DNA from: an uncultured Rhodothermales bacterium
GTDB taxonomy: Bacteria > Bacteroidota > Rhodothermia > Rhodothermales > VXPQ01
NCBI GenBank assembly: GCA_964591285.1
Contig: CAZQAS010000016.1
Location: 1-37,898, forward strand
DNA: 37,898 bases
Direction of reading: 5' to 3'
A program made the translations under genes and the position numbers. This document shows positions 1 to 37,898 of this stretch, one piece after another; positions within the stretch are counted from its first letter, which is position 1; every line of letters starts with the position of its first letter. Below the pieces are notes generated by a model that saw only the letters and a program-made list of their open reading frames with translations, made no database searches and was not told the DNA's origin.

Positions 1-929
<929 letters not shown>

Positions 930-965
930 TCTTTCTGGTAGTGGTTCTTCGCAATACCCTCGCGC

Positions 966-1547
966 TCAGTCCCCAAACTGCATCGACCTTCGCATGGCCA
1001 CACGGCCGCTGCGGGCGATCTCTGCGATGCCGTGTGGCTGCATCATGCCGATGAAGGCGTTAATCTTCTTCGTCGGACCCGTGAGCTCGAAGGTCATCGT
1101 TTCGGTAGTCACGTCCACGACCTTGCCTCGAAAGATCTCAAGGGTGTCCATCAGCTCCGAGCGGTTCTGCTTGGTGTACTTCATCTTCAGCAGGCAGAGC
1201 TCGCGCTCGACGTAGTGCTTTTCGGTGAGGTCTTCGACCTCGAGCACGTCAACCAGCCGGTTCAGCTGCCGATTCACCTGCGCGATGATCCGGTCGTCGC
1301 CCGTCGTGACAATTGTCATTCTCGAAACCGATGGATCGTCGGTCTCTCCCACGGCCACGCTTTCGAGATTGAATCCGCGCGCGGAAAATAGATTGATGAC
1401 GCGGTTGAGCGCGCCGATCGAGTTCTCCACCAGCACGGCGATAATGTGGCGCTGCTCGCGCTTTCGCTCATCCGAACCAATCGGCTCACCCTGAGCCTTC
1501 TTTCGGATGATCTGCTGCGGGGTAAGAGTGGTCGTGTTGTTACTCAT
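966..1547 (-). CDS. ilvN: acetolactate synthase small (regulatory) subunit
   Basis: 193-aa ORF with an ACT-domain N-terminus (HIIAVLVENSIGALNRVINLFSARGFNLESVAVGETDDPSVSRMTIVT). It lies between ilvB and ilvC on the same strand. Confidence 0.9.
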   Translation of the reverse strand: MSNNTTTLTPQQIIRKKAQGEPIGSDERKREQRHIIAVLVENSIGALNRVINLFSARGFNLESVAVGETDDPSVSRMTIVTTGDDRIIAQVNRQLNRLVDVLEVEDLTEKHYVERELCLLKMKYTKQNRSELMDTLEIFRGKVVDVTTETMTFELTGPTKKINAFIGMMQPHGIAEIARSGRVAMRRSMQFGD

Positions 1548-1569
1548 TCGCGCTCCCTATTCATTTTTT

Positions 1570-1711
1570 GGAGGTCGGAGGTCGGAGGTCGGAGGTCCGA
1601 GGTCAGATCTTGTAATAAACCCTGGCGATGAGAGTCCGACCTCTGACCTCTGACCTCTGACCTCTGACTTCTGACTTCTGACTTCTGACCTCTGACCTCT
1701 GACCTCTGACT
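1570..1711. repeat. inverted heptamer arrays (about 5 units GGTCSGA, 27-nt spacer, 11 units TCYGACY) in the ilvB-ilvN spacer
   Basis: 1570-1607 reads GGA GGTCGGA x3 GGTCCGA GGTCAGA. 1635-1711 holds 11 tandem units (TCCGACC, TCTGACC x3, TCTGACT x3, TCTGACC x3, TCTGACT). It is the same heptamer family as at 871-929. Confidence 0.9.
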
Positions 1712-1753
1712 TCTCGTCAATATCTCCCATCGCCCATTTTCCCCTATTCTCCT

Positions 1754-3553
1754 CTACACAAAGGCATTTGGCGTTAACCGCTTCGTGATCATCTCGTCCG
1801 TCGACGCGCCTGCGGGCACCATCGGGAAGACCATCTCTTCTTTGATGACGCGAAATTCCATCACGACGGGCCGGTCGTTGATCTCCCAGGCCTTCGCGAT
1901 CACGTCGTCGACGTCTTCCGGCTTCTCCGCGCGGAGGCCGGCGCAGTGGTGTGCTTCGGCCAACTTCACGAAGTCGGGATTCGTATCGGTCAGGTCCGTG
2001 TGGCTGAAGCGCTCCTCGTGGAAGAGCTCCTGCCACTGCCGCACCATCCCGAGGAAGTTGTTGTTGATCACGACGATCTTGACCGGCAGCTTGTGCGCGG
2101 CGAGAACGCTGAGTTCCTGCGCATTCATGACAAAGCCGCCGTCGCCGCTGATCGAGACGACCGTCTTTCCCGTGCCTCGCAGGCCGAAGGCGGCTCCCAT
2201 CGCGGCCGGCAGACTGAAACCCATCGTCCCGAGCCCCCCGGAGGTGATGTGCGAGCGCGGATGAAGGAACTTGAGGTACTGTGCGGCCCACATCTGATGC
2301 TGACCCACGTCGGTGACGACGACGGCATCGCCCTGCGTCTTCTCGCGTAGCCGCTGAAGCACGTACTGCGCACGCAGGCGGCCGTCCCCTTCGTCATACT
2401 CGAGCGGACACTGCTCGCGCCACGCGTCGATCTGTGCCAGCCACTCCTGCGTCGGCCGCTCATCAATCAGCGGAACCAGGCGTTCCAATACCTCGCGCAC
2501 GTCGCCGACGATCGCACAGTCGACGTAGACGTTCTTCGAGATGCAGGATGGATCGATATCGATGTGTACGATCTTGGCGTGCGGCGCCCATGACTCGAGT
2601 TTCCCGGTGACGCGGTCGTCGAAGCGGGCTCCGACGGCGATGATCAGATCGGAATTCTGGACGGCCATATTGGCGTACCACGTTCCGTGCATGCCGAGCA
2701 TGCCGAGCGAGAGCTCGTCGTCTTCCGGAAATGCACCCAGACCGTGCAGCGTAGTCGTGACGGGGATGCGTGATTTTCGCGCGAGCTCGGTCAGCAGCTT
2801 GCTGCCCCCAGAGCCCACGGCACCGCCACCGACATAAAGCAGCGGTTTGCGGGCCGCCCCAATCATGTCGGCCGCGCGCTGGATATTGGTGTCGTCGGGT
2901 CCCGCGGGTACGCCGTATCCGCGAAGCCCGATCTCATCTGGATACTCGAACTCGGTCTCCGCTAGAAGAACGTCTTTCGGCAAGTCCACGACAACGGGGC
3001 CCGGACGGCCGGTGCGCGCGATGTGATAGGCCTGCTTGACGGTCTTCGCGAGATCCTTCACGTCGCGCACCAGGAAGCTGTGCTTGGTGATGCTTCGCGT
3101 AACCCCGATCGTATCGCACTCCTGGAAGGCGTCGTTTCCGATCAGCGGCGTCGGGACCTGTCCGGTGAAAACGACGATGGGTACCGAGTCCAGGTAGGCA
3201 TCGGCGATTCCGGTGACGGTGTTCGTGGCGCCGGGTCCGCTCGTGACGAGGACGGTGCCGACCTTGCCGGTCGCCTTCGCATAGCCCTCTGCCGCGTGGG
3301 TGCCGCCCTGTTCGTGTCGCACGAGGATGTGCTCGAAATTCGGACTGATGCGCGCCATCTCGTCGTAGATTTTGATGACCGCCCCGCCCGGATGCCCGAA
3401 GACCGTCTCTACGCCTTCGGCTTCGAGTGCGCGGAGGAAAATCTCGGCGCCGCTCATCCGCTTGACTGAGGTGGGCGCCTGCTGCGATGGCTTCTGGCCG
3501 TTCGCGCCGTTCTCCGACGTGGATTTCGTGATCGTGTCGTGGTCCTCTTTCAT
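1754..3553 (-). CDS. ilvB: acetolactate synthase large (catalytic) subunit, ThDP-dependent
   Basis: The ORF track frame 1754..3712 contains MSGAEIFLRALEAEGVETVFGHPGGAVIKIYDE, GPGATNTVTGIADAYLDSVPIVVFTGQV and the ThDP motif SISGDGGFVMNAQEL. I place the start at the in-frame ATG at 3553 (MKEDHD...). The upstream 53 codons are Arg/Pro-rich and not AHAS-like. Confidence 0.95.
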   Translation of the reverse strand: MKEDHDTITKSTSENGANGQKPSQQAPTSVKRMSGAEIFLRALEAEGVETVFGHPGGAVIKIYDEMARISPNFEHILVRHEQGGTHAAEGYAKATGKVGTVLVTSGPGATNTVTGIADAYLDSVPIVVFTGQVPTPLIGNDAFQECDTIGVTRSITKHSFLVRDVKDLAKTVKQAYHIARTGRPGPVVVDLPKDVLLAETEFEYPDEIGLRGYGVPAGPDDTNIQRAADMIGAARKPLLYVGGGAVGSGGSKLLTELARKSRIPVTTTLHGLGAFPEDDELSLGMLGMHGTWYANMAVQNSDLIIAVGARFDDRVTGKLESWAPHAKIVHIDIDPSCISKNVYVDCAIVGDVREVLERLVPLIDERPTQEWLAQIDAWREQCPLEYDEGDGRLRAQYVLQRLREKTQGDAVVVTDVGQHQMWAAQYLKFLHPRSHITSGGLGTMGFSLPAAMGAAFGLRGTGKTVVSISGDGGFVMNAQELSVLAAHKLPVKIVVINNNFLGMVRQWQELFHEERFSHTDLTDTNPDFVKLAEAHHCAGLRAEKPEDVDDVIAKAWEINDRPVVMEFRVIKEEMVFPMVPAGASTDEMITKRLTPNAFV

Positions 3554-3904
3554 ACTGCTATATGCTCGTCGGCTGAGTGCTTCGTGTGGGTTGCGCCGGT
3601 ATGGCTGCGGGATGCCTTGGTGACGTCGACGGAACAGCCGCCGTTCGTAGGCGGAAACCGCCGGCCGGCGGGTCGTTCGCCAGAATGTTTCGGGGTTGGC
3701 GAGGATGCGCATAAACGCCCGCAGGTGCAGCAGAGATGCCGCAGCATGGAAAATTGGGTGCCGCTGGGCGCGGGCTTCCGTTCAGCAACCGTGCGTGGGT
3801 CTTTGGCATGCGCATCGTCGTTTCGGCTTCGTGAGGGTCAGCCCCTCAACCTCCGACCGATGCGTCCGCATACCTTGAGATGTGTTAAGGGATTGACCTC
3901 TCGC

Positions 3905-4069
3905 TTAGCCTGTAATGAGAATAAGGCTAATAAGAAGGAGGAGGGTCGGCGTAAGTCGACCGCTAAGTAGAAGGTCAATCCCGGAGAGAGCATCGCGAGT
4001 TCCGACGTGCACGTCGCCGCGCCCCGGCAGGAACGGTCGGAAATCGGTATGTGGCGACGTGAATAACAT
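3905..4069 (-). promoter_or_regulatory. candidate Leu/Ile-rich leader peptide ORF (54 codons) within a structured ilvBNC leader
   Basis: Hand translation from ATG (complement of 4067-4069) to TAA (complement of 3905-3907) gives MLFTSPHTDFRPFLPGRGDVHVGTRDALSGIDLLLSGRLTPTLLLLISLILITG. Nine of the last 12 residues are Leu or Ile. They are encoded by CTC CTC CTT CTT ATT ... CTT ATT CTC ATT. The ORF is embedded in alternative helices: 3889-3899 pairs with 3972-3982, and 3904-3909 can pair with either 3962-3967 or 3925-3930. The start codon is uncertain, with an in-frame GTG at 4012. Confidence 0.35.
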
Positions 4070-4159
4070 TCGGAGCTTCGTGTATGTCCCTGCGCGGCCA
4101 GTCCGTCAGGTGGACCTAAAGAACGCGATTCTTAACGCCCGGGTCAAGGTACGTTGAAG

Positions 4160-4535
4160 GCAAATATGCAAGCCCTGGCCGAAAGGTCCGATACTTTCGG
4201 TAGCGCTTACAATTTACTAATTTAGGTTTTGGTAAGCTCATCCCTAAATTATATACACTTCATATGCTTTATTGGGGATAATCACTTAGGCCGATAGAAT
4301 ACCCGAGCCTACTTTGCAAAGCGTATTTCATTCTTTCTTCACGCAATCGACTCGTCGGATTCGCCCGGAAAGCGAGCCCTCAGCCACTGCAAGCGGTTCT
4401 TCGTTCTAAGGCTATTGCTATTGTATGACATATTTTCTTAAGCTATCGGCAATATTCAATGATGTTTTTTAATGGACGTGCGGTTCCGTTGCCTTCATAG
4501 TTAGTAACCGGAACGGAAGACGCGCAGTCCTACTG
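4160..4535. promoter_or_regulatory. AT-rich divergent promoter region between the ilv leader and the TorF-like porin gene
   Basis: A-T content rises sharply relative to the flanks and the region has no ORF of 60 aa or more. A TATAAT hexamer is present on the minus strand (complement of 4248-4253). No transcription start site can be assigned from sequence alone. Confidence 0.3.
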
Positions 4536-4562
4536 TTGCTAAACGCAAACCATCGACCCGCC

Positions 4563-5255
4563 ATGGACGCAAGACGACCGGCACTGAGCCTCGCATTCCT
4601 GACCGCACTTCTACTTGCCGCCACGCCCGCCATTGCGCAGAGCTTCAGCTTCGGGGCCGATGTGGTGAGCCGCTATGTTTGGCGCGGCACCGACTTCGGT
4701 GAATCAGCGAGCATCCAACCAGCCCTGTCCGTCAGCGCTGGAGGCTTCGAAATCGGCACGTGGGCCTCCTACGCCATGAATCCCGAATCGGCGGATGCCA
4801 ATGAGCACGACCTGTGGCTCAGCTATTCGACCGGCCCCCTCTCTTTTGGAGTGACGGACTACTACTTCCCGAATTTGGGCGCCGGGTTCTTTGACTTCGA
4901 CGACGGCGGCAATGGTGCCCACTATATCGAACCCTTCGTGGCCTTTTCTGGCCCTGAAGCTCTGCCGGTAACCTTGTTCGCAGGATACTTCGCCTACAAC
5001 GATCCGGATAATTCCGTCTATCTGAACGCCTCGTATCCGTTCTCGATCGAGGGCATCGATCTTTCGTTCGGAATTGGAGCTTCGGCAACGGAAAGCGTGA
5101 TGTACGGCACGTCCGGATTCGGGATTATCGATGTGGCGCTGGCGGCCTCGCGAGACGTGCCGATCACGGAGCACTTTGCGCTCCCGCTGAGCGTCGCCTA
5201 CGTGCTGAATCCGTATGCCGAAAAGAGCTTTCTCGTACTCGGGCTAAGCCTCTAG
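4563..5255 (+). CDS. TorF-family (Gcw_chp-like) putative outer-membrane porin
   Basis: Signal peptide MDARRPALSLAFLTALLLAATPAIAQ followed by SFSFGADVVSRYVWRGTDFG, the family-typical YVWRG block. The rest shows an alternating beta-strand pattern. I prefer the ATG at 4563 over the TTG at 4536. Confidence 0.6.
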   Translation: MDARRPALSLAFLTALLLAATPAIAQSFSFGADVVSRYVWRGTDFGESASIQPALSVSAGGFEIGTWASYAMNPESADANEHDLWLSYSTGPLSFGVTDYYFPNLGAGFFDFDDGGNGAHYIEPFVAFSGPEALPVTLFAGYFAYNDPDNSVYLNASYPFSIEGIDLSFGIGASATESVMYGTSGFGIIDVALAASRDVPITEHFALPLSVAYVLNPYAEKSFLVLGLSL

Positions 5256-5274
5256 CGGGGAGTCGCAGCCGTCT

Positions 5275-6330
5275 CTATTTGCGTCCGGCCAGAAAGTCCT
5301 CGACCAGCCGAACCGTTTCATCGCTGCCGATATATAGCGGCGTTCGCTGATGAAGTGCTTGCGGCGTCACCTCAAGAATGCGGCCTGCGCCGTCGGTGGC
5401 GCGCCCTCCGGCGTGCTCGACGATCATCGCCATCGGATTCGCCTCATACATCAATCGAAGCTTCCCGTCGGGGCTACTCTTGGTCGCCGGATAGATGTAG
5501 ACGCCGCCCTTCAGCAGGTTGCGGTGGAAATCTGAGACGAACGAACCGATGTAGCGCGTCTTGTACGGCCGACCGGATTCCGGATCCTCCTCCTGCATCC
5601 ACGAGATGCAGCGCTTCAGCCCCTCCGCCCACGAGTTGTAGTGGCCCTCATTGATCGAGTAGATCTTGCCGGACTTAGGAATGCGGATGTTCGGATGGGA
5701 TAGGAGAAACTCGCCGATCGAAGGATCGAGCGTGAAGCCGTTGACCCCGTTACCGGTCGTGTAAACGAGCATGGTCGACGAACCGTAGACCACGTAGCCG
5801 GCACCGATCTGCTCCGTGCCAGGCTGCAAGGCCGCCTTTGCCGACGCCTCGTCGATGCCGTCCTGCAACCGGTAGATGCTGAAGATCGTCCCGACCGACA
5901 CGTTCACGTCGATGTTTGAGGAGCCGTCCAGTGGATCGAGGAGCACGATATATTTACCGTCCTCTCCGTGGCTCATCTTCAGCGGGATGGCTTCCGCGTG
6001 CTCCTCCGAACCGATCAGACAGCATTCACCGCCGCGGCGCAGGGCGCGAACGAGCTCCGTGTGCGCGACCGCATCCATTTTCTGCTGCGTCTCGCCCTGC
6101 ACGTTGATCTCCCCTGTGTCCCCGTAAACGCCAACGAGGCCTGCACGCCGCATGTCCCGGTTGACGATCTTCGCGGCAACGCTGATGTCCCGAAGCAGTC
6201 GGGAGAACGCACCCGTGGAGTGCGGAAACTTCCGCTGCTGTTCGATGATGAACTGTTCGATCGTCTTGAACTCGCCCAGATCGGAGACGACCTTGCCGTT
6301 CGATCCTCGAGATGTCGTAGTGTATTCCAT
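5275..6330 (-). CDS. fbp: fructose-1,6-bisphosphatase class 1
   Basis: Contains TIEQFIIEQQRKFPHSTGAFSRLLRDISVAAKIV, LDPLDGSSNIDVNVSVGTIFSIY and GGVYIYPA...GKLRLMYEANPMAMIVEHAGG. I place the start at the ATG at 6330 (MEYTTTS). The upstream 51 codons of the tracked ORF look non-coding. Confidence 0.95.
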   Translation of the reverse strand: MEYTTTSRGSNGKVVSDLGEFKTIEQFIIEQQRKFPHSTGAFSRLLRDISVAAKIVNRDMRRAGLVGVYGDTGEINVQGETQQKMDAVAHTELVRALRRGGECCLIGSEEHAEAIPLKMSHGEDGKYIVLLDPLDGSSNIDVNVSVGTIFSIYRLQDGIDEASAKAALQPGTEQIGAGYVVYGSSTMLVYTTGNGVNGFTLDPSIGEFLLSHPNIRIPKSGKIYSINEGHYNSWAEGLKRCISWMQEEDPESGRPYKTRYIGSFVSDFHRNLLKGGVYIYPATKSSPDGKLRLMYEANPMAMIVEHAGGRATDGAGRILEVTPQALHQRTPLYIGSDETVRLVEDFLAGRK

Positions 6331-6424
6331 CGGGTGGTGATCTGTGACTGATGCTGAGCTTCTCCGCCAATAACTTACGGATGGAAGCGGTTCCGTACGC
6401 GCGGTGATAATACGGTAAACGGTG

Positions 6425-6458
6425 CGCCTGGGGCGCTTTGTGCCTGCGCCCCCAGGCG
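6425..6458 (-). terminator. GC-rich hairpin downstream of the DUF2064 gene, candidate intrinsic terminator
   Basis: 6425-6436 (CGCCTGGGGCGC) pairs with 6446-6458 (GCGCCCCCAGGCG). This gives 12 bp with one bulge and a 9-nt loop, about 22 nt after the stop at 6480. On the minus strand it is followed by ACCGUUUACCGUAUUAU, only a moderately U-rich tail. Confidence 0.45.
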
Positions 6459-6479
6459 GGTGCACATCTGAGTTGCGGC

Positions 6480-7220
6480 TCAAGAGCTTACACTGCGCAG
6501 CCAGTGATACTTTTTGGCCAGGTCACGCAGCACGCCGCGGGTGCGAGGTGCCAAGTCCCCACTCGCCTCCAGATCTCCGAGGAGCTTCGGCAGATCTTCC
6601 GGCCGGTCCACGTCATACCATGGGCGCAGAACGGTCGCTCGTGCGGATGCGGCCTGAATGCGCCGCAAGGTCTCGTTAAAGACGTTGTCGTGGCTGTAGT
6701 TCAGGCCCCGAAAGAGTTCCGGACGCGCCCGGGTCATTCCAAGGAGATAGTAGCCTCCGTCCTCTGCCGGTCCGATCACGACGGATTCGGCGTCGTCGAG
6801 CGCATCGAACGAGTCCTCAATGATAATGGGCGGAAGCGTCGGGTGATCGGTCCCGACGATGACGACCCGGTCATATCCCGACGCGAATGTTTCGGCAAAG
6901 GCTCGCTGCATTCGTGTGCCGAGATCGTCACCGCGCTGCTCGAAAACGGCCACCCCGGCAGGCAGGTCCAGCGCCAAACGGCCGGCTGCGCGCGATCTTT
7001 CATCGGCGGGCAACCCACCACTCTGCGCGCTCACTTCCGCGGTACGGCCCGTCAGATAGAGGCGCACGTCCATCGACAACCGTGCGTATTGCTCCAACGC
7101 GTCCTCAATGAAGGCCTTATACAGATGCGTGGCTTCCTCGGGCGTGATCTCGGTCGTAAGGCGCGTCTTCACGTCGCCGATGACGGGCACTTTTCCGAAG
7201 ACGATCAGCGCCGGGCTCAT
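6480..7220 (-). CDS. DUF2064 / TIGR04282-like nucleotidyl(glycosyl)transferase-fold protein
   Basis: Starts MSPALIVFGKVPVIGDVKTRL and continues ...VVIVGTDHPTLP...GPAEDGGYYLLGM. This pattern is characteristic of the DUF2064 family. Its start overlaps the stop of the upstream cysteine desulfurase (ATGA at 7217-7220). Confidence 0.7.
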   Translation of the reverse strand: MSPALIVFGKVPVIGDVKTRLTTEITPEEATHLYKAFIEDALEQYARLSMDVRLYLTGRTAEVSAQSGGLPADERSRAAGRLALDLPAGVAVFEQRGDDLGTRMQRAFAETFASGYDRVVIVGTDHPTLPPIIIEDSFDALDDAESVVIGPAEDGGYYLLGMTRARPELFRGLNYSHDNVFNETLRRIQAASARATVLRPWYDVDRPEDLPKLLGDLEASGDLAPRTRGVLRDLAKKYHWLRSVSS

Positions 7221-8383
7221 GGCGCGACCCGCGCCGGCCGGACCCTCCTGATGACGCGCTCGAGTGCCTCGATCGTGCGATCCACATCCTCCTCAGTGGT
7301 GCCCTTCCCCACGGAAAATCGGACGGCCGCCGCGGCCGTATCCCGTGGTAAACCGATCGCCCTCAGTACGTGGCTCGGCTCGACCGCCCCACTCGTGCAG
7401 GCTGATCCCGCGGAGGCGAAGATGCCTTCCATGTCGAGATTGAGCAGCAGCATCTCCCCGTCGACTGGTTCGCCGTCGATCGGCGGAAACGCTACGTTGA
7501 CGATGTGCGGCGCCACTTCGGCAGAATCCACGGGCGTATTGATGCGTACCGCTGCTCCCGAAAGGCTGCGAATCCCCGCGATCAGGCGGTCACGCATGCG
7601 GACTGCGTGCTCGCGCCGGTCGTCGGCCTCGTCAAGCGCCAGGCAAAGCGCCTTTGCGAAGCCGACGATGGCCGGGACGTTTTCCGTGCCACCGCGGCGC
7701 CCTCGCTCCTGTGCACCGCCTTCGAGCAGCGGGCGCACGTCCGCACCACCCCGCACGAACAAGACGCCGATGCCCTTCGGGCCGTAAAATTTGTGGCCGG
7801 AGATCGTCATTGCATCGAGGTCCACCCCGTCCGGGCGGATCATCCCATAGCCCGCCGACTGCACGCCGTCGCAATGGACGGCCCATCCGCGCGATCGGCA
7901 TAACGATACAACCTCGTCGATGGGTGAAATCGTGCCGATCTCATTGTTTGCATGCATAATGGATACGAGACCGGCCTCGTCGTCAAATGCATCCATTCGT
8001 GCTTCGATTACCGCAGGAGGCACCACGCCGGATTCATCCGGTGCAAGGACGGCTACCGGTCGGCCCGCCGCCTCCATCGACTCGGCCGCGCGCAGCACGG
8101 ATTCGTGCTCGGCTGCGCACGTCACGAGGGGGCCGTGCGATCCCTTAAGTACCGTGTTGTTCGCTTCGGTCCCGCCGCTCGTAAAGACGATCTCACCGGG
8201 CGCCGCCCCGAGAAGCGCCGCGACCTGCTCCCGGGCCTGCTCAACGGCGAAGCGCGCCTTTCGACCCAGCGTATGTACCGAGGAGGCGTTCCCGTAGGAT
8301 TCCCGCAGATGCGGCAGCATCGCCTCGAGCACACGTGGATCGAGAGGCGTCGTGGCAGCGTGATCCAGATAGATACCGTTCAT
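7217..8383 (-). CDS. cysteine desulfurase (class V aminotransferase, NifS/IscS-like)
   Basis: Contains MNGIYLDHAATTPLDPRVLEAM, the PLP-lysine block ISGHKFYGPKGIGVLFVR, and the active-site cysteine loop ASAGSACTSG. I prefer the ATG at 8383 over the TTG at 8395. Confidence 0.9.
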   Translation of the reverse strand: MNGIYLDHAATTPLDPRVLEAMLPHLRESYGNASSVHTLGRKARFAVEQAREQVAALLGAAPGEIVFTSGGTEANNTVLKGSHGPLVTCAAEHESVLRAAESMEAAGRPVAVLAPDESGVVPPAVIEARMDAFDDEAGLVSIMHANNEIGTISPIDEVVSLCRSRGWAVHCDGVQSAGYGMIRPDGVDLDAMTISGHKFYGPKGIGVLFVRGGADVRPLLEGGAQERGRRGGTENVPAIVGFAKALCLALDEADDRREHAVRMRDRLIAGIRSLSGAAVRINTPVDSAEVAPHIVNVAFPPIDGEPVDGEMLLLNLDMEGIFASAGSACTSGAVEPSHVLRAIGLPRDTAAAAVRFSVGKGTTEEDVDRTIEALERVIRRVRPARVAP

Positions 8384-8570
8384 GGTGAAATCCAACGCAC
8401 GGCGGATCTACGCGGTTCATACGCCCAATTCGTTGCCGCCGATGAACCTAGAACATCGCACTGGTGTAATATTTGTGTCGACTCCGACGAGCGTTCCGAT
8501 CTCGGTTCGACTCGATTCGTACCCATGGTCCTGGCGGCCTCGTTTTTCAGTCTACAAGCCCGACATTTGA

Positions 8571-9893
8571 ATGGATAAGCTCGTCATCGAAGGAAAGCAT
8601 CCGCTTCGCGGCACGCTGCCGGTAAGCGGCTCGAAGAACACGGCACTGCCGCTCATGGCCGGGGCGCTTCTTGCCGAAGGGAAAACCACGCTGAAGAATA
8701 TTCCGAATTTGCGTGACGTGACCACATTTGCTCACGTGCTGCGCATATCGGGTGCTTCCGTGACATTCAATCCTTCCGACCATCAGCTCGTCATCGACGC
8801 TACGGGGGTCGACTATCCCGAGGCGCCGTACGATCTGGTGAAGAAGATGCGGGCATCCTTCTATATGCTGGGGGCGCTGATTGGCCGCTGCGGCCGGGCT
8901 CGCGTGTCGATGCCGGGAGGCTGCGCCTGGGGACCGCGTCCCGTCGATCTTCACCTGAAGGGGATGGAGGCGCTGGGCGCCACCATCGAGCTGGAGCAAG
9001 GCTACGTGGTTGCCTCAACGCCGGGAGGTCGCCTGGAAGGCGGCGTCTTTGAGATGGAGCCCTCCAGCGTCGGCACGACGATCAACCTACTGCTGGCCGC
9101 CGTATCGGCCCGCGGATCGTCGCGAATCGATAATGCGGCCCGGGAGCCCGACGTGGTGGTCTTCGGCCAGATGCTGCAGCAGATGGGCGCGCAGATCGAG
9201 GGATTGGGCACCGACACGATCGAGATCCAGGGGGTCGACCGCCTCGAGCCCATCGAATTCTACAACGCCCCCGATCGCATCGAGCTTGGGACGTTCATGA
9301 TCGCCGCCGCGATCGCCGGCGAGCCGGGAGAAGTCGTTCACCTCTCGAATGGGAATCCGGATTACCTGGGTGACAGCTTTATCGATGCTTTCGCACAAAC
9401 GGGTACGCGCTTTACACTGGGTGATGACTACGTGGATATCGTGGCGCCGGAGGAACTGCTGCCGGTTTCGATCGAGACAGGCGTCTATCCCGGCTTTCCG
9501 ACCGACCTGCAGGCGCAGTGGACGGTCCTGCTGACGCAGGCGAACGGCAACGCACGCGTCGTCGATTCCATCTACTACGACCGCTTCAAGCACATTCCGG
9601 AGCTGCGGCGGATGGCTGCGAATGCCATCGTGGTCGGCAACGAGGTGGTCGTCGAGGGCCACAATCGCCTGCAGGGCGCGACGGTGATGAGCACCGACCT
9701 CCGCGCCAGCGTATCGCTCGTTCTCGCCGGGATGGTCGCCCAAGGCGAGACGCACGTGCTGCGCGTCTATCATCTCGACCGCGGCTACGAGAACCTCGAC
9801 GGCAAGCTGTCGGCCGCGGGTATCCAGATCCGGCGCGAAGAGTACGACGAATTCGCCGAACCGGTGGTAGAGGAGCCGCTGGTGGAAGGATAG
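8571..9893 (+). CDS. murA: UDP-N-acetylglucosamine 1-carboxyvinyltransferase
   Basis: Starts MDKLVIEGKHPLRGTLPVSGSKNTALPLMAGALLAEGKTTLKNIPNLRDV. It has the catalytic Cys loop region MPGGCAWGPRPVDLHL. The EPSP-synthase-fold repeats continue to the C-terminus. Confidence 0.97.
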   Translation: MDKLVIEGKHPLRGTLPVSGSKNTALPLMAGALLAEGKTTLKNIPNLRDVTTFAHVLRISGASVTFNPSDHQLVIDATGVDYPEAPYDLVKKMRASFYMLGALIGRCGRARVSMPGGCAWGPRPVDLHLKGMEALGATIELEQGYVVASTPGGRLEGGVFEMEPSSVGTTINLLLAAVSARGSSRIDNAAREPDVVVFGQMLQQMGAQIEGLGTDTIEIQGVDRLEPIEFYNAPDRIELGTFMIAAAIAGEPGEVVHLSNGNPDYLGDSFIDAFAQTGTRFTLGDDYVDIVAPEELLPVSIETGVYPGFPTDLQAQWTVLLTQANGNARVVDSIYYDRFKHIPELRRMAANAIVVGNEVVVEGHNRLQGATVMSTDLRASVSLVLAGMVAQGETHVLRVYHLDRGYENLDGKLSAAGIQIRREEYDEFAEPVVEEPLVEG

Positions 9894-9901
9894 TCGGGCC
9901 G

Positions 9902-10795
9902 TCAGCCGAGCGCCAGCACGCGATCCATACGGCGGGCAATCTCTTCGAGCCGCGGACGGTCGCCGCCGGGCACCTCGGCCGTCGCCCAGCCCGAGAATTC
10001 GACGTCGTCCAGCGCGCGCAGCACTTCGGGCCAGTTCACGTCGCCCTCGCCGAGGGGCACACGGAATCCAGCGGACGGCCCTTCCCGATCGCGCTTTTCT
10101 CGGCTATACTCTTTCACGTCCAGCTTCAGGATTCGCGGACCGAGGATTCGGATCCACTGCTCCGGCCATCCGAAATTGACGACGTTTCCCACGTCGAAGT
10201 ACGCGCCTATCCATTCGCTGTCGAACTCGTCGATGTAGCGCGCCGTCTCGATCGGACTGAGCAGGAAGTTATTCCAGACGTTCTCGATAGCGATGCGTAC
10301 GCCAAGGGCCTCGGCTTCCGGCAGGACCTTTTGAATTTCGTCTTGCGAGCGGCGGTACGCGTCGTCGTACGATACACGTTCGTTGACGACGGCCGGAACG
10401 AGCAGCACCGTCGATGCGCCGTAGGCCTGCGCGTCGCGCAAGGCCGTCCGAAGCCCCTCCACCCCCGCGGATCGTACGGCGGGATCGGGATCCGACAGCG
10501 TCGACTCCCAGTGCACCGAATCGACGACGCCGTGAATCGGGAGTCCGGTCGATTCGCTCGCTTCCCGCACCTCGGCGGCTTCGAGGTCGTTTGGGCTTTC
10601 CATTTCGATGCCGTCAAAGCCGAGCTCCCGTACCAGGGTAAACTTGTCGGCGACCGACCCGTCGGCGTCCACCATCGTGAACTTCACGGCTTTGCGCAGG
10701 CGTGGGGCGGCCGGAGACGTCGCGCTGCCTACGGCGGCGAAGCTCGCGCCGGCGGCGCCGGCAAGGGACATCTGGAGAAATGTTCGTCGATCCAT
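9902..10795 (-). CDS. Tat-signal sugar phosphate isomerase/epimerase (xylose isomerase-like TIM barrel)
   Basis: Twin-arginine leader MDRRTFLQMSLAGAAGASFAAVGSA. TIM-barrel blocks GFDGIEME, AIENVWNNF and YFDVGN are present. I place the start at the ATG at 10795. It begins 11 nt after the stop of the upstream oxidoreductase. Confidence 0.75.
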   Translation of the reverse strand: MDRRTFLQMSLAGAAGASFAAVGSATSPAAPRLRKAVKFTMVDADGSVADKFTLVRELGFDGIEMESPNDLEAAEVREASESTGLPIHGVVDSVHWESTLSDPDPAVRSAGVEGLRTALRDAQAYGASTVLLVPAVVNERVSYDDAYRRSQDEIQKVLPEAEALGVRIAIENVWNNFLLSPIETARYIDEFDSEWIGAYFDVGNVVNFGWPEQWIRILGPRILKLDVKEYSREKRDREGPSAGFRVPLGEGDVNWPEVLRALDDVEFSGWATAEVPGGDRPRLEEIARRMDRVLALG

Positions 10796-10805
10796 CGGAG
10801 TGCTG

Positions 10806-12146
10806 CTAATTCTGAGTCGCGGCATGCGCCACGTGGGAGCGGCTGAGCTTCGTGCTACCGGGTCGGGGAACGGGCTGATGGGGCAGCTCCGTGAAAGCAA
10901 GTTCGGGGGGAACGAGATCCATCTGCGCGGTTGTCATGTCGTTCCAGGTGAGCTCAAGCCCCGTATAGGCGCTTTCCCTTCCCAGGATGCCGGTCAGGGT
11001 GCTGTCGGCGATCTGACGCGCCTCATTGATCGGCGTGCCCGCGCGGATGCTCGCGATGAGGTCGACGTGCTCCTGCACGTAAGCATTGTTTCCCGCCTCA
11101 GAACGGCGGAAAAGTACCTCACCGTCATGTGAGGTGATCATCGAACGGTCCGGATGCAGATCGGCCACTCCCTCGGTGCCCAGGATGCGGTTCGTCACCC
11201 GCCGCGTCGCGCCTTCGATCTGCCGGCACTTCGCTTCGACCCGCACGCCGCCCGGGTATTCGTACTCGACGCTGAAGTGGTCGTAGATGTGGCCGTAGGA
11301 CGGATCGACGCGCACGAGGCGCCCGCCCATCGCAAGGGCGCTCTCCGGCGGTGCCTGGAGGACCCAGTTGATGACGTCCAGGTTGTGCACGAACTGCTCG
11401 ACGATGTGATCGCCGGAGAGCCAGGTGAAGTAGTACCAGTTGCGGCACTGCCACTCCATGTCCGACATTCCCGGCTGCCGCTCTCGGAGCCAGACGGGAC
11501 CGGTGAGATAGTACGCCTGCGCACCGACGAGTTCACCGATTGCCCCGTCGTGGATCTGTTGGATGGCCTCCACGAAGCTTGGCTGCCTGCGATAGAGCGT
11601 TCCTGCGACGATCGATAGGCCGCGCTCCTCGGCCATCCTGCCGGATTCGAGAATGGAGTGGTAGCCGGCGACGTCGACGTGCGACGGCTTCTCCAGGAAT
11701 ACGTGTTGCCCGGCCTCCACGGCATATCGCAAATGGGCGGGCCGGAACCCAGGAGGCGTAGCGTGGATGACGTAGTCGACGTCGCCGTCGATCACGTGTT
11801 TGTAATTGTCAAAGCCGGTAAAGGCGCGCTCGTCCGGCACGTCGAAGCTCGCACCGAGGTGATCGGCGAGCTGGCGGCGAGACTCATCGAGCCGGTCTTC
11901 AAACAGATCGCCCATCGCCACGATTTCGACGCCTTCGGCCGCCTCGACGGCGTTGACGGCGGCGCCGGTGCCGCGCCCGCCGCAGCCGATCACGCCGACG
12001 CGCAGCCGGTCGGAGCCGCCGGCGTAGGCGAAATTCGTTCCGCTCATGAGTGCACCCGCACCCGCGGCCGCCGCGGCCGAGGTCCTGATGAACTCACGGC
12101 GTGTCACGTGGCCCGCTCGCTTGCATCCATCCATCTCAGAAGTCAT
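10806..12146 (-). CDS. Tat-signal Gfo/Idh/MocA family oxidoreductase
   Basis: Twin-arginine leader VTRREFIRTSAAAAAGAGALM followed by the Rossmann block LRVGVIGCGGRGTGAA. The C-terminal region resembles a Gfo/Idh/MocA alpha/beta domain. Confidence 0.8.
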   Translation of the reverse strand: MTSEMDGCKRAGHVTRREFIRTSAAAAAGAGALMSGTNFAYAGGSDRLRVGVIGCGGRGTGAAVNAVEAAEGVEIVAMGDLFEDRLDESRRQLADHLGASFDVPDERAFTGFDNYKHVIDGDVDYVIHATPPGFRPAHLRYAVEAGQHVFLEKPSHVDVAGYHSILESGRMAEERGLSIVAGTLYRRQPSFVEAIQQIHDGAIGELVGAQAYYLTGPVWLRERQPGMSDMEWQCRNWYYFTWLSGDHIVEQFVHNLDVINWVLQAPPESALAMGGRLVRVDPSYGHIYDHFSVEYEYPGGVRVEAKCRQIEGATRRVTNRILGTEGVADLHPDRSMITSHDGEVLFRRSEAGNNAYVQEHVDLIASIRAGTPINEARQIADSTLTGILGRESAYTGLELTWNDMTTAQMDLVPPELAFTELPHQPVPRPGSTKLSRSHVAHAATQN

Positions 12147-13489
12147 GATTGATTCACCGTGGTCGAGTTTCGTCGCTTGACGACGAGCAGCGTCATGTCG
12201 TCGTGCTGCGCGGCCTTGCCAACGTGCGACCGCACGTCCTTGATGATGCGATCGACGGTTTGTTGAGCGCTCATCCCGTGACCATCCCGAAGCAGATCCT
12301 CCAGGCGATCTTCTCCATACTCGGCGCGCGCCTCGTTCATCGCTTCCGTGACGCCGTCCGAGTAGAGCAGAAGCACACTGCCCGGCTCAAGTTCCGTCGT
12401 ACCCGCCGAATATTCCGAATCGGCAATGGCGCCGAGGACGAGCCCGGCGGTCTCGAGCCGATTGATGCGGCCATCCGCCATGCAGACGAGCGGACGGTTA
12501 TGCCCTGCGTTGGCATAGGCGATCGAATGAGCGGTCGGGTCGACGATCCCGTAGATCATCGTCACGAACGACCCGCGATGCGTGCTTCGGTACAGAAGCC
12601 GGCTCAGCACGGCGAGGCACGCGGCGGGCGAGGAGCAGGTGTCGTAGCGAGCACGTAGGGCGGCCTGCACGTTCGACATCAAGAGCGCCGCGGGCAGTCC
12701 CTTTCCGGAGACGTCGGCCACGCAGACCGCAACGCGGCCGTCGCCGAACGGCAGAAAGTCGAAGTAGTCGCCGCCGATGTTCTGCGCCGGGATGCTGGTC
12801 CCGGCCAGCTCGTAGCCGTCCAGCTGCGGAGCGGCATCCGGCAACAGCCGCATCTGAATGTCGGCGGCCAGGCGGAGCTCCTCGCGCACCCGAAGCAGCG
12901 CGCGCTCTTCCTCGTAGAGCCGCGTGTTCTCGATGACCTGCGCGGACTGCGAGGCGATGATGGTCAGCAGGCGGCGGTCGTCGTCCGTAAATCCTTCGTC
13001 ATCCTTCTTGTTGAACAGCGTCAGTACGCCGATGAGACGTGACCGGACGAACAGGGGAACGCAAAGAATCGATCGGATATGTTCGGACCACCCTGCCCCG
13101 CGGAAGCGCTCGTCATTGGGTGGATCGTTCACCATGAGCGGCTCGCGGTTCAGGTACATCCATCCGAGGAGCTGGTCGTTCGCTCGAAACGGCGGGTGTT
13201 TTCCGGAGCTCGAGCTGGTGCGGATGAGCGTGCGGGTAGGTTCGGACGCTTCCTGATCCATCAGCGTGATGACGCCCTGCTCGCCACGCAAGGCCTTCAG
13301 GGATCGCTTGACGATGTGCTCCATCACCTCCTCGGAGTCGAGCGACGCCCCGATCTCGCGACTGAGTTCGTTGAGCACCGAGAGCTCGTCGACCGCCCGC
13401 TTGAGGCGCCGATTTTCCTCCTCTAGCTGCTGAAGGCGCTGTGTATCGGGCTTGCCGAACATCCTCGGTCCTATTTTCAGCGCGGCCAC
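12143..13489 (-). CDS. GAF domain-containing PP2C/SpoIIE-family serine phosphatase (RsbU-like)
   Basis: It has an N-terminal coiled coil (QRLQQLEEENRRLKRAVDELSVLNELSREI) and a GAF-like middle region. The PP2C blocks are AQNIGGDYFDF, VCVADVSGKGLPAALLMS, LLLYSDGVTEA and AAQHDDMTLLVVKR. Its stop overlaps the start of the oxidoreductase (ATGA at 12143-12146). Confidence 0.8.
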   Translation of the reverse strand: MAALKIGPRMFGKPDTQRLQQLEEENRRLKRAVDELSVLNELSREIGASLDSEEVMEHIVKRSLKALRGEQGVITLMDQEASEPTRTLIRTSSSSGKHPPFRANDQLLGWMYLNREPLMVNDPPNDERFRGAGWSEHIRSILCVPLFVRSRLIGVLTLFNKKDDEGFTDDDRRLLTIIASQSAQVIENTRLYEEERALLRVREELRLAADIQMRLLPDAAPQLDGYELAGTSIPAQNIGGDYFDFLPFGDGRVAVCVADVSGKGLPAALLMSNVQAALRARYDTCSSPAACLAVLSRLLYRSTHRGSFVTMIYGIVDPTAHSIAYANAGHNRPLVCMADGRINRLETAGLVLGAIADSEYSAGTTELEPGSVLLLYSDGVTEAMNEARAEYGEDRLEDLLRDGHGMSAQQTVDRIIKDVRSHVGKAAQHDDMTLLVVKRRNSTTVNQS

Positions 13490-13568
13490 ACCGTGGCGGG
13501 GCTAAGGCATTTGAGACGTGACATGGCCAGAATACACCTGAGCCGGGGCAATTACAACGCCTCTCCGG

Positions 13569-13844
13569 CTACCCGATGAGTCCGACCACGAGCGATCCGA
13601 GCCACGCGGCGCCTGCGACGAGAAAGGCATGGAGGATGGCCGTTCCGGCCACGTCGGAGGCGCGGAAGCGATGGCGCGCCACGGCTTCGACGAGTTCCAC
13701 GAGGAGCACGGAAGTGCCGAGAGCGAGCGGAACGTTCAAGGGATAGCCGACGACGTAGTAGAAGACGAATGCCAGTCCGACGGCGCACACCAGTGCAATC
13801 AGCCCTGCGGCTACAGAGAGTCGGTATCGTTCGCTTCCGTTCAC
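13569..13844 (-). CDS. small hypothetical membrane protein (about 3 predicted TM helices)
   Basis: 91-aa ORF with high third-position GC and three hydrophobic stretches (LSVAAGLIALVCAVGLAFVFYYVV, LALGTSVLLVELV, AILHAFLVAGAAWLGSLVVGLI). It starts 5 nt after the stop of the large outer-membrane protein gene. Confidence 0.5.
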   Translation of the reverse strand: MNGSERYRLSVAAGLIALVCAVGLAFVFYYVVGYPLNVPLALGTSVLLVELVEAVARHRFRASDVAGTAILHAFLVAGAAWLGSLVVGLIG

Positions 13845-13849
13845 AGCGG

Positions 13850-16800
13850 CTAGAAAAGGGCGCTCAATTGTAACTGCATCGTATGGATGACCGGCGCATT
13901 GGACGGCGAGCGGCCGTCGTAGGAAAACGAAGCGCGCAGGTATTCATTGATCGTGTATTGTCCTCGGACCGACCAGAGGTACGACCGACCGGGTCCGCGC
14001 CCGTCCGTCAATTCGTACTGGGCGAGTCCCACGGCTTCTCCGGTGAGCGCAATGTCCGCCGCCTCCGCACGGGCCGTCATCTGAAGTCTCCGCGGCCGCG
14101 TGTACCGAAGCTCGAGCGGCATTTTGATGATACGCACACGTCGGTTGCCAATCTCGTCGTTTTTCCTGGCGAATTCCGGCGCAGCTACGAGACGCAGGTT
14201 CGGGGTGAATGCGTACGAGGCCTCGGGCTCGATGCGCACCGCGCCGATGTCGTAGCGGCGCGAGGCAAAGGACTCGCTCAGGAGCCGGTCCCGCTCCGCT
14301 TCCAACAGCGCCCGGAACGCCCAATCAGCGTGCGGGCGGAGGCGGCCCTCGATCCTCCCTGAATGTACGAACCGCTCCTCTTCACCGGCAGCAAGCTCAC
14401 TGAGGCTGCGAAGTTGGCTAAACGAGATGTCGACGCCGTAGTTCGGCCGTCCTCGAAAGATGAAAACGTCCTGGCCGATCCGCAGGCGTCCGTTCATCGT
14501 GTGCTCCGGGCTCCGGAAGCGACTTAGATCCAGCAGATAGATGCTGGTCAGATTTGGATCGCGCGTCTTTTCGCGGACCTCCAGCACGGTGCGCGTCGTG
14601 AGCTCGGACATCCACCGTTGGAAGGGCGTCGTCGGCTGCGGCCAGAGCCGGCGCGGGGCGAGCTCCAGCCGCAGGCGCGCCTGGACGTTAACCACAGAGG
14701 TGAGATTATCGGACGGGATGAACGTTCGCACGTACGTGCCTTCGTTCGGCAGGCGCTCCGGTATCATTTCGTCCACCTGCACCAGCCCGTCGCCGTTGGC
14801 ATCCTCCCAGACATACTGGCCGATCTCCGGTCCCGTGCGCACGTAGATCTCCTGCAGTGTCGGCGTGCGTTCGGCCATGGCCTCATACGCAGCGTTGATC
14901 TGCACGGCCCGTTCGAAGGGCCGGTAGTTGGTGCCGAGTCGGAGAATGAGCGACTCGACGTCCTCGCGATTTTGCTCGATGCGAAACGGCTCCGTAAATC
15001 TGCGCGATCGAAAGCCGACATTGCCGTCGAGGTCGAACGTGCTCGACGGACGATAGGAGACCCTAGTCTGCCCGGTCCAGGCCGTCGCCGCCGGGCGCAC
15101 GTCGCCGTCGATCCAGTCCTCCTCGGTGCGAAATTCGACGTAGCCGTCGATCTGGATCTCCTCGTCGGTCCATCCTATGCCCGGCCGGTATTCGACGAAC
15201 GTGAACGACGGGCGCGCCAGGCTGTCGAGGTTGGTGAAGCGCTGACGGCGCCGCTCGTGCTCGATCTCCATGCTGGGCACCAGGCGGCCGGCGGCGAGCG
15301 GGTAGCGGACGATGCCCGCCTGACGCAGCCAGCGACCCGTCTCCTCGAGGAGGTCGTCGCGGCTTCCGATGAGCTCGAAGCGGTAATCGAGATGGGGGAA
15401 TCCGGCTTCCTGCGTGACGAGCGTCGCGGCGCGGCGCATTCCCTCGAACCCGTCGCCTAACGAGATCCGGCCGAGCTCGACTCCGGCCGTCGTCTGTTCG
15501 AAGAGATCCACCACGACGTCGGCCTCGTCGATGGTCTCGCTTTCTGCGCCGACGACCCCCTCCGCGGCGGTTACCCGGCGCGCGTTTAGATTCCAGCGCC
15601 GCTCAAATTCGACGGGCCGGATGCGATTGAACGCCTCGAAGCTGCCGCCGACGAAGCGACGTCGGAGGCGCCCCGAGACGCGCGCCGGGCCGAGGTCGAC
15701 GCCTTTGAGGCGCGCCCCGACGTGGTAGGCCCCGCCCAGATCGTCATTGTCGTCGAGCGGCGAGAGCCGGTTCTCGTCATGCGCGGACTGCGCCCACTCG
15801 CCGAAAAGCTCCAATCCGGTGATCGGTTCGACGGCGCCGTGGAGATCCACCAGCCGCTGCTGTTTCGGTTTCTGGAGGATGCGGATGGGCAGGTAGTCGC
15901 CTCCGCCGGGTCCGCGGTACTCGTAGAGGATGCCGTTGACCGATCGGCCGACGCGCGCGTAGCTGCCGAGGCCGCTGCCGACCCGGCTGAAGCGCACGCG
16001 GTAGACCTCGTCGCCGGCCTCGGGTGCGCGGTCGAGTGCCACGTAGATCGTGTCTCCACCCGTGATCTCGCGCCGATACTGCACGTACGGCGCCTCCGCA
16101 TCGAATTCGACGCGCTCGGCACCGGGTGCGGCGGCGAGGCCGTCTCCTGCGCCGACGAGGGCGAGCGAATCCTCACGACCGAATCCGAATTCTTCAGCGA
16201 AGTCGCGGCTGTCCGCCTCGCGAATCACGGAGGCGCCGAAGCGTGCCCGCGGCGCTCCGTCGGCGGCACGCCAGAACTGGGCCTCCGCCCGGGATCCGAG
16301 CAGCGTGCGTGTGAACTGGCCGGTCGAGTACTGGAACTCGACCTTGATGCGCTTGTCCGCCGTGATGATCACGTTAGGCGTGAAGGTGATCTCGGCCGTG
16401 GCGTAGTCGATCGTGTAGTCGTTCGTCTCGCCGCGCGTGAGCTGCAGGCCGTCCAGATATACGGTCTCGGAGCCGGGCACGACGAGCACGAAGCGTTCGC
16501 CCTCAGCACCTTCGAGCCGGTACGGACCCTGCACCCCGTCGATCGGCTCGATCTCCTGCGCGCGGAACGTTCCGCGCGAGGTGGCCCCCGCCACGGTGAC
16601 GTGGCCTTCGGCGAGCACCGGCCCGGCCGGCACGTCGACGGTCGCCGAGGCGCCCTGAAGCTTGCGATCGAAGCGCGCGAATTCACTGGAGGCGAACCGG
16701 AGATCGAAGTCGCCGAGCTGCGCCCTCCCGTACGGTGCGTCGATACCGATGAAGACCCGGTCGAACTCCTCGATGCGCTGCGTCGTCCCCTCCGGCAGGA

Positions 16801-17356
16801 TGGGCGTATTCTCGTCGGTGAGCATGGCCTGAAAGTCGACGCCTTCGGCGACCTCTCCGGAGAGCTCCATCCGGAGGCCGGACTCGACGGTTACGTCCCG
16901 ATTGCTGCCGGCGAGAATGCCGCGTGTGATCGAGCCGCGATGCTGAAGGCTCGAGCCGGACGGCGGCGCGAGGATGCGCTCGTCGGCGTCTCCGGCGGCC
17001 TGGTCGTCCGTCGCTCCGGACGTGTCCGGGGGCGTGATCGTGTACAGCCGGTAGGCATCCTTTAGCCGGAACGGCAGCGTGCGGTAGGTCGCAATGATCT
17101 GCTCATCACCTCCAAGTTCGTCGATCCACAGGCGCGCGAATCGATAATCGATGCGGTAGGCACTCGTATCCAGGGATACGCCGTCGACGTGGACGACCTC
17201 GGAGCCCGGTATGATGACCGGCGTCAGCTGGAACGGCTGCGGAGCGGCCGCCGAAAGTGTGTCACGACGGACGTCGGGCGCCGGCAGGTCCTGGGCGAAT
17301 GCGGAGCCTGCGACGAGTAGCATCCCGAGCAGGGTAGCAACCGATCGGCCGTTCAT
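13850..17356 (-). CDS. large (1168 aa) hypothetical outer-membrane beta-barrel protein
   Basis: Signal peptide MNGRSVATLLGMLLVAGSAFAQ. The C-terminal two thirds show a long alternating beta-strand pattern rich in Arg, Tyr and Gly. The C-terminus is ...VIHTMQLQLSALF, with the terminal aromatic residue typical of OMP sorting. I could not recognise a family-specific motif. Confidence 0.7.
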   Translation of the reverse strand: MNGRSVATLLGMLLVAGSAFAQDLPAPDVRRDTLSAAAPQPFQLTPVIIPGSEVVHVDGVSLDTSAYRIDYRFARLWIDELGGDEQIIATYRTLPFRLKDAYRLYTITPPDTSGATDDQAAGDADERILAPPSGSSLQHRGSITRGILAGSNRDVTVESGLRMELSGEVAEGVDFQAMLTDENTPILPEGTTQRIEEFDRVFIGIDAPYGRAQLGDFDLRFASSEFARFDRKLQGASATVDVPAGPVLAEGHVTVAGATSRGTFRAQEIEPIDGVQGPYRLEGAEGERFVLVVPGSETVYLDGLQLTRGETNDYTIDYATAEITFTPNVIITADKRIKVEFQYSTGQFTRTLLGSRAEAQFWRAADGAPRARFGASVIREADSRDFAEEFGFGREDSLALVGAGDGLAAAPGAERVEFDAEAPYVQYRREITGGDTIYVALDRAPEAGDEVYRVRFSRVGSGLGSYARVGRSVNGILYEYRGPGGGDYLPIRILQKPKQQRLVDLHGAVEPITGLELFGEWAQSAHDENRLSPLDDNDDLGGAYHVGARLKGVDLGPARVSGRLRRRFVGGSFEAFNRIRPVEFERRWNLNARRVTAAEGVVGAESETIDEADVVVDLFEQTTAGVELGRISLGDGFEGMRRAATLVTQEAGFPHLDYRFELIGSRDDLLEETGRWLRQAGIVRYPLAAGRLVPSMEIEHERRRQRFTNLDSLARPSFTFVEYRPGIGWTDEEIQIDGYVEFRTEEDWIDGDVRPAATAWTGQTRVSYRPSSTFDLDGNVGFRSRRFTEPFRIEQNREDVESLILRLGTNYRPFERAVQINAAYEAMAERTPTLQEIYVRTGPEIGQYVWEDANGDGLVQVDEMIPERLPNEGTYVRTFIPSDNLTSVVNVQARLRLELAPRRLWPQPTTPFQRWMSELTTRTVLEVREKTRDPNLTSIYLLDLSRFRSPEHTMNGRLRIGQDVFIFRGRPNYGVDISFSQLRSLSELAAGEEERFVHSGRIEGRLRPHADWAFRALLEAERDRLLSESFASRRYDIGAVRIEPEASYAFTPNLRLVAAPEFARKNDEIGNRRVRIIKMPLELRYTRPRRLQMTARAEAADIALTGEAVGLAQYELTDGRGPGRSYLWSVRGQYTINEYLRASFSYDGRSPSNAPVIHTMQLQLSALF

Positions 17357-17624
17357 GAAGGGCTAACGATAGCTCTCGTGTAGGAGAGGAGATGAAACGG
17401 AGAACGTCGTAGCGGTCGCGAATAGAGCGGTAGGCGTCGAAGGGTTGCGGAGGAGAATTGCGTACCGCCTGTACTGGTATCGGGGCGGGGTGTTTCTCCT
17501 GGATTTGCGGGCCGGCGGCGGAACGCGGCCGCATCGAAGCCCGGTTCCAAGTTGCGGAGCGCCGGGTCCATCGGGACGCCGAAGTTTCAGAAATACTACG
17601 CCCGCACGTGGAGCCGCGCGAGCG

Positions 17625-17724
17625 GATTTGCGTAGCTTGTGCGCGTGATACGTTTCGCGTGCGGTAACGCCATAACTTGTGCGCGTAATAACGCGAGAAC
17701 TTGTGCACGCGGCACCATTTGCGA
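17625..17724 (+). promoter_or_regulatory. triple direct repeat CTTGTGCRCGY, flanked by ATTTGCG repeats, immediately upstream of the serine-hydrolase gene
   Basis: CTTGTGCGCGT occurs at 17636-17646 and 17676-17686, and CTTGTGCACGC at 17700-17710. ATTTGCG occurs at about 17625 and about 17716. A small palindrome CGCGTAATAACGCG lies at 17682-17695. The region ends about 20 nt before the ATG at 17746. Confidence 0.4.
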
Positions 17725-17745
17725 GAAGTGAAAACGGGCATCGAG

Positions 17746-18600
17746 ATGACATCCGAATTGGGACGACAGATCGAATCTACGGCGGCCGACGCCGGTGCCG
17801 GCGCGGCGTCGGTGGCGTTCTACGACTACGCCACGGACACGTCCTGGAGTTACCGCGGAGCGCGCTGGTATCACGCCGCGAGCACGATCAAAGTGGCGGT
17901 GCTCGTCGGACTTTTCGCCGCCGTCGAAGAGGGCCGCTTTCGGCTGGACGATCGCCTGCACGTGCGCAACCGGTTCTTCAGCGCGCACGACGGGTCGGCT
18001 TATTCGGTCGGTTCGGCGCGTGATTCGAATTCCGAGGTACATGCGTCCGTCGGGAAGCTGATGCGCATTCGCGCACTCGCCGAGCACATGATCGCAACCA
18101 GCAGCAATCTCGCGACCAATCTCCTGCTCGACCTGGTCGGCGCCGGAGAAACGCAGGCCGCGCTGAAGGAGCTCGGCATCTCCGGCATCGATCTGGTCCG
18201 CGGCGTCGAAGACGATGCCGCCTTCGAGGCGGGGATCAACAACCGCGTCACGGCCGAGGGGCTCACGCGCCTGTTTCGCCTGATCGAGGATCGGCAGACG
18301 TTTTCCAAAGGGGCGGCCGAGGCGATGCTCGACATCCTTCACAAGCAGGAATTTAGTAGTGGCATTCCCGCCGGGATTCCGGAATCGGTCCGAAACGAAA
18401 CGCAGTTCGCGCACAAAACCGGCGACATTTCGACGGTCAACCACGATGCGGGCCTCGTGTACCTGCCGGATCGGCCTCCATACGTCGTGGCCATCCTGAC
18501 CGAGTGGGCCCCGGATGCTTCGAATCGCCGAGAAACCGTGGCTCGTATCTCGGAAGCAGTGTATTCCTTCGTCACGGGTCCGGAAGTTCATTCATCATGA
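17746..18600 (+). CDS. class-A beta-lactamase-fold serine hydrolase, no signal peptide
   Basis: The three active-site motifs occur in canonical order: SxxK (AASTIKV), SxN (ATSSNLA) and KTG (AHKTGDI). An E-x-x-x-N omega-loop-like block FEAGINN is also present. The N-terminus MTSELGRQIESTAADAGAG is not hydrophobic. I prefer the ATG at 17746 over the TTG at 17701. Confidence 0.8.
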   Translation: MTSELGRQIESTAADAGAGAASVAFYDYATDTSWSYRGARWYHAASTIKVAVLVGLFAAVEEGRFRLDDRLHVRNRFFSAHDGSAYSVGSARDSNSEVHASVGKLMRIRALAEHMIATSSNLATNLLLDLVGAGETQAALKELGISGIDLVRGVEDDAAFEAGINNRVTAEGLTRLFRLIEDRQTFSKGAAEAMLDILHKQEFSSGIPAGIPESVRNETQFAHKTGDISTVNHDAGLVYLPDRPPYVVAILTEWAPDASNRRETVARISEAVYSFVTGPEVHSS

Positions 18601-18618
18601 TCCAGATCTGCCGCCGCC

Positions 18619-19230
18619 ATGACTGACGCCATAACGATCCCAGGCCTCGCAGTCGTCGACGGCCGCGAACTAGCGAAGCCATACAGAAAGCTGCTGCGTC
18701 CCGGAGAGACGGTCACCGATGCGGAGGGGCAAGACGTCACGCTTCCGACGTACTTCTACGAGATCGACTCCTGGCAGCGGGCGCGCGGAACGGAGATGGC
18801 CCCGAATTTCGGGCTGTACGAGTTCATAAGTATCGACGTGCGGGAGGCGCACCTGCTGCGCTCCTTCCCGCGCTACGTGCCTCTCGCGCTCGCCCATCTT
18901 GCCGCCCACCTCGCGCTGCTGCGCAGCAGGCTCGGCACGTACGTGCACGTGGCGGCGAACGGAGGATACCGATCCCCCTCGCACGAAGTCGGCCCGGAGG
19001 CATCGGCCCATTGCTGGGGCACAGCCGCAAATATATATCGTATCGGTGACGATTATCTGGACACAGACGAGGCCATCTCGCGGTACACGGACATCGTTCG
19101 GTCCACGTTAACGGCCGCCAACATACGGCCGTTCGGCCGCAGGCCGTGGGGGACGATCGACCATCTGCACGTGGATCTGGGACGATACGTCGTGCCCCCG
19201 GAAAAACCGTACGCCGTCGAAGATGGATGA
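18619..19230 (+). CDS. M15/LAS-family (D-Ala-D-Ala carboxypeptidase-type, Peptidase_M15_3-like) metallopeptidase-like protein with a variant metal motif
   Basis: The blocks FGLYEF, LRSRLGTYVHVAANGGYRSPSHEV, SAHCWGTAAN and IDHLHVDLG match the LAS pattern SGYRS..N...SxHxxGxAxD...HVD. The exception is Asn at the Asp position. No signal peptide is present. The gene starts 18 nt after the upstream gene. Confidence 0.65.
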   Translation: MTDAITIPGLAVVDGRELAKPYRKLLRPGETVTDAEGQDVTLPTYFYEIDSWQRARGTEMAPNFGLYEFISIDVREAHLLRSFPRYVPLALAHLAAHLALLRSRLGTYVHVAANGGYRSPSHEVGPEASAHCWGTAANIYRIGDDYLDTDEAISRYTDIVRSTLTAANIRPFGRRPWGTIDHLHVDLGRYVVPPEKPYAVEDG

Positions 19231-19290
19231 ATGATCCGGCCGCTGGACGACGAGCGATGAAGAGGACTGGATTCGGGAGGATGACGAGCC

Positions 19291-20616
19291 GTGGTGAAGA
19301 AGAATTCGCAGAGGCTGAAGGGCGAGCTCGAAGGAAAGCAGACCCACCTGGATCTGTCCGCGATCGGGCTCGAGGCGGAGTTCACGGTATTCATCGACGA
19401 GGAGCACGTAGAGCCGGAGCAAGTTTTTGCTGATCCGACGGGCTTCGTGCGCACCCCCCTCCTGCATCGCGTCGGAACGTCGTACCATCTGCCGACCGGC
19501 GGGGCCGTCTACTTCGATACCGGTGTCATCGAAATCGCCACGCCGGTTATCGAGATCGCCCCCGCTTGCGGGGCACGAGCGGGCCGGTCGCTCTGGGAGA
19601 GCATACGGTTCGTTCGGAACGAGCTGGATGCGTGGGAGGAGCAGACAGGCCGACGAGTACGGCTGGCCGGTTTTAGCGCACACTACAACATCTCGTTCGA
19701 AAACGGCCCTGGGACCGTCGATCGAGCGCCGCGGACGGTGGACGACCTCGCGCTCCTGCTCGTCCACATCCTTCCCGTTCCCGTTATGCTCCTCGCGGCA
19801 AACCCACGATCTACCGGAATCGGCGTGCGCCCGCGCGGCGAGCGGATCGAAGTGACGGCCGACTTTACACCCAGTCCTGCGCTCATGGTCGCGGCGGCCA
19901 CCTTTATTACAGCGGTCGCACGCGAGGTCATGCGCGACCCTGCCTACCATCTCGGCTGGTTGAATGAGCCGGGCGTTCCGGTCATCGACGGATTCTCGCC
20001 GATCCCGCACACCACGCGAAACGGCTGGCTGGCTCGGTGGGATTGTTATTCGGCCAACCCGTTTCGAACGGCACCGTCCGAATCCTCCTGGCGGATCGTC
20101 GGCAGCGATCACCCGCTCAGTCTTCGAGAGATCGGTAAGGAGATTTACGAAGCATTTCGGCCCGCCGTACGCCGAATTTCCGACCCGTTCACACGCCGGC
20201 TGTTGGATTCTGTTTTTCTGCGAAAGGCGCCGGTTTTGCTGGATCTGCCGGATCGGCCCGCCGCGTACGACGACGTCGGCAATCTCTGCTTCTGGGACGA
20301 CCTCTTTCCCGAAGGCTCGCTCACCCGGTCCCTGTACGAGCGCGTCCTCATCCGAGCGATCGCCGGCGACGTGCTCGAGCTGAGCGGGCGGCGGTACGTG
20401 CCGGTCGGCATGCGGGGCTGGTCGGAGGTCGTCTTCGAGCGGCTGCCGGAACGCACACGGCAGCGCTTCTCGGTCGATTTCCTCAGCAGCCAGCTGGACC
20501 AATGGGAAGGCGGACGTTCCGCTCGCAGCGCCCGGGGCAGGCGGTCCCGCTGTGGGCCACCGAAGCGGCGAGCACGCCGCATCAGCGGTACACCCGGTAC
20601 ACGCGATTCGCCGTGA
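19291..20616 (+). CDS. glutamine-synthetase-fold carboxylate-amine ligase-like protein (GCS2 / PafA-Dop-like)
   Basis: GTG start preceded by GGGAGG 10 nt upstream. The motifs are IGLEAEFTVF (GxExEF/Y strand), GGAVYFDTGVIEIATPV (compare GxRxYxDxxHPEYxTPE of Pup ligases and E-I-x-T-x-P of GCS2) and GFSAHYNISF. The Arg-rich C-terminal tail overlaps the convergent NHL gene by 35 bp. Confidence 0.6.
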   Translation: MVKKNSQRLKGELEGKQTHLDLSAIGLEAEFTVFIDEEHVEPEQVFADPTGFVRTPLLHRVGTSYHLPTGGAVYFDTGVIEIATPVIEIAPACGARAGRSLWESIRFVRNELDAWEEQTGRRVRLAGFSAHYNISFENGPGTVDRAPRTVDDLALLLVHILPVPVMLLAANPRSTGIGVRPRGERIEVTADFTPSPALMVAAATFITAVAREVMRDPAYHLGWLNEPGVPVIDGFSPIPHTTRNGWLARWDCYSANPFRTAPSESSWRIVGSDHPLSLREIGKEIYEAFRPAVRRISDPFTRRLLDSVFLRKAPVLLDLPDRPAAYDDVGNLCFWDDLFPEGSLTRSLYERVLIRAIAGDVLELSGRRYVPVGMRGWSEVVFERLPERTRQRFSVDFLSSQLDQWEGGRSARSARGRRSRCGPPKRRARRISGTPGTRDSP

Positions 20617-21502
20617 CGGCGAACAGCGCGCCATTGCCGGTGGCGGCGACGTCCACGAGGCGCTCCGAGATCATTGGCCGCAGCTCCCTGAGGAATCTTC
20701 CGCGACGATCAAAGACGTGGATGGCGTCTGCCGTAACGGCGTAGACCTCCTCTTGATGGCCCGCCACAGCCACGAGTCCGGCGAGGCGTCCGGCGCCGAT
20801 CGTATGCGTGTGCGAGCCGAATTGATCGTAGACCAGGACCGCACCGCGCCCGCGATCGGCCACGTAGAGCTGCGACTCCGTATCCGCCCACAGAGAGACC
20901 GGCTCGCCGAGCACGCCCGAGCCTGCATCGACGTCTCCGATGACGGCGGTGAGGCTTCGATTCTCGTTCCACATCAGGACGACGTTCCGATCCGCGTCGA
21001 TGGCGGCGATCTCGTTAGAGCCGAAGGAGGCCACGGCAATCGGCATGCCGGTCGTTCCGCTCCGGGGATCGACGTCGCGGCGCCGGTAGGTGATCCTTCC
21101 ATCGTCGCCCGGGCGACCGCGTGTGAGGGGGATGGATCCGAGAAAGGCGTGTGATCTCGAGAAAAGCTGGATGCGGCCGTTACCGGCGTCGGCAACCAGC
21201 AGGACGAGGCCGTTTGTCGGGTCGACGTCCATCGGCCGATCGAACGAGCTCTCGCGCGATCCGGGGCCGCCGATGCGTTCGACGAGCAGGCCCGTGGTAT
21301 CGAGCTTCACGATGACGTGCCGTCCTGCATCGGCCACGTACAGTGCGCCGAACGGATCGGACTCGATCCCACGAGCATCATCAAATCGTACGAACGGCAG
21401 CGGAACCGCCGCCACCGTGTCGATGGATGCACCTGAACCTGCGTCTGCCGGTCCCGCCTGCGGCGGCGGAAGCGACAGCATCAAGAGGAAGAGGAGGATC
21501 AT
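20582..21502 (-). CDS. NHL-repeat beta-propeller protein, secreted
   Basis: Signal-like N-terminus MILLFLLMLSLPPPQAG. It carries repeated blocks of the form P.G..VD..G.LYVAD..N.RI..F (ALYVADAGRHVIVKL, VLLVADAGNGRIQLF, QLYVADRGRGAVLVY). Its start overlaps the purD stop (ATGA at 21499-21502). Confidence 0.7.
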   Translation of the reverse strand: MILLFLLMLSLPPPQAGPADAGSGASIDTVAAVPLPFVRFDDARGIESDPFGALYVADAGRHVIVKLDTTGLLVERIGGPGSRESSFDRPMDVDPTNGLVLLVADAGNGRIQLFSRSHAFLGSIPLTRGRPGDDGRITYRRRDVDPRSGTTGMPIAVASFGSNEIAAIDADRNVVLMWNENRSLTAVIGDVDAGSGVLGEPVSLWADTESQLYVADRGRGAVLVYDQFGSHTHTIGAGRLAGLVAVAGHQEEVYAVTADAIHVFDRRGRFLRELRPMISERLVDVAATGNGALFAVTANRVYRVYR

Positions 21503-22782
21503 GGGATCGGCAGTCCCTTCCGCCCTATGTCGCGGCGGTACTGCATGCCGTCAAAGGAGATGAGCGCCGTGGCGGCGTAGGCGCGCTCGAGTGCGCTTTG
21601 GAGATCGTCGGCCAGCGCCGTGACGCCGAGCACACGACCACCCGCCGTCACAACGCGCCCTCGATCGTCCAGTTTCGTGCCTGCGTGGAAGACGTGCACG
21701 TCGGGAAGGCTCGCCGCCTGGTCCAGGCCGTCGATGGGGAAACCCGTTTCATAGTCGCCCGGGTATCCGGCCGAGGCGAGTACGACGCACACCGCGGACC
21801 CGGATCGCCGGCTTCCTTCGATGCTCCCGAGATTGCCGCCGGCCATCGCGCGAAACAGCGCCGCACCGTCTCCGGCGAACAGCGGCAAGAGCACCTGCGC
21901 CTCGGGATCACCTAAGCGGCAGTTGAATTCGACCACCTTGGGCCCCTCCGAGGTGATCATCAACCCGCAGTAGAGCACGCCCGTGTACGGGTCGCCCTCC
22001 TCGTCCATCGCGCGGAGCGTCGGTTCGATGATGCTTCGACGAACCTGCTCCAGAATCTCGTCCGTCACCACGGGCGCCGGCGCGTAGGCGCCCATCCCGC
22101 CGGTGTTCGGACCGCGATCTCCCTCGCCGATTTGCTTGTGGTCTTGTGCGGGCGCCAGCACGACGTAGTCGCGTCCGTCCGTCAGCGCGAACACGCTGGC
22201 TTCCTCGCCTTCCATGTACTCCTCGACGACGACCTCCTCGCCGGCCGGCCCGAATTCACGGTCCCGGACGATCATCGTGAGGGCCTCGCGTGCTTCCGAG
22301 ACGGATGTACACACGATGGCCCCCTTGCCGCCGGCCAGTCCGCTCGCTTTCACGACGATGGGTGCGCCCTGCTGCTCAACGTACTCGACGGCCTCATCAA
22401 GCCGCTCGGCTTCGAAGGTGCGGTGGGCCGCCGTCGGAATTCCGTGGCGCTTCATGAATGCTTTGGCGAAGGCCTTGCTACCTTCCAGGCGCGCCGCGCC
22501 GGCCGTCGGGCCGACGATCCCGAGGCCCTCGTGGCGAAAACGATCGACGATCCCCAGCACGAGCGGCTTCTCCGGCCCGACGATGGTGAGGTCGACCTCG
22601 TTTTTACGGGCGAAGGTGAGGAGAGCATCGACGTCGCTGGCCTTGAGGTCGACATTCTCTGCCGCCTGGCCGGTACCCGCATTGCCGGGCGCCGCGAAAA
22701 TGCGTTCCACCTCTGCGCTCTTCGAAAGATACCAGACGAGCGCATGCTCGCGTCCGCCGCTTCCCACCACTAAGATTCGCAT
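21499..22782 (-). CDS. purD: phosphoribosylamine-glycine ligase
   Basis: Starts MRILVVGSGGREHALVWYLSKS. It contains the ATP-grasp blocks VVKASGLAGGKGAIV and GPNTGGMGAYAPAP, and ends with the C-terminal GGRVLGVTA block. Confidence 0.97.
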   Translation of the reverse strand: MRILVVGSGGREHALVWYLSKSAEVERIFAAPGNAGTGQAAENVDLKASDVDALLTFARKNEVDLTIVGPEKPLVLGIVDRFRHEGLGIVGPTAGAARLEGSKAFAKAFMKRHGIPTAAHRTFEAERLDEAVEYVEQQGAPIVVKASGLAGGKGAIVCTSVSEAREALTMIVRDREFGPAGEEVVVEEYMEGEEASVFALTDGRDYVVLAPAQDHKQIGEGDRGPNTGGMGAYAPAPVVTDEILEQVRRSIIEPTLRAMDEEGDPYTGVLYCGLMITSEGPKVVEFNCRLGDPEAQVLLPLFAGDGAALFRAMAGGNLGSIEGSRRSGSAVCVVLASAGYPGDYETGFPIDGLDQAASLPDVHVFHAGTKLDDRGRVVTAGGRVLGVTALADDLQSALERAYAATALISFDGMQYRRDIGRKGLPIP

Positions 22783-22915
22783 GCCGGTTTGTTTTGCCTA
22801 ACTTAATTATCTCACTCAATTCGCAGTCTTCCACGCAGAGGAATGCCGGCCGCGGTGCTCGTCGCCGCCATCTGAGTTCATCCAGATTTTCTAAGCTACG
22901 TTGAACAGCGCTTTG

Positions 22916-24151
22916 ATGCTTCTCCGCCGCATCCTCCCAGGCGGGCTCTTCTTCATCCTCCTCCTACTCCCCGCCGAGCTGGCTGCCCAAGACACCTCAG
23001 CGGATGCGGCTGACGTACACCAGGTCGAGACCTCGTTCCTGTTCTACCCGGCGCCGATCTGGTCGAGAACGACCGGCTTCTCGGCCGGTGCCGGCTACGA
23101 GATCGAGAATTTCCCGATCCCCAACAGCTCGCTGCAGGCCACGGTAAAGCCCGGCCAGCACATGGGCCGCTATGCGCTGACCTACGCTCTCGGCAGTCCG
23201 TATGACGACCTCATCTACCTCGTACCTGACCTCTACTACGAGACCACGGGGCGCCACTGGTATTACGGAATGCACACGACCTCCTCAAGAGACGATGAGG
23301 TGGCGGTCGAGAAGGAGATGGTCAAGGCCGAGCTTCGTCTAGGCATTCAACCGTTTGGCGGTATGCTGCGACTGCAGCCCTCGGCGGCGTATGTCCGGCA
23401 TCACGTTCACGGATACGAAACTTTTAGCCCCGGAGCCGTGCAGCGCCTCTCTCCGCTCTCGCAGCTGTATCTCTTCTACGCGGCCGGCGAGACGTCGGAC
23501 GCGCCGCGGTATCAGGAAGGGCTCACGGTCGGTCTCTCCGGAGCACTGGATTTCCGGGATCGCCCCGCCCGCCCGCGCCGAGGGCTGCTCCTCGAAGCAT
23601 CCGCGCATCGATCCGAGTTCCGGGCCACGCCGAATATCGCGTTCGACCGGTTTGAAGCGTATGCCTACGGGTACATACCCGTTCGGGACAATACTTTCGC
23701 CGTGCGAGTGGTCGCTATGAACGTCAACCATAAATCGAAGGCCCCCATTCCGTTCTATATGCATCCCACGCTTGACGACCGTCTGCTTCCGGGGTACTCG
23801 CGCAACCGCTTCTACGGAAATGATCTTCTGGCGCTGACGGCGGAGTACGGTGTGACGCTCTTCCAGATGGTGGGTTTTGCGGCGATGGATGCGCTGCTCT
23901 CTGCCGGTGTAGGGAACGTGTACCTCGACATGTTCAGGGAATTCGAGCCGGCGATTAGTTTTGATGAGGATCCGGGCGCGGGACCGCGGTACCCGCTTCG
24001 CCCGAGCGTAGCGGCGGGATTCAACCTGCAGGGGTACGACACCGACGGCTGGAGCATGCGCGTCTTGCTCGGCTGGGGCGTGGAGGGCGTCCGCCTCGTC
24101 CGCTTCGCCTTCGTTCACGACATGCGCCGCGCCGAGATACAGACGCGGTGA
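22916..24151 (+). CDS. Omp85/BamA-TamA-like outer-membrane beta-barrel protein without obvious POTRA domains
   Basis: Signal peptide MLLRRILPGGLFFILLLLPAELAAQ. The C-terminal block LLPGYSRNRFYGNDLLALTAEYGVTLFQ...SAGVGNVY resembles the Bac_surface_Ag motif (LRGY..F.G......E.R.P). I prefer the ATG at 22916 over the TTG at 22901. Confidence 0.6.
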   Translation: MLLRRILPGGLFFILLLLPAELAAQDTSADAADVHQVETSFLFYPAPIWSRTTGFSAGAGYEIENFPIPNSSLQATVKPGQHMGRYALTYALGSPYDDLIYLVPDLYYETTGRHWYYGMHTTSSRDDEVAVEKEMVKAELRLGIQPFGGMLRLQPSAAYVRHHVHGYETFSPGAVQRLSPLSQLYLFYAAGETSDAPRYQEGLTVGLSGALDFRDRPARPRRGLLLEASAHRSEFRATPNIAFDRFEAYAYGYIPVRDNTFAVRVVAMNVNHKSKAPIPFYMHPTLDDRLLPGYSRNRFYGNDLLALTAEYGVTLFQMVGFAAMDALLSAGVGNVYLDMFREFEPAISFDEDPGAGPRYPLRPSVAAGFNLQGYDTDGWSMRVLLGWGVEGVRLVRFAFVHDMRRAEIQTR

Positions 24152-24219
24152 CGTCGTCGCGCCGAGCATCCGGGCAACGGCGAATTTGGAAGCGATTACG
24201 CATTCGATCGACACGATGG

Positions 24220-25188
24220 ATGAAACACGGACGCCTCGTCAAGGCGCTGCTGGCGATCGTCGCGATCGGGTTTCTCGTCTACTACGTGGATCCCGAAGCG
24301 ATGGCGTCCGCGGCCGCCGGCGCCAGTCCGTGGTGGATCGCCGCCGCCGTACTGCTGCTGCCGGCGAACGTCTTTCTAGAGGGATCGGTCTGGCACCTGC
24401 TCATCCGCCGGGTTGATCCGACGATGACCCGCCGCGAGAGCTTCGGCGCGCTGTTTACGGGCTACGCGCTGGGTTTTTTCACGCCGGGCCGTGCCGGAGA
24501 GTTCGCGGGGCGCGCCTTTCACGTCCGGCATCACGACAAGTGGGAGGTCGCCGCAGTGGTGGCCGTGCAGCGCCTCTACGACATGGCGGTCGTCGTCTCG
24601 CTCGGCACGGCTGCGCTCATCCTCTTTCAACGCACGCGCAGTCTCCCTCCCGAGGGCCTCTGGACGATCGTCGCCGCAGCCGGCGCCCTTATCGGTGCGA
24701 CGCTGGTATCGGCCGCACTGGCCCCGAAATCGGCACACCGGATAGCCGTCCGGCTGCTTCCGTTTGAGACATGGCGGCGGCGGATCGGCTTCCTGGCACG
24801 CCTCACCACGGCCGACGGCGTGCGCGTCGTCGGACTCGATGCCGCCCGCTTCGCGATCTACTCGACGCAGTTCTTTCTGCTCCTACGTGCCCTGGTCCCC
24901 GCGGCGGACCCGGCGGCCGGTTATCTTGGAATCGGCCTCGTGTTCCTCGCCAAATTCCTGATTCCGTCCATTACCTTCATGGATCTCGGCATCCGCGAAG
25001 GGGCCGCCGTCTTCTTTCTCGGGAGGATGGGATTCGCGGAGGCGGCGGCGCTGAACGCATCCCTGCTTCTGTTCGCCATCAACCTCCTGCTTCCGGCGGC
25101 CATCGGGATTCGATTCGTGATGAAGATGCGCCTGAGCGCCGCGCCGGACGAACGGCTGCCTCAGGCCGGAGACTGCGCGCAGCCATGA
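24220..25188 (+). CDS. flippase-like membrane protein (lysyl-phosphatidylglycerol synthase TM domain / UPF0104 family)
   Basis: Polytopic membrane protein starting MKHGRLVKALLAIVAIGFLVYYV. It carries the family-typical loop FTPGRAGEFAGRAF. An alternative GTG start at 24148 would overlap the upstream stop. Its stop overlaps the deacetylase start (ATGA at 25185-25188). Confidence 0.7.
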   Translation: MKHGRLVKALLAIVAIGFLVYYVDPEAMASAAAGASPWWIAAAVLLLPANVFLEGSVWHLLIRRVDPTMTRRESFGALFTGYALGFFTPGRAGEFAGRAFHVRHHDKWEVAAVVAVQRLYDMAVVVSLGTAALILFQRTRSLPPEGLWTIVAAAGALIGATLVSAALAPKSAHRIAVRLLPFETWRRRIGFLARLTTADGVRVVGLDAARFAIYSTQFFLLLRALVPAADPAAGYLGIGLVFLAKFLIPSITFMDLGIREGAAVFFLGRMGFAEAAALNASLLLFAINLLLPAAIGIRFVMKMRLSAAPDERLPQAGDCAQP

Positions 25189-25877
25189 TAAACCTCGTTA
25201 CGATCGTCGGGACACTTCTTCCTCGCGGTGCCGCTTCCCTGTTTCCGGATCTTTTGTGGCGGATGCCTGCCGTCGACCGCACGGCGTATCTGACGTTCGA
25301 CGACGGCCCGAATCCGACCCTCACGCGAAAGCTAATGGACATACTCGCTCGCCATGACGCGCGCGCGACGTTCTTTTTGATCGGATCGAAGGCCGAACGA
25401 CAGCCGGATCTCGTGCGTGCGCTCGCTGAGGGCGGGCATAGCCTCGGAAATCACACGTATACGCACCCGGATCCCTGGCGCACGCCCCGCGCCGACCTAC
25501 TGCGCGAGCTCGACCGAACGACCGTCGAACTGGAGGCGATCACGTCGAAACCCATCCACTGGATGCGGCCTCCCTACGGCCACTTCACCCGTCCGATGCG
25601 CGCATGGTGCGAGCAACAGCGGCAGCAGCTCACGATGTGGGACCTCGCACCCGCCGACTATCTGGAGCGGATCTCAGCGGCCGACGTCGAGCGGCACGTC
25701 CATGCGTACATACGGAAGGGATCGGTCATCGTGCTTCACGACAACCCCCGTGCCGCGGACGCGACGATCCCGGCCCTGGAGCGGCTGCTCGGCGTGCTTA
25801 CGTCGGAAGGATGGAGATTTGAAGCGCTCCCGTCGGATCCGTCCCTCGCCGCCTCTGGCGAATCAGAGAACGTTTAG
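25185..25877 (+). CDS. polysaccharide deacetylase (CE4 / NodB homology domain)
   Basis: NodB motifs occur in order: TFDDGP, HSLGNHTYTH and MRPPYG. A later IVLHD block follows. I place the start at the ATG at 25185 (MINLVTIVG...) within the longer tracked frame 24771..25877. Confidence 0.85.
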   Translation: MINLVTIVGTLLPRGAASLFPDLLWRMPAVDRTAYLTFDDGPNPTLTRKLMDILARHDARATFFLIGSKAERQPDLVRALAEGGHSLGNHTYTHPDPWRTPRADLLRELDRTTVELEAITSKPIHWMRPPYGHFTRPMRAWCEQQRQQLTMWDLAPADYLERISAADVERHVHAYIRKGSVIVLHDNPRAADATIPALERLLGVLTSEGWRFEALPSDPSLAASGESENV

Positions 25878-25894
25878 AATGTCGACCTCCTAGC

Positions 25895-26998
25895 ATGTTC
25901 ACGATCGTCCTTCTTGGGCTCGTCGCGGGCTACGCCACGCTGGCGGCTGCCGCGGCTTGGATGCACCGGTGCCCTGGCGGTGGTTCGGAGCGCGCCCCCC
26001 CAAAGGCCGGACACTCGCCGGAGCGGCCTGAGCCGCCCTTCGTGAGCGTGCTCGTTGCGGCCCGTGATGAGCAGGAGCGGCTTCCGGACTGCCTCCGCGC
26101 GCTGAAGGCGCAGTCGCTCGCGTCCGATCGGTACGAGATTATCGTCGCCGACGACCATTCGACCGACGGCACGCCGGACGTTGCCGCCTCCTACGACGTC
26201 CGCTACGTACGCGTCGCGAAGGCCGAGGCCGGCAAGGCCGCAGCGATCCACGCCGGAGTCGAAGCCGCCCGGGGCGACGTACTCGTCGTCACAGACGCCG
26301 ACTGCCGTCCGCCGGAGAGATGGCTCAAGGAAATGTCGCATATGTTTCGAAACGATGACCTGGGGATGGTCTGCGGCGTGACGGCGGTGGCGGGCCGCTC
26401 CGCAGTCGCGCGGATTCAGGCCGCAGACTGGACGCTCCTCCTCACTATGGCAGCCTCCTTCTCCGCCGCCGGCATCCCGCTGACGGCCATGGGCAACAAC
26501 ATGGCGTTCCGCCGCGAGGCCTACGAGGCGGCCGGCGGCTATCCCGCGCTAGAGCCTTCGGTGACCGAGGACTATGCGCTGTTTCGGGAAATCGGGCGGC
26601 GCACGCCGTGGAGCGTGCGGCTTCTACTCGAGCGTCGCTTGAGCAACGTCACGCTCCCGCTCCCGAACCTGCCGCAGGTGATCCGCCAGCGACGGCGCTG
26701 GGCCCGCGGCGGACTGCGCGCGACTATCGGCGTGTACCTCTTCTATCTACTCGTCTATGCCGTCCATGCCTGCGTCGTAGCCGGACTGTTCGTGGCGCCG
26801 ATCTGGGGACTCGGAGCGCTGATCGCCAAGACGGCCGCCGATGCGCTCGTCCTGCACGTCGGCGGACGCCGGATCGGTCAGCACCACCTGCGGTGGACGT
26901 TTCTGCTCTTCGAACTCTACCTTTTCGCCTACGTGCTGGCGCTGCCCATACTGCTGGCGCTGGCGCCGCGCATCAGATGGCGCGGGAGGCGGTGGTAG
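25895..26998 (+). CDS. family 2 glycosyltransferase with the D,D,D,QxxRW signature (NodC/PgaC/ceramide-glucosyltransferase-like), membrane-embedded
   Basis: N-terminal TM helix followed by VSVLVAARDE, IIVADDHSTDGT, GKAAAIHAGVEAARGDVLVVTDADC, VTEDY and IRQRRRWARGG. Several C-terminal TM helices follow. Confidence 0.85.
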   Translation: MFTIVLLGLVAGYATLAAAAAWMHRCPGGGSERAPPKAGHSPERPEPPFVSVLVAARDEQERLPDCLRALKAQSLASDRYEIIVADDHSTDGTPDVAASYDVRYVRVAKAEAGKAAAIHAGVEAARGDVLVVTDADCRPPERWLKEMSHMFRNDDLGMVCGVTAVAGRSAVARIQAADWTLLLTMAASFSAAGIPLTAMGNNMAFRREAYEAAGGYPALEPSVTEDYALFREIGRRTPWSVRLLLERRLSNVTLPLPNLPQVIRQRRRWARGGLRATIGVYLFYLLVYAVHACVVAGLFVAPIWGLGALIAKTAADALVLHVGGRRIGQHHLRWTFLLFELYLFAYVLALPILLALAPRIRWRGRRW

Positions 26999-27045
26999 GT
27001 AGCCCGAGTGGCTCTCCATTCCTTCCAGCGGCAGCAAAAGTGGCG

Positions 27046-27957
27046 TTAACCCGGTACCTGAGCCCGGTACTGCGGACCAACGATCACCTCGATAGCTCCC
27101 GGCTCTACCATGAACGAGAGTGGTTCTTTCGTCAGCAACTCGCCATCGAGATTGAACCACATTCCCGGCTCCGATTCCAGCCGGATCTTCCGCGCGCGGT
27201 AATGGGTGACGAGTTCGCTCGCGATGAGGTTGCCCGCGACGAGGCGCGTAGCGACGTCGCCAAGCTCCACGACCGACCCGCTGCGAATGATGATGACGTC
27301 GAGGAGCCCGTCCTCAGGATCCGAGAGCGGAGAGATGCGCTTGCCGCCGGCGATCGTGCGCCCGTTGGCCACGACGACGTTCAGTGCGCTGATCACCTGC
27401 GGATTCCCGTCGTCGAGCGTTATGTAGGAATCGTAATCGGTAATGTCCGGGAGCACCGATGCGGCACCGATCAGATAGGCGAGCGGCCCCCAGCTGGCTT
27501 TCAGCTCCGGCGTGAGCGCCTCATCCACCTGCCCGCTGAAGCCCCCGGCCGCGGCGTTGATGCCGTAGGATCGGGTCGATGGGCTCTCGACGAGGTAGAG
27601 GTCGAGCCGACGGCGCTCGCCGGACTCGAGCAGCGCGAGCGCCGCGGGCGGATTCTTCAGGGGGATGTTCAGCAGTCGTGCGAAATCGTTGCCCGTGCCG
27701 AGCGGAATCACCCCGAGGGCCGGCCGCTTGCCGGCGCGCATGATACCGTTGGTGACCTCGTTGACGGTGCCGTCGCCGCCTGCGGCCGCGATGAGATCGA
27801 AGCCTTCCTCGGCGGCCTCGGCTGCGAGCTCGATGCCTTCGCCTTTCTTGGTAGATCGTCGACAGGTGACGTTCTCACGCTCCTCGACGACCTGATTGAG
27901 GCGCTTGGCTAGCTCCGCAGAACCGGCATTTTCGTTGACGATGACGCAGATCTCCAA
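27046..27957 (-). CDS. diacylglycerol-kinase-family lipid kinase (YegS/BmrU type)
   Basis: Starts MEICVIVNENAGS and contains ...LIAAAGGDGTVNEVTNG...GVIPLGTGNDFAR. It lies 17 nt downstream of mutS on the same strand. Confidence 0.85.
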   Translation of the reverse strand: MEICVIVNENAGSAELAKRLNQVVEERENVTCRRSTKKGEGIELAAEAAEEGFDLIAAAGGDGTVNEVTNGIMRAGKRPALGVIPLGTGNDFARLLNIPLKNPPAALALLESGERRRLDLYLVESPSTRSYGINAAAGGFSGQVDEALTPELKASWGPLAYLIGAASVLPDITDYDSYITLDDGNPQVISALNVVVANGRTIAGGKRISPLSDPEDGLLDVIIIRSGSVVELGDVATRLVAGNLIASELVTHYRARKIRLESEPGMWFNLDGELLTKEPLSFMVEPGAIEVIVGPQYRAQVPG

Positions 27958-27974
27958 AATACTACTCCCCCCTC

Positions 27975-30623
<2,649 letters not shown>

Positions 30624-30671
30624 CGCGGCGATTCGTTGGGAATGACGTATGGTAACATACTTACACGGCGG

Positions 30672-30720
30672 AAGCGTTCCAAGAACGTTCAACGTTCAAC
30701 GTTCGAACGTTCTAACGCTC
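30672..30720. repeat. tandem heptamer array AACGTTC (4 perfect and 2 degenerate units) in the mutS divergent intergenic region
   Basis: The sequence reads AAGCGTTC C AAG AACGTTC AACGTTC AACGTTC G AACGTTC T AACGCTC. Perfect units lie at 30684-30704 and 30706-30712. Each unit contains the palindrome AACGTT. Confidence 0.85.
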
Positions 30721-30808
30721 GACAATACCCGCAGCATTTCACGAAACCACAGAGCGCGTCGGATGTCAGATATATCAGGCCGTGAAGCCCTGCCAAACTG
30801 CATGTCTC

Positions 30809-31363
30809 ATGTCGTGGTACGACGTTTACGATAACGTTGAAATTCGGCTGATCACTCGTAAGCGGGCCGCCACCGTGACGGCGCTTGCGGTGGTCGTGTG
30901 CGTATTCTCGGTACTCTGCGTACTGGTCGGACTGACCGGCCGGCTGCCGTTCGTTCCGGCGGCGGTCACGGGCCTGGTTGTGAGCGGCGTCTTTGCGCGA
31001 TGGCTCGTCCGCCGCATCCGGAGGCTTCGCCGCATCGTCTGGTGCGTGAAGCTCTCCAGCGAGGAAGTCGTCGGTTATGATTATGCACGCCGTCGGCCGA
31101 CCATCCCGTGGAGGACGGTCGAGCGGATTGAGATCGGCGACGCCGCGCTCACGATCGTCGGACCGGCGCCGATCCAGCTGGAGATCGCGCACGTCTTTCG
31201 GGATTTCGTGCAGGTCAGCCATCGCGTCGTCCACTACGCGGACCGCTACGGCATTCCCGTTTTCGTCAACGGCAAGCCGTGGCAGCACATCAATGTGTAC
31301 GACGTCTTCCCCTTTCTCGCCGACGACGCGGGTTCTCCGCGGCGCGGCTCGGCGGCCATGTGA
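30809..31363 (+). CDS. hypothetical membrane protein (2 TM helices plus soluble C-terminal domain)
   Basis: The ORF has TM segments AATVTALAVVVCVFSVLCVLVGL and FVPAAVTGLVVSGVFARWLV. A basic patch RRIRRLRR and a domain of about 100 aa follow. I recognise no family. I prefer the ATG at 30809 over the GTG at 30782. Confidence 0.5.
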   Translation: MSWYDVYDNVEIRLITRKRAATVTALAVVVCVFSVLCVLVGLTGRLPFVPAAVTGLVVSGVFARWLVRRIRRLRRIVWCVKLSSEEVVGYDYARRRPTIPWRTVERIEIGDAALTIVGPAPIQLEIAHVFRDFVQVSHRVVHYADRYGIPVFVNGKPWQHINVYDVFPFLADDAGSPRRGSAAM

Positions 31364-31404
31364 TCACGGGGCGGCGGCGGCACGCTCCGCCGTCTTCGTA
31401 GGAT

Positions 31405-32658
31405 CTAGTCCTCGTGCTTCCGCGCAGCCCGCCGCTGGATGCGCTTAGCGCGCCGCACAGACGGCAGCATTTCCTCATCCAGATTGAAGAACGCCTCGAT
31501 CCTGCGGTGCTGGCGCCGGGCATCCTCGTAGCCGATGTCGATCAGCCGAGAGACGTAGTCGTGCTCGAAGAGCAGCATGCTGAGCCAGTCCGGGCTCCGC
31601 GTCTCGCCGGTGCCGAGCAGGCGCGAGAACACCTCGAGCGTACCGGGCAGCGTCGGCTCATATTCGCTGGCGAGCTTTCCGAGATCGACGGACGGCCGAA
31701 GCAGCATCAGCTCGATCGGCCGCAGACCCATACGCTTCTTCCGCGGCAGGCGCTCCACGAGTCTGTTGATCCGCTCCATAATGACCGCATCGTCGTCGAG
31801 CGCATCGAGAAAGACCGCGTTCGTGAGCAGGCCGAAGATCTGTGATGCCGGCGGATAGCCCTCGATGACGGGCTGATCGGCTTCGGCCCGTGATCGGCTG
31901 TAGCGCGTGGAGATGGCGAGGATGCGGTCGGCACCGAGATGGATGGCCGGCGCAAGCGGAGCGGCGAGGCGGATGCCGCCGTCGCCGTACCAGTGGTCTC
32001 CGATCTGGACGGCCGGAAAAAGAAACGGCAGCGAGGCGGAGGCCATGATGTGATCGACGGTCAACCCCGTGTGGACGCCCACCCGGTTCGGCCGCTCCCA
32101 TCCCTCAAAATGATCCCCCTGGATCCAGCTCACCGTCTGGCCGGTCGTGTAGCTCGTCGTCACGATGGCGACCGCGCGGAGCTTTCCCTGCTCGAGATTC
32201 CGCGTCACACCTACGAGCTGTCCCTCTTCGGTTTCGAGCATTTCCTCCAGATGGCGGCGCAGCGGAGCCGTGTCGGCGAAGGCGTGGAGGTCCTGCATCT
32301 GCTCGCGCGACCCGTCGCCTCGCACGGTACGGCCGAGGAAGGAGCGGAACAGATCCAGCACGGATTCCATCTCGAAGACGTCGTTGGAGCGGAGATTCCG
32401 CCAGTTCGTTACGAGGCGCGAGGTAGCGTCCTTATACGTGCCGGGATGGTTGGCAAGCTGGGCGGCGTTGATGGCTCCCGCCGAGACGCCGATGACGATC
32501 GAGAACCGGGCCTTCGGAATGTAGTCGGATATGTACTGCAAGAGGCCCACCTGATACGCGGCACGCGCGCCGCCGCCGGTGAGCACCAGTCCGAGCTCGC
32601 GGTCCGGCGGCTCAGGGTTCATGAATTGCCTTATGCGATCGAACGCGTCGCCTACCAC
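31405..32658 (-). CDS. patatin-like phospholipase family protein
   Basis: Oxyanion motif GLVLTGGGARAAYQVG, nucleophile elbow GVSAG, and the catalytic Asp block DGGI (YGDGGIRL). The tracked start at 32658 is GTG. An ATG at 32622 is an alternative. Confidence 0.85.
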   Translation of the reverse strand: MVGDAFDRIRQFMNPEPPDRELGLVLTGGGARAAYQVGLLQYISDYIPKARFSIVIGVSAGAINAAQLANHPGTYKDATSRLVTNWRNLRSNDVFEMESVLDLFRSFLGRTVRGDGSREQMQDLHAFADTAPLRRHLEEMLETEEGQLVGVTRNLEQGKLRAVAIVTTSYTTGQTVSWIQGDHFEGWERPNRVGVHTGLTVDHIMASASLPFLFPAVQIGDHWYGDGGIRLAAPLAPAIHLGADRILAISTRYSRSRAEADQPVIEGYPPASQIFGLLTNAVFLDALDDDAVIMERINRLVERLPRKKRMGLRPIELMLLRPSVDLGKLASEYEPTLPGTLEVFSRLLGTGETRSPDWLSMLLFEHDYVSRLIDIGYEDARRQHRRIEAFFNLDEEMLPSVRRAKRIQRRAARKHED

Positions 32659-32711
32659 GGACTCCTAACGATTGGACAGATCAGCTACTACGCCGTTCAG
32701 TATACGATTGG

Positions 32712-33626
32712 ATGCACATACTTTTTCTTTTCGTCGACGGCATCGGACTCGGGGACCCCTCCGCCGACAATCCATTCTCGACGCTTCGACTCCCGGGATT
32801 CGAGCGCCTCGCCGGCGGGCATCCCTGGCTGCGGGATTCGCCCGTGACCGTGAGCGAACGGGCCGTCTTTCGAGGGATCGATCCGCGCCTCGACGTGGAC
32901 GGACTGCCCCAGAGCGGGACGGGACAGGCGACGCTCCTCACGGGAATCAACTGCGGGAAGATCGCCGGACGCCACTACGGTCCCTATCCACACTCGAAAA
33001 CCAAACCGGTCATCGCCGAACACAATCTATTCAAGCAGGTGGAGCGCCTGCTGCCGGAGGTGGACGAGCCGGCAGCGTTTGCGAATGCCTATCCGGATCG
33101 ATTCTTCGAATTCGTCAAGCGGACGGACCGATGGACCGTCACGACGCGCTGCTGTCTGGAGTCGGGGGCGCGCGTGCGAGGCAGTGGCGATCTGGCAGCG
33201 GGCCTCGCGGTGCCGGCCGATCTGACCGGCGCCGGCTGGCCGGAGCGTTTCGATCCAGCGCACATGCCCGACAGCGAAGAAGACGCGGCCCGACGGCTCC
33301 TCCGCATTGCATCCAACCATTCGCTGACGCTCTTCGAATACTTCCTGACGGACAAGGCGGGGCACCGGCAGGATTCCGAGAAGGCGGAGGCCGTGCTGCG
33401 CTCCTTCGACCGGCTGCTCCACGAGCTGCTGCGGGAGATCGACCCCCAGGAGGTGCTGCTCGTGCTTACGAGCGACCATGGCAACCTGGAGGACCTCTCC
33501 ATCAAGACGCATACGCTCAACGACGTGCCGCTTGCCGCCTTCGGCGCGGGTGCCGGGCAACTGCATGAGATCGCACGCCTCGAGGACGTGACTCCGGCGC
33601 TCGTTGAGTTGTTGCGGACGGCTTAG
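32712..33626 (+). CDS. alkaline-phosphatase-superfamily metalloenzyme (cofactor-independent phosphoglycerate mutase / phosphopentomutase-like)
   Basis: Starts MHILFLFVDGIGLGD, with the metal-ligand Asp near the N-terminus. It continues GLPQSGTGQATLLTG, TDKAGHRQD and LVLTSDHGN. Its stop overlaps the stop of the convergent S46 gene (TTAG at 33623-33626). Confidence 0.55.
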   Translation: MHILFLFVDGIGLGDPSADNPFSTLRLPGFERLAGGHPWLRDSPVTVSERAVFRGIDPRLDVDGLPQSGTGQATLLTGINCGKIAGRHYGPYPHSKTKPVIAEHNLFKQVERLLPEVDEPAAFANAYPDRFFEFVKRTDRWTVTTRCCLESGARVRGSGDLAAGLAVPADLTGAGWPERFDPAHMPDSEEDAARRLLRIASNHSLTLFEYFLTDKAGHRQDSEKAEAVLRSFDRLLHELLREIDPQEVLLVLTSDHGNLEDLSIKTHTLNDVPLAAFGAGAGQLHEIARLEDVTPALVELLRTA

Positions 33627-35905
33627 CGGCTCGCCTGGGCGTCGGCCTCGGCTTCGGTTTCGAACAACCGGCCCTCCGTCAGCTCGCGGGCGATCCGATC
33701 GGCATCGTACATCACGTCTAGCGCGTGCAGCATGCCGCGGGAGTCGACCGAGATGGCCCGTCCGCGCTCATCCAGATAGACGTACGTATTCTGAAGCGCG
33801 TCGATGTTGCTGTCAAAGGCCACGCCTACGACCTGCAGATCCCGATCGAGCACCGGCGAGCCGGAGTTTCCGCCCGTGATGTCGTTCGTGGAGACGAAGT
33901 TGACGGGCACGGAGAGATCGAGATCGGCGGGCGGATTCACCCAGGACTCCGGCAGATCCCACTCCTCGCTCACGCCGTTGTAGGAGTAGTAATGATCGAG
34001 CATTCCGAAGAAGGTCGTGTGCGACGGCGCCCTCGTGCCGTTGAACGGATAGCCGTCCACAACGCCGTCGGCGATCCGGAGAGAGAAGGTGGCATCCGGC
34101 GGGACGTCCGTGCCGAAGAGGGCGAATCGGGCGCGGGCCAGCGACGCGTTCAGCTCCTGCTCGCGGCTCTCCAGGCCGGAGACCTGCTGCTGGATGGTGA
34201 AGTAGAGCGGGGTAATCGCTTCGGCGAGCCGCACCGTTGGATCGCCGCTTTGAAGATAGCCCTCCTCGAGCAGATCGACAAAGGCCGACGAATCGGTGAG
34301 GGCGGTGCCGGCTACGATCTGTTCGGCGACCTCTTCCGGTGAGCGGCCCTGCAGGATGCGCGAGACGGTCGGATCGTTTGTGCCGAGGTAACGCTGCAGC
34401 TCACGCAGCCGCGCGGCGAGCATGTCCTCTTCGAGCTCCTGCGGCCAGTCCTCAACGTCTAGGACTTCCTCGCGAATCTCGGTGATCTGGCTCGTCGGCG
34501 CGCCGCGCTGGGTCATCAGACTGATGATGTAGCCGTAGACGGCGCGGACGAGCACGTGCGAGTCGATCGCCGGGCTTGCGAAGAAGGCGAAGGCGCCGCT
34601 CTGATCGGCCATCGCTTCGTTCGAGCGCTGCAGCAGGCGGATGTCTTCGATGACGCCTCCGAACTCGTCCTCGAGCGTGTCGACCTCCGCGATCTGTCGC
34701 TGCAATTCAAATTCGGCCCGCTCGCGGCGCGCGATGAGCATCGTGTCCCGCAGTCCGGCCAGCTCGCCACGGTGCTTCTTGAGCTGGTTCGACATCTGGT
34801 GGCGCGCATTGCGCAGATCGTGTTCGCGAGTTTCTTCGGGATGGGTTTCGATATAGTCCTCGAGCACGTCGATGCGCGTTTCGAGCACGTCGATGGCGTG
34901 GGGCAGCGTGTAGTCGCGCTCGAACTCGAGCTGGGCGACCGTAGCGAGGCGGCTCGTCGTGCCGGGATTGCCGGTCACGAAGACGACCTCTCCTTCCCGC
35001 GCGCCGTCTTCGTCCCAGGGAAAGTAGTACTCCGGTTCGAGGGGCTCGCCGTCGTCTCCGTAGACGCGAAAGAAGCTGAAGTCGAGGCTGTAGCGCGGAT
35101 AGGTGAAATTGTCGGGATCGCCACCGAAGGCTCCGACCGTCAGGTGCGGCGCGAAGACGAGGCGAAGGTCGTCGTAGCGGCGGAACGTGTAGGCGGAGTA
35201 TTGCCCTCCGTGATAGAGTTCGATGACCTCCACTGTCAGCAGCGAGTCGCGGCCTTTGGCCTCGCGGTCCATCCGCTGCTCGATCTGATCGGCGCGCTGC
35301 CGCCGCGCAGCGACGACGTCGTCCGCATCGTCCCCCACCTCGTAGACCTGCCCGGTGATGTCCTCGATGGAAATGAGCTGATCCGCGTAGAGATCTTCGA
35401 CTTCGCGTTCTTCTTCAAGTGAGGAGGCATAAAAGCCTTCGTCTAGCAGCGTTTCGCCTTCCTGTTCAACGTCCGTGATAGACGTGCGGGCGCAGTGGTG
35501 GTTGGTGAGGACGAGGCCGGAGGGCGAGACGAACGAAGCGGAGCAGTTCGGCAGCCGGAGCGACCCAAGCCGGGCGTGCTGGAACCATTGGGAGTCCGGC
35601 CGGAAGCCGTAGGACTCCTCGAAGTAGTCGATGGGCGGATGGTCGAAGGTCCACATCTTGCCCGTGTCGAAACGTCCGACGGTGACGCCCTCGAGGCGTG
35701 CCGGCAGCGCGTCGGGCGCCTCCTCGGCCTCCGCCCGCTCGGCCTCCTCCGGCATCTCCGGCCGCTCAGTGACGACGGCAGTCTGCTGGGCCGCGCCGCA
35801 ACCGGCCAGCAGCAAGAGGGCAACGACAACGGCGGGAAGCGTCTTAGTCGGCGCGTGCGTCATGCTCGAAAGAAATTCCGGATTGGATGGGATGTTTGCG
35901 GACAT
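33623..35905 (-). CDS. S46-family dipeptidyl-peptidase (DPP7/DPP11-like), probable lipoprotein
   Basis: Catalytic His block CSASFVSPSGLVLTNHHC and catalytic Ser block VSTNDITGGNSGSPVLD. A long helical insert typical of S46 is present. From the alternative start at 35863 the N-terminus MTHAPTKTLPAVVVALLLLAGC looks like a lipobox. Confidence 0.85.
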   Translation of the reverse strand: MSANIPSNPEFLSSMTHAPTKTLPAVVVALLLLAGCGAAQQTAVVTERPEMPEEAERAEAEEAPDALPARLEGVTVGRFDTGKMWTFDHPPIDYFEESYGFRPDSQWFQHARLGSLRLPNCSASFVSPSGLVLTNHHCARTSITDVEQEGETLLDEGFYASSLEEEREVEDLYADQLISIEDITGQVYEVGDDADDVVAARRQRADQIEQRMDREAKGRDSLLTVEVIELYHGGQYSAYTFRRYDDLRLVFAPHLTVGAFGGDPDNFTYPRYSLDFSFFRVYGDDGEPLEPEYYFPWDEDGAREGEVVFVTGNPGTTSRLATVAQLEFERDYTLPHAIDVLETRIDVLEDYIETHPEETREHDLRNARHQMSNQLKKHRGELAGLRDTMLIARRERAEFELQRQIAEVDTLEDEFGGVIEDIRLLQRSNEAMADQSGAFAFFASPAIDSHVLVRAVYGYIISLMTQRGAPTSQITEIREEVLDVEDWPQELEEDMLAARLRELQRYLGTNDPTVSRILQGRSPEEVAEQIVAGTALTDSSAFVDLLEEGYLQSGDPTVRLAEAITPLYFTIQQQVSGLESREQELNASLARARFALFGTDVPPDATFSLRIADGVVDGYPFNGTRAPSHTTFFGMLDHYYSYNGVSEEWDLPESWVNPPADLDLSVPVNFVSTNDITGGNSGSPVLDRDLQVVGVAFDSNIDALQNTYVYLDERGRAISVDSRGMLHALDVMYDADRIARELTEGRLFETEAEADAQASR

Positions 35906-35925
35906 CTGAGTGGTTCGATTTGCGG

Positions 35926-37898
35926 CTATTCGGACGATGCCGCATCAGCTTCGGCCTCCGTTTCGAAGAGGCGGCCGCTCGTGGCCTCCTCGACGAGGCG
36001 ATCGGCGTCGTAGACGTCGCCCAGCGTCTCGAGAATGCCGCGCGCGTCGACCGAGATGCTGCGCGATCGATCCGTCATATAGATAAAGTCGCCCGAGAGG
36101 CTCTCGATGTTGCCGTCGAAGAGAACGCCCACGAACTGGAGGTCCGTATTCAGCACGGGCGATCCCGAGTTGCCGCCTATGGTGTCGTTCGTCGAGACGA
36201 AGTTAATCGGTGTCTCCATATCAAGGCCCGGCGGCGGTGGCAGCCAGCTCTCCGGTAGGTCCCAGGCGGTTCCCGCTCCGTAGGAATAGTAGTGGTCGTA
36301 GACGCCGTAGATCGTCGTATAGGGCGGCGCGATCGTGCCGTTGTAGGGGTAGCCCTGCACGACGCCGTCGGCAATGCGGAGCGAGAAGGTCGCGTCCGGC
36401 GGCACGTCTGTGCCGTAAACGGCATAGCGCGCGAGGCCGAGCTGCTGCGAGACCTCCGCCTCCTGCGCGGTGAGGCCCGCCATCGCGCTGCGGTAGTCGG
36501 CGTAGCGCTGCTGCATGGCCGTGGCGACCTCTACGGCGGGATCGGTCTCCTCGATAGTCCCCTGCTCGAGCGCCTCCTGGGCGTCGGCCCCGGTGGTTAG
36601 CTGCGAGTTCTCGACGACGAACTCGGCGGCTAGCTCTGGCGAGCGGCCGTCGAGCACATTCCGAACGATCGCACTCTCCTCACCGAAATTCTCGATGAAG
36701 GACTCGAAGCGCTGCGCGAGGTACGCCTCCTGCAGCGCCGGCGGCTGATCCTCCACGGCGGCGAGCTCCTCGAGCACGCGCTGCACCATCGCCTGGTCTC
36801 CCGCCCCGGCACTTTCTCGCAGGTAGCGCTCCACGATCATCGCGCGGCGCAGGACGGCCGCCCCGAGCGACGACTGCGGTGCGAGCGAGAGGAAAGATCG
36901 AAATTCGGTGGCGTACTCCTCTTTCTGCTCCTGGATTTCTCGCATCTCCTCGACGAGCCCGCCGTACTGCCCGCTCAGCTGCGGATCGTCTTCGAGTGCC
37001 TCGAGGAACTGACGCTCAGCGTCCTGGCGCCGGGCGAAGATGACCGGATCGTTGAGCGCCTCCACCCGACCCCGGTAGAGCTTCTGCGCATTCTCGAGGC
37101 TGAAGATCTCATTGCGCAGCGCATCGCGCTGCTCGTCCGGCGCACCGGCGGACTGCGCGTCCTCGAGCTGCTCCTGCAGTGCCTCGAGCCGGCTTTCGAT
37201 CAGATCGAGCGCGGCCGGCTCCTCGACGTCGCGCCGATAGGCGAGCTCGCCGACGGTGGAGAGCCGAAAGGTCGAGCCCGGATTGCCGACGGCGAAGACG
37301 GCATCGCCCGCCTCGACGCCCTCACTGCTCATCGGGAAGTAGTGCTCCACGCTGAGCGGCTCATTGTTGTCGTAGACGCGAAAGAGCGCAACGTCCAGCG
37401 TGTAGCGCGGATAGGTGAAATTGTCGGGATCGCCGCCGAAGAAACCGACCTCGAGCTCCGGGATCATCACGAGCCGCAGGTCGGTGTAGCGCCGGAAGAT
37501 GTAGGCCGAGTAGAGCGCGCCGGAATAGAGCGAGATCACCTCGACGAAGTGCCCGTCGCCCTGCTGCTGCTGGAGGCGCTCCTCGACGGCCTCGACGGCA
37601 TCCTGCCGCGCCTGCATCCGCTCCGCGTCCGTCTCCGCGGCGCCGGCCGCCGCCGCGATCTCGTCGGTCACGTCGCGGATCTCGATGAGCTGATCGGCCC
37701 ACATGCGCGGCACGTGCCGCTCGTCGCCGACGGATTCGGCGTAGAAGCCCTCATCGAGGATCTCCTCCCCTTCGCGGCTGACGCTGGTGGCGTGCGAGCG
37801 CCCGCAGTGATGGTTCGTGAGCACGAGCCCGTTCGGCGAGACGAACGACGCCGTGCATCCCGGAATGCGGAGCGCACCGAGGCGGGCCCACTCGAACC
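35926..37898 (-). CDS. second S46-family dipeptidyl-peptidase paralog, N-terminus beyond the right edge of the window
   Basis: Hand translation to the window edge gives FEWARLGALRIPGCTASFVSPNGLVLTNHHCGRSH. The C-terminal block is VSTNDTIGGNSGSPVLN. The tracked start at 37824 is an internal GTG. The gene lies 20 nt upstream of the first paralog. Confidence 0.85.
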   Translation of the reverse strand, partial: FEWARLGALRIPGCTASFVSPNGLVLTNHHCGRSHATSVSREGEEILDEGFYAESVGDERHVPRMWADQLIEIRDVTDEIAAAAGAAETDAERMQARQDAVEAVEERLQQQQGDGHFVEVISLYSGALYSAYIFRRYTDLRLVMIPELEVGFFGGDPDNFTYPRYTLDVALFRVYDNNEPLSVEHYFPMSSEGVEAGDAVFAVGNPGSTFRLSTVGELAYRRDVEEPAALDLIESRLEALQEQLEDAQSAGAPDEQRDALRNEIFSLENAQKLYRGRVEALNDPVIFARRQDAERQFLEALEDDPQLSGQYGGLVEEMREIQEQKEEYATEFRSFLSLAPQSSLGAAVLRRAMIVERYLRESAGAGDQAMVQRVLEELAAVEDQPPALQEAYLAQRFESFIENFGEESAIVRNVLDGRSPELAAEFVVENSQLTTGADAQEALEQGTIEETDPAVEVATAMQQRYADYRSAMAGLTAQEAEVSQQLGLARYAVYGTDVPPDATFSLRIADGVVQGYPYNGTIAPPYTTIYGVYDHYYSYGAGTAWDLPESWLPPPPGLDMETPINFVSTNDTIGGNSGSPVLNTDLQFVGVLFDGNIESLSGDFIYMTDRSRSISVDARGILETLGDVYDADRLVEEATSGRLFETEAEADAASSE

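What the first reader, a model, noticed from the sequence alone, without database searches (positions are those of the whole stretch)
1570..1711. Asymmetric inverted arrays of a heptamer (5 vs 11 units) filling the ilvB-ilvN spacer
About 70% of the 206-bp spacer between two co-transcribed genes consists of GGTCSGA x5 followed, after 27 nt, by the complementary TCYGACY x11. On the ilv mRNA (minus strand) this gives a 5' array rich in GAGG, which is Shine-Dalgarno-like. It also gives a 3' array of four CCUCC units, identical to the anti-SD core of 16S rRNA. The CCUCC array ends 23 nt before the ilvN start codon (CCUCCAAAAAAUGAAUAGGGAGCGCGAAUG). The arrays can pair in many registers. Possible roles are translational uncoupling or occlusion of ilvN, an mRNA processing or stability element, a protein-binding platform, or a slippage-prone microsatellite that tunes the ilvB:ilvN ratio. 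The plus-strand version carries repeated GGA motifs, reminiscent of CsrB/Rsm-type sponge RNAs, but that comparison is purely speculative.
Basis: seen in the sequence. Interest (0 to 1): 0.62.

Follow-up and report, generated by a model that had tools for sequence, protein, structure and literature searches.

The report
Heptamer-repeat hairpin between ilvB and ilvN
The repeat arrays are real, but they are one ordinary, gene-less copy of a widespread and fast-changing class of 7-base-repeat hairpins found between genes in many bacterial phyla and phages, not a control element specific to the ilv operon.

Summary
Observation confirmed. Window 1573-1607 holds 5 x GGTCSGA, then a 27-nt loop, then 11 x TCYGACY at 1635-1711, all inside the 206-nt ilvB-ilvN spacer. 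A second 4+4 copy fills the ilvN-ilvC spacer (871-929).

- They pile up 15-60x over single-copy depth in the soil metagenomes that hold this organism.
- Relatives with 79-83% identical IlvN have a 24-30 nt ilvB-ilvN spacer with no arrays and the same gene order.
- A 90% relative carries a different heptamer (GGAGATR) at that site. 98% relatives keep the element, but with changed units, changed unit numbers and fewer CCUCC motifs.

The element matches a known but unexplained class: convergent heptamer-array pairs, with the G-rich arm 5' in 39 of 43 pairs examined. Elsewhere, including a Rhodothermales contig with the same arms, such arms enclose a PF05635 (23S rRNA intervening-sequence protein) gene.

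The most likely effect here is a long imperfect stem in the ilvBNC transcript that could be cut by RNase III or block exonucleases. This is inferred, not shown.

The parts
1573..1607 (.). Left arm: 5 tandem heptamers (GGTCGGA x3, GGTCCGA, GGTCAGA). On the ilv mRNA (minus strand) this is the 3' arm, (GACCUCC)n, with four CCUCC motifs.
1608..1634 (.). 27-nt loop between the arms. It is too short to hold a gene.
1635..1711 (.). Right arm: 11 tandem heptamers (TCCGACC, then TCTGACC/TCTGACT). On the mRNA this is the 5' arm, (RGUCAGA)n. Six units have no partner in the shorter arm.
1712..1753 (-). Rest of the spacer next to the ilvB stop codon. On the mRNA it reads AGGAGAAUAGGGGAAAAUGGGCGAUGGGAGAUAUUGAC, which aligns with the (GGAGATR)x4 array of the 90% relative. 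I read it as a decayed older heptamer array.
1548..1572 (-). A-rich linker carrying the ilvN SD-like GGGAG (plus-strand CTCCC at 1553-1557). It is unpaired with the arrays in the minimum-energy fold.
871..929 (.). Second copy of the same heptamer family in the ilvN-ilvC spacer: 4 x (G/T)GTCRGA, a 3-nt loop, then 4 inverted units (three TCTGACY and one ACTGACC). It is orthologous in the 98% and 90% relatives.
966..1547 (-). ilvN (acetolactate synthase small subunit)
   Evidence: NF008864, E = 3e-65
1754..3556 (-). ilvB (acetolactate synthase large subunit)
   Evidence: TIGR00118, E = 2e-236
2..841 (-). ilvC (ketol-acid reductoisomerase); runs off the window end
   Evidence: NF004017, E = 6e-140

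Best explanation
The arrays are a gene-less member of the heptamer-array hairpin class: two convergent tandem arrays of a 7-nt unit, with the G-rich arm 5' on either strand. This class occurs between genes in many bacterial phyla and in phage contigs. Elsewhere its arms enclose small PF05635 (four-helix-bundle, '23S rRNA intervening-sequence protein') genes.

This copy most likely arose locally. The older, orthologous ilvN-ilvC copy lies 700 nt away and has the same unit family and the same arm-to-arm A/C difference. Replication slippage has since resized the new copy to 5 versus 11 units. It is not tied to ilv function.

Because it lies inside the ilvBNC transcript, it folds the mRNA into a stem of about 35 nt per arm, made of 6-bp helices separated by single A.C mismatches, with six unpaired RGUCAGA units. 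The most likely consequence is cleavage by RNase III or a block to 3'-5' exonucleases. Either would separate the ilvB, ilvN and ilvC segments, as happens when RNase III cuts the heptamer-repeat stem of the Coxiella 23S intervening sequence.

Shown: the anatomy, the wide distribution, the turnover among relatives, the arm polarity and the PF05635 association. Inferred: the local-copy origin, the slippage mechanism, and any RNA processing or effect on expression.
For: Anatomy and second copy.

Distribution:
- At least 120 loci across Verrucomicrobiota, Acidobacteriota, Bacteroidota, Cyanobacteria, Planctomycetota, Myxococcota, Xanthomonas and others.
- At least 114 viral contigs.
- Contig depth rises from 13.5 to 545-835 in run X1 and from 36 to 706-2123 in RNA run X8 exactly over the arrays, with heterogeneous flanks.

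Turnover among relatives:
- 98% relatives keep both elements with altered units, including a matched GATC/GATC change in both arms.
- The 90% relative has (GGAGATR)x4 plus a partial inverted copy in ilvB-ilvN, but keeps the RGTCAGA element in ilvN-ilvC.
- 79-83% relatives have 24-30 nt spacers without arrays.

Class features:
- The G-rich arm is 5' in 39 of 43 close inverted pairs built from many different heptamers. This matches the 'convergent' GGGAATC pairs of Xanthomonas (PMC4692102).
- PF05635 genes lie between inverted arrays in L033 (a Rhodothermales contig with the same GGTCAGA/TCCGACC arms, E = 2e-25), in L006 (E = 6e-37) and in L050 twice.
- The Coxiella IVS carries GACAGAT heptamers at its 5' end that vary in number between strains, and RNase III cuts within its terminal stem, at the start of the first repeat (PMC4990558).

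Transcription: no terminator or promoter signal in the spacers, and RNA contigs span ilvN plus the spacers.
Against: - In the 37.9-kb window, and in 11.3 kb of the 90% relative, heptamer arrays of this kind occur only in the two ilv spacers. A local, ilv-linked role is therefore not strictly excluded.
- The hairpin is weaker on the ilv mRNA strand (z = -2.1, A.C mismatches) than on the antisense strand (z = -5.7, G.U pairs). The same holds in the 98% relative. This argues against selection for the sense-strand RNA stem.
- Covariation is uninformative: 3 sequences, 1 compensatory pair and 3 broken pairs.
- No RNA-end data exist. The only RNA run is held as contigs.
- No PF05635 gene is present in the window.
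Confidence: 0.6

Rival explanations
1. Plain microsatellites. Each array grew in place by polymerase slippage, because heptamers are the favoured long simple-sequence repeat in bacteria. The inverted partner arose by template switching. There is no element identity, no partner protein and no function.
For: - Unit number and unit sequence differ between 98% relatives and among metagenome contigs.
- Each arm is internally homogenised but differs from its partner.
- Mrazek et al. 2007, as summarised in PMC4679880 and PMC4692102, found heptanucleotide repeats the most abundant long repeat class and proposed slippage as the cause.
Against: - The 39:3 arm polarity across unrelated heptamers is not predicted by slippage alone.
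- Neither is the repeated enclosure of PF05635 genes by such arms.
- The same RGTCRGA unit recurs in very distant phyla and in viral contigs.
Confidence: 0.22
2. An ilv-specific translational device. The CCUCC units mimic the anti-Shine-Dalgarno sequence and the GAGG units mimic SD. Together they occlude or uncouple ilvN translation and tune the IlvB:IlvN ratio.
For: - Four CCUCC motifs lie 22 nt upstream of the ilvN AUG, and there are many GAGG motifs in the other arm.
- In this clade the arrays are seen only in the ilv spacers.
Against: - CCUCC drops to 2 copies (L201) or 1 copy (L202) in 98% relatives.
- The 90% relative uses another heptamer and has an unrelated ilvN leader. 79-83% relatives have no arrays.
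- The same arrays occur next to unrelated genes in many phyla.
- The ilvN SD-like GGGAG is outside the stem.
Confidence: 0.05
3. A protein-binding platform. The phased 7-nt units, as DNA or RNA, are bound by a repeat-reading protein such as the PF05635 pentamer encoded inside the full-length cassettes. The gene-less copies depend on that protein in trans.
For: - PF05635 genes lie between arrays of the same design, including the same unit family in a Rhodothermales contig.
- The strict polarity of the arms.
Against: - Units differ from locus to locus, which is hard to reconcile with one sequence-specific binder.
- No PF05635 gene is in the window, and the genome could not be searched.
- No binding data are known to me, and my paper searches found none.
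Confidence: 0.1
4. The functional strand is the antisense (plus) strand. A very stable G.U-containing hairpin followed by a 77-nt C-rich, G-poor tract would stop or process antisense transcripts running into ilvB.
For: The plus-strand RNA folds much better than the mRNA strand: -79.7 kcal/mol (z = -5.7) against -71.1 kcal/mol (z = -2.1). The same is true in the 98% relative.
Against: - No promoter-like site drives antisense transcription here, and no U-run follows the stem.
- The asymmetry may be chance fixation of one transition per arm.
Confidence: 0.03

Closest known systems
Convergent GGGAATC heptamer-repeat pairs of Xanthomonas campestris / X. axonopodis (Rehm et al. 2015, PMC4692102), and bacterial heptanucleotide long simple-sequence repeats in general (Mrazek et al. 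2007)
   Same: - Tandem 7-nt units, mostly intergenic and often between co-directional genes.
- About 70 cases per genome occur as two arrays in convergent orientation on opposite strands, meaning the G-rich arm is 5' on both strands.
- Extensive length and sequence variation between close relatives.
- Function unknown.
   Different: - The unit here is RGTCRGA, not G-tract-rich, so no G-quadruplex is expected.
- The host is a soil Rhodothermales.
- Per-genome copy number is unknown here.
ORF-bearing 23S rRNA intervening sequences and PF05635 (S23p, four-helix-bundle) cassettes, e.g. Coxiella burnetii IVS (PMC4990558)
   Same: - A long terminal inverted-repeat stem.
- The Coxiella IVS carries tandem GACAGAT units (compare GGACAGA and GGTCAGA here) at its 5' end, whose number varies between strains.
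- RNase III cuts within the terminal stem, at the start of the first repeat.
   Different: - The loop here is 27 nt and holds no ORF.
- The host site is an mRNA spacer, not a 23S rRNA helix.
- Cleavage has not been tested.
REP/BIME elements in intercistronic regions (e.g. E. coli malE-malF)
   Same: Intergenic hairpins inside operons that can protect upstream mRNA from 3' exonucleases. They are dispersed and not gene-specific.
   Different: - REPs are single 20-40 bp imperfect palindromes with a conserved GTAG/CGTC head and a RAYT transposase partner.
- Here the arms are tandem heptamer arrays without that head.
- A RAYT could not be searched for.
Cyanobacterial STRR heptamers and TAACTGA direct repeats of Beggiatoaceae, Cyanobacteria and Bacteroidetes (MacGregor 2015, PMC4679880)
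   Same: Heptamer tandem arrays, intergenic, with a phylogenetically scattered distribution and a CTGA/TCAG-like core. A post-transcriptional role has been proposed but not shown.
   Different: Those are almost always direct repeats just upstream of start codons (169 direct sets against 1 inverted set). Here the arrays form an inverted pair with a hairpin.

Membership tests
Inverted heptamer-array pairs / heptanucleotide LSSR (Xanthomonas type) | Tandem head-to-tail 7-nt units, at least 3-4 copies | tested here: met
   TRF finds period 7 with 5.0 and 11.0 copies at 95-96% matches; unit parse.
Inverted heptamer-array pairs / heptanucleotide LSSR (Xanthomonas type) | Intergenic location | tested here: met
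   Lies within the 206-nt ilvB-ilvN spacer.
Inverted heptamer-array pairs / heptanucleotide LSSR (Xanthomonas type) | Two arrays in convergent orientation, with the G-rich arm 5' on each strand | tested here: met
   GGAGGTC arm first, then the TCTGACC arm. The same polarity holds in 39 of 43 pairs in fetched loci. Published description.
Inverted heptamer-array pairs / heptanucleotide LSSR (Xanthomonas type) | Length and sequence variation between close relatives | tested here: met
Inverted heptamer-array pairs / heptanucleotide LSSR (Xanthomonas type) | Many copies per genome | not testable with these tools
There are two copies in 37.9 kb. Metagenome depth spikes cannot be assigned to this organism.
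23S rRNA intervening sequence / PF05635 cassette | Long stem formed by terminal inverted repeats that contain heptamer units | tested here: met
   Folds; Coxiella comparison.
23S rRNA intervening sequence / PF05635 cassette | PF05635 (S23p) ORF in the loop | tested here: not met
   The loop is 27 nt. phmmer found no PF05635-like ORF anywhere in the window.
23S rRNA intervening sequence / PF05635 cassette | Inserted in a 23S rRNA helix | tested here: not met
   The flanks are ilvB and ilvN.
23S rRNA intervening sequence / PF05635 cassette | Excised by RNase III | not testable with these tools
   The only RNA run is held as contigs, so no end mapping is possible.
REP/BIME | Single 20-40 bp imperfect palindrome with a GTAG/CGTC head, and a RAYT partner | tested here: not met
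   The arms are 35-nt and 77-nt tandem arrays with no GTAG/CGTC head. A RAYT search was impossible.
MITE | Terminal inverted repeats plus a target-site duplication; empty sites in relatives | tested here: inconclusive
   Array-free spacers exist in 79-83% relatives, but they do not align with this spacer, so the ends and any duplication cannot be defined.
Intrinsic terminator | GC-rich stem followed by a U-run on the transcribed strand | tested here: not met
   On the mRNA the stem is followed by AAAAAA. The scan found no terminator in the spacers.
CsrB/RsmZ-type sponge RNA | Multiple GGA motifs exposed in hairpin loops; match to an Rfam model | tested here: not met
   The GGA motifs lie in the stem. 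Rfam gave only sub-threshold miRNA-precursor hits.

The most novel reading that the evidence does not exclude
Heptamer-array hairpins such as this one may be non-autonomous copies of a single cross-phylum element. Its full form would carry a PF05635 four-helix-bundle gene (or a GxxExxY nuclease-like gene) between the same G-first/C-last arms.

Under this reading, the encoded protein makes, maintains or reads the arrays. Copies that land inside operons, here both ilvBNC spacers and only those in this clade, would be cut by RNase III like 23S intervening sequences. That would set the relative stability of the ilvB, ilvN and ilvC mRNA segments.
Probability: 0.15. Interest if true: 0.7.

Novelty: new member of a known kind. 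Interest (0 to 1): 0.3.

Why it matters
For this locus, little. The ilv operon carries a passenger hairpin that probably has at most a modest effect on mRNA processing.

The class is more interesting. Heptamer repeats have been noted in bacteria since 1990 without an explanation. Three things seen again here give it concrete handles for experiments: the strict arm polarity (39 of 43), the cross-phylum and phage distribution of one unit family, and the recurrent PF05635 cargo. This copy would be a convenient small test substrate. It is 142 nt, sits inside a well-understood operon, and natural variants with 4-6 units and array-free relatives are available.

Tried and rejected
I laid 600-1672 instead.
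- RNA end mapping. Only one metatranscriptome holds the locus, and it is kept as contigs, so processing sites cannot be seen.
- Covariation on the ilvN-ilvC stem. With 3 sequences it gave 1 compensatory and 3 broken pairs, no better than shuffles. Inconclusive.
- Literature search for the exact heptamers GGTCAGA, TCTGACC and related units returned only unrelated primer hits.
- Rfam returned only sub-threshold miRNA-precursor hits, meaning a generic long hairpin. Terminator and promoter scans found nothing in the spacers.
- Enrichment of heptamer arrays next to ilvN in 80 IlvN-centred metagenome loci. Roughly 18 loci have an array adjacent to ilvN, but arrays are about as frequent at other intergenic sites of the same loci (rough count without gene calls). 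I make no claim of site preference.
- The G-quadruplex idea from the Xanthomonas paper was rejected because the units have no G-tracts.

Full report
**What is there**

The window's first 3.6 kb holds ilvB (1754-3556), ilvN (966-1547) and ilvC (2-841), all on the minus strand (NCBIfam). IlvN homologues place the organism in Rhodothermales, and its nearest relatives come from soil metagenomes.

The 206-nt ilvB-ilvN spacer contains three parts:
- 5 x GGTCSGA at 1573-1607
- a 27-nt gap
- 11 x TCYGACY at 1635-1711

A two-unit pattern, allowing one mismatch, matches 16 times in the window against 0.27 expected. All 16 matches fall in this spacer or in the ilvN-ilvC spacer, where a 4+4 copy with a 3-nt loop lies at 871-929. 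Minor corrections: the arrays alone are 54% of the spacer (69% with the loop), and the last CCUCC ends 22 nt before the AUG.

**Structure**

Both strands fold into a long hairpin.
- On the ilv mRNA, the 3' arm (UCCGACC)n pairs with (GGUCAGA)n as 6-bp helices separated by A.C mismatches. Six units are left over. Energy is -71.1 kcal/mol, z = -2.1.
- On the plus strand the same positions are G.U pairs and the stem is continuous. Energy is -79.7 kcal/mol, z = -5.7.
- The 98% relative shows the same bias.

On the mRNA the stem is followed by AAAAAA, not a U-run. No terminator-like or promoter-like site lies in either spacer. Rfam gives only sub-threshold miRNA-precursor hits, which is noise expected from any long hairpin.

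Contigs from a soil metatranscriptome run from ilvN into both spacers (records 26 and 30). This is consistent with co-transcription, though DNA carry-over cannot be excluded.

**Is it specific to ilv? No.**

These came from Verrucomicrobiota, Acidobacteriota, Bacteroidota, Cyanobacteria, Planctomycetota, Myxococcota, Nitrospirota, Omnitrophota, Chloroflexota, Actinomycetota and Xanthomonas, next to unrelated genes.
2. A scan of viral contigs hit its limit at 114. Some contigs carry up to six arrays.
3. In the metagenomes that hold this organism, summed contig depth jumps exactly over the arrays, with many different flanking sequences. In run X1 it rises from 13.5 to 545-835. In RNA run X8 it rises from 36 to 706-2123.

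**Relatives**

- Contigs with 98% identical IlvN (L201-L203) keep both elements at the same places. The ilvB-ilvN copy there has 10 and 6 units instead of 11 and 5. New unit variants appear (GGACAGA, GATCAGA, TGTCAGA), including one matched GATC/GATC change in both arms. Only 2 or 1 CCUCC motifs remain.
- A 90% relative (L204/L321) has a 92-nt ilvB-ilvN spacer with a different heptamer, (GGAGATR)x4, plus a partial inverted copy. The window retains a decayed trace of that array next to the ilvB stop. The same relative keeps an orthologous RGTCAGA 4+4 element in ilvN-ilvC.
- Relatives at 79-83% (L122, L123, L322) have 24-30 nt ilvB-ilvN spacers without arrays and the same gene order.
- More distant Rhodothermales (L125-L127) carry other heptamer or 14-mer inverted arrays at the same junction, of the GATGCGT/GAGACGT and GCGTATT types.
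- Metagenome contigs of near-identical strains differ from the window by gaps totalling 7-8 nt, about one unit.

So the site is repeatedly occupied by heptamer hairpins of changing sequence and length. The operon works without them. The SD-like and anti-SD-like letters are not conserved. Covariation on the three available ilvN-ilvC sequences is uninformative.

One caveat applies. In this window and in 11.3 kb of the 90% relative, the ilv spacers are the only places with such arrays. The simplest reading is a local copy. Both elements share the unit family and the same A/C difference between arms. The ilvN-ilvC copy is the older of the two.

**What class is it?**

Across all fetched loci I found 43 close inverted pairs of period-7/14/21 arrays built from many unrelated units. 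In 39 of them the first arm has G>C, and in 3 it has G<C. Because the search was strand-symmetric, this polarity is a property of the elements themselves.

It matches the published description of Xanthomonas GGGAATC repeats. There, about 70 sites per genome are two arrays in convergent orientation on opposite strands, mostly intergenic, and variable between close species (PMC4692102). Heptanucleotides are the commonest long simple repeats in bacteria, and slippage is the proposed cause (Mrazek 2007, as cited).

Notes from earlier agents of this scan suggested a link to PF05635 genes, so I tested it on my own loci.
- ORFs in the loops of longer pairs include clear PF05635 proteins: L006 (E = 6e-37) and L033 (E = 2e-25; TIGR02436, E = 1e-24).
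- L033 is a Rhodothermales contig, and its arms are (GGTCAGA)x5 and (TCYGACC)x8, the same family as here.
- phmmer found six PF05635-like ORFs in 823 kb of array-selected loci and none in 411 kb of other sequence. Four of the six are bracketed by inverted 7- or 9-nt arrays.
- One locus (L087) has a GxxExxY-protein remnant between RGTCGGA arms, but the hit is weak: 24.5 bits, below the 35-bit cutoff.

In the Coxiella 23S intervening sequence, which carries a PF05635 ORF, a 28-bp terminal stem encloses the element. Its 5' end carries tandem GACAGAT units whose number varies between strains. [quoted passage not shown]

**How it most likely works**

Shown: it is a gene-less, fast-evolving member of this class, it is transcribed within ilvBNC, and it is not a terminator.

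Inferred: it arose by local copying and was resized by slippage. On the mRNA it forms an imperfect stem of about 35 nt per arm, a plausible RNase III substrate or exonuclease barrier. Such a stem would uncouple the decay of the three cistrons, as with REP elements and intervening sequences. The better fold of the antisense strand, and the loss of the element in relatives, argue that any such effect is incidental rather than selected.

**Verdict**

The ilv-specific and SD/anti-SD interpretation is not supported. This is a new member of a known, still unexplained kind, and it is of modest interest in itself.

Noticed in passing
L033:1-610: A Rhodothermales MAG contig carries a PF05635 / TIGR02436 four-helix-bundle gene (E = 2e-25). 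It is bracketed by (GGTCAGA)x5 and (TCYGACC)x8, the same heptamer family as the ilv hairpins.
   Followed up: partly
L050:5200-5670 and L050:7100-7690: A Desulfosarcina chromosome holds two PF05635-like genes about 1.5 kb apart. Each is bracketed by its own inverted arrays: the heptamer GAAGCTG for one and the 9-mer CGTTAGGAG for the other.
   Followed up: partly
L087:2100-2500: (RGTCGGA)x7 and an inverted (TCCGACY)x3-4 enclose a truncated GxxExxY / PDDEXK_3-like ORF. The hit is weak (24.5 bits, below the 35-bit cutoff). This may be a second kind of cargo for such arms.
   Followed up: partly
all fetched loci (L001-L206): In 39 of 43 close inverted pairs of heptamer arrays, built from many unrelated units, the G-rich arm is 5' and the C-rich arm is 3' on either strand. 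The cause is unknown.
   Followed up: partly
window 1540-1760 and 835-970; L201:860-1070: In both ilv hairpins the arms differ by one transition per unit. As a result the antisense RNA has G.U pairs where the ilv mRNA has A.C mismatches. The PF05635 cassette in L033 shows the same sense/antisense bias.
   Followed up: partly
L125:2857-2909, L127:2249-2342, L126:110-128: More distant Rhodothermales have unrelated heptamer or 14-mer inverted arrays (GATGCGT/GAGACGT and GCGTATT types) in the same ilvB-ilvN junction.
   Followed up: partly
L250 (viral contig IMGVR_UViG_3300033076_001536): Six separate RGTCNGA arrays lie within 13 kb of one predicted viral contig. Several other viral contigs have three.
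   Followed up: no
window 30683-30722: A tandem array of GAACGTTC/AACGTTC units (period 7-8, about 5 copies), unrelated in sequence to the ilv arrays.
   Followed up: no
L121:870-1034: In an 83% relative, ilvN is followed by a long GC-rich repeat-built palindrome (CGCTTCGCTGTCGTTCG ... CGAACAAAGTGAGCGAAC) instead of RGTCAGA arrays.
   Followed up: no

Follow-up and report, generated by a model that had tools for sequence, protein, structure and literature searches.

VanX is a cytoplasmic enzyme of the LAS peptidase fold that is paired with a ligase, and glutathionylspermidine synthetase/amidase (GspSA) combines a cytoplasmic, ATP-dependent amide ligase with a fold of the cell-wall-hydrolase type (CHAP) on a gamma-glutamyl substrate, the same concept as in the gene trio described here. 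To our knowledge, every characterised member of the fold predicted here for the third gene of the trio (i.e., the glutamine-synthetase or GS fold) has a glutamyl gamma-carboxylate as its substrate, and we know of no YbdK/GCS2 ligase or glutamine synthetase that is coupled to peptidases of the folds found in the trio. Nor do we know of any step in the recycling of peptidoglycan stem peptides that uses a GS-fold enzyme. Among the members of this fold, a curved-sheet arrangement has been described for PafA and Dop (PMC3511204). In bacteria without AmpG, an ABC importer dependent on a substrate-binding protein is a known route for muropeptides (PMC9790009).

Organisation and conservation of the locus

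The window is a stretch of 37,898 nucleotides from an uncultured Rhodothermales bacterium (contig CAZQAS010000016.1, positions 1 to 37,898). The trio, its flanking genes and the associated signals are as follows.

13850-17356, strand opposite to the trio: signal-peptide protein of 1167 aa, no Pfam match
17357..17745, + strand: divergent intergenic region 5' of gene 1, presumed promoter site
17746..18600, + strand: gene 1, cytoplasmic PBP-A-like/class-A beta-lactamase-type serine hydrolase (predicted), 284 aa
18619..19230, + strand: gene 2, LAS/M15-fold protein (predicted), 203 aa
19275..19280, + strand: GGGAGG, Shine-Dalgarno-like, 10 nt 5' of the gene 3 start codon, GTG (read from sequence)
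19291..20616, + strand: gene 3, 441 aa, unannotated family with a predicted glutamine-synthetase/Dop/PafA-like carboxylate-amine ligase fold
20582-21502, strand opposite to the trio: NHL-repeat protein
21499-22782, strand opposite to the trio: purD

The layout agrees with the original prediction in most respects: the three + strand reading frames are tightly packed, with gaps of 18 nt (genes 1 and 2) and 60 nt (genes 2 and 3), the flanking genes (1167-aa protein, NHL-repeat protein and purD) lie on the opposite strand, a hydrophobic signal is missing from the N-terminus of every product, and all quoted motifs were found in the translated ORFs. The start of the cassette had to be moved. It had been placed at 17625, which is out of frame with gene 1; the frame of gene 1 is open from a TTG at 17701 (17701-18600), and its start was set to the ATG at 17746 (MTSELG..., 284 aa) by the syntenic relative L174 (MTSDLG...). 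The N-terminus of gene 3, MVKKNSQRLKGE, aligns with those of its homologues. The promoter of the trio presumably lies within 17357..17745, where we found neither a sigma-70-like promoter nor an Rfam element. Three direct copies of CTTGTGCRCG stand upstream of gene 1 (at 17636, 17676 and 17700), and the whole window holds 4 copies vs 0.28 expected; these repeats were not found in L174.

In 82 of the 83 loci that could be tested, spread over Gemmatimonadota, Acidobacteriota and Rhodothermales/Bacteroidota, the genes stand on one strand in the order gene 1-gene 2-gene 3, in support of the original synteny prediction, and the order extends to the divergent members P0256 and P0249. Start and stop codons of the trio genes overlap in many orthologues. 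With GC3 uniform across all three genes (0.75-0.76), many homologues (more than 4352 for gene 3 and more than 2811 for gene 2) and a kept gene order, the trio is beyond chance, and its genes have been passed on together in three phyla. The trio is chromosomal and vertically stable, its synteny is steady in close and distant relatives, and no plasmid or phage copies of it were found. Its neighbours vary outside Gemmatimonadota, and the description of the trio as an autonomous unit stands: it is syntenic across phyla among otherwise variable neighbours. Because three phyla have kept the trio as a unit, it represents a real, uncharacterised pathway, one that has probably gone undescribed so far and that probably serves the intracellular handling of cell-wall-type peptides. 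The carrier phyla are phyla of soil and sediment.

Gene 1 encodes a predicted acyl-serine hydrolase

Gene 1 had been read as a Beta-lactamase2/DD-peptidase-like serine hydrolase, which both the Pfam match (Beta-lactamase2, E 3.6e-46) and the nearest structure bear out; its best solved relative is Tll2115/PBP-A, a cyanobacterial DD-peptidase (E 5e-21, aligned residues 22-289). STIK, SSN and KTG are present in gene 1 and conserved at ≥90% among 78 orthologues. No signal peptide was found in gene 1 or in these orthologues, whose start-adjusted N-termini are hydrophilic in 78 of 78 cases. Judged by its sequence, gene 1 is predicted to be an acyl-serine hydrolase of the PBP-A/class-A type.

Gene 2 encodes an atypical LAS/M15 protein

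The assignment of gene 2 to the LAS/M15 peptidases held for the fold, but the signature is incomplete. The AlphaFold model (pLDDT 90.4) matched Peptidase M15A/M15 in Foldseek (E 7e-4 to 2e-3, probability 1.0) and, in the PDB, LysB4, LysECD7, LdcB, ChiX and Hedgehog-N (E 0.05-0.2), and gene 2 is thus predicted from its model to have the LAS/M15 fold. By contrast, the protein carries GGYRSP, SAHCWGTAAN and HLHVD with H131-x6-N138 instead of H-x6-D (D181-H182-x-H184 is retained), the metal-ligand Asp of the canonical motif is replaced by Asn in 117 of 121 homologues, and the score against Pfam M15_3 is 13.9 bits, below the cut-off of 23.2. There are also about 60 extra N-terminal residues and an acidic C-terminal tail. 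Since the Asp metal ligand is missing, gene 2 may encode a LAS protein that is atypical or non-hydrolytic, and possibly no peptidase.

Gene 3 defines a family with a predicted GS fold

Gene 3 (motifs IGLEAEF, GGAVYFDTGVIEIATPV and GFSAHYNISF; ~60% identity across phyla, with >90 invariant positions) had no match in Pfam, NCBIfam, PADLOC or PDB sequences, and Pfam Pup_ligase did not match it even at E 1. Its AlphaFold model (pLDDT 83.8, pTM 0.83) retrieved Dop/PafA first among PDB structures in Foldseek (E 3e-7 to 3e-6, probability 1.0, near full length), followed by YbdK/GCS2 (E 2e-5) and glutamine synthetase (E 5e-3), with a TM of ~0.48 and an RMSD of 7-9 Å for the PDB fold matches. The reading of gene 3 as a GS-fold ligase nearest to Dop/PafA is therefore supported by the structural search, the tie to PafA/GCS2 running through the predicted fold and not through Pfam. 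Profile-profile comparison with PafA gave a weak match (P 0.003, probability ~10%), in which hhalign placed the GxExE, YxDxG..E.ATP and HxN segments of gene 3 co-linear with those of PafA. The invariant residues E28, E30, D76, E81, H131, N133, R180, R182, E187 and D191 are located in, or next to, model strands 24-35, 72-75, 79-83, 123-135, 176-182 and 185-191, a layout which in the model corresponds to the curved-sheet arrangement of PafA/Dop. The C-terminal tail (residues 410-441) is basic and disordered. We infer that gene 3 represents a previously unannotated family with a Dop/PafA/GCS2/glutamine-synthetase fold. One of its divergent homologues, L166, adjoins another LAS protein (MepA-like) and a TIGR02594 protein. 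None of the outcomes named beforehand as fatal to the original prediction (no GS-fold match for gene 3, loss of synteny in related genomes, or correspondence to a characterised pathway) was observed.

Links to mpl and peptide import

An mpl gene (TIGR01081, 429-463 bits vs a cut-off of 388.7) lies within 6 kb of the trio in 41 of 85 loci, including those of Gemmatimonadaceae and Longimicrobiaceae, in variable arrangement and on the strand opposite to the trio; it is the trio's sole recurrent neighbour. In Gemmatimonadaceae, the trio begins 8 bp after genes for an SBP_bac_5 protein and a DppB-like permease, in the same operon. Neither link is present in the window or in Acidobacteriota, Rhodothermales and Bacteroidota loci, and both could be synteny inherited within Gemmatimonadota only. 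Muropeptide recycling had been set aside at the outset. The part of that claim which concerns homology holds, as the trio includes no homologue of AmpD, LdcA or MpaA; the exclusion of any link to the pathway does not. Indeed, because of the nearby mpl and the ABC-transporter genes of the Gemmatimonadaceae operon, we regard a muropeptide-recycling link as the best lead.

Proposed function and alternative explanations

We tentatively favour, with somewhat less than even confidence, a module that works in the cytoplasm, trimming D-amino-acid/gamma-glutamyl peptides (e.g., the stem peptides of peptidoglycan) and ligating them again. The trio would form a single autonomous, translationally coupled operon encoding a cytoplasmic enzyme set for making and breaking unusual amide bonds. 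Gene 3 would phosphorylate a carboxylate at the expense of ATP and couple it to an amine; its substrate group is likely a glutamyl gamma-carboxylate, since this is true of every characterised member of the fold. Hydrolysis of such a bond, as by Dop, would be a less likely activity. The bonds that genes 1 and 2 would cut in the same substrate involve D-amino acids and would be of the D-Ala-D-Ala type (gene 1) and of the L,D or L-Ala-D-Glu type (gene 2). As substrates, imported stem peptides of peptidoglycan or similar D-amino-acid/gamma-glutamyl peptides seem most likely, and the module may salvage or edit them, feeding or paralleling Mpl-dependent recycling. We counted against such a salvage module that, apart from Mpl, canonical recycling offers no evident place for a ligase, and that a cross-phylum identity of ~60% is more than a salvage enzyme usually shows; a macromolecular substrate would fit this identity too.

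That the trio makes or degrades a small cytoplasmic metabolite unrelated to the cell wall (e.g., a gamma-glutamyl or D-amino-acid amide, an osmolyte or a signalling dipeptide) seems to us unlikely. Such a 'ligate then trim' scheme, comparable to ergothioneine biosynthesis, putrescine catabolism or glutathionylspermidine turnover, would suit the small-molecule enzymes (GCS2/YbdK and glutamine-synthetase relatives) among the structural matches of gene 3, the autonomy of an operon without fixed neighbours outside Gemmatimonadota, the NRPS cluster beside one divergent gene 3 homologue, and the peptide-binding protein encoded upstream in Gemmatimonadaceae, which scores best, though below cut-off, against the glutathione binder GsiB. 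Two distinct D-peptidase folds are, however, hard to fit to a simple metabolite, no conserved tailoring, export or regulatory genes accompany the trio, and mpl is its only recurrent neighbour.

Less probable still is a Pup-independent tagging system, in which a PafA-like gene 3 would join target lysines to the carboxylate of a peptide or protein, whose source would be another locus or the disordered tail of a partner, with genes 1 and 2 processing or deconjugating the product. Dop and PafA are indeed structurally closer to gene 3 than small-molecule ligases are, its ~60% identity across phyla and >90 invariant positions are what is typically seen in enzymes that have protein partners, the tails are acidic in gene 2 and basic and disordered in gene 3, and some members contain Arg-rich inserts. 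Yet neither the sequence nor the length of the tails is constant, and the partner folds are specialised for D-amino-acid peptides rather than being isopeptidases. As originally claimed, no Pup-like ORF or proteasome genes are linked to the trio: we found no small conserved ORF beside it in 80-plus loci, and no proteasome, Mpa/ARC or Pup_ligase Pfam signal.

Very unlikely is a Van-type resistance or reprogramming of cell-wall precursors by a cytoplasmic VanX-like dipeptidase, a DD-peptidase/beta-lactamase and a substitute ligase. VanX provides the precedent of a cytoplasmic LAS enzyme with a ligase, VanXYg is among the fold matches of gene 2, and gene 1 retains SxxK, SxN and KTG; against this, gene 1 is cytoplasmic and scores 92 bits against NCBIfam bla_class_A, below the cut-off of 200, the fold of gene 3 is GS and not ATP-grasp, and the trio resides on the chromosome, is stable in vertical descent and is not carried on plasmids or phages. 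No VanH, VanA or VanRS homologues occur near it. An anti-phage or inter-bacterial conflict system is scarcely credible. In its favour are two divergent gene 3 homologues, P0257 in a DndB/QueC/QueD island and P0269 near ParA-like and MqsA-like genes; against it, both occur without genes 1 and 2, PADLOC gave no matches, plasmid and phage copies were not found, and the chromosomal order of the trio persists in relatives both close and distant.

Comparison with known systems

PBP-A (Tll2115, Thermosynechococcus) shares SxxK, SxN and KTG with gene 1, whose sequence gives no clear alignment to the omega-loop E166 and adds an insert specific to the family (HVRNRF...RD.N) as well as an R-GVED loop that is conserved. 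Unlike the exported PBP-A, neither gene 1 nor any of the 78 orthologues has a signal peptide. Gene 2 has the predicted fold of the LAS/M15 peptidases (VanX, LdcB, the M15A/M15C phage endolysins LysB4/ChiX, and Hedgehog-N), along with their GYRS motif, the His of S-x-H and D-x-x-H/H-x-H on the C-terminal strand, and differs from them in H-x6-N, the sub-threshold Pfam score, the ~60-residue N-terminal extra and the acidic tail; VanX is its precedent as a cytoplasmic LAS enzyme alongside a ligase.

PafA/Dop (PF03136; PDB 4BJR, 7OYH and 4B0R), which gene 3 matches best in structure, are of similar size (~410-450 aa) and co-linear with it in three stretches: the N-terminal strand with GxExE, the segment with YxDxG...E.ATP and the strand with HxN. 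Unlike these systems, the trio has D-peptidase-fold partners, occurs in non-actinobacterial taxa and comes without Pup, Mpa or proteasome genes. YbdK/GCS2 ligases and glutamine synthetase share the predicted fold (Foldseek E 2e-5 to 5e-3), and the R-I-E-[VI]-T-x-D strand of gene 3 appears similar to their RIEVRxPD and R.E.R..D strands; unlike gene 3, they are stand-alone enzymes of small-molecule substrates, and they give no sequence-profile match to it. GspSA differs in its folds (ATP-grasp and CHAP) and in being one fused polypeptide, and homology between it and the trio would not be expected.

Unlike the enzymes of canonical stem-peptide recycling (AmpD, LdcA, MpaA and Mpl, with import by Opp/MppA or YejBEF-YepA), the trio proteins lack AmpD/LdcA/MpaA homology. 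The two nevertheless share a cytoplasmic setting and enzyme folds specialised for unusual stem-peptide bonds and, in Gemmatimonadota only, are physically linked through mpl and the SBP_bac_5 and permease genes.

The gene trio in the window

The open reading frames of the window agree with the predicted layout of three same-strand genes, separated by 18 nt (gene 1 to gene 2) and 60 nt (gene 2 to gene 3), and every motif quoted for their products in the original prediction is present in the sequence. The trio and the large gene beside it are as follows:

13850-17356, minus strand: protein of 1167 aa that has a clear signal peptide and ends in Phe, without a Pfam match
17701-18600, plus strand: gene 1 (ORF call), with the start set at ATG 17746 (284 aa)
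18619-19230, plus strand: gene 2 (ORF call)
19291-20616, plus strand: gene 3 (ORF call), with a GTG start at 19291 and a GGGAGG box ahead of it

The start first claimed, position 17625, is out of frame with gene 1. We placed the start at ATG 17746 (N-terminus MTSELG) because the orthologue in L174, the closest relative with genomic context (69% identity), begins with MTSDLG. The N-terminus of gene 3 read from GTG 19291 also aligns with its homologues, and GC3 is 0.75-0.76 in each of the three genes.

The flanking genes do lie on the opposite strand, as claimed, with the 1167-aa signal-peptide protein on one side and an NHL-repeat protein and PurD on the other, and L174 has the same flanks. The counterpart of the 1167-aa protein in L174 (1157 aa) is also without a Pfam match; the 1167-aa protein has the look of a large outer-membrane-type protein, as yet uncharacterised, and adjoins the trio in close relatives too. 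Gene 3 and the NHL-repeat gene converge and share 35 nt at their 3' ends (20582-20616); the part of gene 3 in this overlap codes for a basic, disordered tail, which is missing from many homologues. Further along the window, a 416-aa protein with a signal peptide (22901-24151, plus strand) has no Pfam match at E 0.001.

In the 110 nt that precede gene 1, the sequence CTTGTGCRCG occurs in three direct copies (17636-17645, 17676-17685 and 17700-17709). The whole window holds four copies (the fourth at 2090-2099), compared with 0.28 expected from shuffles. These repeats may serve as an operator or promoter element, and are absent from the intergenic region of L174, which is shorter. We found neither an Rfam match (i.e., a riboswitch or leader) nor a sigma-70 promoter match in the region upstream of gene 1.

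Conservation of the trio across phyla

In contig look-ups, the gene 3 homologue followed a Beta-lactamase2 gene and one of about 200 codons, always in this order; stop and start codons often overlapped, and the neighbours were otherwise unrelated. A scan with gene 3, using one genome per species, gave 347 genomes with a relative. By a hand count from record titles, the best 80 comprise 64 Gemmatimonadota (including Longimicrobiales), 7 Acidobacteriota (Blastocatellia and Thermoanaerobaculia), 4 Rhodothermales, 3 Bacteroidota and 2 unclassified genomes. Using tblastn, we found the three genes in order on one strand at 82 out of 85 loci. Two of the remaining loci are cut by contig ends, so the trio is complete at 82 of 83 testable loci, and the predicted synteny in related genomes holds. 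The sole testable exception is an Acidobacteriota MAG (L080, 6001-7224), in which gene 3 stands alone, with no homologue of gene 1 or gene 2 within 6 kb upstream or 1.9 kb downstream.

The GC content of the trio loci spans 0.34-0.77, the divergent gene 3 homologues P0256 and P0249 retain the trio, and plasmid and phage collections gave no trio match. The three genes are strictly co-inherited and translationally coupled. Three database proteins that appeared to be fusions of all three genes or of genes 2 and 3 (P0345, P0253 and P0364) have garbled linkers and were set aside as frameshift or assembly artefacts across overlapping genes.

Gene 1 encodes a PBP-A-like serine hydrolase

Gene 1 matched the Beta-lactamase2 profile PF13354 over positions 1-214 of 214, with 157.6 bits (cut-off 22; E 3.6e-46). 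Among proteins of solved structure, Tll2115/PBP-A is its best match (E 5e-21) and class A beta-lactamases come next; its score with the NCBIfam profile bla_class_A (92.1 bits) is below the cut-off of 200. The motifs STIK, SSN and KTG, which align with S70/K73, S130/N132 and K234-G236 of TEM-1 when 78 orthologues and TEM-1 are aligned, are at least 90% conserved in those orthologues, as are the longer blocks WFHAASTIK, TSSNLATN and KTGEIST. The deacylation base is uncertain because TEM-1 omega-loop position 166 aligns to Val and a conserved E-D lies one residue on (an alignment that is ambiguous at residue level). The claimed absence of a signal peptide extends to the orthologues: judged by inspection, none of the 78 start-adjusted N-termini carries one, and they are hydrophilic and lead straight into the mature fold. 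Given the profile and PBP-A matches, the sub-threshold bla_class_A score and the lack of signal peptides, gene 1 is a cytoplasmic PBP-A-like acyl-serine enzyme and not a classical exported beta-lactamase.

Gene 2 encodes a protein with a predicted LAS fold and an atypical active site

Family profiles say little about gene 2: Peptidase_M15_3 scored 13.9 bits (cut-off 23.2; E 0.059), NCBIfam returned nothing, and none of at least 2811 homologues is annotated. Sub-threshold matches to Csy4 and fibronectin in the PDB sequence search were taken as chance. The LAS/M15 assignment made in the original prediction is instead supported by structure. An AlphaFold model built from 38 homologues (pLDDT 90.4) matched Peptidase M15A/M15 entries among viral predicted structures in BFVD (E 7e-4 to 2e-3, probability 1.0, TM up to 0.47/0.61). 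In the PDB it matched LysB4, LysECD7, LdcB, ChiX and Hedgehog-N (E 0.05-0.2, probability up to 0.97) as well as VanXYg (E 0.05-0.5 for the whole set), and nearly all top matches there are LAS or Hedgehog-N domains. Because a confident model matches these structures, a LAS (Hedgehog/DD-peptidase) fold is supported for gene 2.

Judging from the alignment of homologues, the active site is atypical. H131 and H184 are each present in 120 of 121 sequences, as is D181, while H182 is found in 109 and replaced by Gln in 10. At the Asp position of H-x6-D, 117 of the 121 have Asn and just 3 have Asp. The D/E-x-x-H and H-x-H motifs are therefore present, and the metal-ligand set of H-x(3-6)-D plus a C-terminal His is incomplete. 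One candidate role for gene 2 is that of a peptidase whose metal chemistry is altered; another is that of a binding or adaptor subunit. At the C-terminus it has an acidic tail (22% D+E).

Gene 3 belongs to an unannotated family with a predicted Dop/PafA-like fold

Gene 3 had no match in Pfam, NCBIfam, PADLOC or PDB sequences. The Pup_ligase (PF03136) and GCS2 (PF04107) profiles proposed as a check gave no match, and neither did Gln-synt_C, Amidoligase_2 or COOH-NH2_lig, at E ≤ 1 with gene 3 and 10 divergent members as queries. When the PDB was searched with gene 3 or its family profile, the matches (MBD4, a sugar-binding protein and a serpin) were regarded as noise. The family itself is large, with more than 4352 homologues, the best 120 of which are 54-76% identical to the window protein, carry no Pfam domain and are called hypothetical wherever the source names them. 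Identity is about 60% across three phyla; in an alignment of 40 members, over 90 positions are invariant and mean column identity is 56%. Searched exhaustively with HMMER, 1.84 billion representatives yielded just 495 clusters at E ≤ 0.001, mostly fragments. Among the 150 clusters listed we found no bridge to annotated families (all were members or fragments of the same family; 10 were Pfam-scanned, with no relevant match). Going by these searches, the family occupies a compact and isolated region of sequence space.

The predicted structure agrees with the glutamine-synthetase (GS) fold originally proposed. When the AlphaFold model (pLDDT 83.8, pTM 0.83) was compared with the PDB using Foldseek, the eight best matches were Dop/PafA structures (E 2.9e-7 to 3.1e-6, probability 1.0, TM about 0.48, near full-length alignment), followed by YbdK/GCS2 (2e-5 to 3.5e-4) and then glutamine synthetases (from 5e-3). 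We also ran hhalign with a query sequence that we take to be M. tuberculosis PafA (Pup_ligase match at E 1.8e-171; 98% identical to environmental sequences). The alignments of the gene 3 family with this sequence and with 78 PafA sequences were weak (P 0.003-0.009, probability 4-10%; for the 78 sequences, P 0.0033 and 9.7%), and within them the motifs GxExE, YxDxG..E.ATP and HxN are co-linear between the two families. Since the hhalign significance is weak, the GS/PafA/Dop fold assignment, which is supported, rests mainly on the predicted structure. Ten residues invariant in the 40-member alignment (E28, E30, D76, E81, H131, N133, R180, R182, E187 and D191) lie on or beside model strands 24-35, 72-75, 79-83, 123-135, 176-182 and 185-191. 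This predicted placement would match the curved sheet that carries the PafA/Dop active site (PMC3511204).

Some homologues of gene 3 have additional segments. Three of them (P0243, P0244 and P0250; 517-574 aa) have about 120-170 extra residues, rich in Arg/Ala and apparently disordered, inserted between the WD..LFP motif and the RS.YE helix. In many others the C-terminal tail is rich in Arg/Lys (35% K+R; the tails of gene 2 are acidic).

Genomic neighbours

We clustered the ORFs flanking the trio and Pfam-scanned 78 immediate neighbours outside Gemmatimonadaceae. The flanking genes are mostly on the opposite strand. In the flanks of more than 80 loci there was no fourth gene common to all, no conserved small or Pup-like ORF and no conserved proteasome-related family, extending to these loci the absence of Pup-like and proteasome genes noted originally for the window.

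The only recurrent neighbour in this survey was a Mur ligase, scoring 429-463 bits with the NCBIfam Mpl profile (equivalog cut-off 388.7). This muropeptide ligase gene, mpl, lies within 6 kb of the trio in 41 of 85 loci, all of them Gemmatimonadota (including Longimicrobiaceae), in arrangements that vary: directly convergent, convergent or not with DUF1697 and glycosyltransferase genes in between, or divergent upstream. Like mpl, DUF1697 and a DppB-like permease gene are confined to Gemmatimonadota in this survey. In Gemmatimonadaceae the order is an SBP_bac_5 gene, the permease gene, 8 bp and the trio, forming one operon at 37 loci (L173, 4963-10924, and 36 similar ones), with a DUF1697 gene and two glycosyltransferase genes after the trio in loci of this type. 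The SBP_bac_5 protein is GsiB/DppA-like, with scores below the cut-offs, and these 37 operons lack a second permease gene and an ATPase gene. ABC importers that depend on a substrate-binding protein are an established muropeptide route in bacteria without AmpG (PMC9790009). Neither the mpl nor the SBP_bac_5/permease linkage was found in the window or in other phyla. The trio proteins showed no homology to AmpD, LdcA, MpaA or Mpl in Pfam and NCBIfam, where gene 1 matched only beta-lactamase-type families and genes 2 and 3 no family significantly.

The two most divergent gene 3 homologues (P0269 and P0257) occur without genes 1 and 2. P0269 (L166, 6001-9410) is convergent with a gene for a 363-aa MepA/M74-like LAS protein without a signal peptide, beyond which lie genes for a TIGR02594-family protein, a phosphopantetheinyl transferase and an NRPS, with MqsA-like and ParA/CbiA-like genes upstream. 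P0257 (L168, 1-7287) belongs to an island that also contains QueC, a PTPS/QueD-like gene and two DndB-like genes, a context typical of 7-deazaguanine DNA modification or defence.

Possible functions of the trio

The three proteins have the folds described and are cytoplasmic, and their putative catalytic residues are conserved, except for the Asp-to-Asn change in gene 2. By analogy with PBP-A, gene 1 would act on D-Ala-D-Ala-type bonds, and gene 2, by analogy with LdcB, VanX and M15 endolysins, on L,D or L-Ala-D-Glu-type bonds. In gene 3, ATP would activate a carboxylate to which an amine is then ligated; to our knowledge, all characterised GS-fold enzymes act on a glutamyl gamma-carboxylate. 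Dop-type hydrolysis has been described as unique within the superfamily (PMC7947786), and we consider gene 3 to be probably a ligase, with a hydrolase the less likely assignment. Jointly, the three folds could cover three unusual bond kinds of the peptidoglycan stem peptide. Because of this coverage, and because mpl and a peptide importer are the only genes recurrently linked to the trio, we favour, tentatively and at somewhat less than an even chance, a cytoplasmic trimming and re-ligation module for stem peptides or similar D-amino-acid/gamma-glutamyl peptides. Several points weigh against such a module: the mpl/importer linkage occurs in a single phylum, catalysis by gene 2 may be altered, canonical recycling assigns no step to a ligase, and the very high conservation would equally suit a protein substrate.

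Among the alternatives, small-molecule metabolism of a "ligate-and-trim" kind is unlikely, as two D-peptidase folds are present and other tailoring genes are absent. We regard a Pup-independent tagging system as distinctly improbable, with neither a conserved small ORF nor proteasome genes in the neighbourhood. We give a similarly small chance to a further possibility, namely that gene 3 represents a new Pup-independent Dop/PafA-like branch in Gram-negative soil phyla, with D-peptidase-fold partners carrying out a novel covalent modification. One option would be the ATP-dependent attachment and enzymatic removal of a D-amino-acid/gamma-glutamyl peptide, with proteins or cell-wall precursors as the modified targets; if true, this would be a new prokaryotic conjugation/deconjugation pathway that goes beyond simple salvage. 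A Van-like or beta-lactam resistance cassette is very unlikely, given that gene 1 is cytoplasmic and under the beta-lactamase thresholds, VanH/A/RS are absent from the neighbourhood and the trio is not mobile. A defence system is the least credible reading of all, with no PADLOC match in any of the three proteins (E ≤ 1) and stable chromosomal synteny.

Relation to known systems

All three proteins fall within known fold superfamilies, and for the families of genes 2 and 3 the 2025-2026 libraries searched contain no annotation. Nothing relevant to the trio architecture appeared in the literature searched, although a mention in the 2009 amidoligase survey (Iyer et al.) is possible. The gene 3 family has more than 4000 homologues and strong conservation, yet no annotation in Pfam, NCBIfam or source records. 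The chemistry of the trio would reveal either an alternative route of peptidoglycan-peptide salvage or editing in Gemmatimonadota, Acidobacteriota and Rhodothermota, which are abundant but little-studied soil phyla, or a new amide-bond conjugation system, and with it the role of an Asn-substituted LAS domain. The nearest structural relatives of gene 3 are the pupylation enzymes, which had been regarded as essentially limited to actinobacteria and a few other lineages, and proteins with the folds of genes 1 and 2 as a rule work outside the cell, on D-amino-acid bonds of the cell wall. In this putative amidoligase-plus-peptidase system, the gene 3 family is locked in an operon with two cytoplasmic proteins of such cell-wall folds.
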